Source of the DNA: a virus
Direction: 5' to 3' (one strand)
IMG/VR virus record: IMGVR_UViG_3300032144_000009
Coordinates: 1-63,344 of that record
Length of the DNA: 63,344 nucleotides
Part shown: piece by piece, positions 1-63,344 of the stretch
Layout of the letters: each line of letters opens with the position of its first letter
Numbering within the stretch: the first letter of the stretch is position 1
Notes under the pieces: model-generated
Seen by the model: the letters and a program-made list of their open reading frames with translations, nothing else
What the model was told of the DNA's origin: nothing
Database searches by the model: none
Made by a program: the position numbers and the translations under genes

Positions 1-127
1 GAGGTTTGTGCAGCAAGGCGCGCTGCATCCATCATCTCGCGGTTCTGTATCATCGCCGCGGAATAGAAGTTGTTGCACGCTGCTTCGCGCTTCGAACGCA
101 GGGAGTTGATGCGGACTTGACAGTCCG
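1..127. repeat. Terminal identity: 1-127 is an exact copy of 63218-63344 (circular-assembly overlap or short terminal redundancy)
   Basis: Both ends read gaggtttgtgcagcaaggcgcgc...gatgcggacttgacagtccg. A minus-strand ORF reads through the junction without interruption. Confidence 0.95.
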
Positions 128-161
128 CAAGCGAGCGCCGGATCTGGTAGAAGTCGTTCAT
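1..161 (-). CDS. Hypothetical protein, 5' portion. It is 79 aa once the window is circularised; the 3' portion is 63139-63217.
   Basis: The ATG at 161-159 overlaps the TGA of the upstream resolvase-like gene (ATGA). MNDFYQIRRSLADCQVRINSLRSKREAACNNFYSAAMIQNREMMDAARLAAQTS continues as LDAELDEVVTQTMLLTQLIEKSSGL* at the other end of the window. Confidence 0.5.
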   Translation of the reverse strand, partial: MNDFYQIRRSLADCQVRINSLRSKREAACNNFYSAAMIQNREMMDAARLAAQT

Positions 162-622
162 GCGCTAACGCTTCCGACGCCGACTTCCATCAGCTTTTGC
201 TTTGCCCACAGCTCCCACCACGCTAGAAAGTCTTCCCACGTGAATTCGACGCGTAGACGGGTGAACTTTTTGCTCGGAAGTTCGACGTAGGCTAGCGTCA
301 CGCATTTCCACTTCTTCCCGTTCTGGCGATATAGCAGGACGGGGTGTTCCGATACCTTTTCGGCCGATGCGACGCATTGTGCCCACCATGTGTTGAGCGC
401 CAGTTGCTCTTGACGCTTGACCTCAATGCAGAGGCCAAGCGTGTTCACCAGATCCTGCCCGCCGACGGCGGACTGATTCTGGTTGCGCTGCACAGAGGTG
501 GCTTGGTTGTAGATTTCCTTCTCGGGGAACTCAAGTTGCTTTCGCAACCGGTAGAGAACGAGGTTCATGGCGTCCGCCACCTCCCGTTCTCCTCCTGCAC
601 CCTTCTGACGCACGTTGATCAT
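158..622 (-). CDS. Holliday-junction-resolvase-like PD-(D/E)XK nuclease
   Basis: 154 aa with ATG at 622. GGEREVA ... GGQDLV ... IEVKRQE gives the E / D / E-x-K spacing typical of Hjc-type resolvases. Confidence 0.65.
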   Translation of the reverse strand: MINVRQKGAGGEREVADAMNLVLYRLRKQLEFPEKEIYNQATSVQRNQNQSAVGGQDLVNTLGLCIEVKRQEQLALNTWWAQCVASAEKVSEHPVLLYRQNGKKWKCVTLAYVELPSKKFTRLRVEFTWEDFLAWWELWAKQKLMEVGVGSVSA

Positions 623-798
623 GCGATGACCTTGCGTAGACGTTGGACCCGCTTCTGCAGCTTGGACACTTCACAGTCCCATGCTTCTTTTGCGACTTGA
701 GCATCGAGGAGCTCAAGTTCGGCGATTTGCAGTTGCTTCTTGGCGTAAGCCTGGGGCTTGGGCAAGAAGATGCTGAGGTGGCGCTTGATCCAATTCAT
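619..798 (-). CDS. Hypothetical 59-aa coiled-coil protein (below the ORF-track cutoff)
   Basis: Hand translation gives MNWIKRHLSIFLPKPQAYAKKQLQIAELELLDAQVAKEAWDCEVSKLQKRVQRLRKVIA*. It has ATGA overlaps with both neighbours (795-798 and 619-622). Confidence 0.5.
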   Translation of the reverse strand: MNWIKRHLSIFLPKPQAYAKKQLQIAELELLDAQVAKEAWDCEVSKLQKRVQRLRKVIA

Positions 799-1115
799 AG
801 CTTGTTCCTGTGGATTAGGGATATGAGCGAAATGCTCACTTTGTACTTTACCGCCAGTTCACTTTGCTTTGCGCCGGATACAAGTTCCTTCTTGATTGCG
901 TCGTTGCGAGCCTGCAACTTCCAACGTCGGAGAATGGTGCTGCCAGCGCGATTCAGCAATCGGCTCTTGACGCACCCGAACATATTCGCATGGATCTCAT
1001 ACGTCGAGAACCTGTGATCATTGGCGCATTTGCGGTCCCGGCGAGTGATCAACCCTCCGTACACTTCGCGGGTGGCCAATACGGATGACCACACTCCGCA
1101 TTTCGTGCACTTCAT
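795..1115 (-). CDS. NrdR-like zinc-ribbon protein with C-terminal HTH (putative transcription regulator)
   Basis: MKCTKCGVWSSVLATREVYGGLITRRDRKCANDHRFSTYE resembles the NrdR N-terminal ribbon. The C-terminal GAKQSELAVKYKVSISLISLI looks like an HTH. No ATP-cone is present. Confidence 0.55.
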   Translation of the reverse strand: MKCTKCGVWSSVLATREVYGGLITRRDRKCANDHRFSTYEIHANMFGCVKSRLLNRAGSTILRRWKLQARNDAIKKELVSGAKQSELAVKYKVSISLISLIHRNKL

Positions 1116-1456
1116 CGGTCAGGCAGCTCAGGCCACACAAGCTTCTCGGATACGTAGGGCCAGGATGCACGTTGCACCGCGCCACCGCATATCATGTCGA
1201 CACCCGTATTGGCCGCTGCTTCCAGGTCTGCAAGCATGACCCGGGCCGATTGCAGGCGGCTGGGGCCGTTAAACCAGCGCCGCACCGCGTACCCCCTTAC
1301 CAGACTCCAAACGGTGCACAGCGCGACGGTTACGCTGCCCGCTGCTACCTTGTCGTCGATCGTGTACAGACACCCCATCGTGATAAGCCAGCTGCCAATC
1401 ATACCAACGACGGTGCCGAAGAAGACCTCTTTAGCTGAGTCAATGCGAGTTTGCAT
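1112..1456 (-). CDS. Hypothetical membrane protein
   Basis: 114 aa with two hydrophobic segments (FFGTVVGMIGSWLITMGCLY and VTVALCTVWSLV). ATGA overlap with the downstream gene. Confidence 0.6.
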   Translation of the reverse strand: MQTRIDSAKEVFFGTVVGMIGSWLITMGCLYTIDDKVAAGSVTVALCTVWSLVRGYAVRRWFNGPSRLQSARVMLADLEAAANTGVDMICGGAVQRASWPYVSEKLVWPELPDR

Positions 1457-1458
1457 GT

Positions 1459-1863
1459 TTACCTCGTCTGGAGGTAAGGCTCAGGTGTATCACCGCCACC
1501 ATAACCGTCTTGGCGTGGTTCGCCCCCATTGTGCAACGTAGGCAGCGTGCCACCTCGGTGAAACCCTTCAGGCGGAATTTGCAGATTTGCAAGTTGCGTC
1601 AAACATGCAGGCTCGTTGAAAAACAGAGGTGTCTCCTCCTCCTTGCGCATCTCTTGCCAGCGCACCAGGGAATCGATCGCTTCCTTGATGTCCTTGCGGA
1701 TGTCCTTGCCGGCACCGCGCCCACCAGCGACCAGCAGCTTCTTCACCGCATGCTGCACGCACGGGTCAGTGACGTCGAACAGTTGAAGCACACGATAGAC
1801 ATCGATGTACTCCCAGCCCTTGACACTCTTGAAGTAGTGGTTGTGTTCGCGCGTGTCAGCCAT
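1459..1863 (-). CDS. Hypothetical protein, DUF3310-like
   Basis: 134 aa. HYFKSVKGWEYIDVYRVL ... HAVKKLLVAGGRGAGKDIRKDIKEAIDSL resembles the DUF3310 pattern recalled from phage proteins. Confidence 0.5.
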   Translation of the reverse strand: MADTREHNHYFKSVKGWEYIDVYRVLQLFDVTDPCVQHAVKKLLVAGGRGAGKDIRKDIKEAIDSLVRWQEMRKEEETPLFFNEPACLTQLANLQIPPEGFHRGGTLPTLHNGGEPRQDGYGGGDTPEPYLQTR

Positions 1864-2041
1864 TGTTCGTCACCTTGAAGTGCTTGCGGAATTCGACTTC
1901 GCTCAGCTCGGTCGTTTCACCGACGGGAAGTTTCTCTTCGTGTGTCTCCCACACGGTATCAGACCACTCGATCGGTGGCAGGGGCTTGCGCCCGAATACC
2001 TTGTTCAGCAGACTGATTTCTTCTTGATCGTGCGACAGCAT
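1856..2041 (-). CDS. Hypothetical protein (61 aa)
   Basis: ATG at 2041 is preceded by AAGGAGG. I prefer it to the GTG at 2071 given in the ORF track. Confidence 0.55.
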   Translation of the reverse strand: MLSHDQEEISLLNKVFGRKPLPPIEWSDTVWETHEEKLPVGETTELSEVEFRKHFKVTNNG

Positions 2042-2406
2042 GGTGCCTCCTTGTATGGCGCCGGGTGGCACCCCGTGACGGTTCGGCAGATGCGCTTCAC
2101 TGCAACCCCGCTCGGTATCGATGTTAATCCACCCAGCATTGAAAATCGGAACGGTACTTCTTTTCTTGCATCGGCGCCCCGTTCTGGCCCCTGCTCGTGC
2201 TCACTAACGCCGGCCTGGCGCGTTCACCCGAGTTCTTACGTCCGATGCCAACTGTGGTCTCCTGCCCCACCGGAAGGGGAGTCGGTGCAGCGTGACGCGC
2301 TAGAGCGGAATACTTCAGTCTCCGATCCTGCGCATCCTCCGTTATGGGAGTGCTGCACCGCTTGATTCGTATTGTGCACAAACGCAGTTTGAACACAACG
2401 GTCGGA

Positions 2407-2631
2407 TTAAACGACCTTTAAGAAAGCCTCTTTCTCTTTGTTTCGTGTCGGCAGCGGTGCCCACCCGACATAGAAGTCATTGTTCGACCACTGACCGACG
2501 AGGCACATGCCATAACGCGTCAGGAGGAGGACTTTGACACCAAGGGGCGGGCTGGCGTCGCCCGCTCCTGGGTACAGATACGCGGGGCCTCCCGCGAGGT
2601 AAGTTTGAGCAGGTCTGGCGACAGCGTCCAT
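2407..2631 (-). CDS. Hypothetical protein (74 aa)
   Basis: In-frame ATG at 2631; the track start at 2637 is TTG. Same orientation as the surrounding operon. Confidence 0.5.
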   Translation of the reverse strand: MDAVARPAQTYLAGGPAYLYPGAGDASPPLGVKVLLLTRYGMCLVGQWSNNDFYVGWAPLPTRNKEKEAFLKVV

Positions 2632-2658
2632 TTGCAATCCTTTGACAGGTGGCCGTTC

Positions 2659-2847
2659 TTACCGCACCTCACGCAACACAGTTGAGCCATGATGGGTACC
2701 CCAGGGTGAAAAGAGGTAATACGACGCTAGCACGGTTGCCACGATGATCAACAGTGCAGCAATGACCACATGCCACCGCTTCAGCTTCGGTTCAGGGAGC
2801 CTGTAGTCGCGCTGTTGCTTCCGGCACTTGCGTTGATAGAAGGTCAT
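2659..2847 (-). CDS. Hypothetical single-pass membrane protein (62 aa)
   Basis: ATG at 2847 is preceded by GGAGA. The TM segment is WHVVIAALLIIVATVLASYYLF. Confidence 0.55.
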   Translation of the reverse strand: MTFYQRKCRKQQRDYRLPEPKLKRWHVVIAALLIIVATVLASYYLFSPWGTHHGSTVLREVR

Positions 2848-2848
2848 G

Positions 2849-2968
2849 TCATTTCTCCATTGGAAGGGCTTGCGACGCGATCCACGTGTTCCACCGCTTG
2901 TATCCGGTGACACGTTGATAATCGTAGATGTTCGTTGTACCGATGTAGAACGGTTCGTCGAATTTCAT
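2849..2968 (-). CDS. Possible 39-aa protein
   Basis: ATG at 2968 is preceded by GGAGA. Hand translation gives MKFDEPFYIGTTNIYDYQRVTGYKRWNTWIASQALPMEK*. Confidence 0.35.
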   Translation of the reverse strand: MKFDEPFYIGTTNIYDYQRVTGYKRWNTWIASQALPMEK

Positions 2969-3012
2969 ATTCGTCTCCAAACTGCACGGACCAGTAGACC
3001 GTCTAGTTTAGA

Positions 3013-3051
3013 GGAGGCGCCGCCAGCACTGTCAGATGATGCGGCGCCTCC
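3013..3051 (-). other. Perfect 11-bp inverted repeat (ggaggcgccgc / gcggcgcctcc) with a 17-nt loop
   Basis: Read directly. It lies about 165 nt downstream of the helicase stop in a region without a convincing ORF. No T-run follows it. Confidence 0.4.
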
Positions 3052-3215
3052 AAGCCTTGTGTGAGTCGTCAGGGACAACCACTAACCGTAGTCCGTCTTG
3101 CCACCATGGGCAGGTCGAGCGCTGACAGAGCTTTGCACACTACGCACGCAACCGCTGAAGGGTTGCGGAAATGCTTGTGCGAGCACTGTCAGCAAAAGGA
3201 TGAGAAACAGAAAGA

Positions 3216-4661
3216 TCACTTCGCAGCCTCGATGAGCACCAGCGACATCTTGGCGCGCGTTGCAGCAACGTAGCAAAGGTGATACTCCTGCTCGACCTGC
3301 CACGCTTGGCGCGCCCACTTGGAATGGCATTGGCTGCTGTTCAACCAGTACACGACCTCTGCCTCCAGACCCTTGGCCTTGTGGATGGTGGCCAACCTTA
3401 CCACACCTTCCTTGTCGGCGAACAGGTACTCGATACATTCGATGAGGTCCGGGATGGTACGGTTCGTCTCCACCAGCGCACCGATGAGCGCCATGATGGT
3501 TTCGTGCTTATCGCAGATGGCTTCCGCCTTGCCTTCGTCTTCCTTTGCATCAGCCTTGGCAACCTCGCGGTCACGCCACACATCAAGCTTCTCTTGCAGG
3601 TCGTCGATGCCGATCGCGTTCATCTTTTTGATCAGCGTCACCAGCCCCTGGCCGATCTCACGCCCCATCACCGTGACAGGGATGCGCGACTTGACCATAC
3701 GGAACGCTAGGGCGATCAAAGGCTTGGTCGTGCGGCACACCACCAGCTCACCGGGACGGAACGTTGTGGGCGACCATTCTTGGCCCAGCTGCACGACCTC
3801 GCCTTCAGGCGCGTTGTCGGCAGCCTCGATGTACGGTACCCACTGCTGCGCATACTTCACCACGGCCTGCGCGCAACGGTAGCTGATGGTTAGCGGAAGC
3901 TCCTTGCAGTTAAACTCGTCTCTGAATCGCTCCATAGACTCGCTGTCTGCTCCGCGGAAGCCGTAGATCGCTTGCTTGGGGTCGCCCACTGCAATCAGAC
4001 GCGACGTCGGCTTCATGATCTTGCGCAGCAGCTCACGCTGGATCAGGTTCGTGTCCTGCACTTCGTCCACGAACACCCAGTCGAACTTCGGCAGAGCGAT
4101 GTCGTCGAGTACCGCGCGGTACAGCAGGTCGTCGAAGTCGACTTGCTTCGACAGGTTGGACATCTGCAGAAGCTGGCTGGCGTACTCCAACCCGCGACGG
4201 AAGTCAGCGCGCTCGCTCTCGGGTTCCAGGTCGTGGCGCAGTGCAAGCTCTTGCATGACTTGCACGCTGTCCGGAATGACGTAGCCCACCCCTGCGTTGC
4301 GTGCAAGGCCCACAAGGCGGCATGCAAATGCGCCGTAGATGAACTCGTCCCTGCCCATGAACTCCTTGCACAGGTTGCGCAGCTTGTTCGTCTCGACGTT
4401 GCGCTGGCCGAGGAACGACAGCACGGGCGAGAACGTAAGCGAGTGGAACGTGCGTGCGTTGACGCCCCGATCCTTGAGCTCTTCTGCGATCGACTTGTTG
4501 AACGCGAGGAAGATGTGCGAACCCCTGGCGCGGTTGACCGCTTCCACAAGGGTTGTGGACTTGCCGCTGCCCGCCACTGCTTTGACCAGCGCGTTGCCTG
4601 CGTTCGGGTCTTCGACGTGTGCAAAGACCGCTTGTTGATAGGGGGACCAGATGCGTGCCAT
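3216..4661 (-). CDS. UvrD/Rep-family (SF1) DNA helicase
   Basis: 481 aa. Walker A is AGSGKSTT, and FVDEVQD, GDPKQAIYGFRGA and TIHKAKGLEA motifs are present. ATG is preceded by GGAG. Confidence 0.9.
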   Translation of the reverse strand: MARIWSPYQQAVFAHVEDPNAGNALVKAVAGSGKSTTLVEAVNRARGSHIFLAFNKSIAEELKDRGVNARTFHSLTFSPVLSFLGQRNVETNKLRNLCKEFMGRDEFIYGAFACRLVGLARNAGVGYVIPDSVQVMQELALRHDLEPESERADFRRGLEYASQLLQMSNLSKQVDFDDLLYRAVLDDIALPKFDWVFVDEVQDTNLIQRELLRKIMKPTSRLIAVGDPKQAIYGFRGADSESMERFRDEFNCKELPLTISYRCAQAVVKYAQQWVPYIEAADNAPEGEVVQLGQEWSPTTFRPGELVVCRTTKPLIALAFRMVKSRIPVTVMGREIGQGLVTLIKKMNAIGIDDLQEKLDVWRDREVAKADAKEDEGKAEAICDKHETIMALIGALVETNRTIPDLIECIEYLFADKEGVVRLATIHKAKGLEAEVVYWLNSSQCHSKWARQAWQVEQEYHLCYVAATRAKMSLVLIEAAK

Positions 4662-4866
4662 GTTCGTTTACTCCGGTAGGCAGTTGAATGAGGGTTGCAG
4701 TGTACCGCACTGCGTCGGATGTGTCCTGTTAGAGGACAATGACTTCGATGTCAGCGTCGGTGTATTCGTAGACTTCCATTTCGTTCTCCGTTGGTTGCAG
4801 ATGACGTAATAGTGGACGAACGGAGGTCACGATGCAACCCCTAATTCACATCTTTACAATGTAACA

Positions 4867-4896
4867 AAGGGCCCACACATCCCTGCGTTGGCCCTT
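4867..4896 (-). terminator. Candidate stem-loop terminator after gene 4906-5853
   Basis: On the minus strand AAGGGCC - 16 nt - GGCCCTT is followed by TGTTAC. The T-run is weak. Confidence 0.35.
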
Positions 4897-4905
4897 CAAA
4901 CACGA

Positions 4906-5853
4906 TCAGCGGATCTGCGTGCTCTGTGCAGCTTGCGTGCCGCTTGCGGTCATGGTGCCCAGGTTCACGATGTCCTGGTCACTGCGCGTGCGCTGCACCT
5001 GATTGCCGATGTTGGCAATGATGGCGAACAGGCGGTTGAAGCGCTCGTCTTCGAACCGTTGGTGCTGCCACTGCGCCTGGGCTTGTGCTTGCGTCTGGTT
5101 GACGTTCTGCGACACGGAGACCTCCACGTCACGGACGCGACGAGCGGTACGCTCCTCGGCCAGTGCCGATTCCGCAACGCCGAGTTGGCGCTGCAGATTG
5201 GCTTCGTGGTACAGAGCGATCTGCCCACGGGTCTTGTCACCATCGTCACGCACGGTCTCCTTGACCTTGCACAGCCCTTCGAGCACGTTGTTGTTCGTGA
5301 TGGTGAAACCGTTCTGCACGGTATCCTTCACGTTCGACAACGATTGCAGCGTCGCCAGGAGCGCGGCTTGCGTCGCGTCCTTGTTGTTGGCGAAGCCTTG
5401 CTGCACACCCAGCGCCAGGGATGCCAGGGACTGGCAGATCTGATTCTGCGTTTCCAGCGCAGTCGCCGGCACAGCAGCGCGCAGGTCGCTCTGGCCTTCC
5501 ATCAGGGTCTGCAGGATCGCAGTGCGACCATTGCCGTCACCGCAGTCGTCGCCACCACCGAAGCCACCACGACCGCGGAGCAGCGCCAGGAGCAGGATTG
5601 CCCAGATGCCGTTACCGCCGAAGCCGCTGTCGTCGTGATGACCACGCTGAGCCATGGCCATCAAAGGCCCGACCCAGTTCGCGGAATCGTCGTTCCGGTT
5701 GCCCAGAGCAGCGATCAGCGCGGCGTTGTCGTTCCCTTGATTGCGGTTGCCCAGCGCAGCGATGACGGCCGCTAGGCCTGCACCGTACCCGCCACCACCG
5801 CCTTCACCTCCGCCAACGTTGATGTTGACCTTGTCAGATGCGATACCTTCCAT
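4906..5853 (-). CDS. Hypothetical protein with a Gly-rich and hydrophobic N-terminus and a Q/N-rich coiled-coil C-terminus
   Basis: 315 aa, ATG preceded by GAGG. GGGEGGGGGYGAG; a duplicated AA(V/L)IAALGNRN; a TM-like GIWAILLLALL; then a long Q/N/A-rich helix (QTQAQAQAQWQ). Confidence 0.6.
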   Translation of the reverse strand: MEGIASDKVNINVGGGEGGGGGYGAGLAAVIAALGNRNQGNDNAALIAALGNRNDDSANWVGPLMAMAQRGHHDDSGFGGNGIWAILLLALLRGRGGFGGGDDCGDGNGRTAILQTLMEGQSDLRAAVPATALETQNQICQSLASLALGVQQGFANNKDATQAALLATLQSLSNVKDTVQNGFTITNNNVLEGLCKVKETVRDDGDKTRGQIALYHEANLQRQLGVAESALAEERTARRVRDVEVSVSQNVNQTQAQAQAQWQHQRFEDERFNRLFAIIANIGNQVQRTRSDQDIVNLGTMTASGTQAAQSTQIR

Positions 5854-5938
5854 GATATACCTCTACTTGGAGCGAGGGCAAAATTACCCCCAACAGCAAG
5901 TTTTCGGTATTACAGTTACGGCCGCAATACGCGCCTAA

Positions 5939-5972
5939 CGCTTAGTTAGAGCTAGAGCTTAGTTAGCGCTAG
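5939..5972. repeat. Tandem direct repeat GCTTAGTTAG(A/C)GCTAG x2 immediately upstream of the 5978 start codon
   Basis: The sequence reads cgcttagttagagctagagcttagttagcgctagtactt ATG. It sits in the divergent gap between the 5853 (-) and 5978 (+) starts. Confidence 0.8.
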
Positions 5973-5977
5973 TACTT

Positions 5978-6184
5978 ATGACACCTTTACAGTTCGATTG
6001 CCTCGCTAAGTTGATGCGATCAAGGGGAGCTTCGAGGGAGGGGGCGCGCTTAGTCCTGGTCGAAGGACTTCGCCCATGCGACGCAGCACGGGCGTTGAAT
6101 GTCAACCCCGTGCTTATCTCAGTCAGTTTAGCGCACTATCGAGAGGCGCTGAAGCTTATCCAGGAGGCGTTTCTTCCGGGATAG
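5978..6184 (+). CDS. Small HTH DNA-binding protein (putative regulator). It is the only + strand gene inside the leftward block.
   Basis: 68 aa. GLRPCDAARALNVNPVLISVSLAHYR is HTH-like. There is no Shine-Dalgarno sequence. Its 3' end overlaps the convergent gene 6156-6488 by 29 nt. Confidence 0.5.
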   Translation: MTPLQFDCLAKLMRSRGASREGARLVLVEGLRPCDAARALNVNPVLISVSLAHYREALKLIQEAFLPG

Positions 6185-6488
6185 GGCGGTTCCACAGCGT
6201 ACCGCACATGCAGAAGACTTGATAAGCCGTCGGTGACATGCTCGGTGCGGGCAGGCAGTGCTGGCAACCATGACCACGCACAATCTTCCAGCCTCCGGGA
6301 GGCGCCAGGACATTGAAGTCGTCGAGCATGTTCAGATGCAACATCTCGCTGACCTGTTTGTAGGCGCGTTCGTGCAGCGGCGCACCCTTGGCACCTGACA
6401 TCCCGTGCGTCGACAGATACTGGTCGTATCCGAAGTTCCTGCTAGCGCAGTAGACCTCGATGCTGTTCCAGATGCTAGTGCTTGACAT
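6156..6488 (-). CDS. Hypothetical protein (110 aa)
   Basis: ATG at 6488 is preceded by GGGAG. The track start at 6566 adds an R/P-rich extension that looks non-genuine. Confidence 0.5.
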   Translation of the reverse strand: MSSTSIWNSIEVYCASRNFGYDQYLSTHGMSGAKGAPLHERAYKQVSEMLHLNMLDDFNVLAPPGGWKIVRGHGCQHCLPAPSMSPTAYQVFCMCGTLWNRPIPEETPPG

Positions 6489-6756
6489 TGGAATCTCCCG
6501 GTATGAACATGGGTGCAGGAGGTGTCTGCGAAGCCCATTGCTTGGCGAGGTAGTCGGCCAGTGCAACGAAGTTATTGTCGATCATGAGTATGCACTCGTT
6601 CTGATTGTGCAACACATCACGATGGGAGTTCACCATGACATGCAACTCGCGCAGCGTGCGGTTGAAGCGATAGACCGCATACAGCGTCCACGCAAGGGCA
6701 ACGAAGAACGCGACCATAAGCACAGACAGCAGCGTCAGGAGTTGGAGGTCGCTCAC
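6475..6756 (-). CDS. Hypothetical membrane protein (93 aa)
   Basis: The GTG start overlaps the upstream TGA (GTGA). The N-terminal TM segment is LLTLLSVLMVAFFVALAWTLYAV. Confidence 0.5.
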   Translation of the reverse strand: MSDLQLLTLLSVLMVAFFVALAWTLYAVYRFNRTLRELHVMVNSHRDVLHNQNECILMIDNNFVALADYLAKQWASQTPPAPMFIPGDSNVKH

Positions 6757-7034
6757 AGAATTCCCTTTTTGGCGTCAAGCTCCGCCGTATCGTTGATCGG
6801 AAAGAACTCGTTCAAGGCCTGCACCGCACGGATGTGAAATGTCGCCGTGTTGCGGTACTTCTGACGGTTCCTCTGCACGAGGAAGACGCGACCCTTGGCT
6901 GCTTTCTCCGCCCACACCCCTTCGAGCCTGTCGTTCCGCAAATACTCGAACCAGTGCCACAAGCGCAGCTCACGCAGCGCTTGCAGGTTCTTCGTATTGC
7001 GAGTCAGGCCCAGCTGACTGATCGGTGTGCTCAT
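6753..7034 (-). CDS. Hypothetical protein (93 aa)
   Basis: ATG at 7034, same orientation as the operon. Confidence 0.5.
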   Translation of the reverse strand: MSTPISQLGLTRNTKNLQALRELRLWHWFEYLRNDRLEGVWAEKAAKGRVFLVQRNRQKYRNTATFHIRAVQALNEFFPINDTAELDAKKGIL

Positions 7035-7161
7035 GTTTGATCCAGGTTGTCTTGCAGTGCTTACAGCGATGCAAGGTTGCGATAGATTGAGGTGGCGTGC
7101 ATTCCTTGCACCCCTGCCGAGTGTACTTGGCTTCTGTTCTGATGCGGTAGTTAGAGGTCAC
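6970..7161 (-). CDS. Possible zinc-ribbon protein (63 aa)
   Basis: GTG start directly after the upstream TAA. It carries CKEC ... CKHC. Its last 65 nt overlap gene 6753-7034. Confidence 0.4.
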   Translation of the reverse strand: MTSNYRIRTEAKYTRQGCKECTPPQSIATLHRCKHCKTTWIKHEHTDQSAGPDSQYEEPASAA

Positions 7162-7425
7162 TTACTGAATCACCTCAGGTTTGTTGATCAAGCCTCGCCA
7201 TTCGAAGCAACCCAGGAAGCCGAACAGGCCAGCCCAGTGCCCAGACGCATAGTCCCTGAAATGAATCTTGTCGGGTTGCCCGAGGAACCCGTATTTGTCG
7301 CGGAACTCATACCTGCCGGGATTGACAGGCGGTTCGGTTTGTGCGTTGAACCACTGGGTTCGGGTCTGGTCGTAGATGGGCAAGGGAGTCACCTTGTCGT
7401 CGAGGTTGAAAGCACCGGGCATCAT
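7162..7425 (-). CDS. Hypothetical protein (87 aa)
   Basis: ATGA overlap with the upstream gene. Confidence 0.6.
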   Translation of the reverse strand: MMPGAFNLDDKVTPLPIYDQTRTQWFNAQTEPPVNPGRYEFRDKYGFLGQPDKIHFRDYASGHWAGLFGFLGCFEWRGLINKPEVIQ

Positions 7426-7724
7426 GCTAGCTCCGCCAATTTCACAAGCGCTACCTGCAAGTGCATTGCAGCTTCGGTCAGCGTATTACGCACACCACCA
7501 GTCGGCGTCCGCAAGACAAGGATGTCCACTTCGTCGAGGTAGAGCTGCACGCCACGCACAACACGGCGAATGTCATGGCTAGCAGGCGCTACAGGCGACG
7601 ATCGAGGATGCAGAGGTATGCTAGGCTTGATCAGCCCGTCGATGCCGCTCTGCGTGCAATAGTTCCGATCCCTGCAAACCATGGGCAGCTCGCAGTGGTT
7701 GCACGGTGTGAAGCCGAGGTTCAT
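7422..7724 (-). CDS. Hypothetical Cys-rich protein (100 aa)
   Basis: CNHCELPMVCRDRNYC lies near the N-terminus. ATGA overlaps on both sides. Confidence 0.6.
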   Translation of the reverse strand: MNLGFTPCNHCELPMVCRDRNYCTQSGIDGLIKPSIPLHPRSSPVAPASHDIRRVVRGVQLYLDEVDILVLRTPTGGVRNTLTEAAMHLQVALVKLAELA

Positions 7725-8440
7725 TTCCCGTACTTCCGCAGCATCCGCAGAGCGTATTCCCGCGCAAGGTCGAAATACATCTCATCACCCCAGTCAGGCG
7801 TGTCACCCATGTCGTTGTGAAACTGATCCATCTGCTTTCGCAGGAACGCTTTGTCGTGCTCGAATACGCTTGCTTCCCCTGGGCCTCTGGGGGTGAAGGG
7901 AGTGGCGAGGGCCTTCTCCGCAGCGCGCACGCGAGCAATCAGCCCTTGCACGCTGAAATACAGCATGTACATGAACTGCCGGTCGCCTGCATTGAGGGGA
8001 ATGCTGCGGCCATTCCAGGGCGTGTAGCCCAGGCGAAGCCAGTTCGCCAGTTCGGCCAGCATGTCGTCGCTGATCGGCTTGATGACCGTCCTGTCAAACG
8101 ATCCGCCGTTGCCCATTTCCCAAGGGCCTTCGGGGCGCTCTTGAATCAGCGCCTGCCAGCGGTTGATGTCCTTCTCGTTGATCTTCGGTGCTGCCTTGGC
8201 CTCCGGTGCAGGCTCTGGTTCTTCCCCCTGGGTGGAAAGGGCAGAGCGGGTGGCGTAACGCTTGATAGCTTCGATCAGCATCAGGCTCGCTGGAGCATCC
8301 TCATCAAACCCGGGCCGCGCCCGTTCTTCAGCCTCATCGATACCCAAGAACTTGCCGACGCTGACAAGGGTTTCAATCCTGGCATCGAGCTTTTGTTGCA
8401 GCAGGGCCAGCGCTTCGGCGAGGCGTTGTGCTTCGTTCAT
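7721..8440 (-). CDS. Hypothetical protein (239 aa)
   Basis: Long ORF with an ATG start in the operon orientation. I recognised no motif. Confidence 0.7.
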   Translation of the reverse strand: MNEAQRLAEALALLQQKLDARIETLVSVGKFLGIDEAEERARPGFDEDAPASLMLIEAIKRYATRSALSTQGEEPEPAPEAKAAPKINEKDINRWQALIQERPEGPWEMGNGGSFDRTVIKPISDDMLAELANWLRLGYTPWNGRSIPLNAGDRQFMYMLYFSVQGLIARVRAAEKALATPFTPRGPGEASVFEHDKAFLRKQMDQFHNDMGDTPDWGDEMYFDLAREYALRMLRKYGK

Positions 8441-8541
8441 ACTGCACCCAGCTGAGGAAAGAGAAGGATGAGCATCAGAAGGCCGTACAGCCCCGTCAGC
8501 ACGAGGGAGCTGATCCCGAACAGTTTCAGAAAGTGATTCAT
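8437..8541 (-). CDS. Possible 34-aa hydrophobic peptide
   Basis: Hand translation gives MNHFLKLFGISSLVLTGLYGLLMLILLFPQLGAV*. ATGA overlap with gene 7721-8440. Confidence 0.35.
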   Translation of the reverse strand: MNHFLKLFGISSLVLTGLYGLLMLILLFPQLGAV

Positions 8542-8550
8542 TGAGGTCTC

Positions 8551-8823
8551 CTACTTAACATAGATCGTCCCGTTCGGGCATGTCCAGGCATGGGTGACGG
8601 GCATCTGCACCAGCATCTTCTGACCCATGTCAGTCTCGGTTTCCATCACCTGGGACTCGAGCTTGCCGAAGTACACGCATTCGGGCGGCCCTGCAGGCTG
8701 CACCGCTTGCTTGACCACACTGGTCTCCGCTCGGCAGTTCGCATCGCCAATCTCATGCGAGCCCAGCGCGATGAAAACGCAGAGCACGACCAGGCCGAAG
8801 TATTGGTTCATGAAGAAGGACAT
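8551..8823 (-). CDS. Small secreted Cys-containing protein (90 aa)
   Basis: ATG at 8823 is preceded by AGGAG. The signal-like N-terminus is MSFFMNQYFGLVVLCVFIALGSHE, and the mature part has Cys residues. Confidence 0.6.
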   Translation of the reverse strand: MSFFMNQYFGLVVLCVFIALGSHEIGDANCRAETSVVKQAVQPAGPPECVYFGKLESQVMETETDMGQKMLVQMPVTHAWTCPNGTIYVK

Positions 8824-8831
8824 GGTGGCTC

Positions 8832-9032
8832 CTAGTTTACCGCGTCGGGAGGGCGCGGTGCGGTGATGAGTGCGCGGATCTGCACCTCGCGGCGCAGCTC
8901 TTTGATCCACTCAGGGATAAACCAGCCCACCTCAGTGAATCTGGCGAACTTGACGTCAAGCCAGTCGACCTGGGCTTCCGTCATCTCGGTGAAGAGGCAA
9001 GACCCCTTCGCGGCTTGTCTGACCTTGGGCAT
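8832..9032 (-). CDS. Hypothetical protein (66 aa)
   Basis: ATG start, operon orientation. Confidence 0.5.
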   Translation of the reverse strand: MPKVRQAAKGSCLFTEMTEAQVDWLDVKFARFTEVGWFIPEWIKELRREVQIRALITAPRPPDAVN

Positions 9033-9035
9033 GAT

Positions 9036-9332
9036 TCATCCGATCCAATAGGTGGGCTTGTCGCCCGTGCTGTAACTGAACTCGTCGATCTTGATGCGCC
9101 CACCGCGTGCCTCGAGAGCAGGTGTGAGCATGTTGGTCACCATGTGAAGAGCGTCCTTGCGGCTGATGTTGAGGTACGTAAAGCAGCCGCCAGAGAAGAT
9201 GCGTTCCGGGTTGTCCACCAGCGGCGCATCGACGCGGATGTGCACGCAGAACTTCCCGTTGTTGGTGCGGTCGACCTTCTTGACGAGCGCGATGGCTTCA
9301 GCGGTCGTCAGCAGATGGGTGACGGTTTGCAT
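9036..9332 (-). CDS. Hypothetical protein (98 aa)
   Basis: ATG at 9332 is preceded by GGAG. The longer track ORF adds an S/R-rich extension. Confidence 0.6.
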   Translation of the reverse strand: MQTVTHLLTTAEAIALVKKVDRTNNGKFCVHIRVDAPLVDNPERIFSGGCFTYLNISRKDALHMVTNMLTPALEARGGRIKIDEFSYSTGDKPTYWIG

Positions 9333-9336
9333 TTGA

Positions 9337-9555
9337 TTACTCCGAGATGGCTTCGATGGTTTCGGTGCGCGACAGGCTGTCAGTGAAGTCGTCGAACCGT
9401 GCTTCCGCACGCGAGCTGAAGAACTTGACCTTGAACCAGACTTCGGTTGCACCGCGCTTGAAGGTTGCAACGAGCAACCCGTTTTCGAACAGCTCGCCCT
9501 TGACAATGTAACCCTTAGCGTTGCGGGTGACTTGCGTGGTGTAAGGATGGGTCAT
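9337..9555 (-). CDS. Hypothetical protein (72 aa)
   Basis: ATG is preceded by GGAGA. First gene downstream of promoter module A. Confidence 0.6.
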   Translation of the reverse strand: MTHPYTTQVTRNAKGYIVKGELFENGLLVATFKRGATEVWFKVKFFSSRAEARFDDFTDSLSRTETIEAISE

Positions 9556-9589
9556 TTCATTTCTCCGGGTTGCGTGTTGCAGTGGTGTT

Positions 9590-9618
9590 AATGTAAGACA
9601 GATTTCGGACCTATGCTT
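9590..9618 (-). promoter_or_regulatory. Promoter module A: GGTCCGA - 9 nt - TACATT (minus strand)
   Basis: The minus strand reads aagcat a GGTCCGA aatctgtct TACATT. This is the same geometry as modules B, C and D. Confidence 0.45.
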
Positions 9619-9625
9619 AGTTCAA

Positions 9626-9650
9626 GTGTAACAGTTCAAACTGTTACACT
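9626..9650. promoter_or_regulatory. Perfect inverted repeat gtgtaacagtt-caa-aactgttacac (two TGTAACAG boxes)
   Basis: Read directly. It lies upstream of promoter module A. Confidence 0.6.
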
Positions 9651-9658
9651 TGACCCAT

Positions 9659-9883
9659 TCAACGACCGCCGTTCAGTGCGACGCGCACCTCCTCCGCTGC
9701 ACGCGTCAGCGCTTCCTTCAGACCGAAGGTGCTGAACGTCTCCCGCCCATCCGACAGCAGACCGCCGTCAACAAACACCTCGAAGCTCTCCGAATGCGGG
9801 TATTCCCGCACGATGACCGTGATCTCCTCCGTGTTTTCGGTTGCGCGTGCCTTGAACTCAGCGATAGTGATACCTGCGTACAT
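9659..9883 (-). CDS. Hypothetical protein (74 aa)
   Basis: ATG at 9883 is preceded by AAGGGGA. Confidence 0.6.
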   Translation of the reverse strand: MYAGITIAEFKARATENTEEITVIVREYPHSESFEVFVDGGLLSDGRETFSTFGLKEALTRAAEEVRVALNGGR

Positions 9884-9894
9884 TTTCGTTCCCC

Positions 9895-10038
9895 TTACCA
9901 CCAGACAGCAGCGCGAGCGACTTCCGCTTGCGACACGTTGAAGCGTTGTGCGACGATGCGGATAGCGCGTTGCTTGTTGAACTGTGCACGCTTGACTTGG
10001 AACAGGTCGCGGGCTTGGGTGTTGAGGAAGAAGTTCAT
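9895..10038 (-). CDS. Hypothetical 47-aa protein
   Basis: ATG at 10038 is preceded by AGGAG. The product is MNFFLNTQARDLFQVKRAQFNKQRAIRIVAQRFNVSQAEVARAAVWW. Confidence 0.45.
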   Translation of the reverse strand: MNFFLNTQARDLFQVKRAQFNKQRAIRIVAQRFNVSQAEVARAAVWW

Positions 10039-10069
10039 TTCGATCTCCTGTTGCGTTGTTGATGTATGT

Positions 10070-10097
10070 ACTTTAGCAGATGCATCAGACCTGTCAA
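10070..10097 (-). promoter_or_regulatory. Promoter module B: TTGACA GGTCTGA - 9 nt - TAAAGT (minus strand)
   Basis: The minus strand reads cTTGACAGGTCTGAtgcatctgcTAAAGT, with a consensus -35 and a 16-nt spacer. A TGTAACAG box lies 19 nt upstream (10111-10118). Confidence 0.55.
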
Positions 10098-10164
10098 GCA
10101 CTTTATCGAACTGTTACACCTCTTTACATCTGACCGGATGCATTGCTGCACCCGGTCCCCTTAC

Positions 10165-10539
10165 TTAGTAGGTCTTAAACTGCCTCCACTCCTTGTTCTG
10201 GTACATCAGCACGTAATCCGCCCCCAGAGCCTTCGCGCGGTCGAGCAGGTTGTCCCAGTCCGGCGCAAACATAGCGTCGTGCTTGGGTTCCCCACGGTCC
10301 CTGTGGTATGCAATGACCACGTTTCGTGCCGGGTCATCGAAGGAGTGCTGCTCGCCCGGCTTCGGTGCAACTTGCGCACCCAGCACGCTGATCGAACCAA
10401 GCTCGAGCAGCTCGTTGATCTTGCTCACGTCGTTGTAATACGTGCGCAGGATGGGCAGGTTGCCGAGACCGTTGTTGTGGCAGTAGATCGCCTTGAAGCC
10501 GAAGTCGGTTTGCATAGCGATAAGAACTCGTGTAGCCAT
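10165..10539 (-). CDS. Hypothetical protein (124 aa), first gene of the leftward block
   Basis: ATG is preceded by AGGAGA. Confidence 0.65.
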   Translation of the reverse strand: MATRVLIAMQTDFGFKAIYCHNNGLGNLPILRTYYNDVSKINELLELGSISVLGAQVAPKPGEQHSFDDPARNVVIAYHRDRGEPKHDAMFAPDWDNLLDRAKALGADYVLMYQNKEWRQFKTY

Positions 10540-10577
10540 TTAACTCTCCTAAAGCGTCGCAACCATTTGCGACACAC

Positions 10578-10607
10578 AAAGTATAGCGCAGTTCGGACCT
10601 ATTGCAC
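10578..10607 (-). promoter_or_regulatory. Promoter module C: GGTCCGA - 9 nt - TACTTT (overlapping TATACT)
   Basis: The minus strand reads gtgcaa ta GGTCCGA actgcgcTATACTTTg. A TGTAACAG box lies at 10629-10636, 29 nt away. A 6-bp hairpin gtcgca/tgcgac sits in the leader. Confidence 0.45.
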
Positions 10608-10798
10608 GGGTCGTATCAATCTTTACACTGTAACAGTTCGCTATGACCACAATCCGGCGGCCAGGCTTGCCGTCCACCCCGCACTGCTTCGATGGGTGAA
10701 CTATAGCGACAACTCGACCTTCGGTCTAGCAGCGTTACATCTGTTGCATTTGAGAGCGACGCCGTGCGAAAGTGGGCGTTAGCAGTCACTGACAAAAT

Positions 10799-11058
10799 CA
10801 TTAACATGGGTCAACTAGACCGAATGTTAATCTTTTGCACCAAGTTGGGGAGTTAACACTTTTCGTGTTAACGGCGAATTCGGATGTTAATGGCTCGTTT
10901 ACCTGTGTACTACCTACTATAAATTAACAATTAACATAATAAACACCAAGGGACTCATTAGGGTTTCCCCGGTCCCCTCCCCCCTCCCTCCCGGCGCTTT
11001 CCCGGCCCCCATGTTAATCGTGTTAATTTGGTTAATTTGTTAATGAAATTCTGTTAAT
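10799..11058. promoter_or_regulatory. Array of about 12 (T)GTTAA(T/C) sites in the AT-rich divergent control region (candidate origin or regulator-binding array)
   Basis: Forward-orientation sites are at 10825, 10852, 10866, 10885, 11012, 11021, 11030, 11038 and 11052. Reverse-orientation sites are at 10801, 10923 and 10930. The last five are spaced 8-14 nt apart. Confidence 0.6.
10961..11010. other. C-rich tract (G-runs on the minus strand) embedded in the site array
   Basis: gggtttccccggtcccctcccccctccctcccggcgctttcccggccccc has at least 6 runs of 3 or more C. Confidence 0.8.
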
Positions 11059-11118
11059 GTTTTGCTGCACACTTTCCCGCATTTCGCGCCAACTTCACCC
11101 TTCAACCAAGGTATCGCC

Positions 11119-11802
11119 ATGCCTAACCTCTTCTCTTTCATCAAGCCCACCGCCACCACACCCTCCACACCCGCGCCCACTGCGGACACACAAGTCATCG
11201 TCGTGGACAGCCTTACCGCCTTTGCACAAGCGGAACAAGCATGCACCCCCACGCACGCGCCCGCACAAGCGCCTGCAGACCCCGTGCTACCCGTAGACGC
11301 AATAGATCCGACAACTCTGCTCCCCATGCCAGCAGCGGACCCAAGCGACCCGCCCCTACCATCGTTCGAACAACTCTACAGGGAAGAGCAGTCACGTCAG
11401 GTACGCACACAGCTGGCTTTCCATCACGCCCTGTTCGGTGTGCACGAACCCAGCTTGTCCGAAGGGCAACGACAGTTCGAAGCTGAGCTGCAAACCAGCG
11501 CGCCCAATCCTGTTCAATCCGTCACGCCCATCGTATCCGAAGAACGCGAAGCTGAAACCGAAGTCAAGCGTGTCACTCGTGCACGGGTGGCGGAGGAGCG
11601 CAAGCAACGCATCGACGCATGCAAGGACGCAATCGAGACAGCGGAGCTCGCACGGAAGGAGCGGTACGTTGAACTCATGCGCGGTGTCGCCAAGGAGCTC
11701 GAGCCTTTCGACGCTGCATGCAAGGCTGCACGCGAGGCGCTGTTGCGTGAACGCAGTAGCACGGTGCAGGAGCTGCTTGAACGTGCACGCCAAGGTAAAT
11801 GA
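11119..11802 (+). CDS. Hypothetical protein, Pro-rich N-terminus and coiled-coil C-terminus (first gene of the rightward operon)
   Basis: ATG at 11119 is preferred over the TTG at 11062. 227 aa. Confidence 0.6.
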   Translation: MPNLFSFIKPTATTPSTPAPTADTQVIVVDSLTAFAQAEQACTPTHAPAQAPADPVLPVDAIDPTTLLPMPAADPSDPPLPSFEQLYREEQSRQVRTQLAFHHALFGVHEPSLSEGQRQFEAELQTSAPNPVQSVTPIVSEEREAETEVKRVTRARVAEERKQRIDACKDAIETAELARKERYVELMRGVAKELEPFDAACKAAREALLRERSSTVQELLERARQGK

Positions 11803-11863
11803 CCCTTGCGAACTCTGTAGGGTAACGCTTACACTGCGGCAGCACATTCAGCATATCAGACTC

Positions 11864-12112
11864 ATGGTCGAAACTCACAACCCAAGCCCTCAGCAAGTGT
11901 TCGACGATACTTACGTGTCGACCATGGAGATCTGCGAAGAAATGGGCGTCAACCGTGCAAGCGTGACGAACGCCATCAAACGGAAGTTTCTACCCGCTCC
12001 AATCGTGGTCAGCCACTCCCACATGCACCTCTGGGTTCGCAGGGAAATCCGACCTATCTTGGACGCGTGGAAACTGGTCCTCAAAGCGAGACAAGCCAAG
12101 GAAACTGCATGA
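11864..12112 (+). CDS. Small HTH DNA-binding protein (excisionase/MerR-like fold)
   Basis: YVSTMEICEEMGVNRASVTNAIKRKFLPAPIVV...HLWVRREI. The stop overlaps the primase ATG (ATGA). The start position is uncertain. Confidence 0.55.
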   Translation: MVETHNPSPQQVFDDTYVSTMEICEEMGVNRASVTNAIKRKFLPAPIVVSHSHMHLWVRREIRPILDAWKLVLKARQAKETA

Positions 12113-14535
12113 CAGACCCGGTGAGCGCGTGGATGCGCTTGCCTGAGGAGCTGCGTTGGGCGCGACAGTGGGTTGTCGCGGGTCCTGACAAGGCACCTTA
12201 CACGGCAAACGCGAATGGGCAGTTGTACCGCGCAAGCGTCACAGACCCGTCAACATGGTTGGACTTTGATACCGCGTGTGCGTATGCGGTTGCGAACGGG
12301 GCAGGCATCGGGTACGTGTTGCACGAACTCGACCCGTACACCTGTATCGACTTGGATGTCAAGGACGCACAGAATGCGCCCGACAAACCCGAGCTCTGGA
12401 CTACCCCGGAACAACTCAACAAATACTGGTCAATCTGCCAGTCGTTGAACTCCTACACGGAGACCTCGCGTTCGGGCAAGGGCTTGCACGTGTGGGTGAG
12501 GGGCAACATCGGTGCAGGTCGCAGACGCGGTGGCATTGAAATCTACTCACGCGAGCGGTTCATCATCTGCACGGGTGAAGTCGTTATCAACGTTCCCATC
12601 GCTGACCGGCAGGACGCCCTTCAGTTGTTCGTTGATGAGCTCACAGCGCTCAACCGCAGGGAAGGGATCTCCGAAGGCGTTGTTGCTGATCAAGAAGACG
12701 TGCACGACGATGCGGAGATTATCGAACGTGCGCTGAACGCTGCCAACGGCGCCAAGTTCCATGCGCTGTGCTGCGCTACCTCGTGTGAAGGCGAGGGTGA
12801 GGACAAGGTGCACGGGTCTTACACGGAGCTGGGCTACACGTCGCAATCCGAAGCTGACTTGGCGCTCATGTCCATGTTCACCTTCTACTCGCGTTCGAAC
12901 GAGCAATGCAAACGCTTGTTCCGCATGACAGGCTTGGGCAAGCGTGCCAAGGCCACACGTGACGACAAGTATCTCGACCGCACCATCCAAGGCAGGCGCA
13001 AGTTCCAATTCAACGAAGAGCAAGCGGCCAAGCACGGTGAGAACCAAGCGGCCGCAATCCTTGCCAGCGCGCGTGGGCTGGTTGACAAGCTCAACGCTCA
13101 GGGCGCTGCTGCACTGGGCATCGCAAGGGTGGAAGAGCCCGCTCCAGGCCCGCAGGGGCCGACCAGTGCGGCGATGGTTGCTTCCATGGTGCCCAAGCGG
13201 GACACGGAAGATAGCTCGCTGGAATGGCCCCCTGGGTTCATGGGCGCCATTGCGAACTTTATCTACTCCTCGGCGCCGCGCCCTGTCAAAGAAGTCGCAA
13301 TCGTTGCAGCGCTTGGACTGGTTGCTGGCATCTGCGGTCGCACGTGGCTGTTACCACAATCAGGGCTCAACCTGTATGTGATCCTTGTTGCACGGTCAGC
13401 GATCGGCAAGGAAGCAATGCACAGCGGGATTTCCATCCTGTTGTCCAAGCTCATGCAGACGTTCCCGCAGGCTTCGCAGTTCGTTGACTTTGCGGACTTT
13501 GCGTCTGGCCCAGCGTTGCAGAAGGCGGTCGCTGCCAACCCGTGCTTCGTCAACGTTGCAGGTGAGTTCGGTAAGAAGCTTTCGCGCCTGGCTAAGGAGA
13601 ACGGTGAGGGGCCCATGCAGCAGCTCCGCACGGTCATGACGAACCTGTACCAGAAGAGCGGGCCCACCAGCATCGTTGGCGGTATCACCTACTCGAACAA
13701 GGACGGGAACATTGCGTCCGTGTCTGGCGTGTCGTACAGCATGATCGGTGAGACCACACCCAGCACGCTCTACGAGTCGCTCACCGAGTCCATGATGTCG
13801 GACGGCTTCCTTTCCCGCTTCAACATCATTGAATACAAGGGCAAGCGCCCACCGCAGAACTACAATCAGCAGCTTGAGCCTGACTCCGCGCTTGTGGACC
13901 ACTTGCGGGGCCTAGTTGCATACAGCGCGGACTTGCAGAATCGCCCCGCAGCCCGCATACAGATTCAGCGCGACACCGAAGCGGGCGACATGCTGCACGC
14001 GTTCGACGTGGAATGCGATGGGGAGATCAACAGCACGGACGACGAAGGTGTGCGTCAGATGTGGAACCGTGCCCACCTGAAGGTCTTGCGCATCGCGGGC
14101 CTGCTTGCTGTTGCAGACAACCCTGCCAACCCGTGGATGACACGCGAATACGTCACGTGGGCGCTCTCCGTTGTGCGCAAGGACATACAGATGATGCAGA
14201 CACGCATGGGTGAAGGTGACGTCGGTGTGGACGACGACTCGCGTGAGAAGAAGATCATGAACGTGATCAAGGACTACCTTCAGTTCGGTGCAGGCCCTGG
14301 GTACAACATCAACCCCTCGTTGCAGTTCGCTGGCATCGTGCCACGCAAGCTGCTGCAGATGCGTGTGTCGCGCCTCACCGCGTTCTACTCACACAAGCTG
14401 GGTGCCAACGTTGCCCTTGACGGTACCATCCGCAACCTGATTGACACAGGGCGTCTTGTCGAGATGGACAAGACGAAGCTGATCACGGACTACGGCGCCC
14501 ACGGCAAGTGCTACCGCGTTTTGGACCTCACTTAA
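12109..14535 (+). CDS. AEP-family primase-polymerase fused to a DUF3987-like NTPase/helicase domain
   Basis: 808 aa. CIDLDVKD, GKGLHVWVRG and GIEIYSRERF are prim-pol motifs. LNLYVILVARSAIGKEA is P-loop-like. Confidence 0.8.
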   Translation: MTDPVSAWMRLPEELRWARQWVVAGPDKAPYTANANGQLYRASVTDPSTWLDFDTACAYAVANGAGIGYVLHELDPYTCIDLDVKDAQNAPDKPELWTTPEQLNKYWSICQSLNSYTETSRSGKGLHVWVRGNIGAGRRRGGIEIYSRERFIICTGEVVINVPIADRQDALQLFVDELTALNRREGISEGVVADQEDVHDDAEIIERALNAANGAKFHALCCATSCEGEGEDKVHGSYTELGYTSQSEADLALMSMFTFYSRSNEQCKRLFRMTGLGKRAKATRDDKYLDRTIQGRRKFQFNEEQAAKHGENQAAAILASARGLVDKLNAQGAAALGIARVEEPAPGPQGPTSAAMVASMVPKRDTEDSSLEWPPGFMGAIANFIYSSAPRPVKEVAIVAALGLVAGICGRTWLLPQSGLNLYVILVARSAIGKEAMHSGISILLSKLMQTFPQASQFVDFADFASGPALQKAVAANPCFVNVAGEFGKKLSRLAKENGEGPMQQLRTVMTNLYQKSGPTSIVGGITYSNKDGNIASVSGVSYSMIGETTPSTLYESLTESMMSDGFLSRFNIIEYKGKRPPQNYNQQLEPDSALVDHLRGLVAYSADLQNRPAARIQIQRDTEAGDMLHAFDVECDGEINSTDDEGVRQMWNRAHLKVLRIAGLLAVADNPANPWMTREYVTWALSVVRKDIQMMQTRMGEGDVGVDDDSREKKIMNVIKDYLQFGAGPGYNINPSLQFAGIVPRKLLQMRVSRLTAFYSHKLGANVALDGTIRNLIDTGRLVEMDKTKLITDYGAHGKCYRVLDLT

Positions 14536-14604
14536 TCCAGTTGTGTGGTCAACGAGCATTGCGTTAAATTAACAGCGTGCACGGTGCACTAAGGAAACAC
14601 ATCA

Positions 14605-15510
14605 ATGACACACCACATCGCTTTGCCGGACGAGCTCCGTGCGAAGATCAACAGCAACCTCGTCAACTGGCGCTGTGCGCAGGGTTACGAGACGCCACCT
14701 GAGAAGCGCATCCCGAGCTACCCGGTTTTCGTGGACCGGTTGTTCAAGGAGCTGCACCTGATCGACAGCGTCAAGCTGTCTGAGGTCCTGGATGCCATCG
14801 AACAGATGGAGGTTTCGGGCGTTGGCGCCAAGGAGTTCCTGATCAGCAAGCTGCGTCAGAGGTTCACGGCCAACGACAACCCGAACTGGTCCATGATGCA
14901 CGCTGCCATCGGTGCAGCCGGTGAAGGTGGCGAGCTGCTCGACGCCGTCAAGAAGGTGTGCATCTACGGCAAGGACTGGAACGTGCCCGACAAGGACGGT
15001 CGCACGCCCCTGGAAGGTGTGATCGAAGAGCTGGCCGACCTCAAGTTCTACGTCCGCAAGATCATGAACATCCTGGGCATCACGGACGAGGAGATCGACG
15101 CCTGCAACCACGCGAAGCTGGACAAGCGCTACACCTCGGGCACGTACAGCGACGCACAGGCCCAGGGTCGCGCAGACAAGGACAAGGGCGAGGCGTTGGC
15201 GGTTGCGTCGCCTGCGCCGGCCCCTGTCGCCGCTGTGCCGGCCGTTATCCCGCTGGGTGAACGTGTTCCTACGCGCGTCCCGAGCGAACCGCGCAAGTTC
15301 ATGGGCCAGGCTAATGGTGCGGACGTCGTACGCGAGATGGCTGCGGATCGTGCAGATGCCGAAAAGCATCGCAAGAGCTGGGACGGCTACCGTGCCGATC
15401 TGCTCCAGACGCTGGGTGCGCAGTTCGAAGCCCTGCCTATCGAGCGCCAGAAGTTGTTGCTGGATGGCTCCTTCGTCGTGGAGCTCAACATCGCTCGTAA
15501 GGGGAGTTAA
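14605..15510 (+). CDS. MazG-like nucleoside triphosphate pyrophosphohydrolase with N- and C-terminal extensions
   Basis: AAGEGGELLDAVKK ... VIEELADLKFY ... NHAKLDKRY. 301 aa. AAGGA precedes the ATG. Confidence 0.75.
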   Translation: MTHHIALPDELRAKINSNLVNWRCAQGYETPPEKRIPSYPVFVDRLFKELHLIDSVKLSEVLDAIEQMEVSGVGAKEFLISKLRQRFTANDNPNWSMMHAAIGAAGEGGELLDAVKKVCIYGKDWNVPDKDGRTPLEGVIEELADLKFYVRKIMNILGITDEEIDACNHAKLDKRYTSGTYSDAQAQGRADKDKGEALAVASPAPAPVAAVPAVIPLGERVPTRVPSEPRKFMGQANGADVVREMAADRADAEKHRKSWDGYRADLLQTLGAQFEALPIERQKLLLDGSFVVELNIARKGS

Positions 15511-15512
15511 GC

Positions 15513-16100
15513 ATGTTCGACCCCTCTGTTGTTCAGGAGGGGGCTCCCGAAGCCCCCAAGGTCGCGCTGACGTTCGACCAACTTCCTTCACGTGCAGAAC
15601 GTGATGCGAAGAACCGGACCCTCATTGCTGAAGGCAAGCTGCCCAGCGACGAGCTCGTTAAGGAAGACGTGTTCGAGTGGTACAAGCTGACCGAGACGCT
15701 CAACAAGGCCAAGGCGGCCGAGATGTTGATGCGGATCAAGATCTTCAAGACCATGTTCGTCAACCCCAAGGAAGGCACCAACAAGACCCCTCTTCCCGAC
15801 GGCTGGCAGATCAACGCGCAGCGGGTTGTCACGCGCGATGTCGACGAAGGTGTGCTGGAAGCCATGTCCGCAAAGATGCTCGGTAAGAACGATGTGCCGT
15901 GCCCTTCTGTGTTCGAGCAGAACGGCATCAATGTCAACAAGGTCTTCAAATGGAAGCCCTCGCTCGCAAAGTCGGAGTACAACACGCTCACGACTGAGCA
16001 GCAGAAGGTCGTCGACCGTGCACTGATCATCAAGGACGGCAGCCCGCAGATGAAGATCGAGCTGCCTGCCAAGAACGATCCGAACAAGCAACGGAAGTGA
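15513..16100 (+). CDS. Hypothetical protein (195 aa)
   Basis: AAGGGGAG precedes the ATG. I recognised no motif. Confidence 0.7.
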   Translation: MFDPSVVQEGAPEAPKVALTFDQLPSRAERDAKNRTLIAEGKLPSDELVKEDVFEWYKLTETLNKAKAAEMLMRIKIFKTMFVNPKEGTNKTPLPDGWQINAQRVVTRDVDEGVLEAMSAKMLGKNDVPCPSVFEQNGINVNKVFKWKPSLAKSEYNTLTTEQQKVVDRALIIKDGSPQMKIELPAKNDPNKQRK

Positions 16101-16104
16101 CCAC

Positions 16105-16608
16105 ATGCGTGTCACCCTGCTAGCTGACGCCTCCTTCTGCCCCAACACCAGAATCGCTGGGTACGGGTTCTGGATTGCGGCTGCACGGGGCAAGCTACCC
16201 GGCCACGGTGTCTTCAAGACGCTGTGCCGGGACAACGTGGTCGCAGAGATGCGCGCCATCGTGTACGCGATGCGTGCGGGTATGCAACACGGTGTCATCC
16301 AGAAGCATGATGAGCTGCTGATTCAAGTAGACTGCTTAGCAGCCATATCCGCGTTCGACGGTTCTCGAACTGAGCTCAACGAAGAGGAGAAAGCAGTCCA
16401 CAGATACTTCAAGGACCTCAAGAGGCAAGGCAGTTTTGAAATCGAGTGGCGGCATGTGAAGGGCCACTCCTCAACCACAGACGCACGGTCCCTGTCGAAC
16501 AACTCATGCGACAGACGTGCACGACGCGAAATGCGCAAAGCGCGTGACGCATTCCTACTCAAGGAGAACGAAGATGCAAAACAAGCACATCCTGACGCTT
16601 CTGCGTGA
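16105..16608 (+). CDS. RNase H (RNase HI-like)
   Basis: The D-E-D-H-D pattern is present: LLADASF, VVAEMRA, IQVDCLA, VKGH, SCDRRA. Confidence 0.75.
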   Translation: MRVTLLADASFCPNTRIAGYGFWIAAARGKLPGHGVFKTLCRDNVVAEMRAIVYAMRAGMQHGVIQKHDELLIQVDCLAAISAFDGSRTELNEEEKAVHRYFKDLKRQGSFEIEWRHVKGHSSTTDARSLSNNSCDRRARREMRKARDAFLLKENEDAKQAHPDASA

Positions 16609-17179
16609 GGACTACACCACTGTGCAGGTCATCATGGGCCAGCACAGCCTGCGGGGTTTCCAAGCTGACGCCATCGCGCATGCCAACGTCAAGGCCTATC
16701 GCGACTACCAAGTTGCAGCGGTCGAATCGTTGCAAGACCCTGCACCCTGGCAGCGCACCGTCGTCAACGGGCAGCCCGACCGTCCGAGCCGTGCGTCCCC
16801 GCACAAGCTCTACACGTACAAGGCCAAGAAGTCGCTGGGCCTGCAAGTCGGCCAGACCGTCATGGTGGAACGCGACGACATGCTCGCGTTCGCTACCGTG
16901 GTCAAGGTACACGACGTTCCCGAGATCGACCTGGACGCGCCGTTCGATTACAAGTGGATCGTCAACAAGGTGGACCGCGCCGAGTACGACCGCACGCTGG
17001 TCGAAGAAGCGAACTTCATGCAGCTGGCACGCGCCGCCGAACGCGAGCACCAGCGGGAGCTGCTGAAGGGCAAGTTCATGGAGCACCTGCCAGCCGACAG
17101 CATCGGGCGCAAGCTCTTTGACGAAGCGGTGGCCAAGTTGCAGGCCGGCCAGCTGGCTGCCCCGGGAGCGGCACAATGA
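16574..17179 (+). CDS. Hypothetical protein (201 aa)
   Basis: ATG at 16574 is preceded by AAGGAGA. It overlaps the RNase H 3' end by 35 nt. Confidence 0.6.
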   Translation: MQNKHILTLLREDYTTVQVIMGQHSLRGFQADAIAHANVKAYRDYQVAAVESLQDPAPWQRTVVNGQPDRPSRASPHKLYTYKAKKSLGLQVGQTVMVERDDMLAFATVVKVHDVPEIDLDAPFDYKWIVNKVDRAEYDRTLVEEANFMQLARAAEREHQRELLKGKFMEHLPADSIGRKLFDEAVAKLQAGQLAAPGAAQ

Positions 17180-17955
17180 AGGACATCATCAAGGTCCTCG
17201 ACCACGGGTTCGTCAAGCTGCGCAACATCGCGGGTCCGACTCGGCGCACGTTCAACCCGATCGATCCAGCGCAGCCCAACAACTGCGGCACGGAGCGGCC
17301 TTTCGACGCAGACGACACCGACGTCGCCAACGCTGCGCGTCTGTCCTTCGAAGGGCAGGACCAGGACCGCACGTACGACACGGAGATGAAGCTCAACCGC
17401 TACCTCCTCGTCAACAAGCACATGACGCCGTTCGAGACGATCGTTGTGTGGCTCGAGATGAAGCTCCCGATCTTCGTCGCCCGCCAGTTGGTACGGCAGC
17501 GCACGCAAACCATCAACGAGGCGTCGGCACGGTACATCCAACTCCCTGCTGAGTGGTACATCCCTGAGCTTGCGGATGTGCTCATCCAGTCCAAGGACAA
17601 GAAGCAAGGTGGCAAGCCCATCGACCTCAACGACCCTGTGCAGGTTGACGCGGGCGAGCGGTACCGCATGCGCCTCCAGGCCAACTGCGAGCTGTCTTAC
17701 CGCTCGTACGAGCAATCCATCGCTGACGGTATTGCGATGGAACAGGCACGCCTCGAGCTGCACGTCAACCACTACACGCACTGGATGACGACGATGAGCC
17801 TGCGCAACCTGTTCATGTCGTTCCTGGTACTGCGCGACCACAGCCACGCGCAGATCGAATCACAGCAATACGCACGAGCGACCATCCAACTCCTGGAACC
17901 GCACCTCCCCGGGCTGATGGACCTTTACAAGCTAGTTCTCAAGGAGCTTCAATGA
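17176..17955 (+). CDS. thyX: Flavin-dependent thymidylate synthase ThyX
   Basis: N-terminal VLDHGFVKLRN and the ThyX signature variant RQLVRQRTQTINEASARY. ATGA coupling on both sides. Confidence 0.85.
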   Translation: MKDIIKVLDHGFVKLRNIAGPTRRTFNPIDPAQPNNCGTERPFDADDTDVANAARLSFEGQDQDRTYDTEMKLNRYLLVNKHMTPFETIVVWLEMKLPIFVARQLVRQRTQTINEASARYIQLPAEWYIPELADVLIQSKDKKQGGKPIDLNDPVQVDAGERYRMRLQANCELSYRSYEQSIADGIAMEQARLELHVNHYTHWMTTMSLRNLFMSFLVLRDHSHAQIESQQYARATIQLLEPHLPGLMDLYKLVLKELQ

Positions 17956-18143
17956 ACAACGCAAACGACGGCGCAACCAAGGTGCCCGAGCAGATCTCCG
18001 TCAAAGGGGAATGCATGGGTCGGCACAAGCATTCGTGGCGCTGGAAAGCGGGTACGTTCACGAACCCCGAAAACCCCGCAATCAAGGAGTGCAGCACGTG
18101 CGGCACGGAGAAGGAAGTCAAGCTCGGAAGGAAGCAGGAATGA
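17952..18143 (+). CDS. Hypothetical small protein with a Cys/His cluster (63 aa)
   Basis: AAGGAG RBS. ECMGRHKH ... CSTCG. Confidence 0.55.
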   Translation: MNNANDGATKVPEQISVKGECMGRHKHSWRWKAGTFTNPENPAIKECSTCGTEKEVKLGRKQE

Positions 18144-18346
18144 ACACTCAATGCCCTCGCTGCCTGAGCAGCAGCTTCAAACCTGTGATGACGGACTTCG
18201 GCAAGGGTTGCGAGTTCTGTAAGGACTCGACGGTCATGCGTACAAGTGGCCTGACAGATAGCACCCATTACGTGAGCGTCAAACCGCTTGCGTCGGACAA
18301 CGTGATCCCGCTGCACGGCAGCCACGCAACGAGGGCCGCAGAATGA
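18140..18346 (+). CDS. Zinc-ribbon protein (68 aa)
   Basis: ATG at 18140 (ATGA overlap). CPRC ... CEFC. Confidence 0.55.
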   Translation: MNTQCPRCLSSSFKPVMTDFGKGCEFCKDSTVMRTSGLTDSTHYVSVKPLASDNVIPLHGSHATRAAE

Positions 18347-19284
18347 AACCGATGCTCGCAGATGACTACGTCGAGTCGAAACTCAAGTTCCCGCTGCTCG
18401 TGCAGCCGAAGATCGACGGGGTGCGTGCCCTCAACATGCTCGGTACGCTTACCGGCCGCTCCGGTAAGCAGCACGCGAACCGCTACACGACGCAGCTCTA
18501 CAGCGATCCTGAGCTGATGGGTCTTGATGGTGAGCTTGCCGCTGGACCTGAAACGCATTCCGATCTGTGTCGCATGACCACAAGTGCTCTCAATCGTATC
18601 GAGGGTCAGCCTTTCACGCTCTGGTGGCTGTTCGACTGGGTTGGCGAACTCACCAAGGACCTGCCCTACATCAAGCGTTACGAGATGCTCTGTGAGCGGG
18701 TTCGGCAGCTCCAACTGGTGTACGCACATCAGCGTTACGGCAGCCTGCGCGTCGTGCCGAGCAGGCTGGTGCACACGCTGGACGAGCTCAACGAGATCGA
18801 CGCACAGCATCTGGCTGAAGGATACGAAGGATCAATCCTGCGCGATCCCAACGGCCTCCACAAGCAAGGACGCAGCACTCCGACCGAAGGCGGACTGTTG
18901 CGCGTGAAGAGGTTCATCGAGGAAGAAGCGGTCGTCGTAGGGATTGAGGAAGGGCAATCCAACCTCAACGAAGCAACGCTGGACCCGCACGGGTACACGG
19001 AGCGCAGCACGCATGCTGAGAACATGGTGCCGAACGGGCTGGTCGGCAACTTGCAATGCAAGCTCTGCAAGGATGTTCGTGTCGATGGCAAGTTGATCAT
19101 GATGCAGAACCAGCTCATCACGGTTGCAGCGGGTCGGCTGGATCATGCCGAACGCAAACGCTACTTCGAGAACCAGCACGAGATCATTGGCAAGACGATC
19201 AAGTTTCAGTTCTTCCCCAAGGGTATCAAGGACAAACCGCGCTTCCCGACCTTCCAGAGTTTCCGCGCAGATAGCGATATCTGA
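18343..19284 (+). CDS. ATP-dependent DNA ligase (minimal T7-like type)
   Basis: The adenylation motif is PKIDGVR, followed by EGSILR and LLRVKRF. Confidence 0.85.
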   Translation: MKPMLADDYVESKLKFPLLVQPKIDGVRALNMLGTLTGRSGKQHANRYTTQLYSDPELMGLDGELAAGPETHSDLCRMTTSALNRIEGQPFTLWWLFDWVGELTKDLPYIKRYEMLCERVRQLQLVYAHQRYGSLRVVPSRLVHTLDELNEIDAQHLAEGYEGSILRDPNGLHKQGRSTPTEGGLLRVKRFIEEEAVVVGIEEGQSNLNEATLDPHGYTERSTHAENMVPNGLVGNLQCKLCKDVRVDGKLIMMQNQLITVAAGRLDHAERKRYFENQHEIIGKTIKFQFFPKGIKDKPRFPTFQSFRADSDI

Positions 19285-19339
19285 AGCGTGCAATATCTGG
19301 CTAAATAGCACACAATACGTGACACAGCAAAGGGGTTAA

Positions 19340-20059
19340 ATGATTCAGTTCTCTACTGCGTCCCAGGAGTCGGTCAGCAACGGTATCAAGTGCCTTGTGT
19401 ACGCCGATTCCGGCATCGGAAAGACAGTGCTTTGCGCAACGCTTCCGAAGCCCGTGCTGATCAGCGCCGAGTCCGGTGCTCTGTCCTTGCGTCGACCGAA
19501 CCTCGAGCGTCTGTTCGGTGTGGGCAACCCGTCGATCACCTATGACATGCCCATCATCAAGATCGGCAGCGTGGAAGACCTCAAGGCTGCCTACGAGTGG
19601 TGCTACACCGCGCAAGCGGCTGCCTTCGAAAGCGTGGCGCTTGACAGCATCAGCGAAATGGCGGAAGTCATTCTCAACAACGCGAAGCGGCAAGTGAAGG
19701 ACCCGCGCCAGGCCTACGGTGAGCTCATCGAGAAGATGGAGACCACTGTGCGCGCGTTCCGCGACATCCCGAACAAGCATGTGCTCGTCGTGGCGAAGCA
19801 GGAGCCCACCAAGGATGAATTGACAGGTGTGGTCAAGTACGGACCGGCCATGCCTGGATCGAAGCTCGGGAACAAACTCCCGTACTTCTTCGACGAAGTG
19901 TTTCGCCTTGGGGTCAACAAGACGCCCCAAGGCGAGTCATATCGGTTCCTGCAAACGCAGCCCGATCTTCAGTTCGTGGCCAAGGATCGTTCAGGTGTCC
20001 TGGCTGCGATGGAACCCCCTCACCTGGCTCAACTGTTCAACAAAATTCTAGGAGTCTGA
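19340..20059 (+). CDS. Sak4-like RecA-fold ATPase (AAA_24 type, recombination)
   Basis: Walker A is VYADSGIGKTVL. It has the expected size and sits next to DUF669 and an exonuclease. Confidence 0.75.
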   Translation: MIQFSTASQESVSNGIKCLVYADSGIGKTVLCATLPKPVLISAESGALSLRRPNLERLFGVGNPSITYDMPIIKIGSVEDLKAAYEWCYTAQAAAFESVALDSISEMAEVILNNAKRQVKDPRQAYGELIEKMETTVRAFRDIPNKHVLVVAKQEPTKDELTGVVKYGPAMPGSKLGNKLPYFFDEVFRLGVNKTPQGESYRFLQTQPDLQFVAKDRSGVLAAMEPPHLAQLFNKILGV

Positions 20060-20063
20060 CCAC

Positions 20064-20903
20064 ATGGCACAACTCAATTTCGACGCTTCGCGCGTCGCTC
20101 CCGACCTTGGCATGGAGGTCTTGCCTCCGGCCTGGTACAACGTTGCGATGGACGAGTCGGAGCTCAAGCCGACGAAGGACAACGCGCAGACCGGCGGCAT
20201 GTACCTGAGCTGCCGTTTCAACATCCTCGATGGCGAGTACGCCGGCCGCAAGGTGTTCACCCGTCTGAACATCAAGAACGCCAACCCGGTCGCACAAGAG
20301 ATCGCGTACAAGCAACTCAGCGCCATCGCGCACGCTGTCGGCATCCTGCAAGTGGCCGACAGCCAACAGCTCCACAACATCCCGCTGAAGGTGAAGCTGA
20401 AGGTCCGCAAGGGCAACCAAGACCCGGCCAAGGGTGACACGTACGAGGACTCGAACGAGATCACCTCCTTCAAGAACATCAATGAGCCTACCCCCGGCGC
20501 CGGCGGTCCCGCCCTGGGCATCCCCGCAGGCTTCGGCGGTCCCGCAGCACAGCCCGTGCAGCCGCCTGCCGCGTTCGGTGGTACCCAGCAACCGACTCAG
20601 CAGTTTGCGCAGCCCCAGGCCGGCGCGCAGCCGCAGCAGCCCGTGCAACAGCAGCAACCCTGGCAACCCCCGCAGGGCGGTCAGCAACCCTGGGGTCAGC
20701 AGCAACCCGTGCAGCAACAGGTCCAGCAACCTGTCCAGCAGCCCGTGCAACAGCCGCAGTTCCAGCAGCAACCGCAGTTCCAGCAACAGCCGGTTCAGCA
20801 GCCGCAGTTCCAACAGCAGCAACAGCCGGTTCAACAACCCGTGCAGCAACAGCCGAACCCGGCCGCTACCGCGCAGGTCGCCACTCCCCCGTGGCAGCGC
20901 TGA
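20064..20903 (+). CDS. DUF669-type putative ssDNA-binding protein with a long P/Q/G-rich disordered tail
   Basis: The N-terminal ~135 aa match the DUF669 pattern (GGMYLSCRFNILDGEYAGRKVFTRLNIKN). The C-terminal ~140 aa are Q/P repeats (QQPVQQPVQQPQFQQQ...). Confidence 0.7.
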   Translation: MAQLNFDASRVAPDLGMEVLPPAWYNVAMDESELKPTKDNAQTGGMYLSCRFNILDGEYAGRKVFTRLNIKNANPVAQEIAYKQLSAIAHAVGILQVADSQQLHNIPLKVKLKVRKGNQDPAKGDTYEDSNEITSFKNINEPTPGAGGPALGIPAGFGGPAAQPVQPPAAFGGTQQPTQQFAQPQAGAQPQQPVQQQQPWQPPQGGQQPWGQQQPVQQQVQQPVQQPVQQPQFQQQPQFQQQPVQQPQFQQQQQPVQQPVQQQPNPAATAQVATPPWQR

Positions 20904-20926
20904 ACTGACACGTTCTGTTCGTTGAT

Positions 20927-20953
20927 AAATGGGGGTCTGTGACCCCCATTTTT
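20927..20953 (+). terminator. Rho-independent terminator
   Basis: aaatgggggtc-tgt-gacccccattt, whose 3' arm runs into a TTTTT run (20949-20953). Confidence 0.8.
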
Positions 20954-20966
20954 AATCGGAGTTGAC

Positions 20967-21983
20967 ATGCAAGTAATTTTGGCGCCAAAGACGGTGCTTG
21001 GTATCGATGCTGCTATCAAGGCGGATCAGGGCGGTGCATACCGCGTCAATCTTGGCAAGGTCATCCCGCACATGGATGACGCGTATCGGGGTCAAGACGA
21101 CGGATTCCGTGCTCACTTGGGTGCCAGCATCGTCGGGCAGGAATGTGCGAGAGCCATCTGGTACGGTTTCAGATGGACCGCGAAAGCTAACTTCGAGGGG
21201 CGCACGCTGCGCCTCTTCAATCGCGGGCACCTGGAAGAAGCACGCTTCATTGCGATGCTGCTCACCATCGGGGTGCAGGTCTACCAGCAAGACGACAAGG
21301 GTAAGCAGTACCGCATCTATCACGCTGGCGGGCACGTAGGCGGCGCAGGTGACGGCATCGCTATCGGTATCCCGGACGTACCTGTCGGCCTGGCGATCCT
21401 GCTCGAGTTCAAGACGCACAACGACGCCAGCTTCAAGAAACTGGCGGGCGACAACTGGAAAGATTACCTCAAGTACCTCGAGAACCCGAAGGCGTTCCGC
21501 AAGCCGGTTGAGTTCAGCGGTGAAGGTGTACGCGAAAGCAAGTTCGAGCATTACGTGCAGATGCAGATGTACATGCGCAAGATGGGTTTGCCTGCCGCAC
21601 TGTACCTCGCTGTCAACAAGAACGACGATTTGCTGTACGGCGAGATCGTGCAGCTCGACACCAGCGTGGCTGACCAGTTCCTGGATCGCGGTCAGAACAT
21701 CGTGTTCCTGAAAGGCCCACCCAAGAAGATCAACGAGTCGGGTTCGTTCTATAAGTGCAAATGGTGTGACCATCACGCTGTCTGTCACGACGGTGCGCAG
21801 CCTCTTGAGAACTGCCGTACCTGCAAGTTCAGTCAACCACAACTGGACGGCTCGTGGTTGTGTACCAGCGAAGACCGTCGCCAGCTGCTGCTCGACCCCA
21901 AGCGAAACCATCTCGGTGAAGACTTCGAGTTGACGAAAGAGCGCCAGCTGATTGGATGCGATCACTATTCGGTGCTCAAATGA
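20967..21983 (+). CDS. PD-(D/E)XK (Cas4/RecB-like) exonuclease with a C-terminal Cys cluster
   Basis: GDGIAIG ... LLEFKT core. C-terminal CKWCDHHAVC...CRTC. Confidence 0.7.
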   Translation: MQVILAPKTVLGIDAAIKADQGGAYRVNLGKVIPHMDDAYRGQDDGFRAHLGASIVGQECARAIWYGFRWTAKANFEGRTLRLFNRGHLEEARFIAMLLTIGVQVYQQDDKGKQYRIYHAGGHVGGAGDGIAIGIPDVPVGLAILLEFKTHNDASFKKLAGDNWKDYLKYLENPKAFRKPVEFSGEGVRESKFEHYVQMQMYMRKMGLPAALYLAVNKNDDLLYGEIVQLDTSVADQFLDRGQNIVFLKGPPKKINESGSFYKCKWCDHHAVCHDGAQPLENCRTCKFSQPQLDGSWLCTSEDRRQLLLDPKRNHLGEDFELTKERQLIGCDHYSVLK

Positions 21984-23737
21984 CCCGTCGCACGCCACGC
22001 CCTTATCAGATCCAGGCTGTCAACTCGATCTTCGATTACTTCGCTGTCAAGGACGGCAACCCGCTTGTCGCAATGCCGACGGGCACGGGTAAGTCAGTCG
22101 TCATCGCTGCGCTGCTCGAAGCGATCTACTGGCACTGGAAGAATCAACGCGTGATGATGCTCACGCACGTGAAGGAGCTCATCCAGCAGAACTATGAGAA
22201 GCTTCTTTCCCAGTGGCCCAGCGCGCCAGTCGGTATCAACAGTGCAGGGCTCGGCAAGCGGGACTTCCACCATCCGATTATCTTCGCGGGCATTGCGTCG
22301 GTCGCAAAGCATTGGGCCAAGTTTGGGCACATTGACCTCATCTTGATCGATGAGGCACATCTTGTTTCGCCCAGCGAAGAAACGATGTACCAGGCCTTCA
22401 TCAGCGGGCTGCGTAGCATCAACCCAAAGCTGAAGGTGATCGGGTTCACTGCCACCCCGTGGCGCCTCGGGCAAGGGCTGATCACCGATGCAGGGTTGTT
22501 CACGGACATCTGCTTTGACATCACTGGTGAAGACGCGTTCAACCGGCTCATTGCGGAAGGGTACCTCTCACCACTCATCCCCAAGCGCACGACCTACATG
22601 CTTGACACGGATGGTGTGCACATGCGTGGCGGTGAGTTCATTCCTGGCGAGCTGCAAAACGCAGTTGACAAGGACGAGATCACTGAGCAAGCGTGCCTCG
22701 AGGCGATCGACAAGGCGAACGACCGGAACCATTGGCTCGTCTTCTGTGCAGGGGTTGAGCACGCTATCCACACTGCACAGATGTTGAACCAGCTCGGTAT
22801 CAGTGCTATTGCCATCCACAGCGAGATGGGTGACAAGGAACGTGACGCTGCAATCCGCGACTGGAAGGCAGGCAAGTACGGTGCAGCGACGAACAACAAC
22901 GTACTGACCACAGGCCTTGACTTTCCTGCCATCGACCTTATCCTGATGCTGCGGCCCACGCAATCGACTGTCCTATGGGTGCAGATGCTCGGTCGGGGCA
23001 CGCGCCCCAGTCCTGAGACCGGTAAGCAGAACTGTCTGGTGCTTGACTTCGCGGGCAACACCAAGCGACTCGGGCAGGTCAACAACCCGCGCATCCCACG
23101 CAAGAAAGGCGAAGCTGCGGGCGACGCTCCGGTCAAGTGCTGCGAGGTATGTGATACGTGGCAGCATGCAGCGCGCACGCACTGTGAGAACTGCGGTGCA
23201 GAGTTCCCGCCGCCCATGACGAAACTGAAGGCACAAGCAAGCACTGATGCGCTGATCAGTGGCGAGCTACCTGTGACCGAGATGTTCAAGGTCGATTACC
23301 TGACATACGCTGAGCACATCAAGCAAGGTGTCCCGCCCATGCTCAAGGTGAGCTATTACTGTGGCTTGAAGTTGTTCACGCGGTACGTCTGTATCGAGCA
23401 CAACAACTTCGCACAGCGCAAGGCGAAGCAATGGTGGCGCGAGCACACAACACAACCGTTCCCCGCTAGCACTGCGGACGCGTTGGAGGTATGCGCCGAC
23501 TATCTTAAGCCCGCGACACACCTGAACGTTTGGACCAACAAGAAGCCTTATCCGGAGATCCTGGCTGAGTGCTTTGACGGGTCTGCGTTCGGCACCATTG
23601 CCCCCACGGACGAAGTGCCCACGATTGACGTGCAGGGCACGCGTGCAGCTATGTCCGTGGAGGAGACTGCGCGCAGGTCTGACCCTGCTAACAGGGTGCC
23701 AGGGTTCGACGACCTGGATGACGACATCCCCTTCTGA
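21980..23737 (+). CDS. SF2 DEAH-box DNA helicase with a Zn finger and an SSB-type acidic C-terminal tip
   Basis: MPTGTGKSV, LIDEAHLV, GFTATPWR and QMLGRGTR motifs, plus CCEVC...CENCG. It ends FDDLDDDIPF*. Confidence 0.85.
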   Translation: MTRRTPRPYQIQAVNSIFDYFAVKDGNPLVAMPTGTGKSVVIAALLEAIYWHWKNQRVMMLTHVKELIQQNYEKLLSQWPSAPVGINSAGLGKRDFHHPIIFAGIASVAKHWAKFGHIDLILIDEAHLVSPSEETMYQAFISGLRSINPKLKVIGFTATPWRLGQGLITDAGLFTDICFDITGEDAFNRLIAEGYLSPLIPKRTTYMLDTDGVHMRGGEFIPGELQNAVDKDEITEQACLEAIDKANDRNHWLVFCAGVEHAIHTAQMLNQLGISAIAIHSEMGDKERDAAIRDWKAGKYGAATNNNVLTTGLDFPAIDLILMLRPTQSTVLWVQMLGRGTRPSPETGKQNCLVLDFAGNTKRLGQVNNPRIPRKKGEAAGDAPVKCCEVCDTWQHAARTHCENCGAEFPPPMTKLKAQASTDALISGELPVTEMFKVDYLTYAEHIKQGVPPMLKVSYYCGLKLFTRYVCIEHNNFAQRKAKQWWREHTTQPFPASTADALEVCADYLKPATHLNVWTNKKPYPEILAECFDGSAFGTIAPTDEVPTIDVQGTRAAMSVEETARRSDPANRVPGFDDLDDDIPF

Positions 23738-23770
23738 AATGTAACTCTTTGTAAGGAAGTGATTTAGTCG

Positions 23771-23799
23771 TTGACACAGTTCAATCAGTCTCCTACAGT
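23771..23799 (+). promoter_or_regulatory. Sigma70-type promoter TTGACA-17-TACAGT
   Basis: Read directly. It lies 47 nt upstream of the ATG at 23846. Confidence 0.6.
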
Positions 23800-23845
23800 A
23801 CAACTCATGCGCAACACGGTGTTGCGCACAAACAGGAGAAACGAA

Positions 23846-24424
23846 ATGAACGCAGCTAACACCACCTTCAAGTCCTACAGCGAAAAGAGCAAGGCCAAGC
23901 GCGCTCTCAAGGGCAAGATGGAAGAGAACATGATCGAAGGTGTCCTGGTGCAGGTCGACGGCAAGTGGGGCTTCTACGTCAACGAAGACGGCACCCCCGC
24001 TGGCAGCAACAACGTGGACCAAGACGGTGTCGAAGTTACCGGCGAGCAAGTCTCCAACGAGACTTCTGTCGAAGATCAGAAGCAAGCAAGCGCATTCGGT
24101 GCTTTCGCACTGGGTCAGCTGACCGGCAACGGTGCAGCGCAAGTCCCGCAATCGGCCAAGACCGAAACCGTGGTTCGCGCTGAAGGTACCGGTCGCGGTA
24201 TCGAAAAGAACCGTCCGACGCAGAACGGTATCACCCGTCCGAGCATCGGTGGCCTCTGCCGCGCAGTGTGGGACGCTTGCGATGTGCTGCGCGCCAACGC
24301 ACCGGACAACGTGGTCACCGCCAAGATGGTCAAGGCCCACGCCGAGACCCAAGGCTGGAACCCGAACAACGCGTCCATCGAGTTCTACCAGTGGCGCAAG
24401 TTCAACGGCATCACCGGCAAGTAA
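23846..24424 (+). CDS. Hypothetical protein P1 with the C-terminal QNG..RP...G.C..W...WRKFNG domain (paralog of 26037-26564)
   Basis: AGGAGA RBS, 192 aa. The C-terminus is QNGITRPSIGGLCRAVWDACD...FYQWRKFNGITGK. Confidence 0.7.
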   Translation: MNAANTTFKSYSEKSKAKRALKGKMEENMIEGVLVQVDGKWGFYVNEDGTPAGSNNVDQDGVEVTGEQVSNETSVEDQKQASAFGAFALGQLTGNGAAQVPQSAKTETVVRAEGTGRGIEKNRPTQNGITRPSIGGLCRAVWDACDVLRANAPDNVVTAKMVKAHAETQGWNPNNASIEFYQWRKFNGITGK

Positions 24425-24459
24425 GCTAAACTTGCAGCCTGCCAGCAACTAACACGGAA

Positions 24460-24477
24460 CGCACCCGCAAGGGTGCG
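24460..24477 (+). terminator. Stem-loop cgcaccc-gcaa-gggtgcg after P1 (no T-run)
   Basis: Read directly. Confidence 0.35.
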
Positions 24478-24484
24478 TCAAATC

Positions 24485-25168
24485 ATGGATCGCACCAAGC
24501 TCCTCGAACGAATCAAGAAGTGCCTGACGATGGCTGAAAACAGCCGGGGTGACAACAGCGCGGAAGCCGCAGTCGCTCTCGGGATGGCACAAAAGCTGAT
24601 GACGAAGTACGGCGTCACAGACGCCGAGATCGGCGCGGTAGGCTTCGGCAACGACTGCGTCCGCGTTCCGATCCAAGTGAACAAGAAGCTCCCGCTGGTG
24701 CTTGTGATCCTGGTGAACCTGATCAAGGAAGCCTTCGGGGTGGAGCCCGTGGTCGAACATGAAGTTCGTGTCAGCGACAAGTCCTACGTCATCCGCTGGT
24801 TCGGGCGCGAAGACCGCGTGATGCTTGCGTGCTACAGCCAGACCGTTGTGCACCGAGCGATGAATGCTGCGTGGGCCAAGCACCTTTCAGAAAAGCCCTA
24901 CCTCCGCAAGGAACGCGGCGCTCGTGCAGGGTTTCAGATCGGCTGGCTCGAAGCGGTGCGTGCGCAAGTGGAGGCCCTTGCTCTCGAAGAAAAAGAAGTG
25001 GCAGCCACTGAGCTTGTCAAGAAGAACCACTACGGCCGGGAGCTCACGAAGACGAAGCGCAATGACATGAAAATCGACCCGTATGCGCAGAATGCAGGCG
25101 CTCAAGCTGGTGCGGACTTCAAGTTGCACCGTCCGATGACCAGCGACCGTCTCAAGATCGAGAAGTAA
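24485..25168 (+). CDS. DUF2786-family protein
   Basis: The N-terminal LLERIKKCLTMAENSRGDNSAEAAVALGMAQKLMTKYGV matches the DUF2786 pattern. A GTG at 24473 is an alternative start. Confidence 0.65.
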   Translation: MDRTKLLERIKKCLTMAENSRGDNSAEAAVALGMAQKLMTKYGVTDAEIGAVGFGNDCVRVPIQVNKKLPLVLVILVNLIKEAFGVEPVVEHEVRVSDKSYVIRWFGREDRVMLACYSQTVVHRAMNAAWAKHLSEKPYLRKERGARAGFQIGWLEAVRAQVEALALEEKEVAATELVKKNHYGRELTKTKRNDMKIDPYAQNAGAQAGADFKLHRPMTSDRLKIEK

Positions 25169-25170
25169 TC

Positions 25171-25950
25171 ATGTACGTCACAATCGATCGCTCGAACCTG
25201 CGCGTCATGCGCAAGCACCAGAACCAGCGTGCGCTCTCTTACCTCACGGTGATCGAAGCGCCCCATGTGGTCACAACCGTCTGTTGCGCGTATGGTGTCA
25301 CGTTCCTCCACGGGTACACCGATCTCGAGAAGCGGAAGCTCTATTGCAACCTGACAGGCGAGAAGACGTGCGTATGGTCTGGTGACCACATCACAGCGGT
25401 TCTCATGGAGCTGGTGCAGCGACTGCCGGAAGACAACATCAACCCTATCGAGGTGCGAGCTCAGGCGAGTCGACTTGCCGATGGGGATGACGAGATCTAC
25501 ATCTACGTCCCCGGCAAGCTGGTCCCACAAGCCGCACCGGATCTTTTTGAGTTTGCGTATCCGAAGGTGGCACGCAGGCTGCATGACGATGAGGTGACCC
25601 TTGCTGCCAACCACAAGGGGATCACGAAGCTGCTGTACCCGGATGCGGAAGAGCAGGAAGCAACAGCCTTGGCCCGCGTACAGGCCGAGATCGCGCAAGC
25701 CGCCACCCATACGGCAGCCCCGACTCGATCGGGCAGCACAGCCGGCACCAGCGCACCGCGTACCGCAGGGGTACGCGACAAAGTGTGGTCGGTTGCTGAC
25801 GCTATGTGGACGGCAGCTGGCAAGCCGACGGATCCGAAGGCGGTGCTTGCACTGCGCAAGGAGATCATGAACACCCTTGAACGGGAGCATGATGTGAAGC
25901 GCACCAGTTCGTCCAATGAGTTGGGCAACTGGCAGAAAAATCGTATCTGA
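25171..25950 (+). CDS. Hypothetical protein P2 with a divergent copy of the P1/P3 C-terminal domain
   Basis: 259 aa. GVRDKVWSVADAMW...NELGNWQK aligns with GLCRAVWDACDVL...EFYQWRK. Confidence 0.65.
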   Translation: MYVTIDRSNLRVMRKHQNQRALSYLTVIEAPHVVTTVCCAYGVTFLHGYTDLEKRKLYCNLTGEKTCVWSGDHITAVLMELVQRLPEDNINPIEVRAQASRLADGDDEIYIYVPGKLVPQAAPDLFEFAYPKVARRLHDDEVTLAANHKGITKLLYPDAEEQEATALARVQAEIAQAATHTAAPTRSGSTAGTSAPRTAGVRDKVWSVADAMWTAAGKPTDPKAVLALRKEIMNTLEREHDVKRTSSSNELGNWQKNRI

Positions 25951-25959
25951 CTTTGCAGT

Positions 25960-25988
25960 TTGCAAGAACCCTCGTTTGCCGCTACAGT
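25960..25988 (+). promoter_or_regulatory. Sigma70-type promoter TTGCAA-17-TACAGT
   Basis: It has the same -10 hexamer and spacer length as the promoter at 23771. It lies 49 nt upstream of the ATG at 26037. Confidence 0.55.
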
Positions 25989-26036
25989 GCAATCACGTCA
26001 ATCAAGACGCTTTTATCAACCACAGGAGTGAACACC

Positions 26037-26564
26037 ATGTCCGAAAAGACCCCCGAACAAGTTGCTGCCGAAAAGGCTGCGAAGGCCGAAGCTGCTGCGG
26101 CTGCCAAGGCAGAGAAGAAGGCTGCGGCTGACGCTGCGAAGGCCGAGAAGGCGAAGGCTGCTGCTGACGCCAAGGAAGCCAAGGCCAAGGCTGCTGCTGA
26201 TGCGAAGGCTGCCAAGGAAGCCGATGCGAAGGCCAAGGCCGATGCGAAGGCCAAGGCCAAGGCCGATGCCGAAGCGGCCAAGCAAGCCTCGCGCATGCCC
26301 GAGCAGAACGGCGTCCGCCGTCCCAAGGCTGACGGTCTGTGCGGCAAGGCCTGGGCCATCTTCGATCAGGTGTCGCAGAAGCGCGGTGCCCCTGCGTCGA
26401 TCGGTGAGTCGATGGAGATCGCCAAGGCCCAGAACCTGAACGAGGCCAACGTGCGCGCCGAGTACGCCCGCTGGCGCAAGTTCAACGGCGTGGTCGGCCG
26501 CGTCGACAACCCGACGGCTGTGAAGCCTGTCGCGCCCGAAGCCAACGCCGGCGCCGCTGCGTAA
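26037..26564 (+). CDS. Hypothetical protein P3: Ala/Lys/Glu/Asp-rich helical region plus the P1-type C-terminal domain
   Basis: AGGAG RBS, 175 aa. AAEKAAKAEAAAAAKAEKKAAADAAKAEKAKAAADAKEAKAK... is followed by QNGVRRPKADGLCGKAWAIFD...YARWRKFNGVVGR. Confidence 0.7.
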   Translation: MSEKTPEQVAAEKAAKAEAAAAAKAEKKAAADAAKAEKAKAAADAKEAKAKAAADAKAAKEADAKAKADAKAKAKADAEAAKQASRMPEQNGVRRPKADGLCGKAWAIFDQVSQKRGAPASIGESMEIAKAQNLNEANVRAEYARWRKFNGVVGRVDNPTAVKPVAPEANAGAAA

Positions 26565-26578
26565 TCCACGCGCAGCAT

Positions 26579-26617
26579 CACACCCCGCTGCGGTAAACTA
26601 ACCGTTTGCGGGGTGTG
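26579..26617 (+). terminator. 10-bp stem cacaccccgc / gcggggtgtg with a 19-nt loop, after P3
   Basis: Read directly. No T-run follows it. Confidence 0.35.
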
Positions 26618-26672
26618 CATTCACCCTGACGGAAACCCCCAGGCCCTGCCTGCAACTTACCCGAGGTGATGA

Positions 26673-27404
26673 GTGATCAATCTCCAACCGATCGAGAAGC
26701 TTTCCAAGAACAATTCTGATCTCGAGGTGCACAGCATCTTTGAGACCATCCAAGGGGAAGGGCCCTTCTGTGGCGTCCCTTGTGTCTTTGTTCGGCTCAG
26801 TGGCTGCAACTTGCAGTGCCCCGCGTGTGATACCGAGTACACCTCCTCGCGCGTGCTGATGAGTCCGAACACGGTTGTCGGTCACGTGGAATCCCTGCGC
26901 CCGAACGGGCTTGTCGTGATCACCGGTGGCGAACCTTTCCGTCAACCTGTTGCCTTGACACGTTTGCTCGAAGAGCTGGTGGGCGCAGGGTACTACGTGC
27001 AGATCGAGACGAACGGCACGCTCCCTGCGCCGAGTCTGGATGAGGTCGAGTACAACACGGACCCAGTGCAGAAGCATGGTGTCTACGTCGTGTGCAGCCC
27101 CAAGACGCATCAAGTGCAGGAATCCGTTCAACAGGTTGCCTTCGCCTATAAGTACGTGATGTCCGCCAGCAGCGTTGACCCTGCGGACGGGCTGCCCGTG
27201 CAGGTGCTTGACCACCCGGTTGTCGGCCGTGTCTGGCGCCCTTACTGGCATGACTTCCAGAACGACACGTTGATCTACCTTCAACCCGCGGAAGCCGGAA
27301 CGCCGTTCATCTCGGAGATGAATCTCACCGCATGCGTCGAGTCGTGCATGAAGCACGGGTACACGCTGCAACTTCAAATCCACAAGCTGATCGGAGTCGC
27401 CTGA
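26673..27404 (+). CDS. queE: 7-carboxy-7-deazaguanine synthase QueE (radical SAM)
   Basis: The GTG start is preceded by GAGGTG. IFETIQGEGPFCGVPCVFVRLSGCNLQCPACDT carries the CxxxCxxC cluster. Confidence 0.9.
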   Translation: MINLQPIEKLSKNNSDLEVHSIFETIQGEGPFCGVPCVFVRLSGCNLQCPACDTEYTSSRVLMSPNTVVGHVESLRPNGLVVITGGEPFRQPVALTRLLEELVGAGYYVQIETNGTLPAPSLDEVEYNTDPVQKHGVYVVCSPKTHQVQESVQQVAFAYKYVMSASSVDPADGLPVQVLDHPVVGRVWRPYWHDFQNDTLIYLQPAEAGTPFISEMNLTACVESCMKHGYTLQLQIHKLIGVA

Positions 27405-28843
27405 TGTGCTCAGTCTTTGGTGCCCTGGTGCATGTCACCACCGCTAGCGGTCTGGCCGAAGCCAACCGGATCCTGAAGACGCTGTACGAACGCAGCCATG
27501 AGCGTGGGCGTGATGGGCGCGGCTGGACACTGCGGTGGCGAGACTACGAAGACAAGATGGACGTCACGTCGCACCGCTCTGTCGAGAGCGCAAGCGACCG
27601 CCATATCGGCAAAGCACCTCACCTGCACGTGCTGACGGAGAGCGCTGTGCTCGTTGGGAACATGCGCGCAGAACCGACGACCGAGTTCATCAAGCGTAAG
27701 GCAGTGCACGACCAGCAACCTTATGATGTCGGTCGCTGGTCGGTTGTGCACAACGGCACGATTGCGAACGACAAGAAGCTGCGCGTGCTTGATGTCCCGC
27801 ACCCGTCTGCTATCGACAGCGCAGTGATCCCTGAGTTGCTTGCACAAGCTGACCGAGATTTCGGTACCAGCAACGCGACCGACCACGGGAAGTTCAAGTC
27901 GGTCGTGTCACAGTTGCGGGGCAGCTACGCAATCCTGGCCGCCACACACGATGTGGATCAGATTCTGGTCGCTTGCAATTACCGTCCGGTGTGGTATATC
28001 GAGACGCCTGTCGGTTTGTTCTTCGGCAGCACGCGTCGTTCGTTCCCAAGCGAGTACACGCCGAAGATGGTTGAACCGTACACGGTCAACCTGTTCCGGT
28101 TCAGTGAAGGGCGCGCCAAGATCAACCGCTTCACAACCAACTACCGTGACCCGAGCTTCGGGGCGCGTGCCCTGGTTGTGTGCAGCGGCGGCCTAGACAG
28201 TGTGGTCAGCGCGACCCAGGCTCAGGCCATGGGGTACCACATCGAACTGATTCACTTCCTGTACGGAAGCCGTGCGGAAGGTCCTGAGGTGAAAGCGGTG
28301 CAAGCGGTCGGTAAGGCGCTCAACTGCAAGGTCACGCTCTTCCCGCTTCCCGTGTACAGCAAGAAGGACTCGCCTCTGCTGGATCCCGACAGCAAGGTGG
28401 CTGGGGGCGAAGCTGGGGCCGAATTTGCCCACGAGTGGGTACCCGCCAGGAACCTGCTGCTTTTGAGCGTTGCAACGGCCTACGCCGAGGCCAACGGGTT
28501 CGAGACGCTTGTGCTGGGCAACAACCTCGAGGAAGCTGGTGCCTACCCTGACAACGAACCGGAGTTCATCGACAAGTTCAACGACCTGCTACCGTTCGCC
28601 GTTGGTGACGGGAAACGCCTGCGCGTTATCATGCCCGTCGGCAACATGATGAAGCACGAGATCGTGAAGCTGGGCCTCCGCAACGGTGCACCCATGCATC
28701 TGACTTGGAGCTGCTACCGTGCGGGTGAGCTCCACTGCGGTACCTGTGGCCCTTGCTTCATGCGTCGCACCGCTTTCGAAATCAACAACGCAACCGAGGT
28801 CATTGAGTATGCCGATCAAGTCGACAAAGACGTTCACGCATGA
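27404..28843 (+). CDS. queC: Gat-QueC fusion: class II glutamine amidotransferase plus 7-cyano-7-deazaguanine synthase
   Basis: It starts MCSVFG (Cys2 nucleophile) and has HNGTIAN. The QueC half has the PP-loop VVCSGGLDS and the Zn cluster SCYRAGELHCGTCGPC. ATGA overlap with queE. Confidence 0.85.
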   Translation: MCSVFGALVHVTTASGLAEANRILKTLYERSHERGRDGRGWTLRWRDYEDKMDVTSHRSVESASDRHIGKAPHLHVLTESAVLVGNMRAEPTTEFIKRKAVHDQQPYDVGRWSVVHNGTIANDKKLRVLDVPHPSAIDSAVIPELLAQADRDFGTSNATDHGKFKSVVSQLRGSYAILAATHDVDQILVACNYRPVWYIETPVGLFFGSTRRSFPSEYTPKMVEPYTVNLFRFSEGRAKINRFTTNYRDPSFGARALVVCSGGLDSVVSATQAQAMGYHIELIHFLYGSRAEGPEVKAVQAVGKALNCKVTLFPLPVYSKKDSPLLDPDSKVAGGEAGAEFAHEWVPARNLLLLSVATAYAEANGFETLVLGNNLEEAGAYPDNEPEFIDKFNDLLPFAVGDGKRLRVIMPVGNMMKHEIVKLGLRNGAPMHLTWSCYRAGELHCGTCGPCFMRRTAFEINNATEVIEYADQVDKDVHA

Positions 28844-29267
28844 GACAGGGTTGTCTTCGTGCTTCCGCCAATGGCGTGCACAGAGCCATTGCAGGCACTT
28901 GCACGGGTACGCTTTGCAAGTGAAGTTCACGTTCGGTTGTGACGCGCTGGATGTGCGCAACTGGTGCGTGGACTTCGGCAGCATGAAGAGCCTCAAGAGC
29001 TGGCTCGAGGATACGTTTGACCACACCCTTCTCGTGGCCGAGGACGATCCGCACAAGGACCTTCTGTGCTCGCTCGCAGGGCTTGATATCTGCCGTGCAG
29101 TAGTTGTGCCTGCAACCGGGTGCGAAGCGTTCGCCAAGCTCATCTTCGAGTGTGCACAGATCTGGTTGAAGGACAACGGGTACGCGCCACGCTGCTGGGT
29201 TCACAGCGTGGAAGTGTCTGAACACGGCGCGAACAGCGCCATCTATGAAACGGAGACAGTGGTATGA
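28809..29267 (+). CDS. queD: 6-carboxy-5,6,7,8-tetrahydropterin synthase QueD
   Basis: MPIKSTKTFTHETGLSSCFRQWRAQSHCRHLHGYALQVKF...DHTLLV. The ATG at 28809 overlaps the gat-queC 3' end. Confidence 0.85.
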   Translation: MPIKSTKTFTHETGLSSCFRQWRAQSHCRHLHGYALQVKFTFGCDALDVRNWCVDFGSMKSLKSWLEDTFDHTLLVAEDDPHKDLLCSLAGLDICRAVVVPATGCEAFAKLIFECAQIWLKDNGYAPRCWVHSVEVSEHGANSAIYETETVV

Positions 29268-29848
29268 GCGAAGGGCGGAAGTTGCATCAGATCGAACTGA
29301 ACGACATCGAGGAAGCAACGCAAATTCTTTTGCGTGCGGTGGAACCGGATTGTGATCGCGAGGGTTTGACTGAAACCCCTGAGCGGGTCTCCAAAGCTTG
29401 GGCATTCTGGACGCAAGGCTACGGCATGCGTGCAGCGGACATCTTGAAGTCGTTCGAGGACGGCGCTAGTGACTACGACCAGATGGTGAGCGTGGTCAAC
29501 ATCCCAATCTACTCGAAGTGCGAACACCACCTCGCTGACATCATCGGCTCCGCAACCATTGCATACATCCCGAACGGCAAGATTGTGGGGTTGAGCAAGC
29601 TGTCGCGCCTTGCGGATATGTACGCGCGGCGCTTGCAAGTGCAGGAGCGCATGACGGTGCAGATCGCAGACGCGCTGGTGGAGCACCTGCAACCCTTGGG
29701 AGTCGGTGTGCTGATCAAGGCGCGCCATATGTGCATGGAGTCGCGTGGCATCTGCCAACAAGGACACCACACGGTGACGACGGCACTCCGCGGTGTCATC
29801 AAGGACGAACCTCAGACTCGTGCCGAGTTCTTGCGATTGGCGCAGTGA
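29264..29848 (+). CDS. folE: GTP cyclohydrolase I FolE
   Basis: GLTETPERVSKAW and the SKCEHHL motif. Confidence 0.9.
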   Translation: MSEGRKLHQIELNDIEEATQILLRAVEPDCDREGLTETPERVSKAWAFWTQGYGMRAADILKSFEDGASDYDQMVSVVNIPIYSKCEHHLADIIGSATIAYIPNGKIVGLSKLSRLADMYARRLQVQERMTVQIADALVEHLQPLGVGVLIKARHMCMESRGICQQGHHTVTTALRGVIKDEPQTRAEFLRLAQ

Positions 29849-30495
29849 CCGGGTAGAATAGCGCTATGCAGATCATAACTTGCAAAGACGCTAGAGCGGT
29901 CGGTTTGAAACATTACTTCACGGGTAAACCTTGCAAACGCGAACATATTGATTTTCGTTATGTCAGTGGCGGATGTGCGGAATGTGCTCGTGAAGATGCA
30001 CGCCGCTATTACAGTGACAATCCCGAAAAGTACAAACAACTCACGGTTCAATACCGCGAACTGAATCGCGGTAAGTGCAATGAGATACAACGTAACTATT
30101 ACGAGCGAAACGCTGCAAAAATCAAAGCAGAAGCGAGCACCTACCGGGGTTTACGAGCGCTTCGCGTTCCTGCATGGTCAGAAACGGAACTTATTGAAGA
30201 GTTCTATGTAAACTGTCCAGAAGGATATGAAGTCGATCACATTCTGCCCCTACAAGGAAAGACGGTTTCAGGTTTGCATGTCTTTGCGAATCTTCAGTAC
30301 TTGCCGAGAAAAGAGAACCGCGCTAAACATAATAAGGTTCTGCTATGAATATCTATATGGCTGCGCTCTATACAAACGGTTATAGACAAGGGCAAAACAG
30401 ATATGTGAAGCTCACGGATCATGAACGCAAATTAGTTCAAGCGGTCCCTGACGTATTGGAATCATGGCATTATGTTGGAAAACAGCGTTATGTCG
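29849..30495 (+). mobile_element. Low-GC patch holding the HNH gene and roughly the first 50 codons of dpdA
   Basis: My hand counts give about 44% GC over the first 120 nt of the HNH gene and about 41% over the first 150 nt of dpdA. The flanking sequence is clearly GC-richer. Confidence 0.45.
29866..30348 (+). CDS. HNH endonuclease (free-standing, homing type)
   Basis: EVDHILPLQGKTVSGLHVFANLQYLPRKENRAKHNK. It is visibly AT-richer than its neighbours. Confidence 0.8.
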   Translation: MQIITCKDARAVGLKHYFTGKPCKREHIDFRYVSGGCAECAREDARRYYSDNPEKYKQLTVQYRELNRGKCNEIQRNYYERNAAKIKAEASTYRGLRALRVPAWSETELIEEFYVNCPEGYEVDHILPLQGKTVSGLHVFANLQYLPRKENRAKHNKVLL

Positions 30496-31265
30496 ACGAG
30501 ATGCGAGCTGACGGAGCATCCATCTTCCTCGACAGCGGTGCCTTCTCCGCGTTCACTCTTGGTGTCGAACTTTCCGTCGCCGAATACTGCGAGTACATCC
30601 ATCGCAACCGTGACATCCTGCGCGTCGAAGACGGGGTCGTTATGGCATCGGTCCTTGACGGAATCGGCGACCCACTCCAGACGTGGCGCAACCAGTACGA
30701 GATGGAGCTGCGCGGCGCCAAGCCGCTCCCGTGCTTCCACGCGGGGGAGGATGAGCGCTATCTTGAGCACTATGTTGCGAACTACGAATACATCACACTC
30801 GGCGGTATGGTGGGTTCCAGTACGAAGCAGCTCTGTATCTGGCTGGATCGTATCTGGGACCGATTTCTCACAGATGGAAGCGGTCGTCCACGACTCAAGG
30901 TGCACGGGTTCGGGATCACGGCCATTCCCATCATGGAACGATATCCGTGGTATTCGTGTGACTCTTCATCGTGGATCCAGTCAGCAGCCTTCGGGTCGAT
31001 TGTCACGCCCCAACACGGTCCTCTCAGTGTATCCACGAAGTCACCCAGTCGACACGATGCTGGCCAGCATGCCACCACGCTGACGCCACTCGAGCAGGAC
31101 TACGTGTTCCGCATGCTCGAGGAACAAGGGTTTACCTACGAACGTCTCTCAACCGTGTACGAGTCCCGTGCAGCGTACAATCTGTGGGCATTCGGCGTCA
31201 TTAACACGATGATGAATGCACAGAATAACGAACGGTTCAAAGCACGAGTACAGGAGCTCTTCTAA
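30345..31265 (+). CDS. dpdA: DpdA, DNA-guanine transglycosylase (TGT superfamily)
   Basis: IFLDSGAFSAF, ITLGGMVG, VHGFGIT and SCDSSSW motifs. It sits next to the preQ0 pathway genes. Confidence 0.8.
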   Translation: MNIYMAALYTNGYRQGQNRYVKLTDHERKLVQAVPDVLESWHYVGKQRYVDEMRADGASIFLDSGAFSAFTLGVELSVAEYCEYIHRNRDILRVEDGVVMASVLDGIGDPLQTWRNQYEMELRGAKPLPCFHAGEDERYLEHYVANYEYITLGGMVGSSTKQLCIWLDRIWDRFLTDGSGRPRLKVHGFGITAIPIMERYPWYSCDSSSWIQSAAFGSIVTPQHGPLSVSTKSPSRHDAGQHATTLTPLEQDYVFRMLEEQGFTYERLSTVYESRAAYNLWAFGVINTMMNAQNNERFKARVQELF

Positions 31266-31519
31266 TGGCTACAGTCGAAGAACAACGCGCGCTGGCTGCG
31301 GAATTCGCGGTCCCGATTCTCACAGTCAAGAAGGTACTGGAAGAGAACGGCGACGACGTGGAAAAGGCACGCAAGCGCCTTACCGTGTTGACGACCCCCA
31401 TCGACACGCGCATCGCCAAGCTCGAGGCCGAGAACGAGCGTCTGCTCGCTGCCAACGTGACGCTCAACCAGCGCATCCAAGCGCTGGAAGACATGCACAA
31501 CCAAACTGACGTCGTGTAA
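31265..31519 (+). CDS. Small protein with an EF-Ts-N/UBA-like helix bundle plus a coiled coil
   Basis: LAAEFAVPILTVKKVLEENGDDVEKARKRL resembles the TS-N/UBA pattern (KKAL.E..GD.E.A...L). TAATG coupling on both sides. Confidence 0.45.
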   Translation: MATVEEQRALAAEFAVPILTVKKVLEENGDDVEKARKRLTVLTTPIDTRIAKLEAENERLLAANVTLNQRIQALEDMHNQTDVV

Positions 31520-32472
31520 TGCTCAAGGAACTCAAGTTCGTGATGGGCGCGGTAGCGAAGAAGGACTTCCTGCCAGCACTGACCCACTTCCGTATCGAGA
31601 ACGGTCGTGTGCGTGGGTTCAACGGTACGCTGGCGCTATGCTCGCCCATAGCGTTCGACATCGACTGCACTCCCAAAGCCGACTCCCTCGTGCGTGCGAT
31701 CCGGCAGTGCGACGATACGGTGGCCCTGTCCATGACGAAGGCAGGACGCCTGAGCGTGCGCAGCGGTGGCTTCAAGACCTTCATTGACTGCGTTGACACC
31801 GAGACACCACACGTCGAACCGACCGGTACCGACTTCCAGTTTGATGGTGAAGTGTTCCTGAAGGGCATCAAGGCCATTGCGCCCTTCATCGGTGACGACG
31901 CTTCGCGTCCGTGGTCGAATGGCATCCTGTTGCGTGGTCAAAGCATGTTCGCCACCAACAACGTGACGCTGATCGAATACTGGGCTGGTTCCAACTTCCC
32001 GATCGAATGCTGCCTGCCCTCGCCCGCAATCAAGGAAGTGCTGCGTATTGACGAAGCGCCGACACACGGGCAGGCGGATGACCACAGCCTCACGCTGCAC
32101 TTCTCTGATGGTCGCTGGGTGCGTACGAACCTGCTCAGTACCGAGTGGCCGGACTTGAGCAAGGTGTTTGACGTCGAGTCGAGCCCTACCGCCATCAACC
32201 CCGCTATCTTCGAAGGCCTGCGCAAAGTCAAACCCTTCGTGGACAAGATCGGTCGCATATACTTCCAGGAGGGTGCGTTGTGCACCTCGCTTGAAAAAAA
32301 CGAAGGTGCAACCGTGGAAGTCGATGGGTTCGCAGAAGAGGGGTCATACCAGATCGAGATGCTGGCGCTACTCGAAGGGGTAGCCGAGCGTATCGATTGG
32401 AAGCTTTATCCGAGGCCCGCCATGTTCTTCGGGGACCGTGTGCGAGGGGCAATCGTCGGTCTGAGAATGTAA
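31519..32472 (+). CDS. DNA polymerase sliding clamp (DnaN/beta-like)
   Basis: 317 aa. FLPALTHFRIENGRVRGFNGTLAL, GILLRGQSMFATNNVTLIEY and STEWPDLSKVF resemble beta-clamp repeats. It lies directly upstream of the polymerase. Confidence 0.6.
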   Translation: MLKELKFVMGAVAKKDFLPALTHFRIENGRVRGFNGTLALCSPIAFDIDCTPKADSLVRAIRQCDDTVALSMTKAGRLSVRSGGFKTFIDCVDTETPHVEPTGTDFQFDGEVFLKGIKAIAPFIGDDASRPWSNGILLRGQSMFATNNVTLIEYWAGSNFPIECCLPSPAIKEVLRIDEAPTHGQADDHSLTLHFSDGRWVRTNLLSTEWPDLSKVFDVESSPTAINPAIFEGLRKVKPFVDKIGRIYFQEGALCTSLEKNEGATVEVDGFAEEGSYQIEMLALLEGVAERIDWKLYPRPAMFFGDRVRGAIVGLRM

Positions 32473-34511
32473 TGGCTCGTGCAGATGCGCTAGGGATGTT
32501 CTGGTTCGACGAGCCAGTCGTCAAGCAGCTCAAGGAAAAGCCTCCGAAGCGCACACCGCCGGAGCGCACCTGGGAGCAGCCCGGATACTTGCCCGGCCTT
32601 GCTGAGGCCCGTGCTTTCAACAAGCACATCATGACCGACGAGGAGCTGCTGCAAGCGTGTGCGAACCGCGAGCGGCTGCGCTTCGACATCGAGTGTTATG
32701 AGAATTACTTCCTGATCGCTTTCATGTCCGAGCGTACCGGCTGGGTGTGGTTCTCAGAGATGCGCCCCGGTACCGAGCTCGACATCAACCGCGTCGGTTG
32801 GATCATGACCAACTTCACGGTCGTGGGGTTCTATAGCAAGAACTATGACATCCCGATGGCGTCCCTTGCGCTGGCGGGCAAGAACTGCGCGGAGCTCAAG
32901 CAGGCGACATACGACATCATCGTTGCCGAGCAGCGCCCGTCGGACGTGCTTCGTGTGCACAAGGTCAAGCAACTGAAGTGCGACCACGTTGATCTGATCG
33001 AGGTTGCGCCGCTCTATGCGTCGTTGAAGATCTACGGGGGTCGGTTGCACTGCAAGCGAATGCAAGACCTGCCCTTCCACCCTGACACATGGTTGTCGGA
33101 AGACCAGATTGCAATCGTTCGTTGGTACTGTATCAACGACTTGTCGAATACCGGGCTGCTAGACGAGGCGTTAGCCGAACCGCTGGCGTTGCGCACAGCA
33201 ATGAGCCAGCAGTATGACATGGACCTGCGTTCGCGCAGTGACGCGCAGATTGCTGAGCATGTGATTGCGTCGGAGATTCAAAAGCTGACCGGCTCGCGCG
33301 CAGCCCCTCCGAAGATTGCCCCAGGTACCGTCTACAAGTACAACGTCCCCCACTTCCTGCAATTCAAGAGTGACCTGCTCAACTGGGCGCTCAGCACTGT
33401 GTATCACGCGGACTTCGTTGTCGCCGAGCACGGTGCTGTCGGTATGCCCGAAGTGATTAAAGAGCTGTCGCTGAAGATGAACGGCAGTACGTACACGATG
33501 GGGATCGGCGGGCTGCACAGCACTGAGGAGCGTGCAGCGCACGTCAGTGACAGTCAGCACACGCTCTACGACATCGACGTTGAGTCGTACTACCCGCGGA
33601 TCATCTTGAACCTCGGGTTGTACCCGAAGCACCTGGGGCAAGCATTCCTCCGCGTGTTCAACGAGATCGTTGAGAAGCGTATCGCGGCCAAGAAGAACAT
33701 GCAGGCATGTGACGAAGCTGGCGATAAGAAGGGTCGAGCTCACTGGAAGGTCATTACCGAGTCGCTCAAGATTACGATCAATGGCGCCTACGGTAAGCTC
33801 GGGTCCATGTTCAGCGTCATCTATGCGCCCGACCTGTTGATCCAAGTGACGCTCACTGGTCAGTTGTCCCTGCTGATGCTTATCGAGCGTCTGGAGTTCG
33901 CAGGCATTCCGTGCGTGAGCGCCAATACGGATGGTGTGGTCATCAAGTGTCCGAATCACTTGCGTGACACCATGAACGCCATCGTTGCACAGTGGCAGCG
34001 CGACACTGGGTTCAAGACTGAAGAGACCCAGTACGACGCAATCTATTCCGCGAACGTCAACAACTACATCGCGGTCAAAGCGAAAGGCAAGGGTCTGAAG
34101 ACGAAGGGTGTGTACGGCAACCCGTGGTCGAAGAAAGACTTCCGGGAAATGCTGTCGAAGAACCCTGTGACCACAATCTGCATGGACGCGGTGGAGGCGC
34201 TGCTGCTGCACAAGAAGCCGCTCGCAGAAACGATCTGGGAATGCAAGGACATCACCAAGTTCATCGCGGTACGCAAGGTGAACGGGGGTGCAGTGCAAGC
34301 GGGCGAGTACCTCGGTGCGTCGATTCGTTGGTACTACTCAACCGAGGAACGCGGGGAGATGGTTGCAGCCAAGAGCGGGAACAAGGTGCCAATGTCTGAC
34401 GGTGCGAAACCGTGCATGACGCTACCGGAGGAGTTTCCGACTGACATCGACTACGACTGGTATCTGGCACGGTGTGTGCGTACCCTGAAGGAAATCGGAT
34501 ACTACGTCTGA
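32472..34511 (+). CDS. Family B DNA polymerase with 3'-5' exonuclease
   Basis: Exo motifs are FDIECYE, GFYSKNYDIPM and YCINDL. Pol motifs are DIDVESYYPRII, KITINGAYGKLG and SANTDGVVI. Confidence 0.85.
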   Translation: MARADALGMFWFDEPVVKQLKEKPPKRTPPERTWEQPGYLPGLAEARAFNKHIMTDEELLQACANRERLRFDIECYENYFLIAFMSERTGWVWFSEMRPGTELDINRVGWIMTNFTVVGFYSKNYDIPMASLALAGKNCAELKQATYDIIVAEQRPSDVLRVHKVKQLKCDHVDLIEVAPLYASLKIYGGRLHCKRMQDLPFHPDTWLSEDQIAIVRWYCINDLSNTGLLDEALAEPLALRTAMSQQYDMDLRSRSDAQIAEHVIASEIQKLTGSRAAPPKIAPGTVYKYNVPHFLQFKSDLLNWALSTVYHADFVVAEHGAVGMPEVIKELSLKMNGSTYTMGIGGLHSTEERAAHVSDSQHTLYDIDVESYYPRIILNLGLYPKHLGQAFLRVFNEIVEKRIAAKKNMQACDEAGDKKGRAHWKVITESLKITINGAYGKLGSMFSVIYAPDLLIQVTLTGQLSLLMLIERLEFAGIPCVSANTDGVVIKCPNHLRDTMNAIVAQWQRDTGFKTEETQYDAIYSANVNNYIAVKAKGKGLKTKGVYGNPWSKKDFREMLSKNPVTTICMDAVEALLLHKKPLAETIWECKDITKFIAVRKVNGGAVQAGEYLGASIRWYYSTEERGEMVAAKSGNKVPMSDGAKPCMTLPEEFPTDIDYDWYLARCVRTLKEIGYYV

Positions 34512-34516
34512 AGAGA

Positions 34517-34565
34517 TGTAACAGATTGTAAATCCACAACACGGGTCTGATGCTTCAGCTACATT
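34517..34565 (+). promoter_or_regulatory. Promoter module D: TGTAACAG - 19 nt - GGTCTGA - 9 nt - TACATT (plus strand)
   Basis: The GGTCTGA-to-hexamer segment ggtctgatgcttcagc matches module B (ggtctgatgcatctgc) at 13 of 16 positions. Confidence 0.5.
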
Positions 34566-34610
34566 AACGGTCATGCGCTGCACAACGCAGCAACAACCGG
34601 AGCAAACGAA

Positions 34611-34826
34611 ATGGCACACCTGATCAACCTGGAACCTAACAAGACTTACGCAACCCGCGAGAACGCAGTCAAGGCGGTCGAGAAGAAGTTCCCCTCGAGC
34701 GAAAAGCAGTTCGATCAGCTGACCTATTTCATTCACACCCACACCGACGGTCGCTTCTTCCCGGTCTTCATCGGCGAGCGCGCCCTTCACGCGATGGTCC
34801 ACTTCCACTTCAACGTGGTTGCATAA
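34611..34826 (+). CDS. Hypothetical protein (71 aa)
   Basis: GGAG RBS, downstream of module D. Confidence 0.6.
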   Translation: MAHLINLEPNKTYATRENAVKAVEKKFPSSEKQFDQLTYFIHTHTDGRFFPVFIGERALHAMVHFHFNVVA

Positions 34827-34853
34827 GGAGGCGGGGCTTCGGCCCCTATTTCA

Positions 34854-35153
34854 ATGATTGCAGAACTCATCGAACACATCTGCACCCGCTACATCGAGTT
34901 GCGAGGTGAGAACCATGCACCTGGGCAGACGCTACAGATGCTGTTCTTGACGCTCGAGTGTCTGGACGATGCGGTGCCGCTGGATCTGGCAATGTTCGCA
35001 CTCGCAACTGATGCGCAACTGATCGCTGAGATCGATGGCATTTGGGCACACTTCGACACCAAGACTGGGAAGCTCGCGCCTGAAGCTGAGACCGGGTTTT
35101 GGCCCCGTTACGCGATCGAGCACCAGTGTGGCGGGGGTAGCTGCGGCCACTAG
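34854..35153 (+). CDS. Hypothetical protein (99 aa), last rightward gene
   Basis: AAGGAGG lies upstream, partly within a small ggggc/gcccc hairpin. Confidence 0.6.
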   Translation: MIAELIEHICTRYIELRGENHAPGQTLQMLFLTLECLDDAVPLDLAMFALATDAQLIAEIDGIWAHFDTKTGKLAPEAETGFWPRYAIEHQCGGGSCGH

Positions 35154-35201
35154 CTGATCGCGGCCTGTACCCCCGAAAGCGCGGCCCGCAGCATGCTTCA
35201 T

Positions 35202-35597
35202 TTATGCGATTTTAAACGCAATCCCCAGCACAACCGAGATCCCTCCGCTCCCAGCGAGCGTGATATCCATGTCGTAATCTTCTTCTGTGACGACTACTTC
35301 TTTAACACCGGAAAGGGTGCACAAGTTCAGACCGCCGTCATCGTTGCCCAAATGCCCAGACATTGATACGCCATCAATGGACAAACCCATGTTCACGCCG
35401 TTCACCTCGTACGCCGAACTCGTGGCAAAGACAACATAGGTGCCGGGTTGCAGAACCAGCGTGCAAGGAGTTGCCCCCTCTTGGTTGAAGATAACTTGGG
35501 AGTTCGCGACGCTTTGCAGGGCGTTGACCGCTGCGATGATCTCGTTTTGCTTCTCCGCGAAGGCAGAGAAGCCTGGGGTGATTGGTGCGATGGGCAT
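35202..35597 (-). CDS. Hypothetical tail-distal protein (131 aa), last gene of the late operon
   Basis: GAGGA RBS. It lies directly downstream of the J-like gene. Confidence 0.6.
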   Translation of the reverse strand: MPIAPITPGFSAFAEKQNEIIAAVNALQSVANSQVIFNQEGATPCTLVLQPGTYVVFATSSAYEVNGVNMGLSIDGVSMSGHLGNDDGGLNLCTLSGVKEVVVTEEDYDMDITLAGSGGISVVLGIAFKIA

Positions 35598-35599
35598 GA

Positions 35600-38500
35600 T
35601 TAATCCTCGTTGTATCCTGTATCAAAGACGTATGGCGGGTCTGAGCTCGGCGGAATGGTGTTAGAGCTCTCTTCAGCCCAGAAACCACCCGTCTCTTTCT
35701 GAGTGTCGTCGGCGCTGCTGTACGGGATGTTGTAATCCGTGTAACGCAGAATGCGCGCGGAGTTGTCAAGGTCGTTCTCGTAGTAACGCGCGTCGTAGTT
35801 GTACGCAGTCACTTTCGAGGTCGAAGGGCTTTCGTACGAACGCTCATCCACCAGGAACGCCATTCCTGTGTCGCCCACACCGGCTTCCACGATGGTGTAC
35901 GTCGTGAGTGCGTAGTTTGCAGGGTCAACTGAGAAACCGTCCGTCGGCGGCAAGTAGTCGAGTTCGAACTCGTATTCATTGCCGCCAGGATAGCACGGTA
36001 CCGCATGCACTGAACCTTCGATACCTTGCAGGAACGCAACGTACGACAACGAGTCGTCAAACAAGACCCGTTGTGACGTGGTAACGATCAGCCCGTCCAT
36101 CGCACGAATCTCACCGTCCTGCGTGCCCTGCCGAACATTGTTAGCCACAAGGATGCGATCGGTGCGAAGCAACAACTCCGCTTCGCGGGTAGCTACGAAC
36201 TCGACGGTTGTACGACGATATCGAATCTTGTTCCACGCACGGTTGGCATGAATGTACGCTTGCGTGTAAGAGCGAACCCCGATGCTCTTGATCGTCTTTG
36301 GTTTGATTGCGGACCCGTCTGCAGGCAAGCGAATGATCTGCGGCGCACTGTCAAGGGGGTCGACGTACTCGTATTCTACCCCGTCATAGTTGCCGTCGAT
36401 GCCGAACGTTGTGGTCCGTTTCTCCGAGCCTGGAATCTTGTTGCGATGACAGAACAACAGCGACGACGTATCGGTTTCACGTTCGAACGCAAGCCGAATG
36501 ACATTACCTCTGCGGTATGCGGTGCAAAAGCAAGCATCAGCGATAGCTGTGAGCGTGTCTTCGAACGACATATTGTCGTCGTCAAACGTGTGAGAGAAAC
36601 GCGATGGCGCATTGCGGTTGAAGTACGTGCGAATCGCAACCGACGTCTCGTAGAGATTGCGGAAGTCAATCTCTTGCATCGAACGCCCACCGATCTTCGG
36701 ATCCACCGCTACCGCAGCAATGATGTCAGCGACGTCTCTGCTGGGCAGCGTATCGCCGAACCAGCCCCAAGACCCGTCATCGGACGGGTCTGGCGGAGGC
36801 GCATTCAGGATCGGGATCTTGCGAACGACCCGCATGTTCAGCTTGCGGTTCTTGAGCGACAGCGCGCCCTTGGTGGCCACAGTAATCGTCTGTACCGTGG
36901 TCACGTCACCGAAGTGCTCCTGGGTGATGGGTGCAGTCACATACAGGTCTTTCCACTGAACGTTGTCGACGACTTGGCCAGTGAATGCAGTATCACGGGG
37001 AGTGATCTTGCGTGCACGGAAGCGTCCGACAGGAGCAGGGTAAAGCTCAACGTTCGCACTGATCGTCAGCGCTCTTTGTGTCTGCGTAACGGAAGACCCT
37101 TCGATCGTCCTCGTGTACGTACGACTTAATCCGAGTGGCACCCCCGTGCTAGACACTGGTGTGTACTCCAACTGAAGCTCGACGTCATGCGCGCTCTGTA
37201 TCGTACCGTTGTCCTTGTACAGACCGTTCACCGCAATGAAGTTCGCAATGAAGTTTGTCTGCCCTTGTAGGGGCACATCGAACGGGCCAACCCAAGGCAG
37301 CTCTGCGTCGTTCAGTGCAAGCGATGCGCTGATCGTACCGCCGCCGTAAGGAGCTGTTTCTCCATAGTTGTATGTTGTCGCCCATGCGTTGTTGACCAAG
37401 CGAGCATTCAGGAATTTGATCGAGTTTACATTGACTTCGGAAATTTCATATGAACCGGAAATGTTGTTTGATCCACCGATGTACATATTGCCGAATTGCA
37501 CCATTGTGGTGGCGTCAACAGCCACGCCTGAACCGGACAAAGCAGCCCAATTCGCGTTGAATGCGGACACCTCCGACAATTGCATAGTGCCCATTGCATC
37601 ATCGGTAGCAACGAGATAGATACCGGATAAGTCCTGACCACCTACCGTAAGACCTGCAAACGTGAGTACCGCGCCAGCGAGCGACAGTTCGCCTTCTGTT
37701 GCGCTGTTATACCCTTGAAGCCCTGTGATAGTTCCGTCAGGGTAAAACGTGACAGTTGGGCCAAATGTCCGAATCCAGCGCCCGTCGTAGAGAGTGAAGA
37801 AGAAATCCCCACTTAGCGTAACCTGATCGCCGACGATGTAGAGCTCTGTAAAATCGATACCGAGACCAGGGCCGCCTATTACTGTGTCGGGGTACAAGAA
37901 TTGAAATTGAGAAGAGAACGTATCTTCGTTCGGCGCGGGCAAGGATTGTCCGTTCACCGCTTCAGTCTTGACGACCGTCATTAGGCGCTCATTGATCTCT
38001 TCGCCGACAACAATCTCCGGTTCCACGACAGGTGAGTTTGGAGACGTACCGGGTCCGAAGACGTTAGCCGACGCACCCTCGATCTGAGAAATGAGCGTCG
38101 TGTCGTCCTTGATCTCAGTGATCTCGTAGGCACCCCTGCCAATACAGAAGTAACCGTGTTCACGCTCCTCGTGGTCAACGAACGTGCTGTAAGTCTTCGT
38201 CAGTACATCAGGGATGGAGATCACTTCCCCATAGATGTCGGGTATGCGTGCATTCGGGCGCGGTTTGTTCGTGCGGGACGAGAGATCGTTGTTCGCCGAA
38301 GGAGGGGACGTGTTTCGGTTCACCCCGACCGGTGGGATGTCGACACCCTTTGCCATCACAATGACAGCAACGAAGATCAGGGCGTAAGCGATGTAGGCGG
38401 CTGTGCTGATGTCGTGAGGGTACTGTACCGCATACACATCGCCCTCGAGCTGCATGAACCGATCGACGTCTTCCTTCGTCTTCGGTGTTACATTTGTCAG

Positions 38501-38650
38501 CGTCGACACACGCCCATGATAAAGCGCCATGTATGGCGGAAGGTGCTTCCAGCGTGAGGCAAGAAACTCTGCGTGGCTGTTGACCACATGAATCTCATGT
38601 TCGCTGGGTGGGCCGAACGGGTCAGCCACAAGAATGACACGATTCGTCAT
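35600..38650 (-). CDS. Central tail fibre / host-specificity protein (lambda J-like) with a gpI-like N-terminal domain and a TM segment
   Basis: 1016 aa. Assigned from its position after the K/L-like genes. The N-terminal ~110 aa resemble tail assembly protein I and are followed by AAYIAYALIFVAVIVMA. Confidence 0.7.
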   Translation of the reverse strand: MTNRVILVADPFGPPSEHEIHVVNSHAEFLASRWKHLPPYMALYHGRVSTLTNVTPKTKEDVDRFMQLEGDVYAVQYPHDISTAAYIAYALIFVAVIVMAKGVDIPPVGVNRNTSPPSANNDLSSRTNKPRPNARIPDIYGEVISIPDVLTKTYSTFVDHEEREHGYFCIGRGAYEITEIKDDTTLISQIEGASANVFGPGTSPNSPVVEPEIVVGEEINERLMTVVKTEAVNGQSLPAPNEDTFSSQFQFLYPDTVIGGPGLGIDFTELYIVGDQVTLSGDFFFTLYDGRWIRTFGPTVTFYPDGTITGLQGYNSATEGELSLAGAVLTFAGLTVGGQDLSGIYLVATDDAMGTMQLSEVSAFNANWAALSGSGVAVDATTMVQFGNMYIGGSNNISGSYEISEVNVNSIKFLNARLVNNAWATTYNYGETAPYGGGTISASLALNDAELPWVGPFDVPLQGQTNFIANFIAVNGLYKDNGTIQSAHDVELQLEYTPVSSTGVPLGLSRTYTRTIEGSSVTQTQRALTISANVELYPAPVGRFRARKITPRDTAFTGQVVDNVQWKDLYVTAPITQEHFGDVTTVQTITVATKGALSLKNRKLNMRVVRKIPILNAPPPDPSDDGSWGWFGDTLPSRDVADIIAAVAVDPKIGGRSMQEIDFRNLYETSVAIRTYFNRNAPSRFSHTFDDDNMSFEDTLTAIADACFCTAYRRGNVIRLAFERETDTSSLLFCHRNKIPGSEKRTTTFGIDGNYDGVEYEYVDPLDSAPQIIRLPADGSAIKPKTIKSIGVRSYTQAYIHANRAWNKIRYRRTTVEFVATREAELLLRTDRILVANNVRQGTQDGEIRAMDGLIVTTSQRVLFDDSLSYVAFLQGIEGSVHAVPCYPGGNEYEFELDYLPPTDGFSVDPANYALTTYTIVEAGVGDTGMAFLVDERSYESPSTSKVTAYNYDARYYENDLDNSARILRYTDYNIPYSSADDTQKETGGFWAEESSNTIPPSSDPPYVFDTGYNED

Positions 38651-39000
38651 TGATAGAACCTGTAAGGTGGCGTCGTACCTCGAACTGCAATCTCGAAAGG
38701 AAACAGTTCAGGACCCGTGTTGCGGATGTGCAGCAAGCCTTCGGGAAGCAAGACGCCAACGTGCGGGTCGTGCCCTAGCGAACGCATGTACACGATGCAG
38801 GGGGCTACGGGCCGGCGTAGCCGCTTAAACGCTCGCAGGGGCCCCCTGTGTGGCTTGCGCTGCCCTTCAGGCGCTAGCAGGCCTTGTAGCCGATCGGTGA
38901 TGTCGACCCCGGTCAACTCCAACCACACATCACGAGTGAAATGAAGGCAGTTGTACCGGTTTCGGTCGTAGTTCTTGAGGAGGAACTTGTCGGTATTCAC
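38647..39000 (-). CDS. NlpC/P60-domain tail protein (lambda gpK C-terminal-half-like)
   Basis: YNCLHFTRDVW (Cys) ... HVGVLL (His). GTGA overlap. Confidence 0.6.
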   Translation of the reverse strand: MNTDKFLLKNYDRNRYNCLHFTRDVWLELTGVDITDRLQGLLAPEGQRKPHRGPLRAFKRLRRPVAPCIVYMRSLGHDPHVGVLLPEGLLHIRNTGPELFPFEIAVRGTTPPYRFYQ

Positions 39001-39500
39001 AACAGCCCTCGCAGCATAGGGAAGCGGTCCAAGCGATACAGCTCGCCCGTGCGCCCGTCGTTGACCAGCGGGGCGCGCGCTTCAAACGTTGCACCTTCTT
39101 TCGCCATGGTGATACGCTTGATCGTAAGATGGACAGGTCCGAACAGCGGTTGCGTGAGGTCGTCGCTGCGGTACGCTCTGTAGATGAAGGTCGGGAGAAT
39201 CGAAAACCCATCCGCTGCCTCCACAGCATCCAACTCGTTGGGCAAGGTGTCGCCCGTATCGCCAACGGTGATTGCGAATCCTTGATCAAGGTCGTCCTTG
39301 AACCCCAGCGGTTTGACGCTCAGCGGGTAATACAGATACGTCTGTTCGCCATAAGGGGATTCGAGTTGAACAGTGACGCCCGAGACAGCGTTGCGAACGT
39401 AGTGATATTCCTGAGTAAAGTTCGGATGCGTGATACTCACGCAATCAAGCTGGGCCACCGCGCTGGATGTGGCCAGAAAGAACTCTGTATATTCACTCAT
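38997..39500 (-). CDS. Minor tail protein (DUF1833/gpL-like)
   Basis: MSEYTEFFLATSSAVAQLDCVSITHPNF... plus its position. Confidence 0.55.
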   Translation of the reverse strand: MSEYTEFFLATSSAVAQLDCVSITHPNFTQEYHYVRNAVSGVTVQLESPYGEQTYLYYPLSVKPLGFKDDLDQGFAITVGDTGDTLPNELDAVEAADGFSILPTFIYRAYRSDDLTQPLFGPVHLTIKRITMAKEGATFEARAPLVNDGRTGELYRLDRFPMLRGLL

Positions 39501-39862
39501 AGACCGAAGTATTCTTTGATCATGTTCGCATATTCAAGCGCGACAGTGCGAGAATTATCGCTGAGCTTTCTGTAGGTATCAATTTGGCTAGTATACCCCT
39601 CAATTGTCCCTGAATAGCAACCGCGAGTAACCCGAACCCCGCAAAGTTCGTCACGATGCGCTGTGGTATAGGCGCCGCTGGGGCCAGGGCCGAGCACCAA
39701 GAGGTCAGCTTGGCTTGAAACACGCCCTTCGCACAGAATACGTGCCCCAACAGGCAACACCACATTCCCCGATACTTCGGAGCGTCCACCAACATGCGGC
39801 GCGGGCGTTCCGGCTTCCGCGGTAACACTCTCGGCCACTTTGGCCAGTCCTGTAATGCGCAT
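39497..39862 (-). CDS. Hypothetical tail protein (121 aa)
   Basis: ATGA coupling within the tail module. Confidence 0.6.
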   Translation of the reverse strand: MRITGLAKVAESVTAEAGTPAPHVGGRSEVSGNVVLPVGARILCEGRVSSQADLLVLGPGPSGAYTTAHRDELCGVRVTRGCYSGTIEGYTSQIDTYRKLSDNSRTVALEYANMIKEYFGL

Positions 39863-39864
39863 AC

Positions 39865-40392
39865 TCAGGGCTCTGGGTTGAGGCCGTCACCATCACCCCA
39901 GGGGATGCAGCCGGCCGGTATAGGGTATTGGAACTGATCCTCGTAGGTGCACAAGCGTATCTCGGTGTTAGAGCCGAAATCATAGTCGGCGCTAAAGGAC
40001 ACGCACCACGGAGCGCCAGGGCCGAACTCGCCTAGGAAAAACAATGGTTCCTCTGTAGGGTCAACCTCGATCCACTCCCCGAACTGGGCCACCCAGACTC
40101 CACCATCTGTTGGTCGAACCACAAAAGAGAAAATATTGCTGCCGCCCGAACTCGGGCCTACCGGCAGCACTCCGTGGGTCGCTCCGTATGACCGGACCAG
40201 AGCAATCTCTTCGGCGATGTCGATGTCAACACCGCCGCCATTGTCTCGGACGTTCCAGTCAGGTGTGGCATTGAAATTGGCCAGGCCCACGCCGACCCGC
40301 CCATCCCAGAAAACAAGGTTCACCTCGAAGTAGCGCCGTTGCGTTGTCGCCCCTGTGAGGTGAGAGCGAGATTGAATTGTGATTCCTGACAC
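39865..40392 (-). CDS. Hypothetical tail protein (175 aa)
   Basis: The GTG start is preceded by GGAG. Confidence 0.55.
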   Translation of the reverse strand: MSGITIQSRSHLTGATTQRRYFEVNLVFWDGRVGVGLANFNATPDWNVRDNGGGVDIDIAEEIALVRSYGATHGVLPVGPSSGGSNIFSFVVRPTDGGVWVAQFGEWIEVDPTEEPLFFLGEFGPGAPWCVSFSADYDFGSNTEIRLCTYEDQFQYPIPAGCIPWGDGDGLNPEP

Positions 40393-40395
40393 AGC

Positions 40396-41898
40396 TCATG
40401 CTCCAAAGAATGCAGCGTCAAATTGGTCCCCGTCGTACGGGTAGAGCGGGTAGAGATTTGCGTATGAATTGGCGAAATCCCAGCCTACTCTAGGTGTGCA
40501 CGTACAGAACGGCAAGTCGTCTAGGGTATACGATTCCGTGTGCTCAACGTAGTTGGTGACGCGCACCTCGTCAAGCATGACATATGAATCTTCGGAGCCA
40601 CTAGCCCACTGGAATTGCGATATGCCGCCTTCCTCAGAGCCTGTTTCTAGCGTACCGATGAGAGTACCGTTCACAAACAAACGAGCGATCGCCGTGATAT
40701 AATCAAAGCTCACTTCAATGTGATGGACTTGCGTCAGGCTAAACGTCGCATCAGGTGAGACGTCTTCCTCTGATTCAAGGCATTGCAGCTCTAGATTGAA
40801 TAGGCCACTTCCAGCAGCCCTCGAGATCAGCAGGATGTGAGGTAATTCGAAATCATCTGATAGCGTCAAAACCAGATTGCGCTCTGATCCAGAACCGAAC
40901 CATTCTGTTCCAGGATAGTAGCTGAACCGCATAGTCCAACTACCCGGCACGATCACCGCAGGTGAGGTGAAATACACAGGGCCTTGAACGTTCAGCGAAT
41001 ACGTACCGTAGAGAGCGCCTTCAGGCTCTTGAACAGGCAGACCTCCACCATCGAAGACTGTACCGACCCCATGTTCCATCGGAAGCTCGTAGTCGTCGAC
41101 GATGGGTCCGTTCTCCATGTTCATGTGCCACGCTGTCAGGGAACAGTCGCACTCTTCAGGAGCTTCGATTGCGGGCATGACTTCAAGCTGAGCAGTGACC
41201 ACAATGCTGTGACCCTGCACGTTGCCGACCTTCATCGTTCCCGGGAGGTATCGAGCGTTGTACTCCTGAACGGTTGGCAGCTCGAGCAACAAATCGATCG
41301 GAAAGGCTTCCTGCGGGCGCACCTTCCACTTCCGATAGTGATCGCGCAGGTACAGGAACCCGCTCGGGCTTGTGCGCCATTCCACGTTGACGATGATGGA
41401 GGTGCCAAGCTGGTCACGGTACGCGCGCGGCAGACCGCCTTCAAGCTCCGTCAGAACCACTTCAGGGCTGTACCTGAACGAATAGCCGTCACGACAGATC
41501 GGCAACGTGTTCTTCGGAACAGGACCTTCGAAGCTCTCAATTGGAATGGGCTCAACCAGCAACGAGCATCCCACGACATACTGATGCCCCGCTTGAGACA
41601 TCAGCCCGAACGTGCCAGGAACAATCATGACCCGATGTTCGACGAACCGCATCGTGTCGATGAACAGATCGATCGGGAATGGTGCGTGGCCCTCCAAGAC
41701 GTGCTGCGCGTGAACCCCTTGGAGATAGGTGTACTCGTCAGGGTCGCACGTCCATTGCACGTTCAGCGGGATTGCGCCGTTCAGAACGCCGATGGCATAT
41801 TTCCCCATCCCGCTGTCGAGCACAGCGCGAAGTGTTTCGCTCTCAGGGTCAGCGAAGCTATACCCTTCTTGATCCGGTGCGAGCGTGACTTTTTCCAT
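40396..41898 (-). CDS. Distal/minor tail protein with an internally duplicated ~120-aa domain and a C-terminal LamG/ConA-like domain
   Basis: Residues ~5-125 and ~130-250 align (GYSF, (L/V)NV(Q/E)W, FPIDL, PGT...GH..VV). The C-terminus has a LFVNGTLIG...MLDEVRVTNY pattern. Confidence 0.65.
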   Translation of the reverse strand: MEKVTLAPDQEGYSFADPESETLRAVLDSGMGKYAIGVLNGAIPLNVQWTCDPDEYTYLQGVHAQHVLEGHAPFPIDLFIDTMRFVEHRVMIVPGTFGLMSQAGHQYVVGCSLLVEPIPIESFEGPVPKNTLPICRDGYSFRYSPEVVLTELEGGLPRAYRDQLGTSIIVNVEWRTSPSGFLYLRDHYRKWKVRPQEAFPIDLLLELPTVQEYNARYLPGTMKVGNVQGHSIVVTAQLEVMPAIEAPEECDCSLTAWHMNMENGPIVDDYELPMEHGVGTVFDGGGLPVQEPEGALYGTYSLNVQGPVYFTSPAVIVPGSWTMRFSYYPGTEWFGSGSERNLVLTLSDDFELPHILLISRAAGSGLFNLELQCLESEEDVSPDATFSLTQVHHIEVSFDYITAIARLFVNGTLIGTLETGSEEGGISQFQWASGSEDSYVMLDEVRVTNYVEHTESYTLDDLPFCTCTPRVGWDFANSYANLYPLYPYDGDQFDAAFFGA

Positions 41899-44867
41899 CA
41901 GTAGTTCCGTGCACCGCCAACCGTGCGCTGCTTGAGGGTTTTGGAGGGACGCGAGTTCGGGTCTTGCAGTTGCTGCGACATGACCTCAGGCGTGACCGAC
42001 CGTGCCTCGTCGCGTGCAATGATGCGAATCTCTTCCCGGCTGAGCTGCTGCACTTCGAACTGCTTTGAGGTGCCATAATTCTGAATGTTGACGTTGACAC
42101 CCGGCGCACCAACGGCCATCGAATCACCACGGTTCATTGCCTCGAGTGCGGGACGGTTCGCTGCGGTTGCTTGCGCGTTCATCACGAACTCACGTCCGTG
42201 TACCACACCCGCAACCTCGTCCACTCCGCCGTTGCCCGTGTACCCACCGGTCTTGAACCCCGTCTTGGTGTTCAGGATCTCCGCCACGTTCATCGCTGCG
42301 GTCACTGCTGCACTTGCGGCCACCGCGTAGTTGTACGGGTACGGAACTTCAGCGAGCGCCTTCTGCACGGACAGGACCCCGTACATCGTCGCCTGGGCGA
42401 CGGCCGCTGCTTTTCCGACCTCTGCCAGCTTGGTGTTCCCGCTCTTGGACAGGGACGTCAGATTGCCGAGGAACGTGTTCGTGTCGTCGTACATCTGCTG
42501 GTTGGCAGAAATCTGCAACTTGAGACGCATGCGGTTCGCATCGTCCTCGTTGATCAGGTCCGCTTCACGGTAAGCTGCAATCTGTTCGTACATGAGCCGA
42601 TAGGCTTCAGATTGTGCATCGAGAGACGCTTGCGTACCCTTGAACAATTCCTCATTCTGGCGAACGATCACCTCAGTAGCGTCCTCCTTGGAGAACCCGC
42701 TTGTCGGGTCTGCCAGCAGCGCTTGAATGGCGTTGAGCTGCGTATAGAACGCACGACGCTTTTCGACCGTCTCCGACATCAGTTGGTCCTGAGCGGCAAC
42801 AACCTCGTTCAGGCGTTGCATGTCGGCGAGGCGTTTGCGCAGCGCAGCGGACTCTTCCGCGTTGAGCGTCTTGCCCTTGCTCAGCAGGTCTTGCTGGATC
42901 TGCAGGAATTGGATTTCAACCTCTCGAGCGCGTGCCGACATGCCAAGGAGTCGCGTCTGGATGTCGAGTTCGCGGTTGTACGCACCCAGCGGGTCCATGA
43001 CGTCGTTGAGTTGTTCGTAGAGCTTCGACAGGTACTGCAAACGCTTCTCGTCCGAGATCAGCCCCATCTTCACCGCATCGTCAAGCGTCTTCCACGCTTG
43101 CTGCATTTCCATGATTGCAGCCGCAGCAGGGTCAACTTGGCTCAGAAGTGACTGCAATGCCTTGCGTGCCTTCTCGAGCTCCTTGGGATCGAGCGCGGAC
43201 TTGGTCGCACCGCCAACTGGTTTTGTCAGATCCGCCTGGTTAGCACCGAACCCCTCGATCACTTTGCGCTCTTGCGCGATCTGCTGTGCACGATCAAAGA
43301 TGCCGTTGACCTCATTGAGCAACGCGCCACCTTGAGCCTCGAACCCTGCCGCAATCGAGTCAGCAATGGTCTGACCGTACTTCTCGTAATACGCCGGGTC
43401 CGCGTCCGCACGGTCAATCTTGATATTCTCGAGCAGCGACGCGCCAACAAACCCTCGCACACGGTTGACACCATCGATGACCGTGTTGATGATCTTCTCA
43501 ACCCATTCGACCGCCACGTTGTACATGAGCCTGAATGGTGTGGTCACTGCTTCGGGGATCCCCTCGAAGACACGCACAATGGCGATGCCAAGACCGGTCA
43601 ACAGGCCACCGATGGCGTCAAGTGTCTTTGCAATGCCCCGCACGAGGCCTGCAAAGCCGGATCCTACATCACTGTAGAACCCTGTGTAGTCACTCATCCA
43701 CTCCGTCGTTGCATCCGACGTCGAGCTGGTGATTGCGTTGTACGCAGATTGCACGAGGTCCGCAATACCCGTGAAGGCTTGCGACGCCATCAGATACAGG
43801 TTGTCGAACGCCTGAACTGCGTACTCGCCGAACGCTTGCAACAGATCCGTCAGCTTCGTTGTCTCGTCAATCCCGACCGTGATCGCGTCGCGATACTTGT
43901 ACAAGACGACAGCCGCCGCTGCAATCGCTGCTGCCAGTGCCCCGAAGGGGTGTGCGGCGATCAGCATAAACAACGAGCGCACGCCGGCAGCAAACGAGGC
44001 TAGCAACCCCGGCGCAAACGCTACCGCTGCGGCAGCGGCGATGGCCAGCAGTGCGGTAGCGATACCGTCAATGTTCTTGGCGATGAACTTTGCCGCTTCG
44101 CCGAACTTCTGGCTCAACCCGAGGCTGGTGTCGAGCTCGCCGATGTAGCGCATGAGCGCATTGTTGATAACAGTCAAGCCTTGGGAGATGGTGAGCGAAG
44201 ACTTAGCGAAGTCCTTCTCGATGTCACCGCTGCCCTTCTTGAACGCATCGAAGAACGCTTTGCTGGTGAGTTCACCATCGAGCATCTTCTTCCGGAGGGT
44301 TGCAATGTTGCCGTCAACCCCCTTGATGTTGTTCGCAACGACCTGAAGGATGTAAGGTGCACCTTCCAAGATCGAGTTGAATTCTTCCGCCCTGACCACA
44401 CCTGAGCCAAGCGCCTGGCCGAGCTGCAAGAGTGCACCCTTCGCCTTCTCTGCGGTCGTACCTTGCACCGCAAGTGACTTACCGATGTCCTCGGTGAAGT
44501 CAATGATGTCCTGTTGCGACGCTGCGAGGGACTTGCCTGCACGTGCAGCTCGCGTGTACAGCTCAACCAAGTCTTCAAACGGTTGGCGCGTGTTCTGTGC
44601 AGCCTTGAACAAGCCTTCCGTCACCGCAGCCGCTTCTGCCGTGTTCTTGGTCGCAATGCGGATCTGGCCCGCTGCTGCATTCCATGCGTCGGCGTACTGG
44701 CGCACCTTGTCGACAGCAAGGAACGCGCCCAGTGCAGCGAGCGCACGCTTCAGGAAGTCAACTCCGTCAGCTGCCTTCTTTGACGTTTCCCCGATGTCCT
44801 GAATGTTGCGCCGGACGACCCGCGAACCGTCTTCGTTGATACGAATTGTGATTGTTTCGGTCGTCAT
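41898..44867 (-). CDS. Tail tape measure protein
   Basis: 989 aa, helical and Ala-rich with TM-like central segments. It sits downstream of the chaperones. Confidence 0.85.
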   Translation of the reverse strand: MTTETITIRINEDGSRVVRRNIQDIGETSKKAADGVDFLKRALAALGAFLAVDKVRQYADAWNAAAGQIRIATKNTAEAAAVTEGLFKAAQNTRQPFEDLVELYTRAARAGKSLAASQQDIIDFTEDIGKSLAVQGTTAEKAKGALLQLGQALGSGVVRAEEFNSILEGAPYILQVVANNIKGVDGNIATLRKKMLDGELTSKAFFDAFKKGSGDIEKDFAKSSLTISQGLTVINNALMRYIGELDTSLGLSQKFGEAAKFIAKNIDGIATALLAIAAAAAVAFAPGLLASFAAGVRSLFMLIAAHPFGALAAAIAAAAVVLYKYRDAITVGIDETTKLTDLLQAFGEYAVQAFDNLYLMASQAFTGIADLVQSAYNAITSSTSDATTEWMSDYTGFYSDVGSGFAGLVRGIAKTLDAIGGLLTGLGIAIVRVFEGIPEAVTTPFRLMYNVAVEWVEKIINTVIDGVNRVRGFVGASLLENIKIDRADADPAYYEKYGQTIADSIAAGFEAQGGALLNEVNGIFDRAQQIAQERKVIEGFGANQADLTKPVGGATKSALDPKELEKARKALQSLLSQVDPAAAAIMEMQQAWKTLDDAVKMGLISDEKRLQYLSKLYEQLNDVMDPLGAYNRELDIQTRLLGMSARAREVEIQFLQIQQDLLSKGKTLNAEESAALRKRLADMQRLNEVVAAQDQLMSETVEKRRAFYTQLNAIQALLADPTSGFSKEDATEVIVRQNEELFKGTQASLDAQSEAYRLMYEQIAAYREADLINEDDANRMRLKLQISANQQMYDDTNTFLGNLTSLSKSGNTKLAEVGKAAAVAQATMYGVLSVQKALAEVPYPYNYAVAASAAVTAAMNVAEILNTKTGFKTGGYTGNGGVDEVAGVVHGREFVMNAQATAANRPALEAMNRGDSMAVGAPGVNVNIQNYGTSKQFEVQQLSREEIRIIARDEARSVTPEVMSQQLQDPNSRPSKTLKQRTVGGARNY

Positions 44868-45301
44868 TAGCGGCCCCGGCTTGAACGTACAACGGTGATA
44901 CGAGCGTCTTTGATGGTGTCGACGCCAACTGCGATAGCCTTCTCAACGAAGCCAGAAGGCGCTTGTGCGCTCCAACCCTCATTGAGACGCATGATGTAAG
45001 GGAGGTTGTTGACGATGTTGATCACGTCGCCCGTCCGATACCCCGCAATCGTTGCGCGTGCTTGTGCAAGCGCTTCAGACGCGCCAGACGCAGGGTTCTG
45101 CGGTTCGGGCAGCGTGCCCGAGGGAGTAGCGTTGATCTCAACCTGCCAGTTGAGGCGAGCACGGCCAGTATCAACAGGGGTCGCAAGAACGACTGCGGCA
45201 TCAACCTCAACGGCAACTCTGCAGACGAGGTTGCTGGTGTTAGTCTCAACGGACTCACCCATCAACGCCATCACCCTTGCAAAGCCCCGCAGATCGGTCA
45301 T
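44867..45301 (-). CDS. HK97 gp10-family protein
   Basis: The ATG at 45301 overlaps the upstream TGA (ATGA). PVDTGRARLNW and FVEKAI motifs are present. Confidence 0.55.
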   Translation of the reverse strand: MTDLRGFARVMALMGESVETNTSNLVCRVAVEVDAAVVLATPVDTGRARLNWQVEINATPSGTLPEPQNPASGASEALAQARATIAGYRTGDVINIVNNLPYIMRLNEGWSAQAPSGFVEKAIAVGVDTIKDARITVVRSSRGR

Positions 45302-46079
45302 TTGGTCGCTTTCGCCTTTGCGTCCCTGTCGGCCTTGTTCTTTCTTGCGCGCCAATTCAGGTACGCGGAATCAAGGTGCTGCACGTGAAAGAAAACGTCC
45401 TCTCGCTGTTCGCCCTGAATGTCAAACGCCTCGCAGTAGTCAAGGATCGTTTTCCAGCGAATCGGTCCTTCTCCGTAACCTAGCTCCCGTGAACTTGTGA
45501 GGTCCATGAAAGCTGAGTAGAACAATTCAAGACCGAGTAGCAGCTCCGGCGCGTTTTGTATCTTCAAAGGGATCGGAGTTCGATCCCTGTAACACTGCTC
45601 AAGAATTGCTTTCTCGGTCTTGCCTTGCTCTAGCTGGTAGATCAGGACCGCTGCGAGTTTCCCGCGTCGATCTCCTGGATGTGCTTGCGGTACAGAGCAG
45701 CACGGTTGGCCTGCTCACGGATGTCCTGGAACAGGTCCGGCAGCTCCTTGAAGAGTTGCACGACCGCGTTCTTCGAGAACACGATGGGGTTGCCTTGGCG
45801 GTCCGTCACGTTCTGCCAGCTGAGCACGACGGTCTGCGCGAACACTTCCCGCTCGAGCGCTTGCAGTTGCGCGGTCTCGACCAGATCGTTCTGCAGCTGA
45901 CGACGGATCGGCTTCGCTTTCGCTTCCATCATCTTCTGGAACGCGAGGTTGGCGCCGCCGGCACGTGCAATCAGGAAACGGGGTGCGGGTTCTTCGTCCG
46001 TGCCCACACCGTATTCGATCCAGACCCCGCTCTTTTCAATGGCGGGATCGGTCTCGAATTGGTCGTAGAGGTTCTTCAT
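45298..46079 (-). CDS. Tail assembly chaperone G-T fusion, produced by a -1 frameshift at 45663-45657
   Basis: The -1 frame is open for 30 codons from the slippery site into ORF 45298-45567 (DUF1799-like). That ORF has only a TTG as a possible start. Confidence 0.6.
45642..46079 (-). CDS. Tail assembly chaperone (gpG-like)
   Basis: 145 aa, GGAGA RBS. It lies between the major tail gene and the tape measure gene. Confidence 0.75.
   Translation of the reverse strand: MKNLYDQFETDPAIEKSGVWIEYGVGTDEEPAPRFLIARAGGANLAFQKMMEAKAKPIRRQLQNDLVETAQLQALEREVFAQTVVLSWQNVTDRQGNPIVFSKNAVVQLFKELPDLFQDIREQANRAALYRKHIQEIDAGNSQRS
45657..45663 (-). other. Slippery heptamer G GGA AAC in the zero frame of the chaperone gene
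   Basis: The codons read gcG GGA AAC, four sense codons before the stop. Confidence 0.65.
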
Positions 46080-46101
46080 GTGGTCTCCGAGGTAAGGGTT
46101 G

Positions 46102-46128
46102 ATACAGCCGACATCGCGCCGGCTGTAT
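46102..46128 (-). terminator. 9-bp stem-loop atacagccg / cggctgtat after the major tail gene
   Basis: Read directly. No clear T-run follows it. Confidence 0.35.
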
Positions 46129-46136
46129 AGGGTACC

Positions 46137-47657
46137 TTACATTGCGAGATCCGGCAAGTATGCAAACGACATGAAGGCCAGCGTGCTGTTGAACTTCGAT
46201 TCAGCCGCGTTCGTTTCCAGAGGCAGCGTGATCGCTTCGTCCTGCTGCACGTTGAGGCGGCCGTCGCCCAGGGACAGCAGCGGGATGTCGAACAACAGGC
46301 CCTTGTTCCCCTTCACCAAGATCATGTCGATGGTGACGTCGCCGTTGTCACGCACGGCCTGCACCGCTTCGATCGAGCTGAAGTACGCGGTGACGTTGCC
46401 GCCCACCTCGAACGTGCCTGCGCTGGTGTCGAACGCACCCAGCACACCGATCGCCTTGTTCGGCGTCACGTTGTTGTTCAGCGTCAGCGTCATCTCGGTC
46501 GCGTAGCCGAACAGCGCCACCGGGCTGGAATCGGTCTCGTCGACCAGTGCCAGCTTGATGCGTGCGAAGTCCGAGCTGGTGTTGAACGCGTCCGCAGGGT
46601 TGAGCGCGGGGCGGGTACCGGTCTTGGGCCCGACGGTACCGTTGCGCTGTTCGTTGTCGACCGCAACGAAGGACAGGTCCATCGTCACCTTGTCAGCTTG
46701 CGCCACGTTCACCGTCATCTCGTTGGGCACCGCGCCCACCAGATACTCGCTCATCGTGCCGTTGTCGTCCTCGCCCAGCGTGCGCTCGACTTGGTACGTG
46801 CGACGCACGATCATGTCCGGGTCGCTCTCGTTCTTCAGCAGGTCACCGAAGAAGATCTGCACGGTGAGACCCGTGCCAGCTTCCGTAGCGCCGGTCCAAC
46901 TGGTCTTGTCCAACTCGATGTAGGTCGTCGTGACCGCGTTGACGCGCCCCCAGCCCTGATTGCTCAGGAACCGCAGCGTGGCCGAGTCACCGCCCACAAA
47001 GATCCACTCACCAGCGATCAGGCCGAGTGTGGTCATGTCGAACGCCGCAGACGTCAGCCGCACGTAGTTGCCATTCAACACCACGCTCAGATCCGCGGAA
47101 GCGAACTGGTGGCCGACCACTTGGATCTTGGCGGTAGCGGGCGGGCTTGCTTCGTCGGACAGACCGGGGCTGGAACCGACCGTGATGTCGTCCGCGTCCG
47201 TGCTGACCACAAGCTTCAGGCCGTTGTTGGCCACCACGTTGAACCCGGTCACGTTGATCAGGTTGTTCGCCAGGAACGTACCGGGGTCGGCGCCAAAGTT
47301 GTACTTGTCATCCGCTGCGGTCACGCTGGTGCAGGGCACAGCGACGCCGTTCGTGGGCAGGTTCGACGTCTTCTCACGCACGTCAGCGAAGAAGAACCCC
47401 TGGGCCAAGTGCCAGAAGTTGTTCGTCGTCAGATCCTGGTTGAAGCCGCCGCTGGCGTCGAGGTCGGTCGTCACGCCCTTCTTGCGCTGACGCGACGGGT
47501 TGATCGGGTTGCGCGCAACGGTTGCAATCTGCCCGCCGAAATCCGAATAGGAGTTCGGTTCCAGCGGGTACCAGATCGGGGTGCCGGGCAGGGTGCGCAA
47601 CGCAACCTCTTCGGCGTACCGAAGGCCGGTGATGTTTGAGTCGATCTTGTCAGCCAT
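46137..47657 (-). CDS. Major tail (tube) protein, large form
   Basis: 506 aa, GAGGTG RBS. It lies between the terminator-like gene and the chaperones. Assigned by position only. Confidence 0.55.
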   Translation of the reverse strand: MADKIDSNITGLRYAEEVALRTLPGTPIWYPLEPNSYSDFGGQIATVARNPINPSRQRKKGVTTDLDASGGFNQDLTTNNFWHLAQGFFFADVREKTSNLPTNGVAVPCTSVTAADDKYNFGADPGTFLANNLINVTGFNVVANNGLKLVVSTDADDITVGSSPGLSDEASPPATAKIQVVGHQFASADLSVVLNGNYVRLTSAAFDMTTLGLIAGEWIFVGGDSATLRFLSNQGWGRVNAVTTTYIELDKTSWTGATEAGTGLTVQIFFGDLLKNESDPDMIVRRTYQVERTLGEDDNGTMSEYLVGAVPNEMTVNVAQADKVTMDLSFVAVDNEQRNGTVGPKTGTRPALNPADAFNTSSDFARIKLALVDETDSSPVALFGYATEMTLTLNNNVTPNKAIGVLGAFDTSAGTFEVGGNVTAYFSSIEAVQAVRDNGDVTIDMILVKGNKGLLFDIPLLSLGDGRLNVQQDEAITLPLETNAAESKFNSTLAFMSFAYLPDLAM

Positions 47658-47661
47658 GGTT

Positions 47662-48093
47662 TCACCTCACGTCGTCAAATTGAAAATCAGCAAGCACGTT
47701 CATTTGACTGAACGCCCCACCCTCGGATTGAACGTCACGCATGCGCGGATTCCTGATCCACACCTGCGTTCCCCGCACTTCTCGATATGCGTTGACCACA
47801 AGCTGCGCCATCTCACGCAGCTTCTGCTTTCCGTCACCTACTGGTGCGAACACCTGTACGATCACCGTGCCGTTCTGATTCCAGCGTCGCGCACCTTGTT
47901 CACCTGCAAGGCTTGCTTGCCCGCCTGTTGGCGCGAAAAGAACCGTTGCACGCGCCCAGGGTGAATCGACGCCATCTTCCGTGTCAGGCACTTCCTTCTC
48001 CGGGATGTCGTTGTATTTCGCAACGAAACCCGTCGTGTCCCAGGCTTCCTTGAAGATGCCCAGAATCTCGTCTTCAGCTTCGGTAGCAGTCAT
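47662..48093 (-). CDS. Tail terminator-like protein (DUF4128/gpU-like)
   Basis: WARATVLFAPTGG...GTVIVQVFAPVGDG pattern plus its position. Confidence 0.55.
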   Translation of the reverse strand: MTATEAEDEILGIFKEAWDTTGFVAKYNDIPEKEVPDTEDGVDSPWARATVLFAPTGGQASLAGEQGARRWNQNGTVIVQVFAPVGDGKQKLREMAQLVVNAYREVRGTQVWIRNPRMRDVQSEGGAFSQMNVLADFQFDDVR

Positions 48094-48482
48094 CGCTTGA
48101 TCCCGAAGGCATACAGAACAATCGTGTCACCGGGCTTGAGCACTTGTGCCCAATCGATCTTCCAGCGGCTACCACCGTCCAAGATGCTCGTGTAGAGTTC
48201 GATAGGCTCTTCGTTCCCCGGGACGAGAACCACTTGCTCAACTCGCTTCAAGAGCTCCTTGTCAGTCACAATCTGTCCGAGGTCAGTACCGGAAGGCGGC
48301 ACGAACGTTCCGAACGTATCCACGGAGGCTTCAACGGTCTGTCCGTCTGTGCCAACCCCTCGCCACGGTTTGTCTTCGTCCTGCGGTGCAGCCAGCAGCT
48401 TCTCGATCGTGATCTCACGCCCTGTGTCCCGAATCAGTTCGAGTGCAAGGGTAGTGAATTCGTCGTAATCGAGCGCTGCCAT
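48090..48482 (-). CDS. Neck / head-tail joining protein (by position)
   Basis: 130 aa, ATGA coupling. Confidence 0.5.
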   Translation of the reverse strand: MAALDYDEFTTLALELIRDTGREITIEKLLAAPQDEDKPWRGVGTDGQTVEASVDTFGTFVPPSGTDLGQIVTDKELLKRVEQVVLVPGNEEPIELYTSILDGGSRWKIDWAQVLKPGDTIVLYAFGIKR

Positions 48483-48483
48483 T

Positions 48484-48990
48484 TCAGTTCCGAATCACGC
48501 CCGCAGTGCGGCGCAGCAAGGGAAGCATCAGCATGTCCGCAGCGGGATAGGGTTTCAATAGCATGATCGAAGACCCTTCCGCCGCGTACTGGGTCTCGGT
48601 CTCGATTGGCCCCACCTTGCGGCGGCTGCCTGTCACCGTGCGACCCGTGTCGCTCACAACCGGGTCCGGCGCCAGCGGTGCAACCCGTGCACGGTTCGCG
48701 TACTCCGCAGTCGCCTTGAGCAACGTGTCAGGCATACCCTCCACCGCAGGGTCACCAGTGCGCGGGAACGGGAGCGCCTGCGTGTCAGGATACAGTTCCT
48801 CACCCTTGAAGCGACGACCGAAACGCGTGACAATGTAGTCCGTCGCGCGAATGATGTATGACTGCTTCAGTGCGTCGGAACCGGTCCAACTCGTAATGCC
48901 CCGGTCAACGAAGTACGCGTTCACATAAGCGACGGAAGCGAAGGCGTTTGCGTCTGCAACCCCACTCCCGTCTTCAAGGACGAATGCCAT
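48484..48990 (-). CDS. Head-tail connector/adaptor (gp6/DnaT-like N-terminal pattern)
   Basis: ANAFASVAYVNAYFVDRGITSWTG...ALKQSYIIRATDYI. Confidence 0.6.
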   Translation of the reverse strand: MAFVLEDGSGVADANAFASVAYVNAYFVDRGITSWTGSDALKQSYIIRATDYIVTRFGRRFKGEELYPDTQALPFPRTGDPAVEGMPDTLLKATAEYANRARVAPLAPDPVVSDTGRTVTGSRRKVGPIETETQYAAEGSSIMLLKPYPAADMLMLPLLRRTAGVIRN

Positions 48991-49328
48991 TACGCACCCT
49001 CCGCAATCTTGACGTACACACCGAGCCCCATGTGCAGCAGCATGTCGAAGCCTGCGGAGACTGTGACCACACTACCTCGTTCGAGGCGGTCGAGACGGAA
49101 GAAATCACCGTCCTCCATCGCAGGGCACGCGATAGCTCGGTTCGTCGGTCCTGCAACCGTGCACACGGTTGCGCCTGCGCTGTGGGCCGCAGTAGCCTGA
49201 AAGGCGAACGTCCCGTTGGCGGGCAGCGTGATCTCCGCTTCCGTCGGGTCGTCGATCAACGAGGCATAAGCTGAACGGTTCTGGCGTTCAGCTCGTACCT
49301 TGTTGATTTGGGACCGGACGAAGTTCAT
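48990..49328 (-). CDS. Hypothetical head-module protein (112 aa)
   Basis: The ATG at 49328 overlaps the upstream TGA by 1 nt. Confidence 0.55.
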   Translation of the reverse strand: MNFVRSQINKVRAERQNRSAYASLIDDPTEAEITLPANGTFAFQATAAHSAGATVCTVAGPTNRAIACPAMEDGDFFRLDRLERGSVVTVSAGFDMLLHMGLGVYVKIAEGA

Positions 49329-49969
49329 CACTTGCGGGGGTGAGCAGGGCGCTGGCCACCGCGTGCGGTCTTGCGAGCCATCGCTTGGTCGATCGGAGCC
49401 TTGAAGGTGAGCAGCGCCTTGAAGTCGATACCGGTCGCCTTCAGAGATTGCATGCGTTGGCCACGCTCAGCGAGGTTGGCCTTCTGCTGCGCGAAGTAGC
49501 CGGCCAGCGCGTCTTGCAGCGGGGTCTGCCCGTGAACCTTGGAGTGCTCATCGATCAGCTTGTCCACTTCCTTCCGCTTGGCATCGATGATCACCATGCC
49601 AGCAGCGAGCTGAGCTTCCATCTCTGCCAGCTCAGCGCGGGCCGCTGCGAGCTTCTGCTCCAACTCGCTGCCACCTTCGTCTTGATCCGTGCCTGCGCCG
49701 GGCTGTTGCTCGGCAGGGGCGACGATCGGCGTGTCGGTGCTGGCAGTGGTGCTGGCCGCAACGATCGGGGCCTGTGCGCCGGCTGCGTTGGCCTCCTCGG
49801 CAGCGGAGAAACGCGTGAAGCTGGGCGCTTCCTTCGTCACCAGCTCACGCGTGATGGAGCTGTCACCCGCCAGCAGCTTCACCGTATCGACACGGGGCAA
49901 GCCGTCCTCGGTCCAATGGTTGTCGTTCTTGTGGTCAAGCCGTTTCAGCGCGTCGAGGATCTTGCTCAT
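49328..49969 (-). CDS. Hypothetical head-module protein (213 aa)
   Basis: GGAGA RBS, coiled-coil centre. Confidence 0.6.
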   Translation of the reverse strand: MSKILDALKRLDHKNDNHWTEDGLPRVDTVKLLAGDSSITRELVTKEAPSFTRFSAAEEANAAGAQAPIVAASTTASTDTPIVAPAEQQPGAGTDQDEGGSELEQKLAAARAELAEMEAQLAAGMVIIDAKRKEVDKLIDEHSKVHGQTPLQDALAGYFAQQKANLAERGQRMQSLKATGIDFKALLTFKAPIDQAMARKTARGGQRPAHPRK

Positions 49970-49993
49970 CTAGGTCTCCGTGTCGTGGTCAGG

Positions 49994-50515
49994 TTAATCG
50001 TCGCCCAGCACTGCGTAGACGAGATCGACGTAACCGTCGGCCGTCATCGCTTGCGAGGCAGCGTTGATCGAAGCGTCATCGATCATCACGTTCAGGTTCA
50101 GTTCGAGCGAACCGTCCGTGTTGTCCAACATCACGCCGGTGATGTTCGTGCTGCGGGACGTCGGGCTCACGCCGGACGTGGCAGCAACGCCCATCGAGGT
50201 GCTCGGCAGGATGTTCGCTTCGTTGGTGTCAGCCACGTCAGCGTCGATCGTCGCTTCCGTACCGATGGCGTAGTCACCCTCGAAGGTGGCAAGGATGCCG
50301 GTGGAGGCAGCGGGGCGCGTGAACCGCAGATAGCCCACCGCACTCATGAAGTGGATGTTCCCTTCCGGCAGGTCACCGATCACCGTGGTACCGAAGCCGA
50401 CGCCGGTTGCACCGCTGACGGTGACGGCCTTGTTCGTCAGCACGATGCGCTGGCGACGCACAGCCTGGCTTTGAGGCTTGGCGCGGGAATTGGAACGAGG
50501 AAGACCCTTGGTCAT
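49994..50515 (-). CDS. Hypothetical head-associated protein (173 aa)
   Basis: AGGAGA RBS, directly downstream of the major capsid gene. Confidence 0.6.
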   Translation of the reverse strand: MTKGLPRSNSRAKPQSQAVRRQRIVLTNKAVTVSGATGVGFGTTVIGDLPEGNIHFMSAVGYLRFTRPAASTGILATFEGDYAIGTEATIDADVADTNEANILPSTSMGVAATSGVSPTSRSTNITGVMLDNTDGSLELNLNVMIDDASINAASQAMTADGYVDLVYAVLGDD

Positions 50516-50533
50516 TTCAGTTCTCCTGGTTTG

Positions 50534-50561
50534 AAAAGACCCGGACCACTAGGGCCCGGGT
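50534..50561 (-). terminator. Candidate terminator/attenuator after the major capsid gene
   Basis: The minus strand reads ACCCGG-11 nt-CCGGGT followed by CTTTTCAAA. Confidence 0.5.
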
Positions 50562-50593
50562 GGAAGAGGTGTGGCACCTCAGGAGACAACAGG

Positions 50594-51637
50594 TCAGACC
50601 GCGTACTCGCGGGTCTTCAGGCGGGCGATGTGGATCTGCTTGCGCTCGCTCCACACACGGCGCCACGAGGCAGCGGCGGCCAGGTTGTTGGTCGTCGCAG
50701 CGTTCGTCGGGCCGCCGTTGGGAGCAGTGCCCACGTAGGCATTGCCCACCGGGTGGAAGCACCATTCGACGCGGTTGTGCAGCACGTCTTGGCCGCCACC
50801 GTTGCCGGCCGCAGGCTTGCGGTCGATTTCGGTCGGCACCTTGGGCGAACCCACACCGAGGCGCACCGCACCGCGGCCGAACAGCCAGGTCTCGAACACG
50901 CCACCCGTGTTGGGCATCGCGTCGTCCACGATCACCATGCGACCGAGGAAAGTCGGGATCGCTTCGGCGTTCGGGTTGATCGCATCGGGGATGAAGTCGA
51001 TCAGGTTGTTCTTCAGCGCGCGGCTGTAAACGATCGAGTGCATCATCACCAGGCCCAGCGCGTTCTGGCTGTCACCCATCGTCTGGCACGCGTCGATGAA
51101 CGCTTCGGTGGAGAAGTTCGTCACACCGTCCACGAAGCCGCCGCCCGAGGCGTCGAACGTCATGTCACCGATCGTGTGGGTGTCACCACCGGTCGGGGCC
51201 GCGTCGTTGTCAGCGAAGATGCCGGCCATCGTTGCGACGAACGCGCCTTGTGCGCGACGTACCCAGTAGTCGGACACCAGACCAGCGATCGCTTCCATGG
51301 GGTCCACACCAGCCAGCGCGGCGGACAGGTCCATCGAGCTCCACGACTGGTTGCGCGACAGACGCACCTGGATCTCGGTCGCGGTACCGATCTTGTTCGG
51401 CGTGCTGTTGGCGTCCGGATCGTCGCTCGACACGTTCTCCGCGTCGTCATCCAGGTCCTTGAAGGACGGGTTGTTGAAGGTGATGCCGCCACCGGCCAGG
51501 TCACGGTCCAGAACAGCGTCACGCGCAATGGCCGCCGAACGGATCAGGCGGGACTTTTGCTGCGTCAGTTGTTGGATGTAGGGGGTGAAGATCGCCGGAA
51601 CGACGACGTCAGAAATTCGGGTCACGCCAGAAGCCAT
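50594..51637 (-). CDS. Major capsid protein
   Basis: 347 aa, AGGAGA RBS. It lies after the scaffold gene and has typical size and composition. Confidence 0.8.
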   Translation of the reverse strand: MASGVTRISDVVVPAIFTPYIQQLTQQKSRLIRSAAIARDAVLDRDLAGGGITFNNPSFKDLDDDAENVSSDDPDANSTPNKIGTATEIQVRLSRNQSWSSMDLSAALAGVDPMEAIAGLVSDYWVRRAQGAFVATMAGIFADNDAAPTGGDTHTIGDMTFDASGGGFVDGVTNFSTEAFIDACQTMGDSQNALGLVMMHSIVYSRALKNNLIDFIPDAINPNAEAIPTFLGRMVIVDDAMPNTGGVFETWLFGRGAVRLGVGSPKVPTEIDRKPAAGNGGGQDVLHNRVEWCFHPVGNAYVGTAPNGGPTNAATTNNLAAAASWRRVWSERKQIHIARLKTREYAV

Positions 51638-51722
51638 GAGGTTCTCCTAAAGTTGGGCGGTTCAAGTTGCTAGACTCGAAGCCCACACCCCATGGCTGGC
51701 TCGACGGTCGCAGGGCACATGC

Positions 51723-51755
51723 CCCGTTGATCAGTAATGTAAATTGATCAACGGG
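51723..51755 (-). other. Perfect 11-bp stem cccgttgatca / tgatcaacggg with an 11-nt loop, between the scaffold and capsid genes
   Basis: Read directly. Confidence 0.6.
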
Positions 51756-51770
51756 ACCCTGCAAGTTTGA

Positions 51771-52595
51771 TTAGGTTTTCTTTGCCGGCTTCAAACCACC
51801 GATCTCGGTGCCAGCAGCCTTGGCCAACTGTTCCGCACGCGCCGGGTTCTGCGTGTAGATCTTCCCTTGCTCGGTCATGTTCCAACCGTCATGGGACCAA
51901 GGGTTCGCACCGCCACCCTTGCCGTTGTTGTTGCCACCAGCGCCACCACCGAAGGTCGGACCCCACCAGTGAGGCTTCCGCGACGTGGATTGGATGTCGG
52001 CGAGCCATGCTTCGGGTTCCAGACCCTGCGTGATGCCGTTGAGCTCCTTGGTGACCACACGGCCGTCCTCGCTGAGTTCGAAAATGCGCTCACCGAACAT
52101 GATCACATCTTCCAGGGCCGTGTCTGCCACCTTCAGCTTCGTTGCAGCGGACTTCACAGCGTCGCCGATTGCACGGGTGCGATCACGGGTCTCGTAGTCG
52201 CTCACCTTGGTCGTCAGTTCGCCGTTCAGCGTCTTCAGCTTGTCCCGCTCACGTTCGATGGGGCCCAGCTTCGCCTTCACGCGGGTGTCCACGATGACGT
52301 CGATCTTGGCGTCATCCAACTTGCCCGCGGCCGCAGCTTCGAGCTCGGGGATGCGAGCGATCTGCGCTGCCACGTCTTCGGGCTTCACGCCGTCGCCCAA
52401 AACCTTCCACGCTTCCTTGAGCTTCTTGTGGTCGTTGCGTTCGAACGTCAGCGATTGCTGCAAGCGGTCGACGTCCGCCTGGGTACGCATACCCTCGATG
52501 CCGGTGATCTCATACTGATCACCCTTCTTGGTGTAGAGGGAATGGAATGCTGCATCCACTTCTTCGAGGTTCGGAACGATTGCTTTCAGGCCCAT
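51771..52595 (-). CDS. Scaffolding protein
   Basis: 274 aa, charged and helical. It lies between the head-morphogenesis and capsid genes. Confidence 0.7.
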   Translation of the reverse strand: MGLKAIVPNLEEVDAAFHSLYTKKGDQYEITGIEGMRTQADVDRLQQSLTFERNDHKKLKEAWKVLGDGVKPEDVAAQIARIPELEAAAAGKLDDAKIDVIVDTRVKAKLGPIERERDKLKTLNGELTTKVSDYETRDRTRAIGDAVKSAATKLKVADTALEDVIMFGERIFELSEDGRVVTKELNGITQGLEPEAWLADIQSTSRKPHWWGPTFGGGAGGNNNGKGGGANPWSHDGWNMTEQGKIYTQNPARAEQLAKAAGTEIGGLKPAKKT

Positions 52596-52661
52596 GCCAG
52601 TTCTCCAGTTGAAATGCCATCACAGATGGCGGTTGTGACCACACCACAGGTGCAGTCGGAT

Positions 52662-53858
52662 TCAGTATTCCTTGGGATCCAACCCAGCCGCACGGAATGC
52701 CGCAGCGTCACGCTGAGCAATCTCGGCCAGTGTCAGTTCGTCTCCATTGCGATTGATAAAACGATCCAGCGGAAGATTGCCGTCTCGAAAGAGCTTCGCT
52801 TTTGTCTTGCCGAGCACGTCATCTTGGAACTCGACGCTTTGCTTGCGCATCCATTGCTCGTATGTGGTGTCAGCAGGGATCGGACCGGTCAACTCACGGA
52901 TCCGCTTGCGCGCCCACGAATCGTAATCACCCTTCGTACCGCGTGGCAGGTCGTTGCGAGACGTGATGTCACCCAGGTTGTTCGCCTTGCTGTACTCCTT
53001 TACCAGGAGCTTCTCTGTTGTGGGCTTCGCAGGGCGATCACCCATACGCTGACCGTCAAGCGCTGCTATGCGCAGGGATCGGCAAGCGTAGTGCAGCGGT
53101 GGGCGCGGCCCCTTGTTTAGCTCGAACACCTTACCGTCATTGGCACGGCAAACGGGGGTTGTACGGCTGTCGAGCGTAGCGACGAACTGCTCGGCCTCAA
53201 TGACCTCTGCATTCTCGTTCAAGAACTCAGCGCGAGCATTGTTCGAGATATGCGCCACTGCGGTGCGGGTGATCGCTTGGATCTGCCTGCGCGTGAGCTC
53301 GGTCATGCCATCCGCACCAGACAAGGCCTTTGTACCGACGACACGGGCCGCGATCACATCGCTGGCCTCACCAGCTACCATGCCGGTCTTGATCGCGTTC
53401 CCAATGCGGCGCAAATCGTCCGCCTCCATGGTGTCTGCCCACCCCTTCAGAATGCGCCCCTCGAACGGCTGCGACAACGCAATTGCCTTCAGGGTGCGTG
53501 CAGTCGGGAGCACGGTATCGAGAATGACGGGAGCTGCGGTATGGACCGCTACTTGCATGAACAACGCTTCCTGATTGGCGAGCTTCACTGCTTCCTCTAT
53601 CAGCTCTTCGTTCGCCTTGTCCCATGCTCCGCTGCGGATCTTTTCGATTGAATCGATCACCGCTTGCAAGCGACGCCATTCGGCAGGAGCTGTCAACCCC
53701 TTCGAGTTGCGCAACTTGTCGCGGATCCGCATCGCAATGTCTTCTTCTGTGGCGTCAAGAACCTTCCACATACGATTCCGAATCCACCCGCTGTATCGCA
53801 GCAGATGGATCTGGTGACGCAGCAACGCGTCGAAGAGGTCTTCGTTCGACGTTGACAT
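52662..53858 (-). CDS. Head morphogenesis protein (SPP1 gp7 / Mu F-like)
   Basis: ATLDSRTTPVCRANDGKVFEL motif, directly after the portal gene. Confidence 0.8.
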   Translation of the reverse strand: MSTSNEDLFDALLRHQIHLLRYSGWIRNRMWKVLDATEEDIAMRIRDKLRNSKGLTAPAEWRRLQAVIDSIEKIRSGAWDKANEELIEEAVKLANQEALFMQVAVHTAAPVILDTVLPTARTLKAIALSQPFEGRILKGWADTMEADDLRRIGNAIKTGMVAGEASDVIAARVVGTKALSGADGMTELTRRQIQAITRTAVAHISNNARAEFLNENAEVIEAEQFVATLDSRTTPVCRANDGKVFELNKGPRPPLHYACRSLRIAALDGQRMGDRPAKPTTEKLLVKEYSKANNLGDITSRNDLPRGTKGDYDSWARKRIRELTGPIPADTTYEQWMRKQSVEFQDDVLGKTKAKLFRDGNLPLDRFINRNGDELTLAEIAQRDAAAFRAAGLDPKEY

Positions 53859-55417
53859 TATTCAGACTTGCTGGCTTGCTTCAACTTGTCGTTGGCGGCC
53901 TGAATGGCAAGCTGGTTCGCAACCGTATCCGGATCGTTCGGGCCGCCCGGTGCAGCACTACCCGGAGCGGGCAAGGTCGCTTGGACCTCGGCATGCATCG
54001 CGTCCTCTTCCTCGATCTGGTCGAGCTCTTCTTCGAACGTCATCTTCGTGACACCACGGTCCACCATGAGGGCGTGGATGCTCTTCTTGCTCAACGGGGC
54101 GCCCATTGTGCGTGCGCTCATCATGTCGACCAGCGTCTTGCCGTCCAACGCGAAGTCCGTGAACTCGGTGTTCGGAATGACCTTGACTTTGCTCTCGTCC
54201 TGACCTGTCCAGCGAGCGATCAGTTTCAGCATCCACTCAAGTGCGGCTGCACCAGTGAGCGCAATCTGGTTGAGCGTAGCGGTCTGTGCGCCAAGGCGTG
54301 TGGTCAAATGAGCGCCGCTCTCCTGCGTGTTCTTCTCAGGGGAAAGCATCTGCCCCGACTTCGCTTCCGCACGCTTGCAATCGTTCTGGATCGCTTCGCG
54401 TTGTTCCGCCAGACCGCTCGACTGCACGCCGATGTATTTTGCATCGCCCGCAATGTCCACGTCAATGCGTGCGCCTGCACCCGTGCGCAGAGGACTGTCT
54501 TCAACCCCTTCACCGGGCAAGGCGCCCGCTTGCGTACCGCCGATGACCACAAGCGTGTCCTGGCCCTGCATGAACAGATTCTGACGGTAGTCAGCTTCGC
54601 CTCGGTAGATTGCAAGCACGAGGCGACCCAGGCCCACCAGCGGCGGAATATCCGGTTCGGGCAGGATGTCCTTGCTGTTGCAGAACACGAACGGGATCTC
54701 GTTAAGGGCCTCCCCGCGAATCATTGGGGTCACCATACCTGCTTCCGTGAGCAGCTTGCCCTCGAACACACCAGTTCGATAGACCCCGTCAGCTTCGTTC
54801 TGGTCGAGTTCGCCAAGCTGCAAGAGCCTGTACTTCGTCACTTGCTCCCATTGGAACCCGTTCCGCTTGAAGCCCGTTTCATCTGCCACGACCATGTTCA
54901 GCTTCGAGAACCCGTCTTCGAAGCTGCCGTCGTCCCAGTTGATCAAGGACTCAGCGATGTACGTTGCGATGTAAGGCAGGTTCGTCTCGGGAGAAGGATC
55001 CGCAGGCAGGTCCGCAAGCAAACCCACGCGCCCCGTCACAAGCTGCTGCTCATTGATGCGCCGCAGCAGGAGCTGCAAGCTCTCGCCCTGCACGGTCGCC
55101 TTCTCCAACAGCGGCTCCATAGCCTTCGGAAGCTCAATGGTGGCAGGCTTCTGGTGCATCAGGCCGACAAGGTGTTCGACCGCGTCCTTCACGTAGTCAT
55201 GGAACACCGCGCGGAGCTTGTAGGCGTCGTACGCAGCTTGGCCTTCCTTTGGCTTTCCGCCGCTCTGTCCCATGCCGTCGAGGCGCATACCTGCGGTGGC
55301 AGGCAAGTACGTCTCACCCTTGTCCTTGACTGCGCGTTCGCCCTTGTACAGGTCGCGCATCAGCTCCCAGTCAGGAAGGAATTCGATGTAGAGTGGGTTC
55401 TTGCTGTCAATCGACAT
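53858..55417 (-). CDS. Portal protein (DUF4055-like)
   Basis: ATG at 55417 is preceded by GAGGT. FLPDWELMRDLYKGERAVKDKGETYLP. Confidence 0.8.
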   Translation of the reverse strand: MSIDSKNPLYIEFLPDWELMRDLYKGERAVKDKGETYLPATAGMRLDGMGQSGGKPKEGQAAYDAYKLRAVFHDYVKDAVEHLVGLMHQKPATIELPKAMEPLLEKATVQGESLQLLLRRINEQQLVTGRVGLLADLPADPSPETNLPYIATYIAESLINWDDGSFEDGFSKLNMVVADETGFKRNGFQWEQVTKYRLLQLGELDQNEADGVYRTGVFEGKLLTEAGMVTPMIRGEALNEIPFVFCNSKDILPEPDIPPLVGLGRLVLAIYRGEADYRQNLFMQGQDTLVVIGGTQAGALPGEGVEDSPLRTGAGARIDVDIAGDAKYIGVQSSGLAEQREAIQNDCKRAEAKSGQMLSPEKNTQESGAHLTTRLGAQTATLNQIALTGAAALEWMLKLIARWTGQDESKVKVIPNTEFTDFALDGKTLVDMMSARTMGAPLSKKSIHALMVDRGVTKMTFEEELDQIEEEDAMHAEVQATLPAPGSAAPGGPNDPDTVANQLAIQAANDKLKQASKSE

Positions 55418-55425
55418 GATGTACC

Positions 55426-57069
55426 TCAATGAGTTCCGGTTGTGCGACCGCTACGTGCGCCCAGCGCAGCGCTCAGGATCTTGTATCGAACTTCGTCGCC
55501 AATGTGATCTTCCGAATCGCTATCGACGTCGTCCATGTCTTCTTCATCGCGTGGCAGAATAGGAAACAGTTCCTTGAACGCCTGGCAAGTGTTGAACGCA
55601 AACATACCCGGCCGTTCGCGCGGGACTCGATACGTCTTTCCTTGCGCATCAGTCACATACTTGCGCAGCCCGTTCGCCAAGTACACTCGAATCTTTAACC
55701 AGCCTGAAATTCTGCTTCCTGGGGACTTGTCACTGCGAAGCCATTTCACCCCTGTGTACGTGCTGCCGTGGACCTTGACGCTGCGCGCCATATCCACTGC
55801 AATCGAATTCCCGTTCTCGACGTCCCAGATGCTGTTGTCAGCTGGCCCGGGACGCACACGACCGTAGATGCCCAATTTCAGCTCGCGCTCCACTATACCG
55901 GCAGCAATGTCGTTTGCCAACATACGAAGGCCTTGATTGGCTTTCCCTGTTGAGCCATACCATTCTGCAATCCGGAATAGATCGCCTCGAACTGTGCTTC
56001 GCACGGTGCCATCACGCAACACGACGTCACTACCATCCGACTCGGCCCACCAGCCCACCGAGAATGGCGCACTGGAACCCCAGTCAAACGATCGGTCGAT
56101 CTTCCACGTCTTGGGAATGTCGAACGGCGGAATAATGTGCTGCGTCGTGTCCCACACATCCTCGAACATACCGCCAGCAACGATGTCCCAGGAACCCTCG
56201 AGCCACGCCTTCTTCTTGTTCTTGTCGCCAAGCGTTTCCAGCTCGGCAATGTACTCAGGGCTGAGATAAATGTTCTCGCGGTACGAACCGTAGATGTGGA
56301 CCTGTGTTTTAACCACGTCCTCACGGTTCTGCGTCCGCGGGTTGAATACGTTCACAGACCGGCTAACGATCTGGCCCATCTCGCCCGCGGTAATGAAACG
56401 CTTCTTGACCCAGTTGTGACCCGCGCCATAGGGGTTGCAGGTCGCGAACACCTCGAGCGGGATCTCGTCAGGCACCCACACCTTACCGGTATCGTTGTCG
56501 ATCACCGTGTAGTCTTCCGGTCGGAACGAAGACCGGTTGCAAGACATCATGGATTCGAACAGTTCGTCCGTGGGGTACTTCGTCAATTCGTTCCAGCCAA
56601 TCCACGGAAACTCCTGACCGTGGTATGACCAGTAATCGGTGGCACGCTTGACCGTGCGAAACAGCAGTTCTTCACCCGTAGGCCAGACCCAGCGGTAGTC
56701 CGACTTTGAACTGATGAACCGTGCCCCGTCGTTGTACATCGGGAACCAGCGCATCGACTTTGAAACCAAGTCGTCGAGGTTCTTATATTCACGGTCGAAG
56801 ATAACTCCGCGCCAGAATCGCCCATACCCTTTGCCCACGTTGCGCCGGAAACGCATGAGCTGGCAATCCGTCTTACCCGGACCCCGTGTGCCGTGGTAGA
56901 CGATGATATGCGCAGGGCAGGAGATTGCGAGGGTTTGTGACCCTTCAAGCGGAGTCCAAATCTTACGCGGAGGCTCAGCGATTACGGTGTCGCCGTCTTC
57001 CCCTGCGTAGGATTCAAAGTCAAATTCCTGGCTCTCTAGATCAAGCCAAGCAAAGGAATCGAATGCCAT
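55426..57069 (-). CDS. terL: Terminase large subunit
   Basis: Walker A is GTRGPGKT and the Walker B-like motif is WIGWNE. 547 aa. Confidence 0.85.
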   Translation of the reverse strand: MAFDSFAWLDLESQEFDFESYAGEDGDTVIAEPPRKIWTPLEGSQTLAISCPAHIIVYHGTRGPGKTDCQLMRFRRNVGKGYGRFWRGVIFDREYKNLDDLVSKSMRWFPMYNDGARFISSKSDYRWVWPTGEELLFRTVKRATDYWSYHGQEFPWIGWNELTKYPTDELFESMMSCNRSSFRPEDYTVIDNDTGKVWVPDEIPLEVFATCNPYGAGHNWVKKRFITAGEMGQIVSRSVNVFNPRTQNREDVVKTQVHIYGSYRENIYLSPEYIAELETLGDKNKKKAWLEGSWDIVAGGMFEDVWDTTQHIIPPFDIPKTWKIDRSFDWGSSAPFSVGWWAESDGSDVVLRDGTVRSTVRGDLFRIAEWYGSTGKANQGLRMLANDIAAGIVERELKLGIYGRVRPGPADNSIWDVENGNSIAVDMARSVKVHGSTYTGVKWLRSDKSPGSRISGWLKIRVYLANGLRKYVTDAQGKTYRVPRERPGMFAFNTCQAFKELFPILPRDEEDMDDVDSDSEDHIGDEVRYKILSAALGARSGRTTGTH

Positions 57070-57590
57070 TAGGTCGAGCGTGTCGCGTCAACCAGCTTAC
57101 GCTGACTCGGCATCGCAACAGCTTGCCATTCCTCCGCCTTGGCGATCCCAGGGACCACCATGACACCCATTCCCTCTTTGGTGGTGCTTGCGCGGCCACC
57201 AGGGCGAGGCGCGTCCATGCCGTGCACCCGTGCCAGGGTAGTCAGCGCGCTCACGCGTGCAGCCTGGGATCCGCCCCACTGGTGCGCCTCACGCATGAGA
57301 CCCGCCATGACGATGCGTTTGCGAGCTTGCTCCGCACGACGACCTTCACCGGAGAGCAGCATCTCGCCTTGCTTGATGCGAACGCGGACGTAAGTTTCGT
57401 CCATGAACTTCTTTGCCCATTCCTGCGCGAACTGGCCGTTGAACCCGCAACGAATGGCCGCAGCAATTGCGTCCCAATCCTTGAGGTATTCGAAGACAAA
57501 CAAATCCCGGAGGGCAATCTCTTCGTTGGTCAGCGTCGGTGACATCACCTTATCCAACCACGGAACCCCGGTTGAGGATAATCCATCCAT
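57069..57590 (-). CDS. terS: Terminase small subunit
   Basis: EIALRDLFVFEYLKDWDAIAAAIRCGF is HTH-like. TAATG coupling to terL. Confidence 0.7.
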   Translation of the reverse strand: MDGLSSTGVPWLDKVMSPTLTNEEIALRDLFVFEYLKDWDAIAAAIRCGFNGQFAQEWAKKFMDETYVRVRIKQGEMLLSGEGRRAEQARKRIVMAGLMREAHQWGGSQAARVSALTTLARVHGMDAPRPGGRASTTKEGMGVMVVPGIAKAEEWQAVAMPSQRKLVDATRST

Positions 57591-57671
57591 ATGGGTAACT
57601 CCAATCGGTTAGAATCGGACACCCGATCCTGATGGGAGTATAACGGGATCAGAGTCGAATAGTGAGTCTGA

Positions 57672-57938
57672 TTATCTGACCTGTTTGTGCCAGTTCGACA
57701 ATCTCTTCTTTTCCGACGCGCAGAGCTTCGCTGCTTTTATCCAGTCGTTTCGGGAATTCATTATGTCCCGAGTGACCACAAGATTCTCCGCAGCGCCTGG
57801 CAGTGCGCAGTCAGCGAGAAGTTCCTCTGGCGGGGCCGCTCTTTCCACCTTGATCACCGGTGGCGGCACAGGTGTCGTTGAGCACGCACTGCAACTCAGG
57901 AGGAATAGGAGTTTCCAGGTATTTCCGAACGACTTCAT
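57672..57938 (-). CDS. Outer-membrane spanin (Rz1-like lipoprotein), overlapped arrangement
   Basis: MKSFGNTWKLLFLLSCSAC carries a lipobox (LLSC), followed by a Pro-rich stretch. It starts inside the i-spanin gene and extends beyond it. Confidence 0.7.
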   Translation of the reverse strand: MKSFGNTWKLLFLLSCSACSTTPVPPPVIKVERAAPPEELLADCALPGAAENLVVTRDIMNSRNDWIKAAKLCASEKKRLSNWHKQVR

Positions 57939-58296
57939 TTGTCTGCTCCAATCTCCGCAAACGATCTCTGACCGTGGCATCATTTTGTGAGAGGGACTTA
58001 TAATCACTCAACAGACCGCTGAGCGCTTCCGCGTCTTGCACGCGTAAGGATTTCAGATCGTCAATCGTTGCACCTTGGATGCCGACTTCGTTAGTCAGCG
58101 AGACCACTTGTTCTTCCGTGTGGTCAAGTTTCGCGGAGATGGAATTCCGCTGCACCCATAAGGTCGTCGTCACCGCGCACAGGGCAACGACGCAAGCGAT
58201 CAGCACGTACTCGATAGCGAGTCGGATCTTGCTTTTCAGGAAGGAGAGCGCAGTTCCCAGGAACGGGAGCTTAGCGAGTATCTTGGTCCACATCAT
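57811..58296 (-). CDS. Inner-membrane spanin (Rz-like)
   Basis: N-terminal TM segment (IEYVLIACVVALCAVTTTLWV) followed by a coiled coil. Confidence 0.7.
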   Translation of the reverse strand: MMWTKILAKLPFLGTALSFLKSKIRLAIEYVLIACVVALCAVTTTLWVQRNSISAKLDHTEEQVVSLTNEVGIQGATIDDLKSLRVQDAEALSGLLSDYKSLSQNDATVRDRLRRLEQTNEVVRKYLETPIPPELQCVLNDTCAATGDQGGKSGPARGTSR

Positions 58297-58630
58297 GAAA
58301 CTCCGACAAAGGGGCCGGGCGAGTATTCATGATTCCGAGTTTCTTGCGGACCATCTTTTCGAGGATTCTGATCGTAGCGTTTGCCCCCAGCCAGCCGCAC
58401 ACGCCAACAATGACCCCGGTCCACTGCGCAGGGACGCCCATCGCATTGCACGCGAGCATCACCAACAGACCAACGAATCCCGCAGCGATGCCCTCAAGGG
58501 CAGCTCGAACCCAGTTGATCTTTTCCTTCGCATCCATGGTTCGCATTACGTGACCCAAGAAGCCTCCGATGGCTGCAAATGACGCATAGGCGAACACTCT
58601 TAGCCAACTGAATTGTGGATCGTCCCACAT
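58271..58630 (-). CDS. Holin-like protein with three hydrophobic segments
   Basis: 119 aa. VFAYASFAAIGGFLG, IAAGFVGLLVMLACNA and GVIVGVCGWLGA. Confidence 0.6.
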   Translation of the reverse strand: MWDDPQFSWLRVFAYASFAAIGGFLGHVMRTMDAKEKINWVRAALEGIAAGFVGLLVMLACNAMGVPAQWTGVIVGVCGWLGANATIRILEKMVRKKLGIMNTRPAPLSEFHDVDQDTR

Positions 58631-58715
58631 AACTACTGGGCCCCTTGAATTATGAATAGAAGGATCAGCCCATGCTGAAGATGGCCGGATAATACCATAC
58701 CCGGCCTCTGATACG

Positions 58716-59237
58716 TTAGGGGTACACGTATCCCTTCAGCATCCCCTTTGCCAGTTTCTCGTACACCTTGCCCGCAGCTTCCTTTTTCGTCACCTTGCCA
58801 TCGTGGTCGGTATCGAGGCCGGAATTCTGGCGATAACTGACACCCCCTTGAAACAGAACCTCGGTATCTGGCTTGCCGATGTACTTGGGCAGGAGAATCG
58901 CCATATACATATCGGGCAAGCTTTGAATCCGGCGTGCATAAGGCTTGAAATACTTATAGACGTATTCCAGCTGCTGCTCCGCAGTCATCAGCGTCAGATC
59001 CGCAGGCGTCGTGCCCAGGTATGCAGCGGTGGACGGCATGAACTGAATCAGTCCGATTGCACCGCTGCCGGCCCCGTTCCGGATACGAGGGCTGAACGTC
59101 TCCCCGGACTCAAACGCCATGCAGCTCATGAGCCAGTTCGCATGCTCCTCGGACCAGCCGAACCGGCTGCAAATGTCATCCACGCCGTCCCGGAAAGCGG
59201 ACGACACCTTCGCACCCCATGCAAGCCCACCCCTCAT
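58716..59237 (-). CDS. Endolysin: MltB/SLT_2-like lytic transglycosylase with an EF-hand-like loop
   Basis: The ATG at 59237 overlaps the upstream TGA. CMAFESGETFSP...GAIGLIQFMPSTAAYLG, and the loop DTDHDGKVTKKE. Confidence 0.75.
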   Translation of the reverse strand: MRGGLAWGAKVSSAFRDGVDDICSRFGWSEEHANWLMSCMAFESGETFSPRIRNGAGSGAIGLIQFMPSTAAYLGTTPADLTLMTAEQQLEYVYKYFKPYARRIQSLPDMYMAILLPKYIGKPDTEVLFQGGVSYRQNSGLDTDHDGKVTKKEAAGKVYEKLAKGMLKGYVYP

Positions 59238-59512
59238 GACTGTTCCTCCTCCTTCGGCATCGGTGTCAACGACTTCTGAGGCTGCACGCGCGCCCAGATC
59301 CAAGCAACAGCAGTCAGCGTCGGCGCCCAGTCTTTGAGGAAGGGGTAGTTGACCAAGAGCTCTGCTTGTTTGGCGGCATCGAGTTGCAGCCAATACGTCG
59401 CAGCAGCCGATGCGCCAATGACGATCCAAGCGCTGACCATTCGTGGCAAGCGACGAAAGTTACGTTTGAACTGACTGCGGTAGAACTTCTTTTCAGACTC
59501 GGTGCGTGCCAT
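59234..59512 (-). CDS. Two-TM small membrane protein (possible holin or antiholin)
   Basis: AGGAG RBS. MVSAWIVIGASAAATYWL and APTLTAVAWIWARV. Confidence 0.5.
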   Translation of the reverse strand: MARTESEKKFYRSQFKRNFRRLPRMVSAWIVIGASAAATYWLQLDAAKQAELLVNYPFLKDWAPTLTAVAWIWARVQPQKSLTPMPKEEEQS

Positions 59513-59526
59513 TCCAGCTCCTGTGG

Positions 59527-60168
59527 TTACGGTTGACGAGTACAGACGGTGACGCGAGTCGGGACAGGGTTCGAACCGAACGCCATGTAGTACGTGACGA
59601 CCCCGTTGCTCACAGTGCTTGTCCAGGCCACGCTAGGCCGGCATGGGGCCCCTACAGTCGCCCCGCTGGTGCGTGCCCCTAGCACGTCACTGGCAGCGTC
59701 GTATGCGTACCATTGCCGCGTTGCAGCGGTACCGTTCACCGCGACAAGCCACACCCCTCCAGGCACGGGTTTCGGATCGTTGTAGAACCCATGTTGACGC
59801 GCGAAGAAGTGCAGGCGGTTGAACGCACCAGTCTGACTTTCCGTAGGGGGCACGTGCAGACGCGTGACCGCTTCATTGAACGCTGCGAGCGGGTTCGGAG
59901 CAGCCAGGATTGCTGCCAAGACGTCCATAACGCTAAGGGAAGGGACTTGAACGCTGGAGACAACCGCGTAAGTCTGAGAGCGCCAGATCACGCCACCGTC
60001 AACCTGCTGGATCGGACATGCCCACTCATACCAGTCGCCCTCATCCGTGCCGCCCGTGGCAAGAGCTGTGCCCGTGCCGTTGTAGTTCGATGGCAGGCAA
60101 TCGTAAGCCAGCGCAGGCAGCGCGAGCGCAAGCAGGCAAGTGATCAACAACGCTTTCAGATATTTCAT
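59527..60168 (-). CDS. Secreted protein of unknown function (213 aa)
   Basis: The signal peptide is MKYLKALLITCLLALALPALA/YD. Confidence 0.65.
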   Translation of the reverse strand: MKYLKALLITCLLALALPALAYDCLPSNYNGTGTALATGGTDEGDWYEWACPIQQVDGGVIWRSQTYAVVSSVQVPSLSVMDVLAAILAAPNPLAAFNEAVTRLHVPPTESQTGAFNRLHFFARQHGFYNDPKPVPGGVWLVAVNGTAATRQWYAYDAASDVLGARTSGATVGAPCRPSVAWTSTVSNGVVTYYMAFGSNPVPTRVTVCTRQP

Positions 60169-60178
60169 TTTCTTTCCC

Positions 60179-61615
60179 TTAGAGGATAACTACGACGGAA
60201 CCGTCTGCACGAATGGCAAGCAGGCCCAGATCAAACGCTGTGCGTGACATGATGTCTCCGCGCACAATGATCGGCACGGGGGTGTCGGAACCCACGTGCC
60301 GAATGGTGGCCGCAAGCATGTCCGCCGCTTCCTGCATTGCAGCGGAGCACACAATGGCGATTGCCACAATGCCTGCTGCGGAGTCATCCTGTTCAAACAA
60401 GCTTGCGGTGAGCAACACACCTAGAGCGCTTGTTGCTGACAACGTGTCAGCGCCCTCGCTCAGTGCTCCCGCAAGCGATATCGACGTGGCAGCGGTGCTC
60501 GTGACCGTATCGCTGTCTTCCACGAGCGAAGCTGTGATGATGATCCCGCCTGGGCCAACGGCCGTTGCAGCAACCGTGTTCGCTGCTTCTGTGAGTGCAG
60601 CATTGACTAAGATGGCAATCGATGCTGTCGACGCAACGGTATCAGCAGCCTCGGTGATGGAACTTGTCAGCGAGAGCGCGGACACGACTGTTGCAGCGAG
60701 AGTGTCATTTGCATCAGCGAGGGACGCAGACGCGATGAGCTGTGAAGTCAGAGTGGCTGCAACGGTATCGGATGCGTCAGCAAGACTTGCGGAGGCTGCC
60801 AGTGCAAGCGACGCAGTTGAAGTAACCACATCTGGCGCTTCTGTCACCGTGGCGGTTGCAACGATCGCTGACGTAACTGTCGATGCAATCGTGTCGTTCG
60901 CTTCTGTGATGTCTGCGGTGATGGTAATCTCACCGGGGCCCGTCGCACCAGCAAGTCGCGCCCCGTGAATTGCGAACGCCATCGCCGCTTCACTGGCGTT
61001 GTTCACGTTCACGCGAACAGTCACAGTACCTGCGGAGGCGACAACCTTTTCTAGGACAGCAACAGCGACAAACTCGTCATCGTCTTGAGCGACAATGATC
61101 GTGCCGTCGCTTGCAACCTCCGTGAACGCATCGATCGCAAGATTGCCTGACACTACCTGGATGATGGCGGTCAGTACGTCATCCACCTCGCAATCAGGAA
61201 ACTCGAGTTCCGCTTGGAACGTCGAGACGTCACCTTGAGCCCCGCTGTTGACAACGTAGTCCTCGACACTGTCAACTTCTTCGTATGCAACGCCAGCAGC
61301 TACACCTTGTAGGCCACCGGTGGCGGATCCGTAGATCGTTGTGGTCCCCGTGGGACCGGGTAGCACATAGCCACCACGGAAAATGCCGTTCGAGAAATAG
61401 AACGTTGTGTCAGATGCGCCAGGCGTGATGTCTGTTCCGCCTGAGCCCCCGTACTTGAGGGACAGCATCGTCGGAGCACCGCCGAACGCGTTGACGAACC
61501 CTGATGCTCCCAGCAGGAATCGACCGCTGCCACCTTGCGAGAACGAAGGTGTGCTACCGCTCGAGGATTCGAACGCTAGGACAGTCGCTTCAGCATCGAC
61601 ACGGGTGATGGGCAT
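60179..61615 (-). CDS. Fibre-like protein with ten tandem 21-residue repeats
   Basis: 478 aa. The repeats follow the pattern hxhxxxhxEAxDThxxTxxxx. Confidence 0.7.
   Translation of the reverse strand: MPITRVDAEATVLAFESSSGSTPSFSQGGSGRFLLGASGFVNAFGGAPTMLSLKYGGSGGTDITPGASDTTFYFSNGIFRGGYVLPGPTGTTTIYGSATGGLQGVAAGVAYEEVDSVEDYVVNSGAQGDVSTFQAELEFPDCEVDDVLTAIIQVVSGNLAIDAFTEVASDGTIIVAQDDDEFVAVAVLEKVVASAGTVTVRVNVNNASEAAMAFAIHGARLAGATGPGEITITADITEANDTIASTVTSAIVATATVTEAPDVVTSTASLALAASASLADASDTVAATLTSQLIASASLADANDTLAATVVSALSLTSSITEAADTVASTASIAILVNAALTEAANTVAATAVGPGGIIITASLVEDSDTVTSTAATSISLAGALSEGADTLSATSALGVLLTASLFEQDDSAAGIVAIAIVCSAAMQEAADMLAATIRHVGSDTPVPIIVRGDIMSRTAFDLGLLAIRADGSVVVIL
60293..60928 (-). 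repeat. Ten tandem ~63-bp (21-codon) coding repeats, diverged at the DNA level
   Basis: ITITADITEANDTIASTVTSA / IVATATVTEAPDVVTSTASLA / LAASASLADASDTVAATLTSQ / LIASASLADANDTLAATVVSA / ... / IVCSAAMQEAADMLAATIRHV. Confidence 0.8.
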
Positions 61616-61624
61616 AGTGACCTA

Positions 61625-61807
61625 TCAGATGGTCACTGCGAAACCGATCTGCACCAACTTCGCAAGCACAAGCTGGATTGTTTCTTCAGTCAGCTGAGAC
61701 CGTGCGGCATCGACATGCTGTTGCAGCACAGGGGGCAACTGTACCCCTTGCACGATCGCGTCACGCGTCGCTCGTGCAACCAGCTGAAGGGCAATCGCAT
61801 TCTCCAT
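61625..61807 (-). CDS. Hypothetical 60-aa protein
   Basis: ATG at 61807 (MENAIALQLVARATRDAIVQG...). The longer track ORF adds an R-rich extension. Confidence 0.45.
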   Translation of the reverse strand: MENAIALQLVARATRDAIVQGVQLPPVLQQHVDAARSQLTEETIQLVLAKLVQIGFAVTI

Positions 61808-61808
61808 C

Positions 61809-61982
61809 TCAAAGCTGGTCGATCTGCTCGCGGACCTTGTCGGTGATCTTCGCGCGGGCTTCGTCCACCATGTCCTGCACCTTGTCGAGCGCACCCTTGC
61901 GAACTTCAGCGTCGACGTCTTCGTGCTCAGCGATGCTCTTGATGTGCATCTGCGTGTACTCGAGCTTTTTCTTCAGATCCAT
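61809..61982 (-). CDS. Hypothetical 57-aa helical protein (below the track cutoff)
   Basis: Hand translation gives MDLKKKLEYTQMHIKSIAEHEDVDAEVRKGALDKVQDMVDEARAKITDKVREQIDQL*. Confidence 0.45.
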   Translation of the reverse strand: MDLKKKLEYTQMHIKSIAEHEDVDAEVRKGALDKVQDMVDEARAKITDKVREQIDQL

Positions 61983-61993
61983 GTCAGGGCTCC

Positions 61994-62407
61994 TTAGTTG
62001 CCGGAGGTGAGGGTGAACGCAGAGACCGTGAGGGTTTGTGCGTTGGCGATGTTCTTGTTGTCCGCAACCATCTCAGGCGTGTCAGCGGTCTCACCGAACG
62101 TGCCTTGCAGGTGAGACGTGCTGCCCGTGCTTTCGAACAAGCGGAAGAACGTGCCGTCAGTGCCTGCACCAGCGCCGGATTGACCAGTCAGCGTCCACGC
62201 GCTGGCGGACTTGGCCTTCGTGCCGCCGGATGCAGCGTTCATCCAGTCACTCGGCAACGTGCCTTGTGCGAGCAGGACCGCAGCGCCGAGGGATGCGCTT
62301 TCGTCCGCCGGGACAGAGCCGCTGTAGATGCGCAGAATGGGCGCCGTGCCAACCGCGACCTCAAGGGCGTCGAGTTGTGCGTTCTGCACAGTGGGACTTT
62401 TGAACAT
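61994..62407 (-). CDS. Hypothetical structural-module protein (137 aa)
   Basis: AGGAGG RBS. Confidence 0.65.
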   Translation of the reverse strand: MFKSPTVQNAQLDALEVAVGTAPILRIYSGSVPADESASLGAAVLLAQGTLPSDWMNAASGGTKAKSASAWTLTGQSGAGAGTDGTFFRLFESTGSTSHLQGTFGETADTPEMVADNKNIANAQTLTVSAFTLTSGN

Positions 62408-62418
62408 GATGAAACCTC

Positions 62419-62688
62419 CTAAGAAATCTGGGCTGACGTGATGCGACCGAGCGAGTCCGTCACAGTGACTCGAGTAGCCCCGCCTCCCACATCAGTCATC
62501 GTGACGTTTCCGCTGCCGTCAGTGGAGTACGAAACCGTGTGCGGAACCTCGTTCATCAGATACGAGATGACGCGGTCACTGCCGTCGTATTCAATCTCTG
62601 TGATGTTGACGGTAGGTGGAGCACCCGCGGGCCCTTGGTTCGTGCCAATGGTCAGCGTGATGACATTGTCGACAACCGTTACGCTCAT
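62419..62688 (-). CDS. Hypothetical protein (89 aa)
   Basis: ATGA coupling to the upstream gene. Confidence 0.6.
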   Translation of the reverse strand: MSVTVVDNVITLTIGTNQGPAGAPPTVNITEIEYDGSDRVISYLMNEVPHTVSYSTDGSGNVTMTDVGGGATRVTVTDSLGRITSAQIS

Positions 62689-63071
62689 CGTGTCACCTCG
62701 CGGAAGACGACGACCTTGCCGTACAGTAACGGGGTCACACCGCCAAGCGAATCCTCGAACTCGATGTCATACACGTAGTTCGACTCGGGCTTCGTGGTTG
62801 TCTCACCTGCAACGATGGCAGCAGTTTGCTCATCCGTCAAGCTGAAGGTGAACGCACCCGCGGCAGCGTCTGTGATCGTGCAAGTCAACGAGGCGATGAT
62901 GTCGACGTCCAACGCCTTGCGTCGAATCTGACCCCGCACTGACCCCGCTGTGAGATCCATGGGGGTGCCGTCGTCATTGGTGAGGTTGACTGTTGCGCCG
63001 AAGCTGGCCCCTTGCTTCACCTTGAGATCAAGGTTTTCGCCATAGGTGCCAATGCTCGGGGTTGTCGCCAT
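62685..63071 (-). CDS. Ig-like (BppU-N-like) domain protein
   Basis: VNLTNDDGTPMDLTAGSVRGQIRR...ITDAAAGAFTFSLTDEQTA...YVYDIEFED pattern. No Shine-Dalgarno sequence. Confidence 0.55.
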   Translation of the reverse strand: MATTPSIGTYGENLDLKVKQGASFGATVNLTNDDGTPMDLTAGSVRGQIRRKALDVDIIASLTCTITDAAAGAFTFSLTDEQTAAIVAGETTTKPESNYVYDIEFEDSLGGVTPLLYGKVVVFREVTR

Positions 63072-63077
63072 GCGCGC

Positions 63078-63107
63078 ACAATACGTGCACGATATGCGTC
63101 ACCGCAA
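63078..63107 (-). promoter_or_regulatory. Candidate promoter TTGCGG-18-TATTGT placed to give a leaderless transcript of 62685-63071
   Basis: The -10 hexamer ends 6 nt before the A of the ATG at 63071. Confidence 0.3.
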
Positions 63108-63138
63108 GTCGGATAATCTGGTAAGCGGGTCTAGTTGG

Positions 63139-63344
63139 TCACAACCCGCTAGACTTCTCGATCAGCTGAGTGAGCAGCATCGTCTGCGTCACAACCTCGT
63201 CGAGCTCAGCGTCGAGAGAGGTTTGTGCAGCAAGGCGCGCTGCATCCATCATCTCGCGGTTCTGTATCATCGCCGCGGAATAGAAGTTGTTGCACGCTGC
63301 TTCGCGCTTCGAACGCAGGGAGTTGATGCGGACTTGACAGTCCG
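63139..63344 (-). CDS. 3' portion of the junction-spanning 79-aa ORF (63218-63344 duplicates 1-127)
   Basis: Stop TGA at 63139-63141. It is in frame with the 5' part at 1-161. Confidence 0.5.
   Translation of the reverse strand, partial: DCQVRINSLRSKREAACNNFYSAAMIQNREMMDAARLAAQTSLDAELDEVVTQTMLLTQLIEKSSGL
63218..63344. repeat. Second copy of the 127-bp terminal identity
   Basis: Identical to 1-127. Confidence 0.95.

Follow-up and report, generated by a model that had tools for sequence, protein, structure and literature searches.

A clustered heptamer array beside the least stable DNA of a Queuovirinae-like phage genome as a candidate replication origin

The ori and crr sites of satellite phage P4 hold multiple copies of the octamer TGTTCACC in both orientations, and these are bound by the C-terminal winged-helix domain of the alpha primase-helicase. 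Alpha carries a DnaG-type primase domain, and P4 requires crr as a second, distant site. SaPI origins consist of 6 to 12 penta- or hexanucleotide iterons with an AT-rich centre and at least two iterons per side in opposite orientation, to which the self-loading Rep/PriRep helicase attaches through its C-terminal winged-helix domain (PMC9371898). The template word 5'-TTTGGTTA-3' is where the prim-pol of phage NrS-1 initiates DNA strands de novo, and the helix-bundle domain has been reported to bind primase recognition sites (PMC8718748). N300, the N-terminal 300 residues of the enzyme, comprises its Prim/Pol and HBD domains (PMC7102993). According to the authors, the recognition sites may fix the replication start of the genome (PMC8718748, PMC7102993).

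We find here that the published NrS-1 recognition octamer belongs to an eight-copy array beside its primase gene. All eight copies of GGTTACAC in the NrS-1 genome, four per strand, lie within 200 bp directly after the primase gene. No other hexamer of that genome is as clustered, and the array includes the published TTTGGTTA as a member (the reverse complement of GTGTAACCAAA). To our knowledge, this array has not been described as an origin before. It also lies just upstream of terS, which makes it an ambiguous precedent, and NrS-1 is temperate and only a distant relative of the phage described below.

That phage is represented by the window, the whole stretch of 63,344 nucleotides that was analysed. 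The window is a complete Queuovirinae-like siphovirus genome of ~63.2 kb with a GC content of 58% and an arbitrary break point; an identical stretch of 127 bp recurs at both ends, as is characteristic of circular assembly at k=127, so that the genome is complete. No close DNA relatives were found among 50,697 phage records, and no relatives of its primase were found in the viral contigs searched. The 808-aa primase is 47 to 52% identical to the primases of Queuovirinae (Nipunavirus PaMx25, NP1, and JG054; Amoyvirus R7M; Iggyvirus), and the primases of uncultured relatives range from 76% identity downwards. Genes run leftward from ~10.5 kb and rightward from ~11.1 kb, leaving a 579-bp divergent gap (10540-11118) upstream of the primase-helicase operon. 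The array lies in this gap, and the primase start is ~1 kb downstream. The features of the region are as follows.

10556 to 10607, minus strand: second leftward promoter (-35 at 10607..10602, -10 TATACT at 10585..10580, 5' hairpin at 10573..10556, gene start at 10539)
10700 to 10728, minus strand: leftward sigma70-type promoter TAGACC-N17-TATAGT, in the same control gap but outside the array proper
10800 to 10891: left set of five sites in mixed orientation, at 10800(-), 10826(+), 10852 and 10867 (both palindromic GTTAAC), and 10886(+)
10898 to 10925, plus strand: candidate rightward promoter (-35 TTTACC at 10898-10903, 16-nt spacer, -10 TAAATT at 10920-10925, then AAC)
10903 to 10945: AT-rich block, candidate unwinding element (GC 0.13 to 0.23, more than 5 sd from the mean)
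10946 to 11011: C-rich spacer between the array halves (46% C on the plus strand)
11012 to 11058, plus strand: right array of five head-to-tail TGTTAAT-type copies, starting at 11013, 11022, 11031, 11039, and 11053
11119 to 11802, plus strand: first rightward gene, 227 aa, no family match
11864 to 12112, plus strand: small DNA-binding protein, 82 aa, which may be an accessory factor or the array binder in place of the primase; stop codon overlapping the start of the primase gene
12109 to 14535, plus strand: primase-helicase, 808 aa, proposed array binder, with an AEP prim-pol plus helix-bundle domain (NrS-1-like), an MCM-like AAA+/DUF3987 helicase, and a winged-helix-like C-terminus

Between 10800 and 11058 there are 12 distinct GTTAA(T/C) sites, comprising 10 copies of GTTAAT and 2 of the palindromic GTTAAC. 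This agrees with a preliminary description of the region, which had counted about 12 copies of (T)GTTAA(T/C) in both orientations within 260 bp and whose sequence and coordinates are as it quoted them. It had also placed five head-to-tail copies with 8- to 14-nt spacing just before the first rightward gene, and their start-to-start distances are indeed 9, 9, 8, and 14 nt. Both copies of the tandem reverse pair that it reported at 10923-10936 were likewise located, at 10923(-) and 10930(-), 7 nt apart. The exact octamer TTTGGTTA occurs within the right array at 11027-11034. Alignment of the sites from the window and its three closest relatives yields the 7-mer T-GTTAAT, with flanks that carry no information.

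The number of sites expected by chance was estimated from dinucleotide-preserving shuffles (5,000 trials). Shuffling the gap itself gave a mean of 0.77 sites (maximum, 7 in 5,000), and shuffling 10790-11070 gave a mean of 0.59 (maximum, 4), compared with the 12 observed. The most clustered hexamer genome-wide reaches 10 to 11 copies per 260 bp in this array against an expectation of ~0.07. It had been argued that only a few chance copies should occur in the whole genome, and a genome-wide count had been proposed as a measure of enrichment. That count gives 20 matches, with 21.8 +/- 6.2 in shuffles; there is no genome-wide excess of GTTAA(T/C). The signal of the array is its clustering, without a genome-wide excess. 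Depletion of the word outside the array was also considered and is ruled out, as the count outside the gap (6) equals the median of 60 composition-matched hexamers.

Isolated copies in two other non-coding gaps, at 9586-9592 and 2122-2128, had also been listed; they are not members of the array. The copy at 9587 is the end of a minus-strand -10 box followed by AAC (TACATT+AAC), in a promoter that is conserved across the relatives and homologous to PaMx25 TTGCAT-N17-TATATT+AAC, ~30 nt upstream of a leftward gene. At 2123 and 49993, the word coincides in part with the TAA stop codon of a minus-strand open reading frame, and the copy at 31200 falls within a long open reading frame. The ATTAAC at 14568 is again the end of a -10 box plus AAC. 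It belongs to the intergenic region 3' of the primase gene, which aligns across eight genomes as a sigma70-type promoter with the arrangement TTGnnn, 17 to 18 nt, TA-n-A-n-T plus AAC, a short hairpin that carries compensatory changes, and a ribosome-binding site. In the window, this element is placed as follows.

14541 to 14589: post-primase promoter, window copy (-35 at 14541-14546, -10 TAAATT at 14565-14570, hairpin at 14577-14589)

We therefore rejected the idea that the array has outposts elsewhere in the genome, since the isolated copies are -10 boxes of conserved promoters or overlaps with stop codons.

The occurrence of isolated ATTAAC words within conserved -10 boxes does raise the possibility that the array is a cluster of early promoters, in which the heptamers would serve as -10-like (TAACAT, TAnATT+AAC) or -35-like (TTAACA) boxes. 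TTAACA is one position off TTGACA, and the relative L013 has a candidate of the form TTAACA-N16-AATAAT. However, copies that lie 7 to 9 nt apart cannot be separate promoters, no forward copy has a partner hexamer at 16 to 18 nt on either strand, and a promoter-type flank is found on the first reverse copy only, in each genome. In the window, this first reverse copy also supplies the last bases of the -10 box of the candidate rightward promoter, which is proposed by analogy with the conserved promoters and is itself a weak match (8/12), and the same TA(A/T)ATTAAC context is present in L009 and L011. A promoter cluster is thus a very unlikely explanation of the array as a whole.

The array flanks the most easily melted DNA of the genome. 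The two least stable stretches of 30 to 60 bp are 10903-10945, which ranks first, and 11014-11063, which ranks second and corresponds to the forward array. Within the AT-rich block lie the two reverse copies in tandem, ATTAACAATTAACA (10923-10936), and ATAAACA, a third copy that is degenerate, and the homologous block is the least stable 40-mer in 7/7 of the relatives' loci examined (z = 4.5 to 5.4). The earlier statement that this is the only strongly AT-rich segment of the genome is accurate at this fine scale, for 10903-10945 and 11014-11063, but not at a scale of 500 bp, at which 30001-30500, inside long open reading frames, is more AT-rich. In the C-rich spacer, the minus strand of 10967-10992 is one of two canonical G-quadruplex motifs in the whole genome. 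An Rfam scan of the gap returned no match, single-strand folding of 10895-11065 was not significant (z = -1.35), and the genome has no DnaA boxes. Self-loading helicases do not require DnaA boxes.

The layout of the gap is the same in every relative in which a divergent gap adjoins the operon. From left to right, it comprises leftward promoters, the AT-rich block, a G/C-rich tract of 60 to 100 bp that often contains an inverted repeat or homopolymer run, and forward copies before the first rightward gene. The AT-rich block of the relatives (...CTATATAAA...) carries two or three reverse copies, ATTAACA and the degenerate ATAAACA/ATATAACA, at distances of 7 to 9 nt. Downstream of the gap, the operon is conserved as a gene of 146 to 257 aa, a gene of ~80 aa, and the primase; the first of these has no name in the relatives and is likened to the 11119-11802 gene of the window by position. 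Taking the window together with L008, L009, and L011, every copy inside the AT block belongs to the minus strand (9/9), and every copy to the right of the block belongs to the plus strand (12/12). Two leading strands that diverge would need this geometry.

The copies themselves vary. There are five forward copies in the window, two in L008, three in L009, two in L011, one in L013, six in R7M, and none in the Nipunaviruses, which have three copies in all, one of them a promoter -10 box. The core of the motif also differs by lineage: it is GTTAAT in the window, L008, L009, L011, and the Nipunaviruses, GTTAAA in L013, and (C)ATTAAT in R7M, and in L014 and the Iggyviruses other short words are clustered in the corresponding gap. 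Variation in forward copy number is what slippage would yield, and the array could in principle lack a function and have arisen in non-coding DNA when an AT-rich word slipped or was duplicated locally. We consider this extremely unlikely, as the core, positions, and orientations persist where primases are 47 to 76% identical and the gap no longer aligns. Drift of the core between lineages is what would be expected for coevolution with a phage-encoded binder. That the sites keep their position and orientation while their number varies and their core drifts suggests an array that is read by a phage-encoded factor. A scan of viral contigs for three tandem GTTAAT copies recovered at least 120 loci, none with relatives of the window's primase, HTH protein, or TerS; GC-rich loci with such tandem copies are a different phenomenon from the array described here.

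One candidate for this factor is the primase-helicase. The full-length model has a pLDDT of 81. Its N-terminal 300 residues match NrS-1 prim-pol N300, the best structural match of the protein, in Foldseek (E = 3e-12, 24 to 26% identity over ~290 to 315 columns), and phmmer relates the primase to NrS-1 prim-pol at 1e-11. The best PDB sequence match in phmmer is SaPI5 PriRep (7OLA) at 1.9e-14, confined to the N-terminal 260 residues, and PriRep5 is absent from the top 50 fold matches of the full-length model. The remainder of the model matches MCM-type AAA+ helicases and the pRN1 primase. The Pfam helix-bundle domain scores 25.9 bits in the window's primase against a curated cut-off of 27.9, and a precomputed table lists the domain for this protein and most of its homologues. 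The enzyme thus has a prim-pol domain followed by a helix-bundle domain, as in NrS-1-type prim-pols. P4-type primase families of Pfam and NCBIfam were not among its matches, and NCBIfam gave nothing useful. The last 165 residues are modelled with a pLDDT of 84.6 and resemble mostly winged-helix domains, with none of the fold matches significant (best E = 0.18); a sequence profile of this C-terminus had no match in PDB or Pfam.

A second candidate is the 82-aa protein, the one that the analysis covered among three small HTH proteins named as possible binders in the preliminary description. P2 Cox, 186 Apl, and lambda Xis are small excisionase-type winged-helix proteins that act on short direct repeats between divergent promoters. 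By analogy, the array could be an operator to which the HTH_17 protein (11864-12112) binds, repressing or switching the divergent early promoters in the manner of Cox or Apl. The protein is conserved and always lies directly upstream of the primase in the relatives aligned, and 7/11 of its homologues match HTH_17 (PF12728; excisionase/MerR-type winged helix; best E = 1.2e-5). The candidate rightward promoter shares part of its -10 box with the first reverse copy and is separated from the first gene by the forward array, and in Iggyvirus the array stays with the divergent control gap even though that gap is 10 kb from the primase. On the other hand, the window's own copy of the protein gives weak, generic HTH matches only, and comparison by eye of its recognition helix with the motif variants (GTTAAT, ATTAAT, and GTTAAA) revealed no obvious link. 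On neither strand does a predicted promoter extend into any of the five forward copies. The spacing of 7, 8, 9, and 14 nt, which varies between relatives, is unlike that of phased cooperative-binder arrays: Cox, Apl, and Xis arrays are helically phased and belong to temperate switches, whereas the window represents a virulent lineage. Moreover, the overlap of the HTH gene with the primase start points to a role in replication. Overall, an operator function seems rather unlikely, although it is the foremost of the alternatives to an origin.

Short-repeat clusters also flank sites at which DNA ends are formed, as in the hexamer or heptamer arrays of P1 pac, lambda cosB, and T7 SRL/SRR. The array could accordingly mark a genome end or packaging signal (a terminal-repeat boundary, cos, or pac), with concatemers cut between the array halves and the heptamers serving as TerS sites. 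The window encodes both TerS and TerL, the former as follows.

57069 to 57590: TerS, candidate array reader

In phage iggy, a distant member of the family, Nanopore reads served to map direct terminal repeats of 1,091 bp (PMC10484667). The cut in the linear record of iggy falls within the homologous gap, where the phage has a short-repeat cluster of its own, and is flanked by two copies of the 16-bp repeat AACGGGCGTTATTTAC. The Iggyvirus counterpart of the gap lies 10 kb away from the primase gene and contains a mapped terminus of the genome. The records of R7M and the Nipunavirus vB_Pae_SG_WM_Sew_P3 also break inside the homologous gap, which lends weak support, and the R7M record start may be its authors' choice. 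A 103-bp repeat in Sew_P3 that matches the AT block plus spacer exactly was considered as a true direct terminal repeat and rejected: the genome is a plain Shovill assembly with no termini analysis. We take 103 to be the top k of Shovill for 150-bp reads. As the genome is a raw assembly of this kind, the repeat is most likely a k-mer overlap, like the 127 bp of the window. The records of 9g and Seurat hold no information on termini. The experimental terminus thus comes only from iggy, whose primase is 47% identical to that of the window; full-length metagenome contigs of closer relatives break elsewhere, and the window itself assembles into a circle whose break point is well away from the array. 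A packaging signal would explain neither the link with the least stable DNA nor the link with the primase family, and we consider it unlikely, somewhat more so than an operator.

With moderate confidence, we interpret the array as a candidate replication origin made of primase-helicase recognition sites. We lean towards an origin because the array flanks the least stable DNA, heads the primase-helicase operon, and is accompanied by an NrS-1-like primase in a SaPI-like layout. The preliminary description had offered an origin or an operator array as alternatives; a conserved, apparently functional site array, leaning to an origin, is borne out, whereas several of the arguments brought forward for it, genome-wide enrichment and the isolated copies among them, were wrong. 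Points that speak against an origin are the Iggyvirus gap at a distance of 10 kb from the primase, the three copies of the Nipunaviruses, and the lack of DnaA boxes.

The structural features of the locus appear to place it with the SaPI/P4 iteron origins and the NrS-1 recognition-site array as the closest systems. Features of iteron origins of the SaPI/P4 kind that are present here are at least six clustered short repeats, an easily melted AT-rich centre, and at least two repeats per side in opposed directions. The description of SaPI origins fits the window array point by point, except for its position upstream of the gene: SaPI origins are directly downstream of rep, whereas in the window the primase gene follows the array at a distance of 1 kb, beyond two other genes. 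A second difference is that in the window, unlike in SaPI, a G/C-rich spacer parts the AT block from the right-hand copies. The SaPI initiator is a fused primase-helicase with a C-terminal winged helix, and its PriRep5 representative is the same protein that gives the best PDB sequence match to the window's primase. P4 alpha differs in that its primase domain is of the DnaG type, whereas that of the window is an AEP domain.

NrS-1, which has a structurally related enzyme, carries an array of this kind, whose repeat unit the NrS-1 enzyme is known to read. The window array has copies on both strands. The two arrays have the GTTA core in common, with an exact TTTGGTTA inside the window array; the likeness consists of this 4-nt core and one exact octamer in a T-rich repeat array. 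The repeat units differ (GGTTACAC in NrS-1 and TGTTAAT in the window), and the NrS-1 array is downstream of the primase gene, outside any divergent gap and away from the least stable DNA of that genome. Lambda-type and lactococcal c2-type origins also have repeats adjoining an AT-rich stretch, with a promoter that reads into the origin and activates it by transcription, and the c2 origin lies in the divergent early control region. The lambda iterons are ~19 bp long, phased, and bound by a dedicated O protein; no lambda-type initiator is evident in the window.

As an origin, the array might work as follows. The 808-aa primase-helicase would recognise the heptamer, either as duplex DNA through its winged-helix-like C-terminus, as in SaPI Rep, or as a single-stranded template through its helix-bundle domain, as in NrS-1 prim-pol. 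The AT block would melt, and helicase hexamers would then be loaded on both sides, with leading strands running rightward from the minus-strand copies and leftward from the plus-strand copies. The weak promoter that overlaps the first reverse copy may aid opening through transcription across the region, and there may be a contribution from the small HTH_17 protein, whose gene directly precedes that of the primase. Spacings of 7, 8, and 9 nt are not helically phased and are consistent with single-strand recognition or independent binding; this irregular spacing fits single-strand reading better than a rigid protein lattice. It is possible, if on the whole doubtful, that a GTTA-centred word read in single-stranded form by the helix-bundle domain of an AEP prim-pol has been conserved from NrS-1 to the Queuovirinae, and that the primase alone chooses the start of replication. 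If this were true, an origin in these phages would be an array of sites at which the primase starts, placed on opposite strands around a block that melts easily, without a duplex-binding initiator.

The Queuovirinae literature that we searched describes no replication origin, regulatory site, or packaging signal, and the literature on R7M, EC151, Vid5, MMDA13, BASEL, and PIP holds nothing on the origin, promoters, or termini for this lineage. Queuovirinae are widespread virulent siphoviruses with 7-deazaguanine DNA that are present in phage-therapy collections. The array provides them with a precise and testable origin candidate, for which PaMx25, NP1, and R7M, with a like architecture, are cultivable stand-ins. 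The NrS-1 parallel ties a primase that needs an 8-nt word to a feature of its genome. This suggests a general way in which origins may be searched for in phages with AEP primase-helicases, namely, as the most clustered short word that adjoins the least stable DNA.

The genome has just two canonical G-quadruplex motifs, one of which, GGGAGGGAGGGGGGAGGGGACCGGGG, lies in the spacer that separates the two halves of the GTTAA(T/C) array, the candidate replication origin. This motif and the promoter elements discussed below are as follows.

Features of the window
10967-10992, minus strand: canonical G-quadruplex motif
9587-9640, leftward: promoter-like site
10580-10610, leftward: promoter-like site
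10700-10728, leftward: promoter-like site
14541-14604: conserved promoter 3' of the primase gene (TTGTGT, 18 nt, TAAATT, then AAC) and its adjoining hairpin

Homopolymer runs of G or C are found 3' of the AT block in PaMx25, VPv62 (11 C), R7M, HD01, PBPA162, and the relative L014. The GTTAAT array itself is not present in the homologous gap of L014, whose primase is 54% identical; the left half of that gap (4630-4900) instead harbors a cluster of GGGTGTAG/CTACACCC, with five to seven copies in both orientations. A clustered word is also present in NrS-1 (AB746912), in which all eight genomic copies of GGTTACAC, four per strand, lie within 200 bp (17061-17260), between the primase gene and terS and under an annotated hypothetical ORF. 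One member of this cluster is TTTGGTTA, the published prim-pol recognition octamer, which occurs in its exact form only once in the NrS-1 record, versus the two copies stated previously (PMC7102993).

All three leftward promoter-like sites share the element TAG(G/A)(T/C)C(C)GAA between their -35 and -10 positions, and the element is found in PaMx25 and its relatives as well. A copy facing rightward, CTAGACCGAA, adjoins the array site at 10826. At the promoter 3' of the primase gene, the AAC that follows the -10 box is retained in six of eight genomes with differing hosts, and the hairpin GTGCACGGTGCAC comes next. Relatives harbor versions of this hairpin with compensatory changes (GTGTACGGTACAC, GTGCAACAAAGCAC, and GTGCAATTAAGCAC), and it is probably either the 5' stem-loop of the mRNA of the next operon or a palindromic operator.

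Heptads of the type (A)TTAAC(A), three to four in tandem, were observed 5 to 15 nt 5' of start codons in unrelated GC-rich viral contigs, at the following loci.

Tandem (A)TTAAC(A) heptads in unrelated contigs
L043, 3137-3165 (terminator-like hairpin immediately 5')
L046, 896-917
L063, 5982-6003
L101, 6100-6135
L095, 6686-6710
L032, 11360-11390

These heptads occupy the usual Shine-Dalgarno position and may constitute a translation-leader element (cf. the epsilon sequence of T7, UUAACUUUA). Within long ORFs of the window, the most AT-rich 500 bp of the genome (30000-30500, GC 0.446) is possibly a recently acquired gene, and clusters of CAGCAA/AGCAAC (10 in 260 bp, approximately 20586-20850) and CCAAGG/CTTGGC (9 in 260 bp, approximately 26080-26360) presumably encode repetitive protein segments.

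The junction of the iggy record (L017/L018), which was assumed to be one boundary of the reported terminal repeat, is flanked by a pair of AACGGGCGTTATTTAC direct repeats spaced 47 bp apart (PBPA162, 42990-43050). It lies in a 1-kb noncoding divergent gap, at the point where (T)TTAC(T/C)A words and poly-C runs begin to cluster. The record of vB_Pae_SG_WM_Sew_P3 (PP740684.1), deposited as "linear," has the same 103 bp at either end, in all likelihood an untrimmed k-mer overlap from the assembler rather than a terminal repeat. Positions 1-127 of the window are identical to positions 63218-63344, and this exact 127-bp overlap is an artifact of circular assembly. The window therefore represents a complete genome of approximately 63,217 bp, the start point of which is arbitrary.

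Follow-up and report, generated by a model that had tools for sequence, protein, structure and literature searches.

A RadD-like helicase of a Queuovirinae-like phage ends in a C-terminal tip of the bacterial SSB type

INTRODUCTION

Bacterial genome maintenance relies on the C-terminal tip of SSB as its central recruitment signal, and this tip is a drug target. Bacterial SSB is an OB-fold tetramer and thus displays four tips, each a conserved sequence at the end of a disordered linker that drifts; the tip peptide (SSB-Ct) has been given as M-D-F-D-D-D-I-P-F (PMC10238739). Among the proteins with mapped SSB-Ct sites is E. coli RNase HI (PMC10238739). Another reader of the tip is E. coli RadD (YejH), which binds SSB-Ct with a KD of ~5 uM and whose ATPase is stimulated by the peptide alone (PMC10238739). 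The pocket concerned lies in the first RecA-like domain of RadD and is framed by Arg21, Arg49 and Arg145.

Two phage systems invite comparison. In T7, the SF4 hexameric helicase-primase gp4 and the SSB gp2.5 have in common an acidic tail of the SSB kind ending in Phe, a code of the phage's own, which does protein–protein coupling and binds the phage polymerase; the tail of gp2.5 contacts a basic patch of the latter (PMC12339929). In HK620, the DUF669 protein is a proven SSB, and its tail, which ends NDYPPF, recruits Sak4 (PMC5928155).

The window analysed here is the whole of IMG/VR virus record IMGVR_UViG_3300032144_000009, 63,344 nucleotides in length. An initial annotation of this DNA had reported an SF2 helicase ending in the tip sequence of bacterial SSB, had proposed that this helicase mimics host SSB, and had pointed to T7 as an analogous arrangement. 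The features discussed below are collected in Table 1.

Table 1. Location of the features of the window that are discussed in the text
Feature	Position	Strand	Basis
Sak4-like RecA-family annealing protein (AAA_24)	19340..20059	+	Pfam AAA_24 E=4e-24; syntenic 9g gene annotated Sak4-like
Phage SSB, DUF669 family	20064..20903	+	Pfam DUF669; PHROG SSB families
PPW motif of the DUF669 SSB	20886-20894	+	Translation
Cas4/RecB-like exonuclease, directly upstream of the helicase	20967..21983	+	phrog_1990 E=4e-102; syntenic RecB/Cas4 exonuclease in PaMx25 and 9g
RadD-like SF2 helicase gene, 585 aa	21980..23737	+	Pfam ResIII/DEAD/Helicase_C; phmmer; Foldseek; phrog_16
Globular helicase body, aa 1-553	21980..23638	+	AlphaFold2 pLDDT mostly >90
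Disordered hypervariable linker, ~aa 554-575	23639..23704	+	AlphaFold2 pLDDT 36-61, two runs
SSB-C-terminus-type tip FDDLDDDIPF	23705..23734	+	Translation; TGA stop 23735-23737
Primase-linked replicative helicase, distinct gene	12067-14535
RNase H-like protein, candidate receptor	16105..16608	+	Pfam RNase_H E=3.5e-7
Sliding-clamp-like processivity factor	31519..32472	+	phrog_947 E=2e-74
Family-B-like DNA polymerase, candidate receptor	32397..34511	+	phrog_1252 E=9e-204; weak Pfam DNA_pol_B match

RESULTS AND DISCUSSION

Presence and conservation of the tip

The translation of the helicase gene ends ...ANRVPGFDDLDDDIPF*, the final residues being GFDDLDDDIPF followed by the stop codon. The tip is hence where the initial annotation had placed it, and its reading as a bacterial SSB tip agrees with the SSB-Ct consensus: the chain closes with D-D-D-I-P-F, its final residue being Phe. 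Phage helicase and bacterial SSB (...MDFDDDIPF) are alike in the sequence of the tip, in its terminal place and in the disordered, drifting linker that precedes it, although the helicase would offer a single tip per molecule in place of the four of the tetramer. Among the window ORFs of at least 50 aa, taken in all frames, the helicase is the sole carrier of D[DE][DE][ILVM]PF, whether terminal or internal. From typical residue frequencies we estimate that a random protein would end in DDDIPF with a probability of ~1e-8. In 81 related loci, which together have 4606 ORFs of 60 aa or more, just 35 ORFs end in [DE][DE][ILVM]P[FY]; 27 of these encode the RadD-like helicase and 7 the phage clamp. 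Such frequencies, together with the conservation described next, exclude a chance origin of the helicase tip.

Absence of the tip from close homologues had been named in the initial annotation as evidence against its reading. The survey of homologues gave the opposite result: (D/E)DIPF, preceded by a hypervariable linker, is kept in 118 of the 120 closest homologues of the helicase. When these 118 sequences are right-justified, the last five positions hold an acidic pair (D in 114 and 113), I (117), P (118) and F (118), whereas at positions -9 to -20 the commonest residue occurs in at most 38 of them. Position -8 is mostly D and position -7 mostly M, L or F, matching the corresponding part of SSB-Ct. 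The C-terminal extension of the tip-bearing homologues measures 3-86 aa (median 38), its linker being without sequence conservation. Cultured phages have the tip as well. The helicase of PaMx25 ends YADLDDDIPF, and that of E. coli phage 9g (gp11) ends PPDFDDDIPF, the last eight residues of which, DFDDDIPF, we take to be the ending of E. coli SSB; FDDDIPF is also found in the published E. coli SSB peptide (PMC10238739). Finally, in a helicase clade from Planctomycetota genomes that is only ~38% identical, 78 of the 80 members end in acidic-(I/V/P)-P-(F/W). These alignments point to strong selective conservation of the tip.

A RadD-like helicase with a flexible tail

The Pfam domains of the tip carrier (Table 1) confirm it as an SF2 helicase; more specifically, it is a RadD-like SF2 protein with the full RadD architecture. 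Residues 5-391 matched the E. coli RadD structure 6jde in a phmmer search (E=6e-54), and the best eight Foldseek matches of the helicase model were all RadD (E ~1e-35, ~600 columns), the likeness extending over the full-length fold with ~34% identity over aligned columns. TM against the RadD chains was only ~0.5 in Foldseek because the orientations of the domains differ. The helicase scored 252.6 bits against the RadD equivalog NCBIfam NF053632, far below its cut-off of 720 bits; by sequence, then, it is a distant phage branch of the RadD/YejH family and no orthologue of RadD. The body is made up of two RecA-like domains, a 4-Cys zinc ribbon, whose cysteines (C388, C391, C402 and C405) are invariant in both helicase alignments examined, and a C-terminal domain. 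Most distant homologues stop at about aa 533, just past a conserved motif that reads VWTNKKPYPEILAECF here.

Two AlphaFold2 runs with different alignments gave a confident body followed by a tail with pLDDT <50, which is consistent with a free tether. Judged by per-residue confidence, docking of the tail in cis was seen in neither run, the tip being left disordered.

The phage SSB uses a different C-terminal motif

The helicase belongs to a Sak4/DUF669-SSB/Cas4-exonuclease/helicase module of a Queuovirinae-like phage, and an ATGA overlap joins its start codon to the stop codon of the Cas4-like exonuclease gene that precedes it. The locus resembles HK620 in its combination of a Sak4-like protein with a DUF669 SSB and in a short C-terminal peptide as putative recruitment signal. 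In HK620, however, the peptide is that of the SSB and serves Sak4, whereas in the window the DUF669 SSB has a PPW-type ending and DDDIPF is found separately on the helicase. The tail of this SSB is long and Q/P-rich, ends ...ATPPWQR and, unlike that of bacterial SSB, is without the acidic DDDIPF tip. Where related loci have a DUF669 ORF, most show a PPW tail; the count among the Planctomycetota loci is 60 of 69, and PaMx25 and 9g have such a tail too. The carrier of the acidic tip is an SF2 helicase and not an OB-fold SSB, the SSB of the phage being a separate protein. We also considered a swap, by which the DUF669 protein would take the acidic tip wherever the helicase is without it, and rejected it, as PPW-type tails were found on the DUF669 proteins of either group of loci. 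Since the phage SSB keeps PPW regardless of the helicase tip, and since the DUF669 tail of HK620 recruits Sak4, the acidic tip would be a second, separate peptide code. The suggestion that the helicase mimics host SSB gains support from this different, conserved tail of the phage's own SSB.

The comparison with T7 holds in part. There, too, a phage helicase ends in an acidic, Phe-terminated tail, but that tail is common to the helicase and the phage SSB, while here it is common to the helicase and host SSB; moreover, the T7 carrier is a hexameric SF4 helicase-primase and that of the window an SF2 protein. Coupling of the T7 kind would mean that the family-B polymerase, or some other replication protein of the phage, receives the tail in a basic patch, and that the polymerase is thereby joined to the helicase (in other phages to the clamp) independently of the host. 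The phage does encode a polymerase, a clamp, a primase, a ligase and an RNase H of its own, and a peptide imitating the tail of gp4 is present in PDB 6P7E (PMC12339929). In addition, a DnaB-like helicase that ends in an acidic run followed by DDDIPF is known from viral contigs. Nevertheless, besides not being common to the phage's own SSB, the tip fits the host-type consensus residue by residue, beyond a mere acidic and aromatic character, and the helicase lies in the recombination module beside the exonuclease, the primase-linked replicative helicase being another gene (Table 1). We regard coupling of the T7 kind as improbable. Within the phage, the RNase H-like protein is also a candidate receptor, because E. 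coli RNase HI has a mapped SSB-Ct site.

Other carriers of the tip

Seventy-seven related loci were surveyed for the carrier of the tip, which was the helicase in 33, a small 4-Cys protein in 22 and the clamp in 7; no tip was seen in 13 loci and 2 were uninformative. The small protein, which belongs to phrog_23504 and has an IPF tip, is encoded directly downstream of a tip-less helicase. The clamp homologues with a linker and DDDIPF are those of loci L036, L047, L050, L051, L055, L069 and L077, whereas the clamp of the window ends ...FFGDRVRGAIVGLRM and is without the tip. Two standard tips were found in none of the 77 loci. Mutual exclusion of helicase tip and clamp tip alone is not significant (0/9 versus 7/29, p ~0.12, hypergeometric), the pattern being clear only once the small-protein carrier is added, and the loci are phylogenetically non-independent. 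From the sequences, the tip looks like a movable module that can be borne by the helicase, a small Zn-ribbon-like protein or the clamp. Where no tip is visible on any gene in view (13 of 77 loci), the handle may be dispensable, as would then be the case in some lineages.

In sampled bacterial genomes, 98 of 119 DDEIPF-ending ORFs were canonical SSBs, but in viral contigs only 34 of 119 DDDIPF-ending and 54 of 120 DDEPPF-ending ORFs were; phages therefore place the tip on many other carriers. Helicases, including the DnaB-like one mentioned above, and a clamp are among these non-SSB carriers.

Possible receptors of the tip

Whereas E. coli RadD reads the tip, its phage relative carries it. The receptor might thus be the RadD-type pocket of the helicase itself: as the ATPase of RadD responds to the SSB tip and the phage SSB has none, the phage would supply the activating peptide itself. 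That peptide could be part of the helicase polypeptide, working in cis or from one molecule to another, or it could be borne by a small partner or by the clamp, in which last case the helicase would be tethered to clamp-loaded DNA as well. Such a receptor would be in keeping with the full-length homology of the helicase to RadD, which reads the SSB tip and is without such a tail of its own (its sequence ends ...AHELRG). The hydrophobic residues of the pocket are conserved, and two basic positions are kept family-wide, namely K/R152 (K152 here), which aligns with RadD R145, and R/K57. The equivalents of R21 and R49, however, are not conserved (A22 and N55/H52 here) and vary across the family. 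Nor was the tip docked in the two AlphaFold2 runs, and the charge of the pocket rim is equal whether the tip is on the helicase, the small protein or the clamp or is absent, which gives no signal of co-variation. The differences between tip-bearing and tip-less helicases are scattered, confounded by phylogeny and not enriched at RadD-pocket positions. The alternative carriers, on the other hand, are all encoded at or beside the helicase gene, and a carrier that is always the helicase or encoded next to it is equally well explained by the helicase as receptor. Taken together, we consider the helicase's own pocket a rather unlikely receptor, yet one to be reckoned with.

We favour, with moderate confidence, the explanation that the helicase tip is a functional, portable docking peptide of the SSB-Ct type, with host SSB-interacting proteins as the leading candidates for its clients. 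By analogy we infer both that the tip would bind an SSB-Ct pocket and which proteins would bear that pocket, and a match between the tip and the SSB tip of the phage's own host is assumed from relatives. The last 8-10 residues (D-hydrophobic-D-D-D-I-P-F with a free carboxylate) would be held on a flexible linker of ~20-30 residues. On the model of bacterial SSB, the C-terminal Phe would enter, with its carboxylate, a hydrophobic, basic-rimmed pocket of the partner, and this binding would couple the helicase physically to it. Since the DUF669 SSB ends in its private PPW motif, ssDNA under the phage SSB would show that motif and not a host-type tip. The latter would instead be shown by the recombination/replication module, on the helicase here and on the small 4-Cys protein or the clamp in relatives. 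The leading clients would be the chi subunit of the host clamp loader, PriA, RecQ/RecG, exonuclease I, RecO and RNase HI, which could be recruited to the phage machinery or diverted by it. In line with recourse to host proteins, the window ORFs scanned included none recognised as a clamp loader. As chi is largely confined to Proteobacteria, it would be excluded as a client in the Planctomycetota-associated clade.

Diversion of host proteins could also take the form of a decoy, the tail soaking up host SSB-interacting proteins so that defence triggers or the nucleases of host repair are disarmed. For one SSB-like phage protein with the tip FDDDIPF, a link to exonuclease I and to the triggering of a defence system has been described (bioRxiv 10.64898/2026.04.29.721553). 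A decoy requires abundance, however, and a helicase is unlikely to be a bulk competitor for the tetrameric host SSB. Alternatively, the tail might regulate the helicase by folding back, as a DNA mimic, on the DNA-binding groove, a variant modelled on the proposal that SSB tails act at their own DNA-binding sites. Fold-back was seen in neither AlphaFold2 run, and a tip on a clamp or a small protein is ill-suited to auto-inhibition of the DNA groove of a helicase. Decoy and self-regulation both appear very improbable to us.

The docking-peptide explanation may be extended, more tentatively and with some doubt. Phages with a private SSB might have moved the host SSB handle to the helicase, a zinc-ribbon-like adaptor or the clamp and so hijack selected host SSB-interacting proteins, for example the host clamp loader, which, once engaged via chi, could place the phage clamp at recombination intermediates. 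If this is true, mimicry of the SSB tip by non-SSB carriers would be a general, modular strategy of phages. None of the literature searched describes a phage helicase, clamp or adaptor that bears an SSB tip, but coverage was limited and absence is not proof.

A host-type tip on helicase, adaptor or clamp, together with another code on the phage SSB, would amount to a natural experiment that separates the hub from ssDNA binding. The tip could reveal host factors on which such phages depend or which they neutralise, and it bears on what RadD-type helicases do and on how the SSB tip controls them. The hypotheses are directly testable in cultured phages, namely 9g in E. coli and PaMx25 or NP1 in P. 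aeruginosa. As a rule for annotation, we suggest that C-terminal acidic-IPF tips be taken to mark putative replisome proteins that plug into SSB-Ct pockets.

Related endings in other genomes

On the mimicry reading, the tip would be predicted to vary with the SSB ending of the host. The DDEIPF-ending ORFs found by scanning bacterial genomes were mostly alphaproteobacterial SSBs. Helicases ending in DDEPPF also exist. Megablast of one DDEPPF-type locus against phages gave no match; the relatives recovered by tblastn with one such locus were all <43% identical, and relatives of these helicases were found in Planctomycetota genomes.

Results

Translation of the helicase gene (585 aa, closing with ...RVPGFDDLDDDIPF before a TGA stop) confirmed the SSB-type tip, FDDLDDDIPF, described in the initial annotation. 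Comparison with the quoted C-terminal peptide of E. coli SSB (SSB-Ct, MDFDDDIPF; PMC10238739) shows that the last six residues are identical, and the acidic/hydrophobic pattern runs on upstream. Among all window ORFs of at least 50 aa, in every frame, no second one carried D[DE][DE][ILVM]PF, either terminally or internally. The tip is present, and chance is ruled out.

The SF2 assignment also held, since Pfam recognizes ResIII, DEAD and Helicase_C domains. Among solved structures, E. coli RadD is the closest in sequence (6jde, E=6e-54, residues 5-391), and the NCBIfam RadD model is the best match, yet at 252 bits against a cut-off of 720. When the AlphaFold2 model (mean pLDDT 90) was compared with the PDB by Foldseek, the top eight matches were all RadD chains (~600 columns, E about 1e-35); the four Cys of the zinc ribbon are invariant. 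As judged from sequence and model, the protein is a distant, full-length, phage-type RadD-like helicase. Its C-terminal extension had a pLDDT of about 36-60 in both AlphaFold2 runs. Some homologues are far longer, at 800-1583 aa (P0121, P0123, P0124, P0127, P0132, P0138, P0172 and others), and their similarity to the query falls into two or three separate stretches, consistent with a motor domain interrupted by inteins or other inserts.

Of the best 120 homologues (58-72% identity) in a collection of 5.8 billion proteins, 118 end in ...(D/E)DIPF or a near variant. Counted from the C-terminus, these 118 have F in 118, P in 118, I in 117 and D in 113, 114 and 90, preceded by a residue that is usually hydrophobic (M/L/F) and, before it, one that is usually Asp; farther upstream, the alignment from the C-terminus revealed no conservation. 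The extension past the globular body is anywhere between 3 and 86 residues long. The PaMx25 helicase ends in YADLDDDIPF and gp11 of E. coli phage 9g in PPDFDDDIPF, whose FDDDIPF is that of E. coli SSB (complete ending ...PPMDFDDDIPF). The absence of the tip from close homologues, which would have counted against the reading in the initial annotation, is therefore not borne out. E. coli RadD itself lacks an SSB-type tail. In seven homologues (P0009, P0011, P0017, P0019, P0020, P0031 and P0121) the linker contains a second tip-like copy (for example, ...DPDADIPF...YDMDDDIPF or DEDLPF...DDDLPF), which suggests motif duplication.

At 42-57% identity, only about 22 of 150 cluster representatives bear the tip, most of the others ending directly after the conserved C-terminal domain motif. 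Apart from scattered singletons, tip-bearing helicases fall essentially into one clade (145 with and 4 without the tip when cut at a distance of 0.45). A second tip-bearing clade, about 38% identical, was reached via viral-contig ORFs ending in DDEPPF and has relatives in Planctomycetota genome assemblies; there, 78/80 helicases close with acidic-(I/V/P)-P-(F/W), and a DUF669 gene lies close by in 69/80 loci.

The tip is also found on other proteins. Across 81 loci, [DE][DE][ILVM]P[FY] ends 35 of 4606 ORFs, namely 27 helicases and 8 others, seven of which are clamp-like processivity factors extended by a linker and DDDIPF. Each of these seven occurs in a locus with a tip-less helicase, usually as the next gene; the window clamp has no tip. 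A relaxed search revealed a four-Cys protein of 63-90 aa (phrog_23504, CxxC...C...RPP...GC) ending in (D/E)IPF in many loci where helicase and clamp are both tip-less. Its gene lies directly 3' of the helicase gene, often overlapping it, and has no homologue in the window. In the 77 loci with a complete helicase, which are not phylogenetically independent, the carrier is the helicase in 33, the small protein in 22 and the clamp in 7; none was seen in 13, and 2 were uninformative. Two standard tips never co-occurred among the 77, L062 and L077 being borderline. These observations are consistent with each module having a single handle, whose carrier can be exchanged.

Among the matches listed for viral-contig ORFs ending exactly in DDDIPF, 34/119 were canonical OB-fold SSBs; many belonged to non-canonical SSB families and several to unknown small families, alongside 5 RadD-like helicases, 1 clamp, 1 DnaB-like primase/helicase and 4 Pam3_Gp34-like proteins. 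In a comparable sample of bacterial genomes, 98/119 of the matches listed for DDEIPF ends were canonical SSBs. Phage carriers thus span a far wider range than cellular ones. Many unrelated small phage proteins, mostly without assigned function, share the exact ending (L082-L199): helical-looking proteins of 73-75 aa (L090, L110, L118, L164), proteins of 80-100 aa with an 'FKNDKK..HPDY.G' motif and Pam3_Gp34-like proteins. The DnaB-like helicase is in L145.

Alternation of the acidic tip between SSB and helicase was considered and rejected: with the helicase tipped or not, most DUF669 proteins of 80 related viral loci terminate in PPW plus a short variable stretch. In the window protein, a long low-complexity tail rich in Q and P ends in ...ATPPWQR, and PPW recurs in PaMx25, 9g and 60/69 Planctomycetota loci. 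Generally, the low-complexity Q/P/A-rich tail bears a conserved (T)PPW and then 1-10 variable residues, both among phages of Proteobacteria and among Planctomycetota-associated elements. The HK620 DUF669 protein is a proven SSB whose last six residues, NDYPPF, are required for Sak4 recruitment and stimulation (PMC5928155). These phages therefore have two separate C-terminal peptide codes, of which PPW is probably a private recruitment code, by analogy with NDYPPF.

Among cultured phages, the closest are Pseudomonas phages NP1 and PaMx25 (Queuovirinae, Nipunavirus; 63% amino-acid identity), followed in this list by Xanthomonas phage DoCa3 and Variovorax phage VPv62. The order of genes in the window is that of PaMx25 and 9g. 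Just 3' of the helicase, a paralogous pair flanks a DUF2786/DUF7168 gene; a perfect 21-bp palindrome 5' of the first paralogue (ATG at 23846) may be an operator.

Positions of features in the window and related loci
Feature	Position	Remark
Primase/helicase	12067-14535
Ligase		upstream of helicase
Sak4-like AAA_24 protein	19340-20059	upstream of helicase
DUF669 SSB	20064-20903	upstream of helicase; PPW at 20886-20894
Cas4/RecB-like exonuclease	20967-21983	phrog_1990; stop overlapped by helicase gene
Helicase	21980-23737 (+)	tip at 23705-23734
Promoter-like site	23771-23799	TTGACA, 17 nt, TACAGT
Palindrome	23808-23828	TGCGCAACACGGTGTTGCGCA; 3' of promoter-like site; single copy in window
Paralogous pair	23846-24424; 25953-26564	both match phrog_21588, 18634, 11298, 17772
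Clamp-like processivity factor	31519-32472	phrog_947
Family-B-like polymerase	32397-34511
RNase H; ThyX; UvrD-like helicase		elsewhere in window
QueC, QueE, TGT-like enzyme		7-deazaguanine pathway; elsewhere in window
Tipped clamps	L036 4733-5887; L047 9614-10765; L050 3242-4399; L051 10618-11724; L055 3084-4247; L069 3447-4610; L077 6945-8012	phrog_947; DDDIPF/DDEIPF
Small four-Cys proteins	L025 5201-5401; L034 6683-6874; L056 9576-9776; L061 8331-8522; L067 9592-9810	phrog_23504; about 17 further loci
Other (T)PPW tails	L003-L080; L081 4936-5778; L521 12962-13888; L320-L399	DUF669 SSB-like

Discussion

The structural principles by which SSB-Ct is recognized are established, and by analogy we infer that the helicase tail would work as SSB-Ct does. 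We favour host SSB-Ct clients as its partners, with roughly even confidence, because the tip matches the host-type consensus residue for residue, because the phage SSB has no acidic tip, and because a clamp is encoded while no clamp loader was recognized among the window ORFs scanned, the chi subunit of the host clamp loader being a reader of the SSB tip.

The mimicry of host SSB proposed in the initial annotation finds partial support, the tip being a conserved, functional-looking SSB-Ct mimic; what the annotation overlooked is the self-activation that RadD ancestry brings into play. RadD binds the SSB tip, and the peptide alone stimulates its ATPase (PMC10238739). That the receptor is the RadD-type pocket of the helicase itself would agree with every carrier being coded at or beside the helicase gene and with conservation of K/R152 (RadD R145), R/K57 and hydrophobic pocket residues. 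This is nevertheless rather unlikely: the R21 and R49 equivalents are unconserved, the tail stayed undocked in AlphaFold2, and the charge of the pocket shows no co-variation with the type of carrier. A precedent for coupling to the phage polymerase exists in T7, where the gp4 and gp2.5 tails contact gp5 (PMC12339929), but such coupling is improbable here, where helicase and phage SSB have different tails. Decoy or fold-back regulation by the tip seems more improbable still.

SSB tips and their clients are already well known, as is the helicase tail of T7, and phage SSB-like proteins with FDDDIPF tips were noted recently (bioRxiv 10.64898/2026.04.29.721553). In the literature searched, no paper was found to describe a RadD-like helicase with a host-type SSB tip, the alternation of this tip between helicase, small adaptor protein and clamp, or a separate PPW code on DUF669 SSBs. 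Public phage records already include these sequences, labelled 'DNA helicase' only, and gp11 of E. coli phage 9g is a directly testable system for tip function.

Follow-up and report, generated by a model that had tools for sequence, protein, structure and literature searches.

The locus examined here raises the question of whether three neighboring genes that share a C-terminal domain, designated P1, P2, and P3, belong to the deazaguanine modification cassette beside which they stand and what they contribute to it. The window, that is, the whole 63,344-nt stretch of IMG/VR record IMGVR_UViG_3300032144_000009, was analyzed with a focus on the block at positions 23771 to 26617. The open reading frames and translations of the trio were as a first-pass annotation had given them, and the genes lie in the following order.

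23846-24424, + strand: P1, open reading frame of 192 aa; phrog_21588 (3.6e-32)
24485-25168, + strand: protein with DUF2786 and DUF7168 (Pfam), between P1 and P2; phrog_421
25171-25950, + strand: P2, 259 aa; phrog_7864 (2.5e-56)
26037-26564, + strand: P3, 175 aa; phrog_18634 (1.5e-46)
26673-27404, + strand: QueE, first gene of the deazaguanine cassette (Pfam Radical_SAM and Fer4_12)

Gene order

On the 3' side of P3, the window encodes QueE, Gat-QueC, QueD, FolE, and a DpdA homologue, and the counterparts of QueE in syntenic phages are also annotated as such. Pfam placed the DUF2786 protein, which had been recognized within the trio, in the gap between P1 and P2: its reading frame passed the gathering thresholds of both PF10979 (8.6e-14; 51.7 bits against a cutoff of 23.9) and PF23771 (1.1e-16; 61.2 bits against 25.5). 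A homologue of this protein occupies the P1-P2 position at 3 of about 60 syntenic loci (the window, L023, and L048). The first-pass annotation had described P1 and P3 as units inserted into the operon; instead, the DUF2786 gene is the accessory insertion, and P1, P2, and P3 form the conserved core of the cassette.

The shared domain and its predicted fold

The C-terminal domain of P1 and P3 comprises about 70 aa and is homologous in the two proteins, as had been proposed: the domains are 35% identical over 71 aa (BLASTP; E = 8e-12), and the two family profiles align with a probability of 99.5% (hhalign; E = 1.7e-22). The identical 18-nt stretch reported for the two genes was found at 24392-24409 and 26472-26489, with 0 expected by chance. 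In a six-frame translation of the window, only P1 and P3 matched the domain profile strongly, and the third-best match was the C terminus of P2 (E = 0.09). The divergent copy attributed to P2 is weak in direct comparison (BLASTP, 0.03; hhalign, E = 0.009) and is supported by a matching three-helix AlphaFold2 prediction and by the intermediates PSASB_101_781 and ART_84, which bridge P2 to the shared domain; the former, reading frame 101-781 of PSASB_03, joins the P2 N-terminal domain (2.9e-13) to a canonical shared domain (1.1e-10).

The domain family contains 2142 representative clusters, and some of its members carry two to three tandem copies. Homologues of P1 number 435 and close homologues of P3 number 39, and the domain of the P1/P3 subfamily retains about 70% identity across many clusters. 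P1, P2, and P3 are clear members of PHROGs 21588, 7864, and 18634, respectively, which, like the related 17772 and 11298, have no assigned function, so that a single domain superfamily is divided among separate families. The shared domain had not been recognized as belonging to a characterized family, and our searches agree: it had no match in Pfam or NCBIfam, even at E values of ≤10, a profile search of PDB sequences returned nothing relevant, PADLOC showed no similarity, and Foldseek matched proteins carrying it only to uncharacterized phage proteins. Assignment to a known but unrelated family was likewise absent from the sequence and Foldseek searches. The domain was absent from 72,556 plasmids, and the literature searched contained no description of a DpdA link or of the promoter and leader architecture for these families.

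AlphaFold2 predicted that the P1 domain consists of a beta-hairpin (residues 125-130, the only hairpin in the model) followed by a compact bundle of three helices (137-151, 159-169, and 173-186), with pLDDT values of 92-97; the C-terminal helices of P2 were predicted at residues 201-215, 222-240, and 244-258. A nearly invariant A166 stands four residues before a G/N-W-N turn, creating an A-x-x-x-G pattern, and G170-W171 falls inside the "GWN" turn of P1, in keeping with the turn signature of helix-turn-helix (HTH) proteins; in P3, the Gly of this signature is replaced by N or L. Conserved residues of helix 3 are N172, N175, E179, W183, R184, and K185, and by residue count, the net charge of the domain is +4 in P1 and +6 in P3. 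In these respects, the domain resembles trihelical HTH proteins of the homeodomain-like or Cro/cI-like type with an N-terminal arm: both have three helices in about 60 aa, and in the domain, helix 2 terminates in the A-x-x-x-G pattern, with a hydrophobic residue after it, helix 3 is polar and basic (NNASIEYYQWRKF), the basic N-terminal arm (QNGV+RP) is conserved, and the net charge is positive. It differs from them in that the arm is predicted to be a beta-hairpin, no wing follows helix 3, and a Cys and two Trp residues are invariant in the P1/P3 subfamily. Foldseek searches of the PDB with a full-length, two-domain query, a design that penalizes small domains, gave a best E value of 2.3 and no significant match, although the low-ranking fold matches were mostly to HTH proteins (TetR, DosR, MarR, Fur, forkhead, and TFIIIC; probability, 0.1-0.16). 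Membership in a recognized HTH family was not supported, as Pfam, NCBIfam, PDB, and full-length Foldseek searches gave no significant similarity, and the earlier description "winged-helix-like" does not fit a domain whose hairpin precedes helix 1, which has neither wing nor strands after helix 3, and which has no significant HTH structural match. The shared domain is a small, basic, previously undescribed domain for which a three-helix fold is predicted.

The N-terminal modules are dissimilar. P1 has a small alpha/beta domain at residues 1-45, a disordered linker, and the shared domain at residues ~119-192 (nt 24200-24421), with AlphaFold2 pLDDT values of >90 in both domains and <50 in the linker. 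Some P1 orthologues have a Rho_N/SAP-like motif in place of the alpha/beta domain: orthologue P0118 carries PF07498, and SAP was found in 1 of 136 representatives. A SAP or Rho_N (HeH) assignment for P1 of the window was rejected, as neither PF02037 nor PF07498 matched. P2 has a confidently folded N-terminal globular domain (residues 1-180; mean pLDDT for P2, 88.6) with no fold match in the PDB, followed by the divergent shared domain at residues ~193-259 (nt 25747-25947). In P3, a low-complexity region rich in Ala, Lys, Glu, and Asp (nt ~26058-26288), containing imperfect DNA repeats at 26076-26288, forms a long, charged, helix-like spacer before the shared domain (residues 85-155; nt 26289-26501) and a short tail. 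A TolA-like or histone H1-like (AlgP-type) identity for this region was discarded, since the TolA score of 21.6 bits against a cutoff of 213 reflects composition only.

Promoters, hairpins, and the queE leader

Consensus and motif scans together with RNA folding located the following signals.

23771-23799, + strand: P1 promoter, TTGACA-17-TACAGT (consensus scan)
23808-23828, + strand: P1 5' leader hairpin (GCGCAACAC/GUGUUGCGC); -12.8 kcal/mol, z = -2.35
24459-24478, + strand: GC-rich stem-loop after P1, 8 bp with a GCAA loop; centroid -15.8 kcal/mol, z = -1.75
25960-25988, + strand: P3 promoter, TTGCAA-17-TACAGT (motif scan; kept in relatives)
26579-26617, + strand: strong stem-loop after P3; -28.1 kcal/mol, z = -4.0
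26630-26666, + strand: queE leader RNA motif with a two-helix fold, followed by the ribosome-binding site AGG and the GTG start at 26673

The near-consensus sigma70 promoters described before P1 and P3 are present at these sites, which are the only two occurrences of TTG-N20-TACAGT in the 63 kb (0.22 expected), and both are positionally conserved in dozens of divergent relatives. Upstream of P1 orthologues, 33 distinct sequences contain TTGCAT/TTGACA-17-TATAGT followed after ~7 nt by CATG, against a background density of 0.06 per kb for this pattern. In 33 of 38 distinct relatives (0.03 expected), TTGNNN-N16-18-TANNNT occurs no more than 70 nt past the P2 stop codon, and at the position of the P3 promoter, E. 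coli phage 9g carries TTGCAT-17-TATAGT. P1 and P3 have putative strong sigma70-like promoters of their own, and a high level of expression may be inferred.

A leader hairpin of different stem sequence occupies the same place in 24 of 26 distinct P1 orthologue leaders (mean z = -3.0). The GC-rich stem-loops said to follow P1 and P3 both exist, but neither is accompanied by a U-tract in the window: the hairpin after P1 overlaps the start region of the next gene and did not appear in a terminator scan of the window, and the one after P3 is terminator-like or may serve as a 3' stabilizer. Of 40 distinct relatives, 39 have a strongly folding spacer between P3 and queE (mean z = -4.1), and in many of the 39 a U-tract is present.

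A separate observation concerns the RNA motif upstream of queE, which is not in Rfam and which, in the predicted fold, masks the ribosome-binding site. It consists of an outer CGG/CCG helix, an internal loop (AAACC / CAACUUA), and an inner hairpin (CCCAGGC-CCU-GCCUG). Of 29 distinct relatives, 26 adopt this two-helix architecture in their minimum-free-energy fold, and compensatory changes (CUCCG/CGGAG, CGGG/CCCG, and CCC/GGG) are present in the outer helix, which overlaps the ribosome-binding site. The motif was found in phage 9g and was absent from PSASB_03, RHEph04, vB_Ade_ART, and VspDsh_1. Rfam gave no match at E values of ≤1 over 23600-26800 or of ≤10 over 26560-26700. The leader resembles preQ1 riboswitches in being small and structured, in preceding a gene of the queuosine pathway, and in its capacity to mask a ribosome-binding site, but its two helices are stacked, its internal loop is asymmetric, it lacks a pseudoknot with the loop, and it did not match the covariance models of PreQ1-I, -II, or -III, even at E values of ≤10.

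Inheritance with DpdA

Among cultured-phage records, the domain was found in 150, one DpdA clade in 159, and the neighboring helicase family in 625, approximately four times the domain count. By genus, the domain follows the DpdA clade, with domain/DpdA/helicase counts of 41/41/60 for Escherichia, 31/32/100 for Pseudomonas, 24/23/53 for Vibrio, 13/14/19 for Rhizobium, 3/3/51 for Salmonella, 3/3/21 for Klebsiella, and 3/3/24 for Stenotrophomonas; this codistribution is based on genus counts and ~20 shared accessions, and many of the phages share ancestry. Co-occurrence with dpdA is near perfect in the DpdA clade of proteobacterial phages and at most rare in actinophages with dpdA: Mycobacterium phage records with DpdA number 53, and the domain can be present in at most two of them because Mycobacterium lies outside its 10 commonest genera.

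That the block abuts queE holds well beyond the window: at 47 of 48 metagenomic loci, 39-130 nt separate the end of a domain gene from queE downstream. A domain gene also adjoins queE in 9g, PSASB_03, vB_Ade_ART, and VspDsh_1 and is nearly adjacent in RHEph04. Phages with genomes of 42-95 kb and a Kleczkowskavirus share this gene order. The trio is flanked on one side by the helicase and on the other by queE through dpdA, the clamp, and the polymerase; Septimatrevirus Kopi has the helicase, clamp, and polymerase likewise arranged, but the 12 kb examined there contains no que genes and no copy of the domain. A survey of 185,579 species genomes turned up the domain at only 14 loci. About eight bacterial loci carry island copies of the domain and lack any que gene to a distance of 10 kb; of the two inspected, one has an integrase and a DUF3987 gene, and the other has an AAA_25 gene and a C5 methylase. 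Some paralogues, such as 9g_37, are distant from the cassette. The genus counts and the adjacency to queE speak for a real association with the deazaguanine genes: P1, P2, and P3 are a conserved set within one heritable cassette with queE-queC-queD-folE-dpdA, and it is almost solely in company with these genes, which serve to place 7-deazaguanine in phage DNA, that the trio is passed on.

Discussion

The reading that we tentatively favor, with rather less than firm confidence, is that P1, P2, and P3 are nucleic acid binders that are coinherited with the cassette and serve the modified DNA or regulate the cassette, rather than obligatory cofactors of insertion. Basic charge, the HTH signature, tandem copies, and the presence of Rho_N/SAP in some orthologues suggest that the shared domain probably binds nucleic acid. 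The mechanism that we envisage is tentative: the domain would bring three N-terminal modules to phage DNA, P1 and P3 would be abundant products of host-type (sigma70) promoters of their own, with transcripts bounded by 5' and 3' hairpins, and the trio might organize or read modified DNA, permit its transcription or replication, or regulate the que operon. The base-exchange chemistry itself probably does not need the trio. A role as an obligatory component of deazaguanine insertion, and with it the earlier notion of a targeting factor in the sense of one required for modification, is not supported: in a published experiment, 9g dpdA together with gat-queC was enough to raise dG+ in plasmids of E. 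coli to 9-18% of G (PMC6884629).

Two known systems offer comparisons. TF1 of phage SPO1 is an abundant DNA-binding protein that prefers hydroxymethyluracil DNA; the trio proteins are likewise small, probably highly expressed, and plausibly DNA binding in a phage with hypermodified DNA, but the analogy is one of function only, as TF1 is an HU-family protein with an unrelated fold. Bacterial DpdA has a ParB-like ATPase partner, DpdB, and in mycobacteriophages, ParB-like or HTH genes adjoin dpdA, so that a putative DNA-binding partner gene is coinherited with a DNA transglycosylase in these cases also. The DpdA of phage 9g, in contrast, works in E. coli without the trio, and P1, P2, and P3 cannot be classed as DpdB-like, since Pfam and NCBIfam detected no ParB/Srx-like nuclease or ATPase domain.

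Other explanations fit parts of the data. The joining of one C-terminal domain to several unrelated N-terminal modules through flexible linkers could mean that the domain is a protein-protein dock that tethers effectors to DpdA, the sliding clamp, the helicase, or host RNA polymerase; the position of the genes between the helicase and queE through dpdA-clamp-polymerase, the lack of matches to known DNA-binding families, and the ~70% identity within the P1/P3 subfamily, as expected of a conserved partner surface, agree with this. We nevertheless regard docking as unlikely, as the domain is basic and has the HTH-like turn signature, tandem copies are better suited to multivalent nucleic acid binding, and the island copies have no DpdA, clamp, or such helicase nearby. 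Sequence-specific regulation of transcription, for example, of middle or late genes or of the que-dpdA-polymerase operon, appears less probable still. It would be in keeping with the HTH-like predicted fold, the early-type promoters, the position of P3 at the head of the que operon, and the proximity of 9g_37 to the divergent early promoter region of 9g, and the GenBank entries of PCCM_PaP002, R7M, and SA126VB use the label "transcriptional activator." No experimental basis for that label was found in the literature searched, however, and the labels "FtrA" and "plectin," together with the subthreshold TolA-like score, suggest that such annotations reflect the low-complexity Ala/Lys region. Moreover, the recognition helix is nearly invariant across phages with completely different promoter-proximal palindromes, no shared operator is visible, and three to four paralogues per genome along with tandem-repeat proteins would be unusual for specific regulators.

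The structured, covarying leaders that lie exactly beside P1 and P3, with conserved AACG-type loops and the internal loops of the queE leader, raise the prospect that the trio proteins bind RNA and regulate translation or stability through the leaders next to their own genes (the P1 5' hairpin and the queE motif), in the manner of T4 RegA, gp32, or gp43 autoregulation, and conserved aromatic and basic residues (YYQWRKF) abound in the domain. This seems improbable to us: the queE motif is present in only a subset of phages in which P3 and queE are adjacent, a riboswitch and plain mRNA stabilizers would explain the leaders equally well, and no similarity to known RNA-binding folds was seen. We give similarly little credence to the proposal that the proteins are counterdefense or host takeover factors carried because modified DNA attracts modification-dependent defenses. 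Coinheritance with DpdA, variable N-terminal modules with paralogue turnover, expression from early-type promoters, and the occurrence in hosts of the deazaguanine DNA-targeting systems GrwAB and Dag1/2 speak for it, but Queuovirinae, including 9g and Bas phages, are still sensitive to GrwAB and Dag1, escape from these systems maps to dpdA and not to trio genes, the shared domain is strongly conserved, not fast evolving, and PADLOC showed no similarity. As 9g and its relatives remain sensitive, simple shielding against GrwAB and Dag1 is unlikely.

The tight codistribution with DpdA argues against the alternative, raised in the first-pass annotation, of an unrelated nucleoid-remodeling set. Because gain and loss of the trio accompany those of one DpdA clade, we infer that its function probably concerns deazaguanine-modified DNA or cassette control.

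Gene organization around the trio

At 63,344 bp, the window makes up a complete phage contig, with Pseudomonas phages NP1, PaMx25, and JG054, Xanthomonas phage DoCa3, and Variovorax phage VPv62 as distant relatives. Three genes, P1, P2, and P3 (the trio), lie between a helicase gene and a cassette (queE, gat-queC, queD, folE, and dpdA) for 7-deazaguanine in phage DNA.

Features of the helicase-to-dpdA region
21956-23737, +, superfamily-2 helicase
23846-24424, +, P1
24485-25168, +, DUF2786/DUF7168 protein, between P1 and P2
25171-25950, +, P2
26037-26564, +, P3
26673-27404, +, QueE (GTG start at 26673)
27332-28843, +, Gat-QueC
28719-29267, +, QueD
29264-29848, +, FolE
between FolE and the DpdA homologue, +, 160-aa ORF
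30345-31265, +, DpdA homologue

The DUF2786/DUF7168 gene (24485-25168) has a homologue at the same position in 3 of about 60 syntenic loci (the window, L023, and L048) and, as read from the sequences, is an accessory insertion between P1 and P2; its stop lies 2 nt ahead of the P2 start codon, a spacing suggestive of translational coupling. The QueC homologue (27332-28843) is a fusion with a glutamine amidotransferase, and since the Gat-QueC fusion of Escherichia coli phage 9g accompanies 2'-deoxyarchaeosine (dG+) and not dPreQ0 (PMC6884629), the DNA of the window phage probably contains dG+ as well. As listed, from an ATG at 27332, the Gat-QueC ORF shares 73 nt with the end of queE, and its true start is therefore probably further downstream.

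A C-terminal domain shared by three proteins

The first-pass annotation proposed that P1 and P3 have a C-terminal domain in common, with a more divergent copy in P2. For P1 and P3 this was borne out by pairwise alignment (35% identity over 71 residues; E = 8e-12) and by comparison of P1-family and P3-family profiles with hhalign (probability, 99.5%; E = 1.7e-22); the identical 18-mer described in the two genes lies exactly at 24392-24409 and 26472-26489. When the window was scanned in six frames with the domain profile, only P1 (2.6e-35) and P3 (2.3e-34) gave strong matches, the P2 C terminus ranking third at an E value of 0.09, and direct comparison of the P2 copy with the P1 and P3 domains was not significant. 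AlphaFold2 predicts the same three helices in the P2 C terminus as in the P1 domain, and intermediates exist: ORF 101-781 of Pseudomonas phage PSASB_03 matches the P2 N-terminal domain (2.9e-13) while its C terminus matches the P3-family domain (1.1e-10), and Achromobacter phage ART_84 bridges the P2 and P3 families in the same way. By virtue of these predicted helices and intermediates, the description of three proteins, one more divergent, was right.

Two or three tandem copies of the domain, connected by short linkers, make up the metagenomic proteins P0280, P0402, and P0281, showing it to be an independent folding and functional unit. The N-terminal domain of P2 (residues 1 to 180; 25171-25710) is predicted with a pLDDT mostly above 90, has neither a fold match in the PDB nor a Pfam family, and is conserved from 9g (9g_10; 1.1e-51) to Pseudomonas and Achromobacter phages.

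Predicted fold and family searches

The AlphaFold2 model of P1 (mean pLDDT, 76; above 90 in both folded parts and below 50 in the linker) comprises a small N-terminal alpha/beta domain (residues 7 to 45), a disordered linker, a short beta-hairpin (125 to 130), and helices at residues 137 to 151, 159 to 169, and 173 to 186. Invariant or nearly invariant positions of the domain in P1 are N127, G128, P132, G135, C138, W142, A166, N172, N175, E179, W183, R184, K185, and G188; the A166-x-x-x-G170-W171 segment is a classical helix-turn-helix (HTH) turn signature, helix 3 is polar and basic, and counting charged residues in the sequences gives a net charge of +4 for the P1 domain and +6 for the P3 domain.

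Pfam did not recognize the domain, even at E values of up to 10 across 30 members, and neither P1, P2, P3, nor the domain profile had a meaningful match in NCBIfam, PADLOC, or PDB sequences in single-sequence and profile searches; hits to Mediator-15, CP12, and TolA were rejected as compositional or chance matches. When the full-length P1 and P2 models were compared with the PDB by Foldseek, nothing fell below an E value of 2.3 for P1 or below 1 for P2, and HTH proteins (TetR, DosR, MarR, Fur, forkhead, and TFIIIC) appeared only among the low-probability hits of the P1 model. Foldseek against BFVD returned only uncharacterized family members, and PHROGs places P1, P2, and P3 in families of unknown function. 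The GenBank labels "transcriptional activator," "FtrA," and "plectin" were set aside as probably driven by low-complexity sequence; they are not mentioned in the R7M paper, and nothing relevant was found in the iggy paper.

The winged-helix-like fold suggested at first pass was not borne out, given three predicted helices with a hairpin ahead of helix 1 and no significant HTH match by Foldseek against the PDB. On the basis of the models, the domain would best be described as HTH-like and not winged and placed in no named family, since it combines the turn signature and three predicted helices yet is not recognized by curated libraries. The family is a new, uncharacterized form of small helical domain, one that probably binds nucleic acid.

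Distribution and association with deazaguanine genes

A search with the domain profile against 1.84 billion representative proteins yielded 2142 clusters at an E value of 1e-3 or below; the domain-bearing proteins are mostly 110 to 350 aa long with the domain at the C terminus, and fusion to a known domain is very rare (one SAP and one Rho_N). No copy was found in 72,556 plasmids, and among 185,579 species, each represented by one genome, the domain occurred at only 14 loci, several of which are phage contigs binned into metagenome-assembled genomes (MAGs). At about eight bacterial loci (L087 to L092, L094, and L095), the domain has no que genes within 10 kb. The two of these inspected in detail place it beside an integrase, a DUF3987 primase-like gene, an HTH_23 gene, and a putative AbiC (Denitromonas ohlonensis; L092, 9722-10195) and beside an AAA_25 gene and a C5 DNA methylase (a Steroidobacteraceae MAG; L088, 9470-10195). 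Such loci may represent satellites or defective prophages that are related to this group of phages.

The domain profile recovered 80 loci from IMG/VR, about 55 of which have the order helicase-P1-P2-P3-QueE-QueC-QueD-FolE-DpdA-clamp-polymerase, an arrangement that does not support the earlier view of the trio as inserted into the operon. In 47 of 48 assessable loci, a domain gene ends 39 to 130 nt (median, 92) upstream of queE. Among cultured phages, 150 records contain the domain, usually with two copies per genome; the window DpdA retrieved 223 records (159 matched over at least 80% of its length, the rest being largely of a distant actinophage type), and the neighboring helicase retrieved 625. 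Co-distribution was compared as record counts per genus.

Records per genus retrieved with each query
Escherichia: domain 41, DpdA 41, helicase 60
Pseudomonas: domain 31, DpdA 32, helicase 100
Vibrio: domain 24, DpdA 23, helicase 53
Rhizobium: domain 13, DpdA 14, helicase 19
Salmonella: domain 3, DpdA 3, helicase 51
Klebsiella: domain 3, DpdA 3, helicase 21
Stenotrophomonas: domain 3, DpdA 3, helicase 24

The counts for the domain match those for DpdA, and the domain thus follows DpdA and not the replication helicase. Four apparent outliers that differ in genome size or taxonomy, the phages PSASB_03 (42 kb), RHEph04 (Kleczkowskavirus), vB_Ade_ART (95 kb), and VspDsh_1, all carry the cassette; a domain gene stands directly ahead of queE in three of them, and in RHEph04 a few small ORFs intervene. 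The order in 9g is helicase, 9g_10 (P2 type), 9g_09 (P3 type), and queE, the P1-type gene 9g_37 lying elsewhere, one example of the paralogues that are far from the cassette. The suggested genomic association with deazaguanine genes is therefore real, and the genus counts and adjacency to queE make it stronger than could be known from the window.

Septimatrevirus Kopi has no que genes; its helicase, small ORF, clamp, and polymerase follow one another with no domain copy in the region read, so this gene order can occur where both the trio and que genes are missing. Kopi and PSASB_03 are too distant (51% identity for the helicase and 26% for the clamp) to be read as a clean cassette insertion or deletion. 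Mycobacteriophages account for 53 DpdA records yet fall outside the 10 commonest domain genera, with at most two domain-bearing records. In Rosebush-type actinophages (e.g., Ares, Godines, and Calamitous), dpdA adjoins a ParB-like or HTH DNA-binding gene and not a shared-domain gene; the position beside dpdA may recurrently be occupied by a DNA-binding partner, supplied by unrelated proteins.

Promoters, leaders, and 3' hairpins

The pattern TTG-N20-TACAGT occurs at only two sites in the window (0.22 expected), both in the intergenic gaps directly upstream of P1 and P3. Upstream regions of P1 orthologues (33 distinct sequences) have TTGCAT/TTGACA-17-TATAGT/TACAGT, about 7 nt, and then CATG, against a background of 0.06 per kb in the same loci; TTGCA(A/T/C)-16..18-TAnnnT lies within 70 nt past the P2 stop in 33 of 38 distinct relatives (0.03 expected), and 9g has TTGCAT-17-TATAGT ahead of its P3-type gene. 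The two predicted TACAGT promoters noted at first pass were thus confirmed as position-conserved sequence elements.

The P1 leader starts with a hairpin in 24 of 26 distinct orthologues (mean z = -3.0, from per-sequence folding against shuffles, the stems differing in sequence and length); that of the window has a folding energy of -12.8 kcal/mol. Stems vary in sequence among phages, and the loops are often AACG-like (orthologues in L007 to L064). The predicted P1 transcript would start at the conserved CATG, with the hairpin directly after it (window 23800-23830); an ATG at 23807, within the CATG, is in frame with P1 and has no ribosome-binding site. An operator for P1 is an unlikely role for this hairpin, since its stems have entirely different sequences from phage to phage whereas the putative recognition helix hardly changes, and it is better read as an RNA feature, such as a 5' stabilizer or regulatory site.

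The spacer between P3 and queE has a strong fold in 39 of 40 distinct relatives (mean z = -4.1), in many cases with a U-tract; the window hairpin (26579-26617; -28.1 kcal/mol; z = -4.0) has none. Of the stem-loops reported after P1 and P3, both are present, the latter strong and the former modest (z = -1.75) and overlapping the start of the next gene. Conservation of the promoters and hairpins lends good support to P1 and P3 as separate units, with strong expression as the predicted consequence.

A conserved RNA motif also lies between the terminator-like P3 hairpin and the queE start (window 26630-26666), recurring in 9g (L101, 8210-8260, minus strand) and in about 28 IMG/VR loci. The 3' strand of its outer helix is or abuts the ribosome-binding site, its conserved asymmetric internal loop reads NAAYC on the 5' side and YAACUUA on the 3' side, and the inner hairpin covaries and differs in sequence and length. 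Minimum-free-energy folding gives this architecture in 26 of 29 distinct relatives, and base changes in the outer helix are compensatory (CUCCG/CGGAG, CGGG/CCCG, and CCC/GGG); in the window copy, the outer helix is just 3 bp and lies outside the minimum-free-energy fold. Neither the region as a whole nor the queE leader matched any Rfam family. The motif is a candidate translational control element of the que operon, either a riboswitch or a protein-binding site.

Possible functions of the trio

A literature search found no paper that characterizes the trio proteins. We tentatively propose, at somewhat less than an even chance for the explanation as a whole, that the shared domain is a binder of nucleic acid, with DNA as its most likely ligand; that it would carry three different N-terminal modules onto the phage genome; and that P1 and P3 would be abundant, the set serving either modified-DNA biology or regulation of the cassette. 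Hutinet et al. found that 9g dpdA and gat-queC in E. coli modify plasmid DNA at 9 to 18% of G (PMC6884629); because these two genes suffice, the trio is not needed for insertion, and a requirement for it in targeting is not supported. Queuovirinae are still sensitive to the modification-dependent defenses GrwAB and Dag1, with escape mutations in dpdA, which makes a simple shielding role against them unlikely; a broader part for the trio in counterdefense or host takeover is, in our estimation, quite improbable.

The domain might instead be a docking module for a common protein partner, which we consider unlikely but the strongest of the alternatives. Somewhat less likely is that the trio proteins are sequence-specific transcription regulators, and RNA-binding regulation of the adjacent leaders seems as improbable as a role in counterdefense. 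We give no more weight than to transcription regulators to a more specific reading, that the domain is a dedicated deazaguanine reader, preferring modified duplex DNA, or that P3 binds the queE leader RNA, and that the trio is an unrecognized part of Queuovirinae-type hypermodification. If the domain prefers 7-deazaguanine duplex DNA, it would be the first known reader of the modification, and the phage could distinguish, organize, or transcribe its own modified genome; if P3 binds the queE leader, cassette expression would be coupled to modification state.

Descriptions of phage 7-deazaguanine DNA modification usually name FolE-QueD-QueE-QueC plus DpdA. In one DpdA clade, which takes in Nonagvirus, Seuratvirus, Nipunavirus, Iggyvirus, many vibriophages, and Kleczkowskavirus, two to four paralogues of an uncharacterized, probably nucleic-acid-binding domain are almost always present as well, one of them directly ahead of queE with its own strong predicted promoter. 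If the trio reads, organizes, or regulates modified DNA, it would explain how a phage lives with a hypermodified genome, and its proteins could become tools for detecting deazaguanine DNA; if it has none of these roles, the family is still a clean genomic marker of the cassette and a candidate new Pfam domain. Independently of the trio, the conserved queE leader, which has no Rfam family, is a candidate regulatory element, possibly a riboswitch. A well-studied DNA hypermodification system gains concrete, testable candidate accessory proteins and a candidate RNA element.
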